Source of the DNA: Candidatus Wukongarchaeum yapensis
GTDB taxonomy: Archaea > Asgardarchaeota > Wukongarchaeia > Wukongarchaeales > Wukongarchaeaceae
Direction of reading: 5' to 3'
NCBI GenBank assembly: GCA_016840425.1
Contig: JAEOSI010000012.1
Coordinates: 1-21,854 of the forward strand
Length of the DNA stretch: 21,854 bases
The notes beneath the pieces are model-generated. The model had not been told where the DNA came from. It made no database searches and saw only the letters and a list, made by a program, of their open reading frames with translations. Both the position numbers and the translations under genes were made by a program. Within the stretch, counting starts at the first letter, position 1. Each line of letters begins with the position of its first letter. Of this stretch, positions 1-21,854 are shown one piece after another.

Positions 1-30
1 TATAATAGAGCTATTTAGGGGTTCTTTTGA

Positions 31-684
31 ATGGCTTATACAGAAGAAGATAGAGTAACCGAAACTATTGAAGAAGAAGAAGCGATGCTAATGAGCAAGG
101 AAGAATACCTGTCGCATGGAGTTCATATTGGCACTAGAATAGCAACTGCAGACATGCGACCCTTTATCTATCGAGTTAGGAGTGATGGTCTTTTTGTTTT
201 GGATGTTCGTGCCGCGGATACGCGTATAAAAATAGCCGCGCGATTTATTGCGAGATATCCTCCAGAAAACGTTGTTGTTTTTTCGGCGCGTCAATATGGT
301 CAGGCGCCTGTGAAAAAATTTGCCGAAGTGACTGGTTGTATTGCCTATCCGGGACGCTTCATCCCCGGCAGCCTCATGAATCCTTCCTTGACATCGACTT
401 ACATTGAACCAGAACTCATTATTTTGACGGATCCACGGGCGGATAAGCAGCCTCTTTCTGAGGCTAATCAGGTTGGGATACCTGTGATTGCACTTTTAGA
501 TACTGATTCAACGATAAGAGGCGTTGATTTGGCTATTCCATGCAATAACAAGGGTAGGCGTTCTTTAGCCGCGGTTTATTGGTTAGTGGCAAGGCAGATA
601 TTGAGGGAAAGGGGAACTATTCCTCCTGATGGGGAGATAAGTTTGACGATATCAGATTTTAAGATGAAAACTGCGCCCTTTTAG
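31..684 (+). CDS. rps2: 30S ribosomal protein S2 (uS2)
   Basis: Motifs YLSHGVHIGT, GRFIPGSLMNP, DPRADKQPLSEA, IPCNNKGRRSLA typical of archaeal uS2. Confidence 0.97.
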   Translation: MAYTEEDRVTETIEEEEAMLMSKEEYLSHGVHIGTRIATADMRPFIYRVRSDGLFVLDVRAADTRIKIAARFIARYPPENVVVFSARQYGQAPVKKFAEVTGCIAYPGRFIPGSLMNPSLTSTYIEPELIILTDPRADKQPLSEANQVGIPVIALLDTDSTIRGVDLAIPCNNKGRRSLAAVYWLVARQILRERGTIPPDGEISLTISDFKMKTAPF

Positions 685-713
685 GTTTTTAACTTTATTT
701 TTGAGGGATTTTT

Positions 714-1709
714 TTGGTAAAAAGGGTGGTTGCTTCTGCACCTGGTAAAATAATTCTTTTTGGTGAGCATGCCGTAGTTTATGGAGAGCCTGCAGTGGCA
801 GTGGCTATAGATAGGCGTGCTCGGGTTATTGTTGAGGAAAGGGGTGATTTTGAGGTTAGAATTTCAGCGCCTGACTTGTCTTTAGAAGCTGGTTTTGATT
901 TGGAAAGGGTTCTTTCTGAGGATTCTTTTTCGTTTTTTGAGATTCCTCAGCGTTTAAAGAATGTTGTTAGAGCTGTTGAGGTAAGTTTGAATGCTTGTAA
1001 TTTAAAAAGAGGGCTAAATATCGAGATAAATAGTGATATTCCTCCTTCTGCAGGTTTAGGTTCCTCTGCCTCTGTGGCTGTTGCTACTGTCGCTGCTGTG
1101 GGTAAATGTCTTACTGGGGATAGCTGGGAATCGGAAAAAGTTTCAAAGCTGGCTTTTGAGGCTGAGAAGATAGTGCATGGGGCCCCTAGTGGTATAGATA
1201 ATACGATTTCTGCTTATGGTGGGGGGATAATTTTTCAGCAAGGAAAGATTGAAAGGCTAGATATTGGGGCTCAGGTTTCGATAGTTATTGGGGATACGAA
1301 GGTTGAGAGAAGTACTAAAAAACTTGTGAGTCACGTTAGGAGTATATGTGAGAAATATCCTTTGATAGGGTTGCCCATTATACGTTTAATTGGTTCTTTA
1401 ACTTTGGAGGGTGTTGAGAGATTGAAGACGGGTGATTTTGAGGGGGTAGGGGAACTTATGGACATAAATCAAGGGCTTTTGGATGCGTTAGGGGTTTCTC
1501 ATTTATCTTTATCAAGGCTGATATTTGCGGCGAGGGAAGCAGGGGCTTATGGGGCAAAACTTTCAGGCGCGGGAGGCGGGGGTTGTATGATAGCTCTTAT
1601 GAGTCCGGAAAATGCGAAGAATGTCTTAGAAGCGATAGAGATGAGTGGTGGTAGAGCGGTTCCAACGGCGTTTAGTATGCGAGGGGTAACTGTTGAATCA
1701 GAAGAATAA
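714..1709 (+). CDS. mvk: Mevalonate kinase (GHMP family)
   Basis: SAPGKIILFGEHAVVYG, PPSAGLGSSAS, HGAPSGID, KLSGAGGGG; TTG start after GAGGG. Confidence 0.96.
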   Translation: MVKRVVASAPGKIILFGEHAVVYGEPAVAVAIDRRARVIVEERGDFEVRISAPDLSLEAGFDLERVLSEDSFSFFEIPQRLKNVVRAVEVSLNACNLKRGLNIEINSDIPPSAGLGSSASVAVATVAAVGKCLTGDSWESEKVSKLAFEAEKIVHGAPSGIDNTISAYGGGIIFQQGKIERLDIGAQVSIVIGDTKVERSTKKLVSHVRSICEKYPLIGLPIIRLIGSLTLEGVERLKTGDFEGVGELMDINQGLLDALGVSHLSLSRLIFAAREAGAYGAKLSGAGGGGCMIALMSPENAKNVLEAIEMSGGRAVPTAFSMRGVTVESEE

Positions 1710-2568
1710 GAGCGGAGAAGTATGGGAACATCTTAGTATTATAAAGCTTGGAGGCTCAGTGATCACGGATAAAAGTGTACCGTTTAGGGCGAGAAAGGGT
1801 GATATTGATCGTTTGGCGAGGGAAATAGCTGGAATTTTACCCGAGATTGATTATAGGTTGATAATTGTTCATGGTGGTGGGAGTTACGGACATCCGGTTG
1901 CTGCAAAGTATAAAATAAAAGAAGGGGTTTGTGAGGGAGATTTTTCGACCTTGTTAAGGCAAAGGTTAGGGTTTACTCAGACTAAAAAGGCTATGATTGA
2001 GCTTAATTCTATAATAGTGGATAGTTTTTTGAGGGCGAATGTTCCTGTGGTTCCTATACCTCCTTCGGCTATCTCGATTACTAAAAATGAGCGGATATCT
2101 AGTTTTGATACCGCTGCTTTGTATAGGGCTTTAAAGGGGGGTTTTATACCATTACTTCATGGAGATCCGGTTTTTGACGAAGAGAAAGGGTTTACTATTT
2201 TAAGCGGAGATCAGATTGTAAGTTATTTAGCAAGGATCATGGGAGTGGAAAGAGTTTTGATAGGTACTGATGTTGATGGTTTGTATACTGAGGATCCGAA
2301 AATAAACCCTGACGCAAAACCTGTAGACATTTTAAAATATTCTCACGACTATGAAGCTGTTTTAGCAAAATTAACAAGGGATAAGGAAAGAGTTAAAGTT
2401 GAAAAAATTTTTATCGATGTAACAGATCAAATGATTGGAAAGATTTCAGAGATTATTGATATCTGGAAAAGAGGAATCGAAATAATAATATTTAACGCCA
2501 GAAAACCAAACTATCTAACCCGTATTTTTCGTAATGAAAAGGTTCCATGCACAAGGTTAATAGATTAA
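1693..2568 (+). CDS. ipk: Isopentenyl phosphate kinase (amino-acid kinase fold)
   Basis: IIKLGGSVITDK, VHGGGSYGHP (His typical of IPK), LSGDQI, DVT; overlaps mvk by 17 nt, conserved mvk-ipk-fni order. Confidence 0.93.
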   Translation: MNQKNKSGEVWEHLSIIKLGGSVITDKSVPFRARKGDIDRLAREIAGILPEIDYRLIIVHGGGSYGHPVAAKYKIKEGVCEGDFSTLLRQRLGFTQTKKAMIELNSIIVDSFLRANVPVVPIPPSAISITKNERISSFDTAALYRALKGGFIPLLHGDPVFDEEKGFTILSGDQIVSYLARIMGVERVLIGTDVDGLYTEDPKINPDAKPVDILKYSHDYEAVLAKLTRDKERVKVEKIFIDVTDQMIGKISEIIDIWKRGIEIIIFNARKPNYLTRIFRNEKVPCTRLID

Positions 2569-2719
2569 TAGAATAGGGGGTTAGAAGCAAGTTAAAATTC
2601 TCAGGAAAAAATATGATTCAAAACTTAAAAATCTAAAAAATGATTTTATTATTGATTTTGCGGAAAAATAGTTAAGTAATTGTGTGTTAAGTTTTATAGT
2701 TTTAGTAGGCGTGGTTCCC

Positions 2720-3841
2720 TTGGAAGATCTTATCACTAACCAAACGATTAATCGTAAGTCGGAACATGTCGATATAGCGCTTAGTGAACTTATAAACGCG
2801 ATAAGTAAAGAAAGTGGGTTTAACGATGTAGATTTTATTCATTGTGCTACGCCAGAGTTAGATTTAAGCGATATAGATACGCGGGTCACGCTTCTTGGTC
2901 GTGAACTTTCAGCGCCCATAATTATTGCAGCGATGACCGGAGGGTATCCTCGAGCCAAATTAATAAACGGTACGCTAGCAGAGGCTGCCGAAATTTTAAA
3001 CATAGGCATGGGGGTGGGTAGTCAAAGGGCTGCCATTCAAAATCCAGCTTTAGAGAACACCTTTTCTATCACGCGGAAAAAAGCGCCAAACGCCTTATTA
3101 ATAGGGAATATTGGTGCGCCTCAGCTTAATCTTGGATTTGGTATAAAGGAAATTAAAAAGACTGTAGAGATGATTAATGCAGATGCGCTTGCAATCCATT
3201 TAAACCCCCTTCAAGAAGCTGTACAACCAGAAGGTGATACAAATTTTTCAAATATTTTGGAAAAAATATCCGAGATCTGTTTAAAAGTTGATTTTGTAAA
3301 AATAGTTGCTAAAGAGACAGGGGCAGGTATATCTATGGAAGTTGGAAAGAAGTTGGAAGAGTGCGGGGTTTCGGCGATAGATATAGGGGGGGCAGGAGGG
3401 ACAAGTTTTTCGGCTGTTGAAAAATATCGTGCAAAAATGCAAAAAAACATTGTTTTCGAAAAGATAGGGGAAAAATTTTGGGATTGGGGTATTCCAACAG
3501 CTCAATCTACAGTTGAAGTAGCTGCAAGTACAAGTAATGTAGAAATAATAAGTACCGGCGGTATAAGGAGCGGTATTGATGTTGCAAAAGCGATAGCTTT
3601 GGGCGCAGATGCTACAGGTATTGCTTATCCTTTATTAAAACCAGCATATGGGGGAGATGTTGGAACTGCTATTAAAATCATTGAAGAATATATTAGAGAG
3701 TTACGAACTACGATGTTTTTAATAGGTGTAAAAAATATAGAAGAACTCAAAAAAGCTTCTTTGTTAATTACGGGAAATCTCGCTGAAAGACTACGGCTTC
3801 GGAACATTGATCCCAAAAGATATGTGAATAGAAAATGTTAA
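2720..3841 (+). CDS. fni: Type 2 isopentenyl-diphosphate delta-isomerase (FMN-dependent)
   Basis: RKSEH, AMTGG, GVGSQRAA, HLNPLQEAVQPEGD, KETGAG, GGTSF, GGIRSG. Start moved from ORF-track 2684 to in-frame TTG 2720, which has an upstream AGGCGTGG and fits homolog N-termini. Confidence 0.95.
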   Translation: MEDLITNQTINRKSEHVDIALSELINAISKESGFNDVDFIHCATPELDLSDIDTRVTLLGRELSAPIIIAAMTGGYPRAKLINGTLAEAAEILNIGMGVGSQRAAIQNPALENTFSITRKKAPNALLIGNIGAPQLNLGFGIKEIKKTVEMINADALAIHLNPLQEAVQPEGDTNFSNILEKISEICLKVDFVKIVAKETGAGISMEVGKKLEECGVSAIDIGGAGGTSFSAVEKYRAKMQKNIVFEKIGEKFWDWGIPTAQSTVEVAASTSNVEIISTGGIRSGIDVAKAIALGADATGIAYPLLKPAYGGDVGTAIKIIEEYIRELRTTMFLIGVKNIEELKKASLLITGNLAERLRLRNIDPKRYVNRKC

Positions 3842-3960
3842 AATGTTAAAAAACTGTTAAAACCAGCAAAAAATAAATTATTTAGGATTATTTTTTTCGA
3901 AAAAATTAAATACTCTAAATAATGTGTTTTTATTACTTTCATTGGGGAAATATTAGAAAA

Positions 3961-4016
3961 TAGGCGATGAAAAACCACGATGATATTTTTACGGGATGAT
4001 CCGAGCCTAGAGGTGA
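3961..4016 (+). promoter_or_regulatory. Candidate kink-turn leader plus Shine-Dalgarno of rpl7ae
   Basis: TAGGC(3961-65)/GCCTA(4005-09) stem flanked by GAT-GA and CC-GA; three GATGA motifs; SD GAGGTGA at 4010-4016. Confidence 0.5.
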
Positions 4017-4022
4017 AAGTAT

Positions 4023-4403
4023 ATGAGTAAAAAACCGTTTTATGTGAGTTGGGAAGCTCCAGCAGAAATAGTGGAAGAAGCTTTAAAAATTTTAGAAAAA
4101 TCTCGGGAAATTGAAGGCGGGAAGATAAAACGTGGAACAAACGAGACTACAAAAGCAGTTGAAAGAGGAATAGCAAAGTTGGTATTTATAGCAAAGGATG
4201 TGGATCCGCCGGAAATTGTTGCACACCTTCCTTTACTTTGTGAAGAAAAAAACATTCCTTACATTTTCGTAGATAGTAAGGAAAATATAGGGGTGGCTAG
4301 CGGTATCGATGTGCCTGCTGCTGCCGCTTGCATAGTAGAAGCGGGACAGGCAGCTCCAGATATAAAAAACCTAGCTCAAAAAATGGAAGAATTAAAGAAA
4401 TAA
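4023..4403 (+). CDS. rpl7ae: 50S ribosomal protein L7Ae
   Basis: KIKRGTNETTKAVERG, DVDPPEIVAHLPLLCEEK. Confidence 0.97.
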   Translation: MSKKPFYVSWEAPAEIVEEALKILEKSREIEGGKIKRGTNETTKAVERGIAKLVFIAKDVDPPEIVAHLPLLCEEKNIPYIFVDSKENIGVASGIDVPAAAACIVEAGQAAPDIKNLAQKMEELKK

Positions 4404-4507
4404 AAGAGGATAAAATAAGCAAATTGAAGGTATAAAAGTAAAAAGTTTTTGTATTCTAATTTAGTTTAATTATCAGCTTTACTTCGATTATAAAAAGGGT
4501 GTTTTAA

Positions 4508-4729
4508 ATGAGCAGTTTTGACGAAGACCAAGGTATGGCAGCAGAAGTCGTTGCCGTCATAGAAAAAACAGGCGTGACGGGTGAAATATCGCTTGTCAAA
4601 GTACGGGTGTTGGAAGGGCGGGATAGAGGGAGAATACTCTCGCGGAACTGTAAAGGTCCTGTAAGGGTGGGCGATATACTGATCTTAAGGGAAACGGAAA
4701 GAGAGGCTCGCAGACTTCAAACAAGGTAA
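4508..4729 (+). CDS. rps28e: 30S ribosomal protein S28e
   Basis: [41 protein letters not shown]. Confidence 0.97.
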
Positions 4730-4759
4730 AAGAGATACTATCGTGGAGATGTGTAAAAT

Positions 4760-4978
4760 TTGCCTAGAATATATCAATGTGACTTTTGTAGATATGATAT
4801 TCCACCGGGAACAGGCAGGGTTTTTGTGAAAAATGATGGTACAATTTTTCGTTTTTGTTCTAATAAGTGTTTTAAAAACATGTTTGTCCTTAAGAGAAAG
4901 CCTCGGAAGTTGAAATGGACGAAGGTTTATGAGCCTAAATTGCCTAAACCAGAAAAAACTGAAAATAAGGGAGCATAA
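4760..4978 (+). CDS. rpl24e: 50S ribosomal protein L24e
   Basis: CDFC..DIPPGTG, FCSNKC, RKPRKLKWT; conserved position after rps28e. Confidence 0.96.
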   Translation: MPRIYQCDFCRYDIPPGTGRVFVKNDGTIFRFCSNKCFKNMFVLKRKPRKLKWTKVYEPKLPKPEKTENKGA

Positions 4979-5106
4979 ATAAGAAAGGGATGGTAAAAGT
5001 TTTTTAACTAATTTTTAAAAGATTTAGAGGTGAATCTTTCTTATTTTCTGACTGTTATGATGTTATTTTTAAAATTTTGACTTAAGGAATATGAGGAGAT
5101 TAGGTT

Positions 5107-5535
5107 ATGGTGGAACTTACATTTGTGATGGTTAAACCTGAGGCAGTTCAGCAGGGGCTTGTTGGAAAAATAATTACTCGTTTTGAAGACAAATATTTTA
5201 AGTTGTTGGCATTGAAAGTGGTTAACGTATCACAAAAACAGGGGAGTGATTTGTATAAACAGCATCAAGGCAAACCGTTTTACGATAATCTTGTAGAATA
5301 TGTTCAGAGCGGTCCTGTAGTTGCGATGGTTTTGGAGCGGGAGAACGCTGTTGAGATGGTTAGAAAGATGATTGGAAACACTGATCCTTTAAAGGCAGAT
5401 CCTGGGACGATAAGGGGTGACTTTGGACATTCGATTGATCACAACGTGATACACGCAGCAGATAGTCCAGAAAACGCGGATAGAGAGTTAAAAATCTTTT
5501 TCATGCCAGAGGAAATAATTACAACAACTTCATAG
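5107..5535 (+). CDS. ndk: Nucleoside diphosphate kinase
   Basis: TFVMVKP, HQGKPFY, SGPVVAMV, PGTIRGDF, NVIHAADS (catalytic His). Confidence 0.97.
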   Translation: MVELTFVMVKPEAVQQGLVGKIITRFEDKYFKLLALKVVNVSQKQGSDLYKQHQGKPFYDNLVEYVQSGPVVAMVLERENAVEMVRKMIGNTDPLKADPGTIRGDFGHSIDHNVIHAADSPENADRELKIFFMPEEIITTTS

Positions 5536-5715
5536 TCCTTATTTCTTTCTCTTTCTTTCGGTGTTTTTCCTTTTTTGACTGGTTGATTTTTTTGCTTATT
5601 TTTATAAACATAAGAAGGAAACAAACTAGAAAATTTTCAAAAGAGAGAGTGAGGACATATTTAAATACTTTCTAATATATTGAGTTATTGAGGTCGAGCT
5701 GGCAGGGGTTAGTAG

Positions 5716-7326
5716 ATGAGGGTTGAGCCCGTTTCGTTTTTCTTGTGTGTTATAGTATCATCTCCTCTTAGCGAGAATGTTTTAGATGAAGTAAAACTTA
5801 GGTTTGGAAAGACGCCTGACCATGAAAGAAAGAGAATAATAAGCGAAATAATCCGAGATATAATAGAAAGAAATCTTTTAACCACAGATTTAGGAGAAGT
5901 ACAGTTAAAAGAGAAGTTGAAACTGGTAACAGAAAGGATCTTAGATGATTTAAAAACTGAGTTCAGTGAAGAGAAAGCGATAGAGATTCTTAAAGTCTCT
6001 TTGGAAAAAGCGGAAGAACAGGCTTCAAAGTTAAGAAATATTCAAGAGTTTAGAAACATGGTAGTTTCACACTTTAAAAAACTTTTAACTTTGGTTTACC
6101 CAGAAGATGTCTCAAAATTAGAGGGTTTATATAAAGAATTAATAGCAAATATTCCTCTTATGAGCACAGAACAGGCGAAAAACGTGATATATGGAATTGT
6201 GTGGGGATTTGAAAGAATTAGGGAGTTATACATGACTCCTGAAGAGTTACAAAAAAAGACCTTAAAAAGACTTCAAAGTCTAGATAAAGAAGAGTTCAGA
6301 GAAGAAGATCTTAGAAAAATCGTGGTAAGTTTAGACCTTTTCTTTGAAAAACTAGAGTTGGAAAAAGAAGTAAGACTGCAAACATTAAAGGAAGATGATA
6401 AAATAAGAACTTCTTTGCTTGAAATGGAGCCTGAAAGATGGGATAAGACCAGAGAACTAGTTTCCATGTTCAAGGAAATTGGAGAAAAAATAGATGTGAG
6501 AGAGTATGGAGAACCAGAAATCGGGGATAATCTTTACTTGATTCTTGGTAATTGTTACATATTTTTTGGGGAATATGAAGAGGCTTTAAGATATTTAAAA
6601 GATATTTTAGATACGGATTTTGTACAGGTTTATGCTTGGAATAGCTTTGGAGTTTGTCAAAGTATTTTAAACAGTTATCAGGAAGCAAAAAAAGGGTTTA
6701 GAAAAGCGTTATATATCAACCCAAAAGCTGTTTTTGCTAGGTATAATTTGGGATTAGCCTATAATGTTATGGGGGATTTTGATAAGGCCACCGCTCTTCT
6801 TGAAGAAGTCGTAAAGGTTGAAGTCGAAAATCCTCAAGCGTTTTTTAATTTGGGTATTGCTTACGCTGGAAAAGAAAGGCATAAAGATGCAGTTAGTGCT
6901 TTTAGAAAGGCGGTAAAACATGCACCACTAATGCTATCTGCTTGGGTGAATATGGCAAAATCGTATATAGAGTTAAAAGATTATGAAAATTCTATTGAAT
7001 GTTTTGAGACGATTTTAGCTTTTCAACCGGATTATGCAGAAGCTTGGTACAACCTTGCTCTTCAACATCTGAAGCTTGGGGAAATAGAAGCAAAAAAAGT
7101 TACTAAAAAGCCGGAAGAAAGAAGGAATCCCCATGCAATTTTGGCCATCGAGTATCTTGGCAATGCATTGGCTTACAACCCAGAGTATGCGAAAGCTTGG
7201 ATAGAACTGGGGCAAGCTCATAGAAAAGTGGGAAATAAAGCGCAGGCTTTAGAAGCTTTTAGAAAGGCTGTTAATATCGATCCAAAGTTGCGAGAAACTT
7301 TGAAAAAACAACGCATTTTTATCTAG
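5716..7326 (+). CDS. TPR-repeat protein with ~270-aa charged helical N-terminal region
   Basis: About seven 34-aa TPR units in the C-terminal half (e.g. AWNSFGVCQ..YQEAKKGFRKALYINP, AFFNLGIAY, AWIELGQAH..ALEAFRKAVNIDP). Start codon uncertain. Confidence 0.85.
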   Translation: MRVEPVSFFLCVIVSSPLSENVLDEVKLRFGKTPDHERKRIISEIIRDIIERNLLTTDLGEVQLKEKLKLVTERILDDLKTEFSEEKAIEILKVSLEKAEEQASKLRNIQEFRNMVVSHFKKLLTLVYPEDVSKLEGLYKELIANIPLMSTEQAKNVIYGIVWGFERIRELYMTPEELQKKTLKRLQSLDKEEFREEDLRKIVVSLDLFFEKLELEKEVRLQTLKEDDKIRTSLLEMEPERWDKTRELVSMFKEIGEKIDVREYGEPEIGDNLYLILGNCYIFFGEYEEALRYLKDILDTDFVQVYAWNSFGVCQSILNSYQEAKKGFRKALYINPKAVFARYNLGLAYNVMGDFDKATALLEEVVKVEVENPQAFFNLGIAYAGKERHKDAVSAFRKAVKHAPLMLSAWVNMAKSYIELKDYENSIECFETILAFQPDYAEAWYNLALQHLKLGEIEAKKVTKKPEERRNPHAILAIEYLGNALAYNPEYAKAWIELGQAHRKVGNKAQALEAFRKAVNIDPKLRETLKKQRIFI

Positions 7327-7336
7327 AATAAGGGTT

Positions 7337-8347
7337 TTATTTCTTGTTTCGAGCGATGATTATTGAAATTTTTGTTTCGCTTTCTCCTGGTAGGTCTTTT
7401 TCACCTTTAAGCTCGAATCCCGCTACTTTTAAGCTGTTTTTTACTTCTTCTCTTGAAGGGGCAAAGGTGGTATTATTAGGAGTTGCTAAAGCAGTCATAA
7501 TCTGTATTGCGCTTTCGGAAACAGAGTCTACGCAGTTTTCCAACACAATAATAACACCTTTATCGTGAAGAATGCGTTTAATATCAGCATAAAGGCTCAC
7601 CATTTCTTCGGGTTGCAAAAATCGATGCATACCTGCAATGACGCATAGGTCAAAGCTATTGCTTTTAATGTCATTTATAATATCCTTGGTGTTAAAGTCG
7701 ATTATTGGTTGAAGATCTTCTTCCTGCACGCGTTTTTCTGTTTCTTCTCGAACAGGGGAAAATTCATCAAGACATGTAACATTTCCTCGGATTACTATTC
7801 TTTTTGCTATTAAATAGCCGAGTATGCTTGAACCAAACCCTATAATGACAACCCTGTCACCGCTTTTTATCATCTTGTCGATCTCATCGGCCACAAGATT
7901 ACCGATGGGGCCAGCTAGATAGGGGGAAACATTGAGCAATTTAGATTCTGCAAATTTTTCTAAAGTAACCCCGCTCTCTAAGGTCTCTGAAGCATAAGTT
8001 AAAGCTTCGATATAAGCCATGAGCTGTTCAAAAAATATGGGTAAAGCATCGTTAAAATCCTCACTAAATTGGTCGATGGGTTTGGCTAAAACCGAACCTA
8101 CTTCTGAAAGGAGCAGACCGGTACCGGTAACATCCCTTTCTAAAAACCCGATCTTTTCAAGAAAAATGCATATTTTTCGAACGATAAACGTATTAAAACC
8201 AAGATTTTCAGCGATTTCGTCAGCTATTTTTGGTGTTGATCGATCAAATTGATCAAGGATACCGTAATGTTTTACTAAGGCCAGAATCAAAGTTTCACAG
8301 GCTGAATTAAAGCGTTCAGTTAATTTTTTCCATTCCAAGCTACTCAC
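7337..8347 (-). CDS. Class I SAM-methyltransferase-fold protein with N-terminal winged-helix/dimerisation domain
   Basis: N-terminal IADEIAENLGFNTFIVRKICIFLEKIGFL wHTH; motif I-like VVIIGFGSS; TCLDE; SFDLCVIAGMHRFL; RILHDKGVIIVLE. Start GTG 8347 or TTG 8356. Confidence 0.75.
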   Translation of the reverse strand: MSSLEWKKLTERFNSACETLILALVKHYGILDQFDRSTPKIADEIAENLGFNTFIVRKICIFLEKIGFLERDVTGTGLLLSEVGSVLAKPIDQFSEDFNDALPIFFEQLMAYIEALTYASETLESGVTLEKFAESKLLNVSPYLAGPIGNLVADEIDKMIKSGDRVVIIGFGSSILGYLIAKRIVIRGNVTCLDEFSPVREETEKRVQEEDLQPIIDFNTKDIINDIKSNSFDLCVIAGMHRFLQPEEMVSLYADIKRILHDKGVIIVLENCVDSVSESAIQIMTALATPNNTTFAPSREEVKNSLKVAGFELKGEKDLPGESETKISIIIARNKK

Positions 8348-8410
8348 CAGCCACAAATATTCAAAAAAACACGCTTACTTAAAAGTTTTTTTACAAGAAT
8401 AATAAAGGAA

Positions 8411-9175
8411 CTATTCTCCAAATCTTCGTTCGCGATCTTGGAAATTGCGAATGGCGCGAAGAAGATCGATTTTTCTAAAAAGTGGCCAAAAAACGTCTGA
8501 AAAGTAGAGTTCACTATAAGCGCTTTGCCAAAGAAGAAAACCAGACATACGTTCTTCACCACTGGAACGAATTATTAAGTCTGGCTCTGGGAGCCCCGCA
8601 GTGGATAAATGGCTATCGATAAGGGCTTCATCTATTTCATCTAAGCTTAGAATTCCTCCTAAGACCTTTCTAGCAACCTCTTTAAAAGCGTCTATTAATT
8701 CGGTTCTACCACTATAACCAATCGCGATATTGAGCTGAGAATTGTCATAATTTTCAGTGGCTTTTTCAGCCTCTTTGATAGCTTCCCGAACATAGTCAGG
8801 GAGTAAATGAATGCGACCAATAGCCCGAACTTTTATCCTATTTCCATGAATCCTTTTGTCAGTAATTATGTTGTTAAATTTTTCTTCAAACAAACGCATT
8901 AAGACCTCGACTTCTTCTGGGGGGCGTCTAAAATTTTCTAAAGAAAAGGCATAAATTGTAACTACTTCAATACCAAGTTCACAACACCAATCAAGAAAAT
9001 CTTCAAGTCTCATAGCCCCAGCTTGATGAGCTATAAAAACAGATAATCTACGGGATCTAGCGAACCTACGATTTCCATCTAGAATAATTGCTAGGTGTTT
9101 TGGCATGTCTTTACTTTTAATCCGCTTCCAAAGCAGCCATTCATAAAGCCGATAAATGGGAGCAAAAATACTCAA
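8411..9175 (-). CDS. uppS: cis-prenyltransferase (polyprenyl diphosphate synthase)
   Basis: PKHLAIILDGNRRFAR, YAFSLENFRRP, YSGRTE, PDLIIRSSGEERMSGFLLWQSAYSE, RRFG. Likely start TTG 9175 or GTG 9184 rather than ORF-track 9268. Confidence 0.95.
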   Translation of the reverse strand: MSIFAPIYRLYEWLLWKRIKSKDMPKHLAIILDGNRRFARSRRLSVFIAHQAGAMRLEDFLDWCCELGIEVVTIYAFSLENFRRPPEEVEVLMRLFEEKFNNIITDKRIHGNRIKVRAIGRIHLLPDYVREAIKEAEKATENYDNSQLNIAIGYSGRTELIDAFKEVARKVLGGILSLDEIDEALIDSHLSTAGLPEPDLIIRSSGEERMSGFLLWQSAYSELYFSDVFWPLFRKIDLLRAIRNFQDRERRFGE

Positions 9176-9387
9176 ACGATACACGCCCACTCTTAAAATT
9201 AGGCTAATGAAAAAACGCAAAAGATTATTAACACAAGTGTGTGTTAAGTTATGGAAAGTAGGAAACAAAATATTTAATTCTTATTCTACTACTCAATAAA
9301 AATTATTAATAAAGATGAATAATAAAAAAGTAAGAATAAAGAGTACTAAAAACTGCAAGATATTTAAAATATGGCAGGTGTATATAT

Positions 9388-9759
9388 TTGCATATAGGGC
9401 GTGTAGAAGAGATTAGTGCGATACTCGACGAACTGGGGTCTTCAATAGAGGAGATTGAAGGATGTGCCGTTGTTTCAATTGAAGGCTTACCGATAGCAAG
9501 TTCTCTACCTGAAGGGATAGATGATACAAAGATTGCAGCAATGACGGCGGCAATGTTATCCTTAGGTGAAAGGGCGGTACTTGAGATAGGGAAAGGCGCA
9601 CTTCAACGTGTTTTTACTGAGGGAGAAAATGGATTTTTAATAGCAATAAACGCGGGACCTAATGCTGTACTTACGGTAATAGCTTCTCAGGAAGCAAAAT
9701 TAGGCCTACTTTTTCTTGACATAAGAAGAGCTGCAGAAAGAATAGCTACACTTATTTAG
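9388..9759 (+). CDS. Roadblock/LC7 (MglB-like) domain protein
   Basis: CAVVSIEGLPIASSLP, IAAMTAAMLSLGER, KLGLLFLDIRRAAERI; RBS GCAGGTG upstream. Confidence 0.9.
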   Translation: MHIGRVEEISAILDELGSSIEEIEGCAVVSIEGLPIASSLPEGIDDTKIAAMTAAMLSLGERAVLEIGKGALQRVFTEGENGFLIAINAGPNAVLTVIASQEAKLGLLFLDIRRAAERIATLI

Positions 9760-9901
9760 AATAAAATCATCAAAAACAATTCAATTCTTTTATATTAACC
9801 ATTTCTTATTTTAGGTTAATTTTTACATCTATTAAAAGTAGTAGAGATTAATATTAAGTGAACCCAGATTGTTAATTTCAATTTTTTAGGAGGAGTGGAG
9901 T

Positions 9902-10492
9902 TTAATGGGCAGTCTTAATGCCATAAAGTTGTTTGAGGAGTACTTCACGGGATAAGGTCTGAAAAGCTCTTTTAACGCCGATACCCTTTACGGCTATTGT
10001 TTCATATACGGGGATACTTGAGTTTTCAAGGCTTAAATCTTTTAGGATTTCTTCTCTTGACATTGCGTCATCGACATCTCGTTTATTTAAGGCAATTACT
10101 AATGGTATTTGATCCCCTAAAACGTCTCCTACTATATCTTTTAGTTCTTGTAAGGATTCTATATTGTCTTGTTTCATACTTCTTGAGCTGTCTGCTACAA
10201 AAAGTACTCCGTCTGCTCCCCGCATAATCACTTTTCTTTGGTGTTTATGCCGGGTTTGGCCAGCTACGGTGTATACGTCAAATAATATTTTTCCGCTGGC
10301 ACTCATCGGCACAAAGTCGAAGAATAGGGTGCGACCTGAAGGATCTTCGATCGATGTGAATCCTCCTTTGTCTAAGCCTTCTACATCGTCATAGACATAT
10401 CTTAGACTTGTGGTTTTTCCACCGAGGCTTGGACCCCAATAAACAAGTTTAAAATGAAGTCTTCCTTCACTGTCTTTTCGAATTTTTGCCAC
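9902..10492 (-). CDS. mglA: MglA-type small GTPase
   Basis: KLVYWGPSLGGKTT (G1), GRTLFFDF (G2 with intrinsic Arg), YTVAGQ (G3), NKRD (G4), ETIA (G5). Confidence 0.9.
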   Translation of the reverse strand: MAKIRKDSEGRLHFKLVYWGPSLGGKTTSLRYVYDDVEGLDKGGFTSIEDPSGRTLFFDFVPMSASGKILFDVYTVAGQTRHKHQRKVIMRGADGVLFVADSSRSMKQDNIESLQELKDIVGDVLGDQIPLVIALNKRDVDDAMSREEILKDLSLENSSIPVYETIAVKGIGVKRAFQTLSREVLLKQLYGIKTAH

Positions 10493-10587
10493 CCCGCTAT
10501 TTTTTTAATGGAATTAAAAATATAAAAATCGAATATTTTATCTGAGGAATATCGTTTATTTTTGGTGCTTGATTTATTTATTTGCAG

Positions 10588-11058
10588 TTAGAATTTTTCA
10601 AGTTCTTTTAAGGCAGCTTCTAATTCTGCCCTTTCGCTTGTAGATTCTTCAGCAGTTGCTTCTATTGGTTTTTCTGCTAGAAATTCTTGAAGTAGTGCTT
10701 TAAGATCGTCAGTAGCCTTTTTCATGACAAGGCGTACAAGGCCTATGTTAACTTCAGGATCGGTTATGACGCATAAAACGCCCCTTCCGCAACTTGCGGC
10801 AAAAATTTTTCCTTCGTCAAACTCAGAAGACACCATTAAGAGATCTCCAATATCGAGATTTCTTCCCTGTTCTTCGCTTGCACAAAAAACGGCGCTTGCA
10901 ATGGCCCCTATTCCATCTACGTCAACCGATGATGCGCTATACCTTGAAACATGAGCAATAGTAAGACCAGTTCTATCAACAAGGATACATTTTTTTATAG
11001 CGGAATCTGCTTTTACTACTTGACCTAACGCGCGGTCAAACTCTTTTAAAGCTATCAT
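10588..11058 (-). CDS. mglB: MglB-like roadblock protein with C-terminal helical extension
   Basis: CILVDRTGLTIA, IGAIASAVF, NIGLVRLVMKK; directly upstream of mglA; GGAGG RBS; tail ERAELEAALKELEKF. Confidence 0.82.
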   Translation of the reverse strand: MIALKEFDRALGQVVKADSAIKKCILVDRTGLTIAHVSRYSASSVDVDGIGAIASAVFCASEEQGRNLDIGDLLMVSSEFDEGKIFAASCGRGVLCVITDPEVNIGLVRLVMKKATDDLKALLQEFLAEKPIEATAEESTSERAELEAALKELEKF

Positions 11059-11225
11059 TGGTATAAGACGCCTCCGATTAATCCTAAGTGAGTTTTACAA
11101 ATAATAATTTTAAGATTCCAATCCTCCTAACTTGTATAATATAAATAATTATTAAAAAGTTTTTTAATTGTTTTGTCCGCTTTTGTTATACTTTTATAAG
11201 GTTTTTATAGTTTTTTGCACAATAA

Positions 11226-11350
11226 GTGAACTACTGCTACCCATCGGAGGAGCTTCTTGATTCAACGACTGAACTTGTCAAGATTTCTCTCAGTAGAGGT
11301 TCCGTCTCCACAGACGTAAATTCGGATGGTCCCTGCCCTACCACTTCCTC
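11226..11350 (-). ncRNA. IS200/IS605 right end / putative TnpB omegaRNA scaffold
   Basis: Minus strand reads GGGCAGGGACCATCCGAATTTACGTCTGTGGAGACGGAACCTCTAC...AAGTTCAGTCGTTGAATCAAGAAGCTCC...GTAGTTCAC, the typical tnpB 3' end ending TTCAC at 11226. 5' boundary approximate. Confidence 0.65.
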
Positions 11351-11677
11351 TAAACCTCTTTTCAAGACTACAACAAGAGTTGTAGTCCTTGTCAATTTCT
11401 AACCCACAAGTAGGACATCCATGGTTTCTTACAGCCAAACTCTTCTTCACTTTTTCGCCACATTTATAACATTCTTGTGACATTCCTGCCGGGTTAACTT
11501 CTAAAACCGTTTTACCAGCTCTTTCAGCCGTGTAAAACAGATATTGTATGAATTTGTTCCAAGAGGGATCCATGAGGTTCCGAGCATTATAACTTAATTT
11601 TTATCAAGCCGTTTATGTTTAATTTCTCAATAGCTATAAAATCATAGTTGTTAACATAAAATTTTGATAATTTGTGT
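11262..11677 (-). pseudogene. tnpB: tnpB 3' fragment (RuvC-II, Zn ribbon, RuvC-III), frameshifted
   Basis: HKLSKFYVNNYDFIAIEKLN, MDPSWNKFIQYL..AERAGK, CYKC..CPTC, DKDYN. Frameshift near 11600 and a probable second near 11375. Confidence 0.9.
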
Positions 11678-11695
11678 TAGGACTTACGCACTTGG
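11678..11695 (+). repeat. IS701 terminal inverted repeat (TAGGACTTACGCACTTGG)
   Basis: Matches the reverse complement of 12754-12771 (TAGGAGTTACGCAGTTGG) at 16/18; TSD TGTGT at 11673-11677. Confidence 0.93.
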
Positions 11696-12691
11696 GTTAA
11701 TTGGGTTAAGGGTGTAAGTTGGGTGGGTTAAGTAGGTTCTGATTGCCTCGCGGACAATGTCTATCTTAGCCTCATACCAGCTTATACCGGTCTGCAGCCG
11801 GCGTGCTTCCAGCCTGACGAAGGAGCGGAGCGCTAGCAAGATGTGCCTCTTCTGGGCTGCAGCGCTCCTAACTTGAGCCTTCTCAACGCCGCAGCACTGC
11901 TTAACAACCCTATGATAGGTCTCGATACCCCAACCCTGCTTTTCCAGCGCTTTCCGCTTCTCTTCCAGCATGTCAAGATCGCTAGCGGCCCAGTATTCCG
12001 CGTCCCCGTTTTCAGAGACTGTTAGGAAAACCTTAACGAAGCCGTAGCCCTTAAGATGCACAACCCTCCCCCCGGCAGGAATATCGACGGAGCTTAGGGG
12101 GACATTTCCCTTCCCATCAGGGTTAACGAGGCGGTTGCTTTAATTAAGCCTCGTCAACCAAGACCAGCCGTAACCCGCAAGAACCTTCAGGTTCTTCAAG
12201 CCGGCGTACCACGAGTTGAAAAGCACGTATGCCGGCTTAAAACCGCGCTCCTTAGCCTTTTTAAGCATCTCCCGAAAACGCTCGTTCTTAGTCCCTCCTC
12301 CGAGGGGTTTATCGTAGACGCTGAAATCACAGGGAACAAGGGCCTTTCCATCCGTCCAAAGCAACGTTAGGAGGCTGATGCCCTTAACCACCCGCCGGTG
12401 CTTCCCGCTCCAATGATAGGTCACCAGCTCTATCCTTGAAGCGTAAGGCTTATCCAGCGTGGTGTCATCCAGCACAAGCATGCCCCTATCAAGCTGAACG
12501 AGGCCCCGCGTCTCCTCTCACAAAGCCTCCGTGTCTGGAGGCTTTCTGCTCAGCAGCCTGGTGAAGGAGTCTTGGGCCGGTGAATGTTTGCTTTTACGCT
12601 GGCATCTAGCCGCTTCCGTGCACGTGAAAACCTTCTGAGCCGCGATCAGAAACTGAATATAGTCCAGATCATCACACTTCGGAGGGTTCAC
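11684..12691 (-). pseudogene. IS701-family DDE transposase with two in-frame stops
   Basis: One frame from GTG 12691: MNPPKCDDLDYIQFLIAAQKVFTCTEAARC..., LVLDDTTLDKPY, YHWSGKH, WGIETYHR. TGA at 12518-12520 and TAA at 12140-12142; terminal TAA lies inside the TIR. Confidence 0.9.
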
Positions 12692-12753
12692 GACCTAACA
12701 CCCACCATATTTTTGACCCGCTAATATTTATAACCGTCGAAAGAAACTACCAA

Positions 12754-12771
12754 CCAACTGCGTAACTCCTA
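12754..12771 (-). repeat. IS701 terminal inverted repeat (TAGGAGTTACGCAGTTGG)
   Basis: Partner of 11678-11695; TSD TGTGT at 12772-12776. Confidence 0.93.
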
Positions 12772-12890
12772 TGTGTAAAAAATCATCCCTCTGGTTTTTG
12801 ATCTTTTCATGGATTTTTGCAACCTTGATCTTCTGCTTTTTATAATTGGTAGAATCCTTTACTTTTTTTGATAATTTTCGTCGTTTTTTC
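12772..12890 (-). pseudogene. tnpB: tnpB middle fragment (helix preceding RuvC-II)
   Basis: KRRKLSKKVKDSTNYKKQKIKVAKIHEKIKNQRDDFLH; joins in frame to HKLSK at 11677 when the IS and one TSD are removed. Confidence 0.88.
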
Positions 12891-12899
12891 CCAAAATTT

Positions 12900-13200
12900 T
12901 TCAAAAAGTAATAAAGATGAATAAATAAGACTCCATAGAAAACAAAGAAAACAAAGAAAAAGAGAGATAAAAACCAGAAGAAAAAAACAACAAAAGAACA
13001 AACATCAAGGAAAAACCTGGATACAATCAGCAAAAACCACCAGAATCCCATTTCAACCCCCTAAAAAGAAAAACTGAAAAAACACAAAAAAACAAAACTA
13101 CAAAAAACAGATCTCCACGCAAAAAAACAAAACAGAAACCCCCCCCCCCAAAAAAAAAACTATTAAAAGCCTTCGAAAACACACACAATAATTAAAGATG
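12900..13200. other. A/C-rich, T-depleted low-complexity tract
   Basis: 3 T in 60 nt at 12961-13020 and again at 13081-13140; C11 then A10 run at 13139-13159. Confidence 0.8.
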
Positions 13201-13370
13201 GATAAAAGGAACTGTATAAAATTGTTATTTTTAAATAATGGTTTAAATGTTTTTTAGAATACAGTTTTTTAATGATGTTTAATATATATTTCTTCTTTTT
13301 CTAAGTTTTAAAGAAGAGGGCAAGAATTTTTTTCTATTATTTTTAGGGACATTATAGTGGGGGTATTGTA

Positions 13371-13667
13371 TTAAGTGAGTTTTTCTCGGAGTACTACGAG
13401 TACGTATTCTTCTTCAGGTGCCACTAATATTTCGCTATTTCCGCAATCTATGTTGAAAAAGCCTAAAGCGCCTTCGCCAATTTCCGTGATCACTTGTTTT
13501 GCTTTTCCTACGAGGCTTGTAATTAGGGCGGCAACCTTTTCTGCTTTTTGCATATCTACACCATCTGCACTTATGGGTAGACCTTCATTGCTCATAACAA
13601 TAACACCGCGCACTCCAGGATGTTCGCGGAACCGTTTTATGGTTTCATTAATTTTCTTGGTAATCAT
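13371..13667 (-). CDS. Dynein light chain roadblock (DYNLRB)-like protein
   Basis: 98 aa; INETIKRFREHPGVRGVIVMSNEGLPI...KAKQVITEI...EILVAPEEEYVLVVL follows the eukaryotic DYNLRB pattern. Confidence 0.85.
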   Translation of the reverse strand: MITKKINETIKRFREHPGVRGVIVMSNEGLPISADGVDMQKAEKVAALITSLVGKAKQVITEIGEGALGFFNIDCGNSEILVAPEEEYVLVVLREKLT

Positions 13668-13875
13668 TTAGTGATCATCCCTTTTGATATACTTTCTTTT
13701 GATTTACTTTACTTTTATAAATTAATTATTTAAAAATATAGTGTGCTTCTAAACTCACTAACAAACTCCTCTAATCCTAAAATATAAATTAACAATCTTT
13801 AAATCGTGTAAAAAAGAGGATATTTAAAAAACTAATTAGATTTTAATAAGATGTGGTATTGTGTGGTGTTAATTA

Positions 13876-14259
13876 GTGAGCTTCAATGTTCTTGAAGAGG
13901 CTGTTGCAAGAACTATGAGATCTATAGAAAATTTGGAAGGAATAATCGTGATTTCACGAATAGATGGTTCTGTAATCGTTGGTCAAACCATTTTCGAGCT
14001 TGAACATGAAAATATCGCAAAGGAAGCATTAGAGTTGGTAACAAGGGCTTCTAAACTTGGAATTGCCGTAGAAAAAGGAGGAAATGAAGAGGTTTTTGTA
14101 GGATTGCGAGAAGGATTTGTAGTGGTCGTTGGTACGGGCAACACCATTTTAGCGGGAATTGCAAGTGCAGACGCTAAACCGGAAAGGGGCATAATTACGA
14201 TAAAGCTTAGAAAGTTAGCGGAAAAACTAGACGCCCTCTTAAGGGCAAAAGTTGCTTAA
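13876..14259 (+). CDS. Divergent roadblock/profilin-like fold protein
   Basis: Helix, then LEGIIVISRIDGSVIVG, helix, beta-rich EEVFVGLREGFVVVVG, terminal helix GIITIKLRKLAEKL. Confidence 0.65.
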   Translation: MSFNVLEEAVARTMRSIENLEGIIVISRIDGSVIVGQTIFELEHENIAKEALELVTRASKLGIAVEKGGNEEVFVGLREGFVVVVGTGNTILAGIASADAKPERGIITIKLRKLAEKLDALLRAKVA

Positions 14260-14400
14260 AAGTATTAAATAACCGCTTTGAATGCCGTAGAAATTATTAT
14301 ACGATAAAATATAGTGGCCAAGTTTAAGGTTAAAAGAAATGCAAGGACAAAGAAGTGTTCTGAAAGTCTTTTAAAACTATTTTATGGAGGATAAAAGTTT

Positions 14401-15066
14401 TTGACAGATTTTAAGATGTTAGAAGCGATTTTAAACATTATAAATGAAAATCTTGAGGGAAAAGAAGGGGCAAGAGAGACAATATTGAGATTGACTAGGA
14501 AGATCGTTAAATTTTCAAGTAAGGCTATTAAGTCTGTGCATAATGGAAATTTTAAAGAGGCTGATGAATTGTTAGAAGAGACAAGGAAAACGTTGAAATT
14601 ACTGGATGAAGAGTTGAAAAAATGCCCAATTTTTGCTTCATGGGGTACAGTCATTCAGGCGTATCAAGAGTTTGTAGAAGCATATATTTTTAGGTATTTT
14701 ATCGAGGGATGGGATGAAAATAAGATGCCTCCTCCTGAAATGTTAGGCGTACCTGATCTTGCGTATATTTTGGGATTAGGGGATCTTGTTGGTGAGTTAA
14801 GAAGATATTGTCTTGATAGACTTCGCCAGAAAGATTTGGCTGGAGCTGAGAGGGCATTAAGGTTTTCAAATGCAGTATTTGAAGGGTTGATGGAACTTAA
14901 TCAATTCCAAGAAGCAATAATTCCTGGTTTAAGACGGAAATGTGACATAGCAAGAATGATTTTAGAGAAAACGAGGGGAGACTTGACTAATGCTTCAGCG
15001 CGTATAAGTTTAGAAACTCAAATAAAAGATCTATTAAAACTTTCAAAAGAAAAAGCTTTTGAATAA
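14401..15066 (+). CDS. Translin/Trax family (C3PO-like) RNase
   Basis: TRKIVKFSSKAIKSVH, AYQEFVEA, YILGLGDLVGELRR, LRRKCD; acidic catalytic residues appear retained; GGAGG RBS. Confidence 0.92.
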   Translation: MTDFKMLEAILNIINENLEGKEGARETILRLTRKIVKFSSKAIKSVHNGNFKEADELLEETRKTLKLLDEELKKCPIFASWGTVIQAYQEFVEAYIFRYFIEGWDENKMPPPEMLGVPDLAYILGLGDLVGELRRYCLDRLRQKDLAGAERALRFSNAVFEGLMELNQFQEAIIPGLRRKCDIARMILEKTRGDLTNASARISLETQIKDLLKLSKEKAFE

Positions 15067-15110
15067 AAAAATAAAAAAACTTTCAAAAGAAAAAGCTTTT
15101 GAATAAAAAA
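15036..15110 (+). repeat. 35-bp exact direct repeat, 40-bp period
   Basis: AAAACTTTCAAAAGAAAAAGCTTTTGAATAAAAAA at 15036-15070 and 15076-15110; includes the translin stop codon. Confidence 0.92.
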
Positions 15111-15136
15111 TAGATTTTTTTATGACGGTGACTTAG

Positions 15137-16615
15137 TTGATAAGAAGAGGTATTCCTCACCCAGTTTTCGATGTTAAGGAAAAGCTTAGACAGACATATT
15201 TGAATTTGAGTTTTGATGAATTAGTAAACCCGTTGATTATACCTAAAGAAGAGATAGAAAAACAGTGGGATACTGAAGCATATGCTGTACTTGACAGGAT
15301 CTATTATCTAGCAGGTTTACCCCGACCTAATGTGGGTTTAAGCACTAAACACGTTAAAAATATTGAAAAAATTTTGGGAAAAAAACTTGAAGAAGAGAGA
15401 ATTGAAGCATTAAGACAGACTTTGCATGGTTATAAGAAGGGAAATATAAGCGGGGATGATTTATTAGAAATAATTGAAGAAACTCTTTTAGTATCAGAGG
15501 GAGAGGCAGAAGCGATACTTGATCTTTTTCAAGAATTTAAAGATCTTCAGCCCATACCTATGCAGATAACATTAAGGAGCCACATGACTTCTGGATGGTT
15601 TATAACGCTTAGTGAGATGCAATTTAAAAAACCTTTACCCATAAAACTTTTCTCCATAGATCGATGTTTTAGAAGGGAACAACAGGAAGATACCGGTCAT
15701 CTGAAAACTTATCATTCAGCTAGCTGTGTTGTTGCAGATAATGAATTAGACCCAGACATAGGTAAAGTTGTATCGAGAAATTTGCTTGAACCTTTTGGTT
15801 TTAAAGAATTTGAAATTAGAAAGAAGCCTAGGAGCTCGTCATACTACAAAATAGATTCAGAGCATGAAGTTTTCGCGAAACATCCTTCTACAGCAAAGAT
15901 GGTTGAGGTTGCGGATTATGGGATTTATAATCCTAAGGTTCTTAGTAGGTATGGTATAGAATTTGCTGTTTTTAATTTGGGCTTGGGAGTGGAGAGATTA
16001 GCGCAGATTCTTTACGAGGAGACTGATCTTAGGATCCTTATTTATCCTCAGTTTTTTGTTGAAACGATTTTTTCAGATGAAGAGATTGCAAAGATGATAA
16101 AGGTTGCTAAAAGGCCTAAAACACCTGTAGGTAGGAAAGTGCAGGCAAATTTTGAGAAAGTTGCTTTGAGAAATAAGGATGTATCAGCTCCTTGTAGGTT
16201 TACGATTATAGATGAAAAAATTGAGGAGAAGAGGCTAAAAGTGGAGATTTTTGCGATTCATGGAGATCCAAAACTTTTGGGAAAGGCTGCTTTAAATGAG
16301 ATTTTTGTTTTGAATGGAGACATTTTAGGGGTACCTATGGAAGGGGTGGAATGGGCGGATAAGATAAATAAAAACGGTATTAGGGCTAAGTATACCTATT
16401 TGTATGGTTTTTCAAATTTAGTAGGAGCAGAACTAGAAAAACTAATCAGAGACGGGAAGAATGGGATGAAGGAGATAAATGTAGCTATGGTGAAAAGTTT
16501 TGGAGATGTGAATTTGACGATAGATCCTGCGGGGTTGAGATATATTACCGCAAATCATAAAAAGATAGATATTAGGGGACCGGCTTTTATAAGGGCGAGG
16601 ATAGAGGTGGGATAG
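15137..16615 (+). CDS. sepS: O-phosphoseryl-tRNA(Cys) synthetase (SepRS)
   Basis: GIPHPVF, AVLDRIYYLAGLPRPNVG, TLRSHMTSGWFITL, FSIDRCFRREQ, YHSASC, FNLGLGVERLA, KIDIRGP; GGTGA RBS before TTG. Confidence 0.95.
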   Translation: MIRRGIPHPVFDVKEKLRQTYLNLSFDELVNPLIIPKEEIEKQWDTEAYAVLDRIYYLAGLPRPNVGLSTKHVKNIEKILGKKLEEERIEALRQTLHGYKKGNISGDDLLEIIEETLLVSEGEAEAILDLFQEFKDLQPIPMQITLRSHMTSGWFITLSEMQFKKPLPIKLFSIDRCFRREQQEDTGHLKTYHSASCVVADNELDPDIGKVVSRNLLEPFGFKEFEIRKKPRSSSYYKIDSEHEVFAKHPSTAKMVEVADYGIYNPKVLSRYGIEFAVFNLGLGVERLAQILYEETDLRILIYPQFFVETIFSDEEIAKMIKVAKRPKTPVGRKVQANFEKVALRNKDVSAPCRFTIIDEKIEEKRLKVEIFAIHGDPKLLGKAALNEIFVLNGDILGVPMEGVEWADKINKNGIRAKYTYLYGFSNLVGAELEKLIRDGKNGMKEINVAMVKSFGDVNLTIDPAGLRYITANHKKIDIRGPAFIRARIEVG

Positions 16616-16630
16616 GTTAACATTGATAGA

Positions 16631-17293
16631 TCACTTTTTAGTGGTCGATACCTTTTTTGTTAGGAGATGAGCAAGTCTCAATGGTTCTGGATGTTTGTAT
16701 TTTTTAGTGGTTTCAATGACGATTTTTAAAGCGCTTTTTAGACTAACCTTATGGCCTGTAGAGATAAATAGGGGTTTACAGTCTTTTTTTGTGCGTAAAA
16801 CCGCGCCTATTATTTGGTCTTGGTATTTTAGCAGTGTCCATGTGCCTTTTTTGTTTGCAGGATTGTTATAGTCGCCTACAAGCTTCTTTTTAGCAACTCC
16901 AATAGTTGGTATATCTAACGACACTCCCAAGTGAGAAGCGCAACCGGAAAAATAGGGGTGAGCAATGCCGTGGGCATCTACAAGAAAAACATCGGGTTTA
17001 ATCTCTAACTTCTCAATAACAGCGCTTAAAGGTTTAACCTCTCTAAAAGAAAGAAGCGTAGGAATGTAAGGGAATTTAATGTCCATTGAAATCGATTTGT
17101 TTTCTAGTAATTTTAGGTTTTTATAGTCTAAAATTACTGCTACTGCAAAGGCTTTTTTGTTCTTATAGCTAACATCGAGCCCTGCTACGGTTTGAGGAGG
17201 GTTTAAAAAATCATCGTAAAGAATAACCTTTTTTGCAATTTTACGTTGTAACTCCCTTGCTTTTTCTATATTAAACGTTTTTAGATTGGTCAT
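16631..17293 (-). CDS. nfi: Endonuclease V
   Basis: VAGLDVSY, FPYIPTLLSFRE, LVDAHGIAHP, IGVAK, ISTGH, PEPLRLAH. ATG 17293 preferred over GTG 17335. Confidence 0.95.
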   Translation of the reverse strand: MTNLKTFNIEKARELQRKIAKKVILYDDFLNPPQTVAGLDVSYKNKKAFAVAVILDYKNLKLLENKSISMDIKFPYIPTLLSFREVKPLSAVIEKLEIKPDVFLVDAHGIAHPYFSGCASHLGVSLDIPTIGVAKKKLVGDYNNPANKKGTWTLLKYQDQIIGAVLRTKKDCKPLFISTGHKVSLKSALKIVIETTKKYKHPEPLRLAHLLTKKVSTTKK

Positions 17294-17401
17294 GTCTTGA
17301 AAATTTTTCTTTTCTTTTAACTTCAATATAATCACGTTACCACTAAAACCACTAAAAAGTTTTTATTTTTTTAGAAAATTGGGAGTGTTCTGGTTTTAGG
17401 C

Positions 17402-17433
17402 AATGTTACTCATTTTTGAGTAACATTTATATA
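17402..17433 (+). promoter_or_regulatory. Palindromic operator (putative RbkR site) overlapping a TATA box
   Basis: AATGTTACTCA-TTTT-TGAGTAACATT, perfect 11-bp arms (17402-17427); TTTATATA at 17426-17433, 33 nt upstream of the ATG. Confidence 0.8.
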
Positions 17434-17466
17434 TTTTAAACTATCCTATAAGAAAAACCAGATTTT

Positions 17467-18168
17467 ATGGAAAAAAGAGTGAAAAAAGTGTGGAAAAAAG
17501 CTTCTGATTATGTTCCTCTACTTATTTTGCTTAGTGAAATTGGAGCCACTAAAAATTTTGTGCGAACATCGTCAAAAAAAATTGCCGAAGTTACTGCAGT
17601 TTCACAACAAACTGCTAGTCGACATCTAAAACAGCTGGAAGAAGAAGGATTAATTATCCGCAAAAATGTTGATAAAACTGGGCAGGCCCTCCTGATTACA
17701 AAAGAAGGACTTAGAATTTTGAGTGAAATATATGCTGTTTTAGGAAGAACCTTGCAGCCAGAAAGGGAGACTTTTGAGATATCAGGATATGTTATTACTG
17801 GTTTGGGAGAAGGGGCATATTACATGACTAGGGAACCTTATGTTCAACAATTTACTGAAAAACTTAGTTTTAAACCATGGCCAGGAACGCTTAACCTAAA
17901 ACTGGATGAAATAGAAGATTTAAAGAATTTCATTAAACTTCGCGCAAAAACTCCAATAATTATCAAAGGATTTAAGACAAAGGAGAGAATTTTTGGGGAT
18001 GTTGACTGTCATCCTGTAAAAATTAATGAAAAAGTTGATGGAACGATAATAATTCCTACAAGAACGCATCATAATTCAAAAATAATGGAAGTAGTTGCCC
18101 CGATAAACTTACGAGAAAAATTCAAACTTAAAGACGGTATGAAAGTAACAGTTAAAACCATTCTATGA
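17467..18168 (+). CDS. ribK: RbkR: wHTH regulator fused to CTP-dependent riboflavin kinase
   Basis: SQQTASRHLKQLEEEGLIIR (HTH); GYVITGLGEGAYY, PWPGTLNL, RTHH, EVVAPINLREKFKLKDG. Confidence 0.93.
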   Translation: MEKRVKKVWKKASDYVPLLILLSEIGATKNFVRTSSKKIAEVTAVSQQTASRHLKQLEEEGLIIRKNVDKTGQALLITKEGLRILSEIYAVLGRTLQPERETFEISGYVITGLGEGAYYMTREPYVQQFTEKLSFKPWPGTLNLKLDEIEDLKNFIKLRAKTPIIIKGFKTKERIFGDVDCHPVKINEKVDGTIIIPTRTHHNSKIMEVVAPINLREKFKLKDGMKVTVKTIL

Positions 18169-18204
18169 AAACCCTTAAGAAGAGAAAGTAAGTTAAAACC
18201 TTTT

Positions 18205-18615
18205 TCAGTTTCGTTTGATTTTCTCTAAAACTTTTAGCATCTCTTCAAAGGAAGATACTAAAATATCTGTGTGGTATTTTAGCCAGGGGCTTATTTCTTT
18301 TTCTGGAGCCACTGTAATGATTTGTTTTGATTGCAAGTAAGCATAGACTACTTCCATAGCAGTACCCCAGCTAGGCTTTGGAGCATAAATTAGAAGGATA
18401 TCAGATTTTTTTAGGTCTTTTAAGTCTTTTTCAACTATTTCAAAAGCTTTTTCCTTTTCTTGTCCCCTATAATCTCTTAATTCTAGCGGATCTATAACTT
18501 TATAACCTCTCGCAGAAAGGTCTTTTTTAACGTATTGACGCCATTTTTGATCTTCTTCAGTTGTGCCAAAAATAGGACCTGCAAGATAAATACGTAATCT
18601 TCGATTTTTTAACAT
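18205..18615 (-). CDS. Nucleoside 2-deoxyribosyltransferase / Rcl(DNPH1)-like N-glycosidase
   Basis: RIYLAGPIF, DP, VEKDLKDLKKSD, SWGTAMEVVYA (nucleophile Glu), ISPWL. Confidence 0.82.
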   Translation of the reverse strand: MLKNRRLRIYLAGPIFGTTEEDQKWRQYVKKDLSARGYKVIDPLELRDYRGQEKEKAFEIVEKDLKDLKKSDILLIYAPKPSWGTAMEVVYAYLQSKQIITVAPEKEISPWLKYHTDILVSSFEEMLKVLEKIKRN

Positions 18616-18638
18616 AATTTATATCCTCAAAAAAAGCC

Positions 18639-19766
18639 TTAATGTAAGGCTACAGAGATATGACCTGCTTTAAACTTAGGTCTCCCTTTAGTAACACCCA
18701 CAGCCTCAGGGCGGTTGGGATTCCCAAACAAAACGAACTGGATACAACCCAAAAGTTCTTCCTGCTCTACCCGTTTACTTTTTCCTTTTAGTAGGGATTC
18801 ATACTTTTTGTATAATTTTTTAGGGAGGTTTTCTATAAGGCTTTTGTGAACCTTTACTGACGCTTCACCCACGGTTTTTGACCGTTCTAACATTTCTAAC
18901 ATCCCGTATTTTTGCCCATCACAGTAGGGGCATTCTTCCCAAGATTCACACTCTTTGCCGTTGTTTATTGTAATAGTAGTTGAGCCGTAATAGATGGCTC
19001 TTGCCCTTAAAAATTCGCGTAATAGAGGGCCGAAGGCCGCGGTACTGCAAGCCTCAGAGAAGACGAAAGGATAGGCTTTAAATTTTATTTTTTTCATTTG
19101 ATCGGCGGAAAGGATTATTCTTTTTGGTAAGCCTCCAAACCATGTATAACTATTTCCATGAACACGATCGCACTCTGTCCCATCTGAGTATTGGAGTATA
19201 AGTTCTGCTTCTTCCATTTTCAGGGCGTGTTCTTCTTTAAATTTGTCAAGCATATCAACGTAGAACCCCATGCTTTCTAGGGCTTTTACAGGCATTTCTG
19301 ATCGGCGGGGAGTTGTGTCAAAAACTATTGCTTTATTTGTGTCTCCGTAAACGCATTCAAGGTGGGCTAAAATCACTTGAGAGGGGCCGTAAATTCTGCC
19401 TACAGCGAGGGTAGGTAGACCGGATTTTTCTATATCTTCATATATTATATCTGTGTATCCTGTTTCTCGTTCAAAATCGTAAGAAAGCATAGGAAACTCT
19501 TTATAGTCGCCTATGATTATCAGGGATTTTGCGTCGATATTTTTGACTTCTTGAGCGGTTTTTTTGAAAGTTTCGTTTAGCTTTGTATTGTCTATTAAAG
19601 AATAGGGTATAGCGTTTTTTTTCACAAATTTTATAATCACTCTTCTAGTCTTTTCAGGCAGTTTTTTTGAAAAAACTATGAGGGAATCATGTTGATTTTC
19701 TACTCTAAGATTCAACCTTTTTCGAGGCAAGATACCATACCCATCTCCTGTATAACTATGAGTCAT
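18639..19766 (-). CDS. Peptidase C25 (gingipain-like, clan CD) domain protein, no signal peptide
   Basis: LIIIGD..FP, YTDIIYED..LPTLAVGRI, HGNSYTW, VFSEACS, AIYYGST, FVLFGNP. Confidence 0.72.
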   Translation of the reverse strand: MTHSYTGDGYGILPRKRLNLRVENQHDSLIVFSKKLPEKTRRVIIKFVKKNAIPYSLIDNTKLNETFKKTAQEVKNIDAKSLIIIGDYKEFPMLSYDFERETGYTDIIYEDIEKSGLPTLAVGRIYGPSQVILAHLECVYGDTNKAIVFDTTPRRSEMPVKALESMGFYVDMLDKFKEEHALKMEEAELILQYSDGTECDRVHGNSYTWFGGLPKRIILSADQMKKIKFKAYPFVFSEACSTAAFGPLLREFLRARAIYYGSTTITINNGKECESWEECPYCDGQKYGMLEMLERSKTVGEASVKVHKSLIENLPKKLYKKYESLLKGKSKRVEQEELLGCIQFVLFGNPNRPEAVGVTKGRPKFKAGHISVALH

Positions 19767-19959
19767 TTTTCTTAAAAGGACTTTAAGAAAAAGTGGAAGT
19801 AAATTAAATTTTAAGGGTTTCTAATCTTGTATAAAGTTCGGTTAAATTTTGAAAATGATTTTTAAAGTTACTAGGGCAAGTTAATTAATTTTTAATTATA
19901 AATTTGTGTTTTTCCTATATTTTTTGATTTTTATACCTAGAATTCTTTTTTGAATTTTT

Positions 19960-21270
19960 TTATAGCGGATCTCCAGCACCGATAGTTTTTGTTATTTTTC
20001 CAAAGTTTTCTAGGAATGCTACTTCTTGGTCTTCATCTGGGAACATTGATTCTAAAAAGACTGCTCGGCCTTCAGGGTCGAAACGTGCTTTTACGTTTGC
20101 GATTACCTCCCTCGTTTCGTTGTATAGGAATATGGATCTTACACCTTCTTCACGCTCTATTTTACGTTGAACGCTTCCATTGGGATAGAGTTCCAAAATT
20201 GATAGCAATGCTGCCCCTTCTAATAGGTCTACCCTTGCAGCCATAAGTTCTCTTCCGGCTTCAACCCTTGCTTTCCTTTTTTCTTCTTCTCTTTGTTTTC
20301 TGAGAACATCAGCGACTTTTTCTTCTTCTGATCGTTCTGTTAATCCTTCGATTACTAAAAGGGCTTCCTCAAGGTGAGCTTCTAAACTTTCAGCCGCTTC
20401 AGCGAAACCTAGATGGTCTAAAACGTGAGTTCTTACTTCTTCTACTTGGACTACAGCATAAGGGCCTTTCCACTCTATGGGGATGTTAAAAAGTTCGAAA
20501 AATGGTTCTGCTTTTGCTTTACCTTCTTCTGTATCTAAAAACGTTTCTTCTAAAACTCTGCGGGCGAAGCCTGACCCAATTTTGAATGGACCTACAGATA
20601 AACCAAAACGTACTATACTATGACTTTCTCTACTAAGAATAGATCGCATAATAAAACTAATTTCGCTACCCATCCACACATAAACAACTTGGTGAACATC
20701 ATCTATAACGATAATTCCACGATCGGAGGTTAAGTTGCTCCTACTAAATTTTACTGGTTCTTTTGTACCGTCCTCCTTTACCAAGATCATTGCAAGATAC
20801 TTTTGGCGTTGGATCGAAGTGGTTAAGTGCTCTCTTTCTCCGGCGGGTTTGGAGGACTCAATTAAAGAATCTTGAAACACAATAGGTTCTGATTCGGAGG
20901 TCGCAGGAGTTATAGGCGGTTTTAAATCATTTTCCATCTTAAAATCTTCTTTTTCTTCAATTTCCGGTTCAACTTCTAATTCATATTGGGGGGCTTCTGG
21001 AACTTTTAAGTCTATGGAAGGCGGGGCAGGAATCTCTGGGAGAACTGGAAGGGTATCTTTTTCCAAAGTTTTTTTCTGCGTAAATGAAGAGGATTTTAAA
21101 CTTTCTATATCACGCTCTTTTTTTTCTGAAATCTCTTTTTTTCCTGTTTCAAAGGATAAAGCTATTTTAACAAGCTCATCAACATCTTTTGAACCCTTAT
21201 TGTTATTTTCTTTATTTTTTTCTCCCATTCCTTGGTTTTTTCTAAGCAATTTTTGCAGCTCCTTCACCAT
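19960..21270 (-). CDS. Gelsolin-like domain protein with disordered Pro/Glu-rich N-terminus and unknown C-terminal domain
   Basis: aa ~175-225 SNLTSDRGIIVIDDVHQVVYVWMGSEISFIMR resembles a gelsolin repeat (xxIlD..vyvW.G); aa 70-145 low complexity. Confidence 0.6.
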   Translation of the reverse strand: MVKELQKLLRKNQGMGEKNKENNNKGSKDVDELVKIALSFETGKKEISEKKERDIESLKSSSFTQKKTLEKDTLPVLPEIPAPPSIDLKVPEAPQYELEVEPEIEEKEDFKMENDLKPPITPATSESEPIVFQDSLIESSKPAGEREHLTTSIQRQKYLAMILVKEDGTKEPVKFSRSNLTSDRGIIVIDDVHQVVYVWMGSEISFIMRSILSRESHSIVRFGLSVGPFKIGSGFARRVLEETFLDTEEGKAKAEPFFELFNIPIEWKGPYAVVQVEEVRTHVLDHLGFAEAAESLEAHLEEALLVIEGLTERSEEEKVADVLRKQREEEKRKARVEAGRELMAARVDLLEGAALLSILELYPNGSVQRKIEREEGVRSIFLYNETREVIANVKARFDPEGRAVFLESMFPDEDQEVAFLENFGKITKTIGAGDPL

Positions 21271-21355
21271 AACAAAAAACGGCGAGCTCTATTCTTAAGA
21301 ATATAAAAACATAAAAATTATAAAAGCTTTTTTTCCTTTTTCAAGCCGATTTTTA

Positions 21356-21844
21356 TCACATGACTTTTAATTTTTCTATCTCGTTTTTTATAAATTTTGT
21401 TAGTTTTTCTTTTCCTTCTTCATCCGGTTTCGCTATAAGGGGATTATCTAGCTCTTTAAGGTTTGCAGGTTTCAAGATTATAATCCACCCTTCATTGTAG
21501 CAATCATCGTTTACTATTGTGGGTTCTTCGATAACTTTTGTATTTATTTCGGTTACTAAACCGGTTAAGGGGACCCTTAGAGGGCCGATCCATTTACCGC
21601 TTTCAAGCGTGCCAAAAAGTTTTCCTTGTTTCACTAGTCGTCCTACTGGGAAAAGCCTTAAAGAGATTATGGGGCCCGCTTGAACCGAACCGAACTCGTC
21701 TAAACCTACCTTTATTCGATCTTTTTCCTCTATTAAAAACCATATGTGTCCAGGATCACCTAGCCAATAATAGCGATCCATAGGAAAAATCCAGTTATCG
21801 TCGTTTTCCTCTATTATAAGGTTTTCAATTTTAGGCAAAAGCAT
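21356..21844 (-). CDS. gcvH: GcvH-like lipoyl-carrier protein
   Basis: IKVGLDEFG, GTLESGKWIGPLRVPLTG (lipoyl Lys), VNDDCYNEGWII. Confidence 0.85.
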   Translation of the reverse strand: MLLPKIENLIIEENDDNWIFPMDRYYWLGDPGHIWFLIEEKDRIKVGLDEFGSVQAGPIISLRLFPVGRLVKQGKLFGTLESGKWIGPLRVPLTGLVTEINTKVIEEPTIVNDDCYNEGWIIILKPANLKELDNPLIAKPDEEGKEKLTKFIKNEIEKLKVM

Positions 21845-21854
21845 ATCCCTTCAA

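Follow-up and report, generated by a model that had tools for sequence, protein, structure and literature searches.

The window, a stretch of 21,854 nucleotides that makes up an entire contig of a 2.16-Mb Asgard MAG (G000), encodes one MglA-family GTPase and four roadblock-fold genes, all five of which are intact ORFs at the positions given in the preliminary description of this DNA. The features of the locus are the following:

8411-9268, minus strand: UppS (cis-prenyltransferase); NCBIfam uppS TIGR00055, 7e-84
9388-9759, plus strand: RobA, full-length roadblock, 123 aa; Pfam Robl_LC7, 5e-18
9902-10492, minus strand: MglA-family small GTPase, 196 aa; PDB MglA 3T12 and 5YMX
10588-11058, minus strand: MglB-like roadblock, 156 aa; Pfam Robl_LC7, 7.3e-10
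about 11231-13187, minus strand: nested decayed transposon, 1,957 bp; break in colinearity with L001
13371-13667, minus strand: RobC, short roadblock of the DYNLRB/LC7 type, 98 aa; Pfam Robl_LC7, 3.6e-19
13876-14259, plus strand: RobD, divergent full-length roadblock, 127 aa; Pfam Robl_LC7, 0.019

Ten Robl_LC7 matches were detected in the 2.16-Mb genome and, with RobD included, four of about 11 roadblock genes fall inside 4.9 kb. The same arrangement is also found in distant relatives, and this clustering is not due to chance. RobD and RobC are divergently transcribed, and the flanking ORFs that were called and scanned encode UppS, a methyltransferase, a translin-like protein and SepRS. The cluster was confirmed to consist of an MglA switch GTPase amid four old, distinct roadblock genes, an assembly for which we found no description in the searchable literature. 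It had been proposed that four mutually divergent roadblock genes surround a bacterial-type MglA, one of them DYNLRB-like and another MglB-like with a C-terminal tail; Pfam, PDB and fold evidence, together with a Group-1 signature in the GTPase, bears this out.

Comparison with L001, the closest relative, revealed that the two loci are colinear apart from positions 11231-13187, an insertion absent from L001, about 9 bp of which aligned at both junctions. The outer part of the insertion (about 11231-11680 and 12772-13187) is a truncated TnpB element of the IS200/IS605 type, with at least eight copies in G000 (80-85% identity) in which query position 450 abuts 1542, and the inner part (about 11681-12771, GC about 0.49) is a frameshifted DDE-transposase IS remnant with no second copy in this assembly. 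Pfam matches within the insertion, all on the minus strand, were to Cas12f1-like_TNB (11262-11573, 8e-17), OrfB_IS605 (12728-13051, 1.3e-12) and DDE_5 (12140-12481, 1e-6). In L001, which is free of the IS, RobC, mglB and mglA are contiguous and co-oriented, as had been supposed for the state before insertion; in the source contig the dead nested transposon has cut RobC off from mglB-mglA, and the five genes are still intact and constrained. The source locus is a slightly damaged copy, split by the IS and with RobA inverted; this inversion, relative to all other families, is found in both the source contig and L001.

The GTPase and the four roadblock proteins

The best PDB matches of the GTPase were the Thermus and Myxococcus MglA proteins (3T12, 4.1e-35; 5YMX, 1.1e-34), the next family, Ras/Arf, appearing only at 1e-7. 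Its aligned motifs comprise a P-loop (G20/G25-K26-T27), switch-I residues R54-T55, N136-K137-x-D139, and a G3 motif, T75-x-x-G78-Q79, in which Thr takes the place of the usual Asp. Among 21 Asgard and bacterial sequences, G78 and Q79 are invariant and T75 and R54 are each present in at least 90%. Judged from its sequence by the Group-1 motif definition (TxxGQ, catalytic Gln and intrinsic switch-I Arg; PMC4316618, PMC10933270), the protein is an MglA-family GTPase with the Myxococcus/Thermus-type catalytic signature. It is a single G domain and lacks a Rag-type C-terminal roadblock domain.

The Group-1 polarity switches of Myxococcus xanthus and Thermus thermophilus (MglA/MglB plus MglC; Wuichet and Sogaard-Andersen, PMC4316618) share with the Asgard cluster the TxxGQ G3, the switch-I Arg, a G1-G2 insert and the mglB-then-mglA order, besides a C-terminal helix of MglB that is also predicted for the MglB-like protein. 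Bacteria already offer examples of a GTPase with more than one roadblock (MglC and 1:2 systems), whereas the Asgard module, in an archaeal host, has four paralogues instead of one or two, includes a roadblock of the DYNLRB type, known otherwise from eukaryotes and Asgard archaea, and is devoid of RomR/RomX/RomY or Frz genes. The actinobacterial conservon (kinase CvnA, roadblock CvnB, CvnC and the MglA-group-2 GTPase CvnD) likewise clusters a roadblock with an MglA-family GTPase; in contrast, neither a histidine kinase nor CvnC (DUF742) was present among the ORFs scanned beside the Asgard cluster, and the Asgard GTPase signature is Group-1 instead of Group-2.

The MglB-like protein has a Roadblock/LC7 core, scoring above the Pfam cut-off, followed by a variable linker and then a C-terminal motif (E-L-x-A-A-L-x-E-L-E-K/R-F/V) that is conserved and whose helicity is predicted from its sequence. 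This motif is kept in nearly all full-length MglB orthologues of the cluster; the f5 copy is the only one in which it is missing or altered. The best PDB matches were to Myxococcus MglB at 2e-4, nearly equalled by other Asgard roadblocks at 5e-4, and the score against the curated NCBIfam MglB model (NF052242) was 26.8 bits, far below the cut-off of 200; for these two reasons we call the protein MglB-like. Because similarity to bacterial MglB is weak, a GAP role is proposed for it chiefly on the grounds of gene order and architecture. A borderline Pfam match to MAPKK1_Int/LAMTOR3 was also detected (25.3 bits, cut-off 25). The gene ends 95 bp upstream of mglA on the same strand, an order found in at least 30 related loci. 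Its position directly upstream of mglA resembles bacterial mglBA.

RobC matches the Odinarchaeota LCB_4 roadblock 7F8F (7e-22) and, less strongly, the roadblock light chain of eukaryotic dynein (1e-13 to 1e-12). Its AF2 model (pLDDT 92.9) has an a-b-b-a-b-b-b topology without a3, the C-terminal helix, and the top Foldseek matches of this model were dynein roadblock chains (TM 0.81-0.89, 31-35% identity); DYNLRB1/2 (LC7), roadblocks of about 96 aa, are alike in length, fold and sequence. RobC is therefore DYNLRB-like by length, missing helix and similarity, and is not classed as a dynein subunit; archaea are not known to possess dynein. Its apparent operon with mglB and mglA suggests a GTPase-linked role. 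A borderline Pfam match to LAMTOR5 was noted as well (27.3 bits, cut-off 27). In the Odin-like cluster (L086), RobC matches 7F8F along the whole of its length (5.6e-55), indicating that one solved structure derives from the cluster itself.

The Pfam score of RobD is weak, yet 16 of its 24 orthologues match Robl_LC7 (best 6.5e-13), and its family profile matches that of RobC with 96.5% probability (E 7e-10). The AF2 model (pLDDT 92.5) displays the complete a-b-b-a-b-b-b-a fold and superposes on MK-D1 Roadblock2, the Thor roadblock, MglB and LAMTOR chains with TM 0.77-0.92, and the best PDB match was 9JQ8, MK-D1 Roadblock2 (8e-10). On profile and model evidence, RobD is a genuine roadblock despite its Pfam value of 0.019. 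It is also the fastest-evolving of the five genes by a factor of 2-3, its mean pairwise distance being 1.46, compared with 0.43-0.73 in the remaining genes. RobA, in turn, matches the Thor roadblock 7F8M (1e-22), MK-D1 Roadblock3 (9JUE, 1.4e-22) and CvnB5 (3LEQ, 4e-8). The solved Asgard roadblocks (7F8F, 7F8M, 7YH1, 9JUE and 9JQ8) thus include the nearest solved relatives of RobC, RobA and RobD; Asgard roadblock structures were studied singly, as homodimers, by Tran et al. 2024 (PMC10933270), and we found no publication for the later entries.

Conservation, age and selection

Asgard archaea are the closest archaeal relatives of eukaryotes, with the small GTPases and roadblock/longin proteins of their genomes numbering in the dozens. 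Genome layout rarely reveals which regulator pairs with which GTPase (Tran et al. 2024, PMC10933270). In MK-D1, GTPase genes generally lie outside operons with roadblock genes, and the cluster is not described there (PMC10933270). The cluster is an exception, a rare matched set in which a single GTPase can be assigned four candidate partners, among them the prokaryotic protein most closely related to the roadblock light chain of dynein. Absence from IS-free relatives, which the preliminary description had named as evidence against its proposal, is not what we observed, since the cluster is conserved across many families. The complete order, RobD<- ->RobC-MglB-MglA-RobA(-UppS), was found in 15 loci from 7 of the 18 GTDB families sampled from the phylum (f1, f6, f8, f12, f15, f16 and f18), and reduced versions occur in most of the remaining ones, with four genes in f3, f7, f10 and f13. 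Intergenic gaps are often below 100 bp; the compact loci of f8, f15 and f16, or the IS-free L001, would be better starting material than the source contig.

Break-up of the module has followed several courses. The f9 locus keeps the RobC-RobD pair with no MglA, MglB or RobA nearby, and the Odin-like f3 keeps RobA-MglB-RobC|RobD but is devoid of a cluster-type MglA, its only counterpart being an MglA-like gene of 48% identity at another locus. MglA and RobC are missing from f5, where MglB and RobA are adjacent, as they are in f3; f4 and f14 keep only RobC-MglA. In the Heimdall/Hod-labelled clade L002-L015, MglB-MglA-x-RobA is kept, a divergent RobC (33% identity) lies elsewhere, and no RobD was detected. 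Such break-up in some lineages suggests that the accessory roadblocks may have partners other than MglA.

In the tree each roadblock forms a separate clade across the families, with support of 99/99 for RobC, 98/93 for MglB and 94/86 for RobA (inside which one other G000 paralogue falls), and RobD orthologues come out together in 86% of bootstrap trees. Since each clade spans families, the roadblocks are old paralogues and not recent duplicates, and by this phylogeny they are distinct orthogroups predating the sampled families. All five genes are under purifying selection: dN/dS relative to L001 ranges from 0.016 (RobA) through 0.047 (MglA) to 0.25 (RobD), at or below the 0.14-0.38 of housekeeping neighbours.

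A candidate MglA/MglB switch and its alternatives

We consider it fairly probable that the cluster specifies a conserved Asgard MglA/MglB switch module to which three further roadblock dimers are accessory, by analogy with Myxococcus, in which MglB is accompanied by the roadblock paralogue MglC (PMC13408092). We infer all binding and enzymatic steps of this module. By homology, the MglB-like roadblock, most likely a homodimer, would bind MglA-GTP and position the intrinsic Arg54 and Gln79 of the GTPase, accelerating GTP hydrolysis, and its conserved C-terminal helix would provide a second, allosteric contact; Asgard MglB homologues have been modelled on their GTPase with this helix (PMC13408092). 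RobA, RobC and RobD would most likely act as separate dimeric adaptors for MglB, MglA or other partners, and may modulate the switch or set its location, much as MglC does for MglB. Binding, effects on GTP hydrolysis and homo- or heteromeric state bear on the origin of Ragulator-type and dynein-type roadblock usage, and an intermediate position of the module between MglAB and Ragulator/dynein, as suggested in the preliminary description, is a hypothesis.

A Ragulator-like platform is, in our view, unlikely. Here the roadblocks would form defined heterodimers, RobC/RobD and MglB/RobA for instance, stacked into one MglA scaffold, a forerunner of LAMTOR2/3 plus LAMTOR4/5 and of dynein LC7. Ragulator-Rag (these LAMTOR heterodimers, LAMTOR1 and RagA/C) has in common with the cluster a small GTPase and roadblocks of two size classes. 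The four old paralogues are of unequal length, as in Ragulator; the models of RobD and RobC align structurally with LAMTOR chains (TM 0.72-0.83), borderline LAMTOR scores were obtained for RobC and the MglB-like protein, and sub-pairs outlast break-up (RobC-RobD in f9, MglB-RobA in f3 and f5). However, the Asgard GTPase is of the MglA type instead of the Rag type, no LAMTOR1-like wrapper gene is evident among the cluster ORFs, and the solved relatives of RobC (7F8F), RobA (7F8M, 9JUE) and RobD (9JQ8) are homodimers (PMC10933270), crystallised from singly expressed proteins and hence compatible with heteromers. Heteromeric, LAMTOR-like dimers, as envisaged in the preliminary description, are conjectural. 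Co-folding of RobC with RobD gave an ipSAE of 0.34 against 0.00 for the best control (unrelated proteins, not paralogues), graded as weak support, with at least 89% of contacts shared between runs and partner pLDDT of at least 78. Of 80 solved complexes, 58 attain the pass mark, as do 2 of 110 mismatched pairs, and passes at or below 0.60 comprise only 7 of those 80 complexes plus both mismatches; a pass this weak is more often wrong than right and may reflect memory of solved roadblock dimers. Residual correlations of distance matrices, exploratory only, were highest for adjacent pairs (MglB-RobC 0.75, RobA-MglA 0.61) and just 0.30 for RobC-RobD. That the four paralogues form one multi-subunit MglA-controlling platform in Asgard, whether of specific heterodimers or of stacked homodimers, we likewise regard as unlikely; if it were true, the ancestor of dynein LC7/DYNLRB, and perhaps of LAMTOR, would originally have regulated an MglA-type GTPase, at a time predating dynein and Ragulator.

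It appears improbable that RobC and RobD, perhaps with RobA, serve another GTPase or a cytoskeletal or membrane partner and that clustering with mglBA is inherited synteny instead of one machine: the f9 pair, the roadblock clusters without MglA in f3 and f5, the relocated RobC and missing RobD of L002-L015 and the fast evolution of RobD are consistent with it, but co-orientation and very short gaps survive deep divergences, RobC stays directly upstream of MglA in f4 and f14 even after MglB moved away, and RobD and RobA have unusually long branches in f5, as expected if their constraint needs the missing MglA and RobC (an anecdotal observation).

UppS is a conserved flank of the module that may not belong to it functionally. 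It adjoins RobA in f5, f6, f8, f12, f13 and f15 and lies 2 kb off in f18, the RobA-UppS gaps being 17-34 bp in f8 and f15.

Locus structure and transposon insertion

The contig (C125 of the assembly), which is the window in full, comes from a 2.16-Mb, 92%-complete MAG of an uncultured organism and carries five intact ORFs between UppS and a translin-like gene, as follows:

8411-9268, minus strand: UppS (cis-prenyltransferase)
9388-9759, plus strand: RobA, 123 aa
9902-10492, minus strand: MglA, 196 aa
10588-11058, minus strand: MglB-like gene, 156 aa
11231-13187: transposon debris between the MglB-like gene and RobC
13371-13667, minus strand: RobC, 98 aa
13876-14259, plus strand: RobD, 127 aa
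from 14401, plus strand: translin-like gene

Among named relatives, the nearest is a MAG that was deposited under the name 'Candidatus Hodarchaeota archaeon DZ1B.339' (locus L001; 94% MglA identity), followed in the same comparison by Heimdall/Hod-labelled Asgard MAGs at 58-62%. The window is colinear with L001 except for 11231-13187, a nested insertion of 1,957 bp with about 9 bp of L001 aligning at each junction. The outer part is a truncated TnpB element (TNB domain, 8e-17; OrfB_IS605, 1e-12) with at least eight other copies in the genome at 80-85% identity (contigs C134, C109, C180, C59, C137, C143, C54 and C205), in which query position 450 adjoins position 1542; about 740 bp of the C19 copy are missing from the window copy. 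The inner part (about 11681-12771, ~1.09 kb) is a frameshifted, GC-richer remnant of a DDE transposase, of which no second copy was found anywhere in the assembly.

The IS-free order in L001 is RobD(-) RobC(+) MglB(+) MglA(+) RobA(-), and therefore the reconstruction in the preliminary description, which had placed the DYNLRB-like gene, mglB and mglA as co-oriented neighbours before the insertions, proved correct. Between the window and L001 dN/dS lies at 0.016-0.25 for the five genes, and purifying selection on all of them persists between the two genomes. The window is an IS-disrupted, RobA-inverted instance of the cluster.

RobA is flipped relative to MglA and UppS in this genus only (window 9388-9759, L001:8429-8800); RobC, MglB, MglA, RobA and UppS are co-oriented in every other family. 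The stretch 9300-9900, which includes RobA, is about 80% identical to L001 in nucleotides, versus about 90% on either flank; the protein is still 95% identical, and dS reaches 1.85 versus 0.2-0.6 in its neighbours. Such a pattern may mark a tract acquired by recombination with a more distant relative, or may simply be noise from saturation, the gene being short.

No tRNA genes were found in the window. Its stretches 31-3841, 15137-16615 and 18639-21270 also hold ribosomal protein S2, mevalonate kinase, isopentenyl phosphate kinase, type-2 IDI, L7Ae, NDK, endonuclease V, SepRS (O-phosphoseryl-tRNA ligase, 2e-160) and a C25-like peptidase adjoining a 436-aa protein without a Pfam match.

The GTPase and the four roadblock proteins

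The best matches of the GTPase are the MglA proteins of Thermus and Myxococcus (4e-35), far above Ras/Arf. It has a P-loop, Arg54-Thr55 in switch I, T75-x-x-G78-Q79 replacing DxxGQ, and NKxD, a set that corresponds to what Wuichet and Sogaard-Andersen define as the Group-1 signature (PMC4316618), and on these sequence features we assign it as a true MglA. The MglB label is weaker than this assignment: the match of the MglB-like protein to bacterial MglB reaches only E = 2e-4, and its score with the NCBIfam MglB model is far under the cut-off of that model. What supports the label is the location of the gene immediately 5' of mglA, its length, and a C-terminal motif (ELxAALxELEK/R-F/V) beyond a variable linker. 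Nearly all full-length cluster orthologues retain this motif; the copy of family f5 alone has lost it or carries an altered form. One MglB orthologue (L072:7786-8456) is apparently split into two overlapping ORFs of 99 and 106 aa, for which a frameshift or faulty assembly may be responsible.

Pfam Robl_LC7 was matched at E = 5e-18 by RobA, 7e-10 by the MglB-like protein and 4e-19 by RobC, and at merely 0.019 by RobD. The possibility that RobD is not a roadblock protein was nevertheless ruled out, given that 16 of 24 orthologues match Robl_LC7 at E = 0.01 or better, that the RobD and RobC family profiles align with a probability of 96.5%, and that the AF2 model (pLDDT 92.5) has the full a-b-b-a-b-b-b-a roadblock fold and superposes on MK-D1 Roadblock2 (9JQ8), Thor roadblock, MglB and LAMTOR chains. 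RobC has the Odinarchaeota LCB_4 roadblock 7F8F (7e-22) and the roadblock light chains of eukaryotic dynein (1e-13 to 1e-12) among its matches, its predicted model is without a C-terminal helix, and dynein roadblock chains are the top fold matches of this model (TM 0.81-0.89), all of which places RobC, by sequence and predicted structure, in the DYNLRB type. The nearest solved relatives of RobA are Thor roadblock 7F8M and MK-D1 Roadblock3 9JUE (1e-22).

The four roadblocks had been described as mutually divergent, and this is supported. In a maximum-likelihood tree built from 128 roadblock proteins, RobC (99/99), MglB (98/93) and RobA (94/86) form separate groups, and 86% of bootstrap trees unite RobD as a single group. 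Because each group spans sampled families, the paralogues predate the sampled radiation.

Conservation of the cluster across Asgard families

We classified the ORFs of 40 loci in a synteny sample of 40 relatives from 18 GTDB families (f1-f18) of the phylum. The full cluster, in which RobD is divergent from RobC-MglB-MglA-RobA, mostly followed by UppS, was present at 15 loci from seven families (f1, f6, f8, f12, f15, f16 and f18), with the four rightward genes co-oriented and often spaced by less than 100 bp. Chance clustering or a recent tandem duplication is ruled out by this synteny together with the roadblock tree.

Partial versions were found in other families. RobC-MglB-MglA-RobA occurs in f7 and f13, and MglA-MglB-RobC in f2, with RobD 6.6 kb off at a contig end; f10 has RobD divergent from RobC-MglB and MglA on a separate contig. 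Family f3 has RobA-MglB-RobC divergent from RobD, without MglA, and is Odinarchaeota LCB_4-like, since its RobC (L086) is a full-length match to 7F8F. Naming f6 and f9 in the same way was dropped, as L068 RobA versus 7F8M (1.3e-24) and L090 RobD versus 9JQ8 (7.8e-18) are homologous, not identical. In f5 (L096), RobD-RobA-MglB adjoins UppS, and neither MglA nor RobC was found in this 93%-complete genome; its RobD and RobA lie on unusually long branches. Only RobC-MglA is kept together in f4 and f14, with MglB and RobA elsewhere, and only the RobC-RobD pair in the GTPase-rich f9, where MglB and MglA-like genes are scattered, in agreement with Tran et al., who state that GTPases of MK-D1 generally lie outside operons with roadblocks (PMC10933270). 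The Heimdall/Hod-labelled loci (L002-L015) have MglB-MglA-(YhbY)-RobA 3' of an A24 peptidase, with a divergent RobC located elsewhere; RobD was not found for them.

The kinds of components are already known, namely MglA/MglB, Asgard roadblocks and the 'MglA bacterial-like' GTPases of MK-D1 (PMC10933270). Among the core genes specific to Asgard archaea, Liu et al. listed three roadblock/longin families and two of GTPases; they described a different operon of a LAMTOR1-like roadblock, a Rab-like GTPase and DENN, and placed most roadblock/GTPase genes outside conserved neighbourhoods (bioRxiv 10.1101/2020.10.19.343400). Among the papers searched, none was found to describe the five-gene cluster as a conserved unit.

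Probable mode of action and neighbouring genes

By homology with solved bacterial complexes, an MglB-like dimer would bind MglA-GTP and stimulate GTP hydrolysis via MglA's own Arg and Gln, and its C-terminal helix would make another contact; this mechanism has a modelled precedent in other archaeal pairs (PMC13408092). RobA, RobC and RobD are probably accessory dimers; the analogy is with MglC of Myxococcus, a paralogous roadblock protein by which MglB is recruited (PMC13408092). We infer every binding step of this module.

A Ragulator-like alternative, in which the roadblocks pair as specific heterodimers, is the less favoured reading, given that for RobA, RobC and RobD alike the solved relatives form homodimers (PMC10933270) and that the window GTPase is not Rag-like. 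Co-folding of RobC with RobD gave an ipSAE of 0.34, against 0.00 for the best control, and the verdict of weak support, the controls not being paralogues, with at least 89% contact agreement between runs and partner pLDDT of at least 78. Of 80 solved complexes, 58 attained the mark for this verdict, as did 2 of 110 mismatched pairs, and passes scoring 0.60 or less comprise only seven of those 80 complexes plus both passing mismatches; the RobC-RobD pass may come from the predictor's memory of roadblock dimers. In a mirror-tree style comparison of pairwise distances among the five orthogroups at 14 loci, residual correlation peaked in pairs of physical neighbours (MglB-RobC, 0.75; RobA-MglA, 0.61), with a low 0.30 for RobC-RobD; these values were given zero weight as partner evidence, the data being non-independent and confounded by linkage.

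UppS lies by the cluster at many loci (window 8411-9268; e.g. L070, L077, L081 and L093), 17-34 bp after RobA in f8 and f15 and adjacent in several further families, and the gene between RobC and RobD in f16 (L082:2876-3994) encodes a dolichyl-phosphate-mannose glycosyltransferase of the PMT type. Such neighbours hint at a connection with polyprenol or glycosylation genes; the arrangement may also be plain synteny. In one f6 genome (L068:7837-8349), MglA and MglB are separated by an opposite-strand Rab-like GTPase gene that is split into two ORFs (85 and 79 aa). In f6 only, a Sec23/24-like protein of 538-554 aa is encoded directly 5' of RobC on the same strand (L068:9589-11205, L075:9077-10741 and L085:8564-10195); the L068 copy, the sole one scanned with Pfam, has a vWA 'trunk' and a Sec23/24 beta-sandwich, and its N-terminus resembles a zinc ribbon.

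What the first reader, a model, noticed from the sequence alone, without database searches (positions are those of the whole stretch)
13371..13667. Roadblock protein closely resembling eukaryotic dynein light chain DYNLRB, linked to MglAB
Seen: at 98 aa it lacks the final helix of MglB-type proteins. By-eye alignment to human DYNLRB1 as recalled: INETIKRF/VEETLKRL, GVRGVIVMSNEGLPI/GVQGIIVVNTEGIPI, KAKQVITEI/KARSTVRDI, EILVAPEEEYVLVV/EIMVAPDKDYFLIV. DYNLRB-like proteins have been reported in Asgard archaea. The point of interest is the genomic link to an MglA GTPase, which hints at its pre-dynein function.
Basis: partly seen in the sequence, partly recalled or inferred. Interest (0 to 1): 0.7.

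Follow-up and report, generated by a model that had tools for sequence, protein, structure and literature searches.

The report
Asgard dynein-like Roadblock in MglA operon
This 98-residue gene of a Hodarchaeota-type Asgard archaeon is the archaeal counterpart of the eukaryotic dynein light chain Roadblock, a protein type whose structure is already published. Across most Asgard families it lies beside an MglA GTPase, its MglB regulator and other Roadblock genes, which points to a GTPase-linked role before dynein existed.

Summary
The gene is real. It lies on the minus strand at 13371-13667, encodes 98 aa and matches Pfam Robl_LC7 at 68.7 bits.

- **Known family.** It is the ortholog of Odin-RBLC7 (PDB 7F8F, E 7e-22), a truncated Roadblock published in 2024. 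The model (pLDDT 92) has no C-terminal helix.
- **Closest relatives.** Outside Asgard archaea, its closest relatives among 1.84 billion representative proteins are eukaryotic DYNLRB proteins (34-35% identity to the human-type protein). Profile scores to DYNLRB are 75-84 bits, against 7-29 bits to the other Roadblock paralogs. In 98% of bootstrap trees Asgard RBLC7 plus DYNLRB separate from MglB and the other Roadblocks.
- **Linkage.** The link to mglAB is not unique to this genome. MglA and/or MglB lie within 3 kb of the ortholog in 15 of 20 Asgard families sampled, usually in the order RBLC7-MglB-MglA-Roadblock-cis-prenyltransferase. A fourth Roadblock is often next to it. The 2.3-kb gap in this window comes from a nested IS insertion that a same-genus genome lacks.

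Binding is untested, because the one complex prediction gave no answer. The protein type is known. I found the conserved operon in none of the papers I could search, and this scan has met the same module before on other DNA. Interest is moderate.

The parts
13371..13667 (-). RBLC7 gene: 98-aa truncated Roadblock, the Asgard counterpart of eukaryotic DYNLRB. It is the first gene of the ancestral operon.
   Evidence: ORF. Pfam Robl_LC7 68.7 bits. PDB 7F8F E 7e-22, Drosophila robl 1.4e-13, human DYNLRB1 1e-12. Model without a C-terminal helix. Foldseek top matches are dynein Roadblock chains and 7F8F.
13668..13875 (.). 208-bp divergent intergenic region between RBLC7 and the fourth Roadblock gene. 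It presumably holds both promoters.
   Evidence: Gene coordinates. The divergent arrangement recurs in many families. No promoter was tested.
13876..14259 (+). Robl127: a fast-evolving full-length Roadblock of 127 aa, and the most constant neighbour of RBLC7.
   Evidence: No Pfam hit. PDB 9JQ8 'Roadblock/LC7 domain protein' E 8e-10 and 7F8M 9e-7. Lies within about 2 kb of RBLC7 (immediately adjacent outside f33) in 30 of 45 loci, 14 of 20 families. Forms its own clade, 100/97.
11231..13187 (.). Nested transposon insertion that splits RBLC7 from mglB. A tnpB (IS605-type) element is itself interrupted by an IS701-like DDE element at about 11681-12771. All frames are broken.
   Evidence: Pfam: Cas12f1-like TNB, DDE_5, OrfB_IS605 fragments. 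The same-genus genome aligns up to 11230 and again from 13188, with nothing in between. The tnpB element is multi-copy in the genome, and other copies join across the inner element. Contigs of an independent metagenome run bridge both junctions.
10588..11058 (-). MglB-type Roadblock of 156 aa, with an acidic linker and a conserved C-terminal amphipathic helix.
   Evidence: Pfam Robl_LC7 38.9 bits. PDB MglB 6H5B/6IZW E 2e-4. Orthologs are 55-69% identical and end in a shared LKAAL-ELEK-type motif.
9902..10492 (-). MglA-type small GTPase of 196 aa.
   Evidence: PDB 3T12 (T. thermophilus MglA) E 4e-35 and 5YMX/6H17 (M. xanthus MglA) 1e-34. The next-best hits, Ras/Arf, are at 1e-7. It has Arg next to the G2 Thr (GRTLFFDF) and G3 TVAGQ, close to the Group 1 signature TVPGQ of PMC4316618.
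9388..9759 (+). Robl123: full-length Roadblock of 123 aa, ortholog of the solved Thor-RB and MK-D1 Roadblock3. It is inverted in this genus and co-oriented with the operon elsewhere.
   Evidence: Pfam Robl_LC7 65.1 bits. PDB 7F8M E 1e-22 and 9JUE 1.4e-22. Position after MglA in 21 of 45 loci.
8411..9268 (-). cis-prenyltransferase (undecaprenyl/dolichyl diphosphate synthase family), the conserved last gene of the block.
   Evidence: Pfam Prenyltransf 263 bits. Follows Robl123 in f1, f4, f6, f14, f16, f28, f32 and f33.

Best explanation
The gene encodes the Hodarchaeota ortholog of the Asgard RBLC7 protein. This is a truncated Roadblock (alpha-beta-beta-alpha-beta-beta-beta, no C-terminal helix) whose Odinarchaeal ortholog crystallises as a homodimer. 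The family is nearly universal and mostly single-copy in Asgard archaea, and it is the closest prokaryotic relative, sister or stem, of the eukaryotic dynein light chain DYNLRB.

Ancestrally it is the first gene of an operon RBLC7 - mglB - mglA - Roadblock (- cis-prenyltransferase), with a fourth Roadblock gene divergent upstream. In this genome a nested IS insertion has pushed it 2.3 kb away from mglB.

I think the most likely function is a Roadblock platform or adaptor subunit of the MglA small-GTPase switch. An RBLC7 dimer would work with the MglB dimer and the two other Roadblocks to control or localise MglA. The sheet face left open by the missing C-terminal helix would be free to take a helix from a partner, as DYNLRB takes the dynein intermediate chain and LAMTOR4/5 take LAMTOR1.

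Shown here: identity, fold, affinity to DYNLRB, and conserved gene order. Inferred: physical association with MglA/MglB, homodimer formation of this particular protein, and the helix-docking role.
For: **Identity and fold**
- Pfam Robl_LC7, 68.7 bits.
- 7F8F Odin-RBLC7 at E 7e-22, with 51% identity in the structural alignment.
- AF2 model, pLDDT 92, without a C-terminal helix.

**Affinity to DYNLRB**
- Of the best 150 of 1.84 billion representatives, about 110 are DYNLRB-like. Nearly all the rest are Asgard RBLC7-like.
- The RBLC7 profile scores 53 DYNLRBs at a median of 75 bits, against 16-29 bits for MglB, Robl123 and Robl127. The DYNLRB profile scores the window protein at 83.3 bits, against 7-10 bits for the paralogs.
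- In the IQ-TREE analysis, RBLC7 plus DYNLRB form one side of a branch in 98% of bootstrap trees. Eukaryotes are monophyletic at 99/99.

**Distribution**
- An ortholog is found in 351 of 400 genomes of the phylum, mostly in one copy.

**Linkage**
- In 45 loci from 44 genomes and 20 families, an MglA and/or MglB ortholog lies within 3 kb in 29 loci and 15 families. Spacers are mostly 10-250 bp on the same strand.
- In family f8 RBLC7 sits 15-54 bp upstream of mglA even though mglB has moved elsewhere.
- The same-genus genome has RBLC7 about 350 bp from mglB, with no IS.
- In families f26/f27 neither RBLC7 nor an MglB ortholog was found, while MglA persists. This is a possible co-loss of the two.

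**Helix-docking precedent**
- Tran et al. propose that Odin-RBLC7 offers an alpha-helix binding site, as DLRB1 and LAMTOR4/5 do.
Against: - No physical interaction was shown.
- Five of 20 families (f11, f19, f21, f22, f23; f22 is the largest group) keep RBLC7 away from MglA and MglB, next to Robl127 only or in tandem copies. The link is therefore dispensable at the level of gene order.
- Families f26/f27 keep MglA without a detectable RBLC7, so MglA does not strictly need it. Those genomes are only 66-87% complete.
- Conserved gene order over such distances could partly be inherited synteny rather than co-function. The housekeeping-type cis-prenyltransferase travels with the block too.
- The tree has only 102 columns and its bootstrap had not fully settled. 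It holds no LAMTOR sequences and almost no non-Asgard prokaryotic Roadblocks.
- In this genome the IS insertion probably uncouples transcription of RBLC7 from mglB-mglA.
Confidence: 0.7

Rival explanations
1. RBLC7 works mainly with Robl127, its most constant neighbour, as a separate Roadblock pair or scaffold. Its position beside mglB-mglA is inherited synteny without direct interplay with the GTPase.
For: Robl127 lies within about 2 kb of RBLC7 in 30 of 45 loci and 14 of 20 families. These include f19, f21, f22 and f23, where MglA and MglB are elsewhere. There the two genes are often co-oriented with 29-245 bp between them.
Against: In f4, f8, f13 and f15 no Robl127 was detected next to RBLC7, while MglA or MglB is. 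In f8 RBLC7 stays 15-54 bp upstream of mglA after mglB left. Robl127 evolves fast, so missed detection cuts both ways.
Confidence: 0.17
2. The four Roadblocks form a Ragulator-like stack: full-length Roadblock dimers plus a truncated RBLC7 dimer, as LAMTOR2/3 plus LAMTOR4/5. The stack would tether the GTPase to a membrane, and RBLC7 would be functionally a LAMTOR4/5 analogue rather than a DYNLRB analogue.
For: RBLC7 reaches the Pfam LAMTOR5 cut-off (27.3 against 27 bits) and MglB reaches the MAPKK1_Int/LAMTOR3 cut-off (25.3 against 25). Ragulator combines full-length and truncated Roadblocks (Tran et al.). A membrane-lipid-carrier synthase gene travels with the cluster.
Against: The sequence affinity is far stronger to DYNLRB (E 1e-12 to 1e-13) than to any LAMTOR chain: no LAMTOR chain appears among the phmmer PDB hits, and Foldseek ranks Ragulator chains below the dynein chains at 15-18% identity. 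No LAMTOR1-like gene was found in this 92%-complete genome with PF15454, a search in which no control genome rang either. The GTPase is of MglA type, not Rag type.
Confidence: 0.1
3. The resemblance to DYNLRB reflects transfer of a eukaryotic gene into Asgard archaea, or the protein already serves a motor or cytoskeleton adaptor role.
For: The closest non-Asgard relatives are eukaryotic.
Against: The family is present in 351 of 400 Asgard genomes, mostly single-copy and syntenic. Eukaryotes form one long-stemmed clade (99/99) beside or within the Asgard diversity, not the reverse. No dynein heavy chain or intermediate chain family was found in the genome (in the heavy-chain search, no control genome rang).
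Confidence: 0.03

Closest known systems
Odin-RBLC7 (PDB 7F8F, Odinarchaeota LCB_4; Tran, Akil, Senju, Robinson, Commun Biol 2024, PMC10933270)
   Same: Same orthologous family. phmmer E 7e-22, about 50% identity, same length class (94 against 98 aa), same truncated Roadblock architecture. Its genomic position is equivalent in the small-genome family f29, whose RBLC7 is letter for letter the aligned 7F8F sequence: RBLC7-MglB-Roadblock with a divergent Robl127.
   Different: It comes from a different class (a Hodarchaeota-type genome). Here the GTPase gene is still in the cluster, whereas in the Odin-type genomes MglA lies about 140 kb away. The paper does not discuss this gene neighbourhood. 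It states that MK-D1 GTPase genes are generally not in operons with Roadblock genes.
Eukaryotic dynein light chain Roadblock, DYNLRB1/2, Drosophila robl, Chlamydomonas LC7 (PDB 1Z09, 2HZ5, 3L7H/3L9K, 7KZM)
   Same: Same fold and length, 31-35% identity, TM-score 0.8-0.87. Shared conserved core positions V19, G21, G29, L52, E79, A83, L90 and V92. Specific sister or stem relationship in profiles and tree.
   Different: No dynein heavy or intermediate chain was found in the genome. Residues invariant in Asgard RBLC7 on one face of helix 2 (E43, A47, S51, G54) are variable in DYNLRB. Conversely, R72 and Q94 are fixed only in eukaryotes. The genomic partners are a GTPase and other Roadblocks, not a motor.
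Bacterial MglA/MglB(/MglC) polarity switch (Thermus thermophilus 3T12/3T1Q; Myxococcus xanthus 6IZW, 6H5B)
   Same: The neighbouring GTPase is a clear MglA (E 4e-35) with the intrinsic Arg next to the G2 Thr and a T-x-x-G-Q G3 motif. The neighbouring 156-aa Roadblock resembles MglB and has a C-terminal helix. Extra Roadblock paralogs acting with MglB are known in Myxococcus (MglC; my own knowledge, not tested).
   Different: RBLC7 itself is not MglB. It lacks the C-terminal helix and scores MglB poorly (21 bits with the RBLC7 profile). The Asgard module has four distinct Roadblock families around one GTPase.
Ragulator subunits LAMTOR4/5 (truncated Roadblocks) with LAMTOR2/3
   Same: Truncated Roadblock architecture combined with full-length Roadblocks near a small GTPase. 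There is a weak Pfam LAMTOR5 match.
   Different: Much weaker sequence similarity than to DYNLRB. The GTPase is of MglA type, not Rag type. No LAMTOR1 was found.

Membership tests
Roadblock/LC7 superfamily (Pfam PF03259) | Significant match to the family profile over the whole domain | tested here: met
   68.7 bits against a cut-off of 23, residues 6-93 on profile positions 2-90 of 91.
RBLC7 architecture (truncated Roadblock, as defined by Tran et al. 2024) | alpha1-beta1-beta2-alpha2-beta3-beta4-beta5 with no C-terminal helix | tested here: met
   AF2 model, pLDDT 92: H2-14, E19-26, E31-35, H39-63, E71-74, E78-84, E88-95. The chain ends 3 residues after the last strand.
Asgard RBLC7 orthogroup (Odin-RBLC7, 7F8F) | Closest solved relative, reciprocal clustering, shared gene neighbourhood | tested here: met
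   7F8F is the best PDB hit at E 7e-22. The window protein sits inside the RBLC7 clade. The neighbourhood is shared with the Odin-type loci L052/L053.
Asgard RBLC7 orthogroup (Odin-RBLC7, 7F8F) | Homodimer | not tested
   Known for the Odin ortholog from the crystal structure. Not examined for this protein.
Eukaryotic DYNLRB (dynein light chain Roadblock) | Sequence groups specifically with DYNLRB rather than with other Roadblock families | tested here: met
   Reciprocal profile scores are 75-84 bits against 7-29 bits. The split is recovered in 98% of bootstrap trees. It branches as sister or stem to the eukaryotic clade, not inside it.
Eukaryotic DYNLRB (dynein light chain Roadblock) | Subunit of a dynein complex; binds the intermediate chain helix | tested here: not met
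   No Dynein_IC2 or Dynein_heavy match in the 92%-complete genome (in the heavy-chain search no control genome rang, and in the IC2 search one rang below the cut-off). Archaea are not known to have dynein (established knowledge). It therefore works in another context and should not be filed as a dynein light chain.
MglB (GAP of MglA) | Full-length Roadblock with C-terminal helix; clusters with MglB | tested here: not met
   No C-terminal helix. No MglB chain is among the phmmer PDB hits up to E = 1. MglB forms a separate clade, 100*. The true MglB ortholog is the neighbouring gene at 10588-11058.
MglB (GAP of MglA) | Binds MglA and stimulates GTP hydrolysis | not testable with these tools
   This needs biochemistry. 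The single complex prediction gave no verdict (see Tried and rejected).
Ragulator LAMTOR4/5 | Profile match and presence of LAMTOR1 and Rag GTPase partners | tested here: inconclusive
   LAMTOR5 scores 27.3 bits, just at the cut-off of 27 and far below Robl_LC7. PF15454 LAMTOR1 was not found, but no control genome rang either. The neighbouring GTPase is of MglA type.

The most novel reading that the evidence does not exclude
The helix-binding groove that DYNLRB uses for the dynein intermediate chain was first used inside an MglA switch. In Asgard archaea the RBLC7 dimer would dock a helix of an operon partner, for example the conserved C-terminal amphipathic helix of MglB. This would tie several Roadblock dimers into a Ragulator-like platform that sets where and when MglA is active. 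Eukaryotes would later have re-used the same subunit and groove for dynein.
Probability: 0.15. Interest if true: 0.75.

Novelty: new member of a known kind. Interest (0 to 1): 0.45.

Why it matters
DYNLRB is an eukaryotic signature protein whose role before dynein existed is unknown. This work shows that its Asgard counterpart is a near-universal, single-copy gene that ancestrally heads an operon with an MglA GTPase, MglB and two further Roadblocks. That gives a concrete and cheap experiment: co-express five small soluble proteins and measure binding and GTPase activity. It also supplies a matched GTPase-regulator set in Asgard archaea. The structural paper on these proteins said such a set is hard to read from genome layout. 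The idea that Roadblock light chains descend from NTPase regulators is old (Koonin and Aravind 2000), so this refines that idea rather than overturning it.

Tried and rejected
- **Complex prediction.** Complex prediction with two RBLC7 chains, MglA as partner, GTP and Mg gave 'no answer': score 0.00 in both runs, controls not folded. This is neither support for nor evidence against binding.
- **Alignment query for related loci.** The search for related loci with the RBLC7 alignment failed because no stretch was conserved enough. The single-protein scan found only the same-genus genome.
- **Names for divergent homologs.** The listing of cluster members on ten divergent RBLC7-like representatives returned no names, so their taxa remain unknown.
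- **Expression.** No RNA holder was listed for the stretch.
- **Un-inserted allele.** Laying contigs of four metagenome runs showed no contig that joins across the IS insertion. An un-inserted allele was not seen there. Contigs of run X2 bridge both junctions, which only shows that the insertion is not an assembly artefact.
- **Unpublished structures.** A paper search for PDB codes 9JUE and 9JQ8 found nothing relevant.
- **Dynein and Ragulator partners.** Dynein_IC2, Dynein_heavy and LAMTOR1 families were not found in the 92%-complete genome. For two of these searches no control genome rang.
- **Rejected reading: RBLC7 as a second MglB.** Rejected on architecture and tree position.
- **Rejected reading: transfer from eukaryotes.** Rejected on distribution and tree shape.
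- **Careful tree.** The run needed three calls, and its bootstrap had not fully settled (correlation 0.922). The position of eukaryotes within or beside the Asgard RBLC7 clade (63/77) is treated as unresolved.

Full report
**1. The observation**

An ORF of 98 codons fills 13371-13667 exactly, on the minus strand; the plus-strand reading is full of stops. It matches Pfam Robl_LC7 at 68.7 bits (cut-off 23) over nearly its whole length, and LAMTOR5 just at its cut-off.

Against all PDB sequences the best hit is 7F8F, at E 7e-22. Next come Drosophila robl (3L7H, 1.4e-13), human DYNLRB1 (1Z09, 1e-12) and about 20 further dynein Roadblock chains. No MglB chain and no LAMTOR chain is listed up to E = 1.

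An AlphaFold2 model built on 37 orthologs has pLDDT 92. It reads helix, two strands, long helix, three strands, and the chain ends right after the last strand. The C-terminal helix of MglB-type Roadblocks is therefore absent. Foldseek ranks dynein Roadblock chains and 7F8F first, with TM 0.76-0.87.

**2. What is around it**

On the same strand downstream lie an MglB-type Roadblock (10588-11058) and an MglA-type GTPase (9902-10492). The GTPase matches PDB MglA at E 4e-35, while the next families follow at 1e-7. A third Roadblock (9388-9759) is the ortholog of the solved Thor-RB and MK-D1 Roadblock3, at E 1e-22. A fourth, fast-evolving Roadblock (13876-14259) is divergent from the finding; it has no Pfam hit but matches PDB 9JQ8 at 8e-10. 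A cis-prenyltransferase (8411-9268) ends the block.

The 2.3 kb between mglB and the finding hold only transposon debris: TnpB fragments and a broken DDE_5 transposase. The genome has nine PF03259 matches in all. The only named close relative is a 'Candidatus Hodarchaeota archaeon' MAG, which is the same-genus genome.

**3. Is the link to mglAB special to this genome? No.**

The RBLC7 ortholog is found in 351 of 400 genomes of the phylum, mostly once per genome. I fetched 20-kb stretches around it in 44 genomes of 20 families (45 loci, L031-L070 and L072-L076). I chose them for family spread and long contigs before seeing their neighbours. I then annotated all ORFs with profiles of the six window genes.

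- MglA and/or MglB orthologs lie within 3 kb of RBLC7 in 29 of 45 loci and 15 of 20 families.
- The commonest order, on one strand with short spacers, is RBLC7 - MglB - MglA - Robl123 - cis-prenyltransferase, with Robl127 divergent upstream. This full order, Robl127 included, is seen in f1, f6, f14, f16, f32 and f33. In f4 no Robl127 was detected, in f15 neither Robl127 nor the cis-prenyltransferase, and in f30 no cis-prenyltransferase.
- In f8 mglB has moved elsewhere, but RBLC7 stays 15-54 bp upstream of mglA.
- In f29 mglA has moved about 140 kb away, while RBLC7-MglB-Robl123 stay together. The RBLC7 of f29 is identical to the aligned 7F8F sequence.
- In f19, f21, f22 and f23 RBLC7 keeps only Robl127 beside it. 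In f11 it is tandemly duplicated.
- Robl127 lies within about 2 kb of RBLC7 in 30 of 45 loci and 14 of 20 families.
- In f26/f27 I found neither RBLC7 nor an MglB ortholog, while MglA (48-49% identity) is present. Those genomes are only 66-87% complete.

**4. The gap in this window**

The same-genus genome has RBLC7 about 350 bp from mglB. The window aligns to it up to 11230 and again from 13188, so 11231-13187 is an insertion. The outer element is a tnpB element that is multi-copy in this genome. Other copies join straight across window 11681-12771, which is therefore a second, nested element. Contigs of an independent marine-sediment run bridge both junctions, so the insertion is not an assembly artefact.

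**5. Is it specifically DYNLRB-like?**

An exhaustive phmmer search of 1.84 billion representatives gave 272 hits. Of the best 150, about 110 are closer to a human-type DYNLRB1 sequence than to the query, and nearly all the rest are Asgard RBLC7-like. Only one looks like another prokaryotic Roadblock.

Profile scores point the same way:

| Profile | Target | Score |
|---|---|---|
| Asgard RBLC7 | 53 diverse DYNLRBs | median 75 bits (minimum 54) |
| Asgard RBLC7 | Robl123, MglB, Robl127 | 29, 21 and 16 bits |
| DYNLRB | Asgard RBLC7 | median 84 bits (window protein 83.3) |
| DYNLRB | Asgard Roadblock paralogs | 7-10 bits |

The IQ-TREE analysis (LG+C20+F+G4 by PMSF) covered 189 rows and 102 columns.
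- RBLC7 plus DYNLRB are one side of a branch in 98% of bootstrap trees, with SH-aLRT 92.
- Eukaryotes are monophyletic at 99/99 on a long stem.
- Their position next to the f22/f23 RBLC7 group has only 63/77 support, so whether eukaryotes branch within or beside the Asgard clade is unresolved.
- Limits: few columns, a bootstrap that had not fully settled, no LAMTOR sequences and almost no non-Asgard Roadblocks in the tree.

**6. Differences from DYNLRB**

Core positions are shared: V19, G21, G29, L52, E79, A83, L90 and V92. However, E43, A47, S51 and G54, spaced along one face of helix 2, are invariant or nearly so in Asgard RBLC7 and variable in DYNLRB. R72 and Q94 are fixed only in eukaryotes. 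I could not tell whether the Asgard-specific face is a partner surface or the helix-helix dimer contact.

No dynein intermediate chain, dynein heavy chain or LAMTOR1 family was found in the genome. These are weak negatives, because for two of the searches no control genome rang.

**7. Mechanism**

Shown:
- The protein is a truncated Roadblock of the family whose Odin member is a crystallographic homodimer.
- It has specific kinship with DYNLRB.
- Its gene order with one MglA, one MglB and two more Roadblocks is ancient.

Inferred: it is a platform or adaptor subunit of the MglA switch. MglB orthologs carry a conserved C-terminal amphipathic helix behind an acidic linker, and RBLC7 has a sheet face left open by its missing helix. 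Tran et al. proposed that this face binds a partner helix. Docking of an operon partner's helix there is my speculative reading; in bacteria that MglB helix binds MglA (PMC6785124, abstract).

The f22 MglB that I read lacks the C-terminal motif, whereas the f8 one keeps it. That is one genome each, so it is only a lead.

**8. What is known**

- The DYNLRB-like Asgard Roadblock has been published with a structure (Tran et al. 2024, PMC10933270).
- A 2026 study lists four Asgard Roadblock clusters as enriched in eukaryotic hits (PMC12962969).
- MglA-like GTPases in Asgard archaea, and Alphafold3-modelled archaeal MglA/MglB-like pairs (one from Thorarchaeota), are mentioned in the literature.
- Tran et al. 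state that MK-D1 GTPase genes generally are not in operons with Roadblock genes. That fits my f22-type result, if f22 is the Loki-type group, which I could not name.
- The Liu et al. preprint describes other conserved Asgard operons, but not this one in the text I could search.
- I found no description of the RBLC7-mglB-mglA-Roadblock operon in the searchable library. That library is not the whole literature.
- This scan has met the same module before on other DNA. My results were obtained before that look-up, and they agree with it.

**9. Verdict**

The protein is a new member of a known kind. The conserved operon is a useful, under-described lead to the function of DYNLRB's ancestor before dynein existed. 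Binding remains untested.

Noticed in passing
window 11231-13187: Nested transposon insertion between mglB and RBLC7. A multi-copy tnpB (IS605-type) element is interrupted by an IS701-like DDE element at about 11681-12771, and all frames are decayed. It is absent from the same-genus genome and present in an independent metagenome assembly.
   Followed up: partly
window 8411-9268 (and L032-L035, L041, L042, L045, L051, L057-L061, L068, L070): A cis-prenyltransferase (undecaprenyl/dolichyl diphosphate synthase family) follows the last Roadblock of the cluster in at least eight Asgard families. It is unclear whether it belongs to the module functionally or is only old synteny.
   Followed up: partly
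window 10588-11058; L077:1465-1938; L078:1408-1941: MglB orthologs share a C-terminal LKAAL-ELEK-type amphipathic helix behind an acidic linker. The one f22 MglB read, from a lineage with a dispersed cluster, ends in an acidic tail without the motif. The one f8 MglB read keeps it.
   Followed up: partly
window 13371-13667, residues 43, 47, 51, 54: E43, A47, S51 and G54, on one face of helix 2, are invariant or nearly so in 39 Asgard RBLC7 sequences but variable in 53 eukaryotic DYNLRBs. R72 and Q94 are fixed only in eukaryotes. It is undecided whether the Asgard face is a partner surface or the dimer contact.
   Followed up: partly
window 9902-10492: The MglA has the Group 1 features of Wuichet and Sogaard-Andersen 2014 (Arg next to the G2 Thr; G3 TVAGQ against TVPGQ). 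That paper's survey, made before Asgard genomes were known, listed Group 1 members only from bacterial phyla.
   Followed up: partly
L075:about 9800-10500 and L076:about 9580-10220 (family f11): RBLC7 is tandemly duplicated (two copies of 29-33% identity to the window protein). It lies about 1 kb from a divergent small GTPase that scores only 34 bits with the MglA profile.
   Followed up: no
genomes G287, G292, G294 (families f26, f27): MglA (48-49% identity) is present, but neither RBLC7 nor an MglB ortholog was found with the window proteins. The genomes are 66-87% complete. This could be a joint loss of the two Roadblocks.
   Followed up: partly
proteins P0096 and P0116 (representative library): RBLC7-like domains occur with extra parts: a C-terminal zinc ribbon (P0096) and an N-terminal ZPR1 jelly-roll fragment (P0116). 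The origin of these proteins is unknown.
   Followed up: no
window 14401-16615: A translin-family gene and an O-phosphoseryl-tRNA synthetase (SepRS)-like gene follow the Roadblock cluster. Both are syntenic in the same-genus genome only.
   Followed up: no
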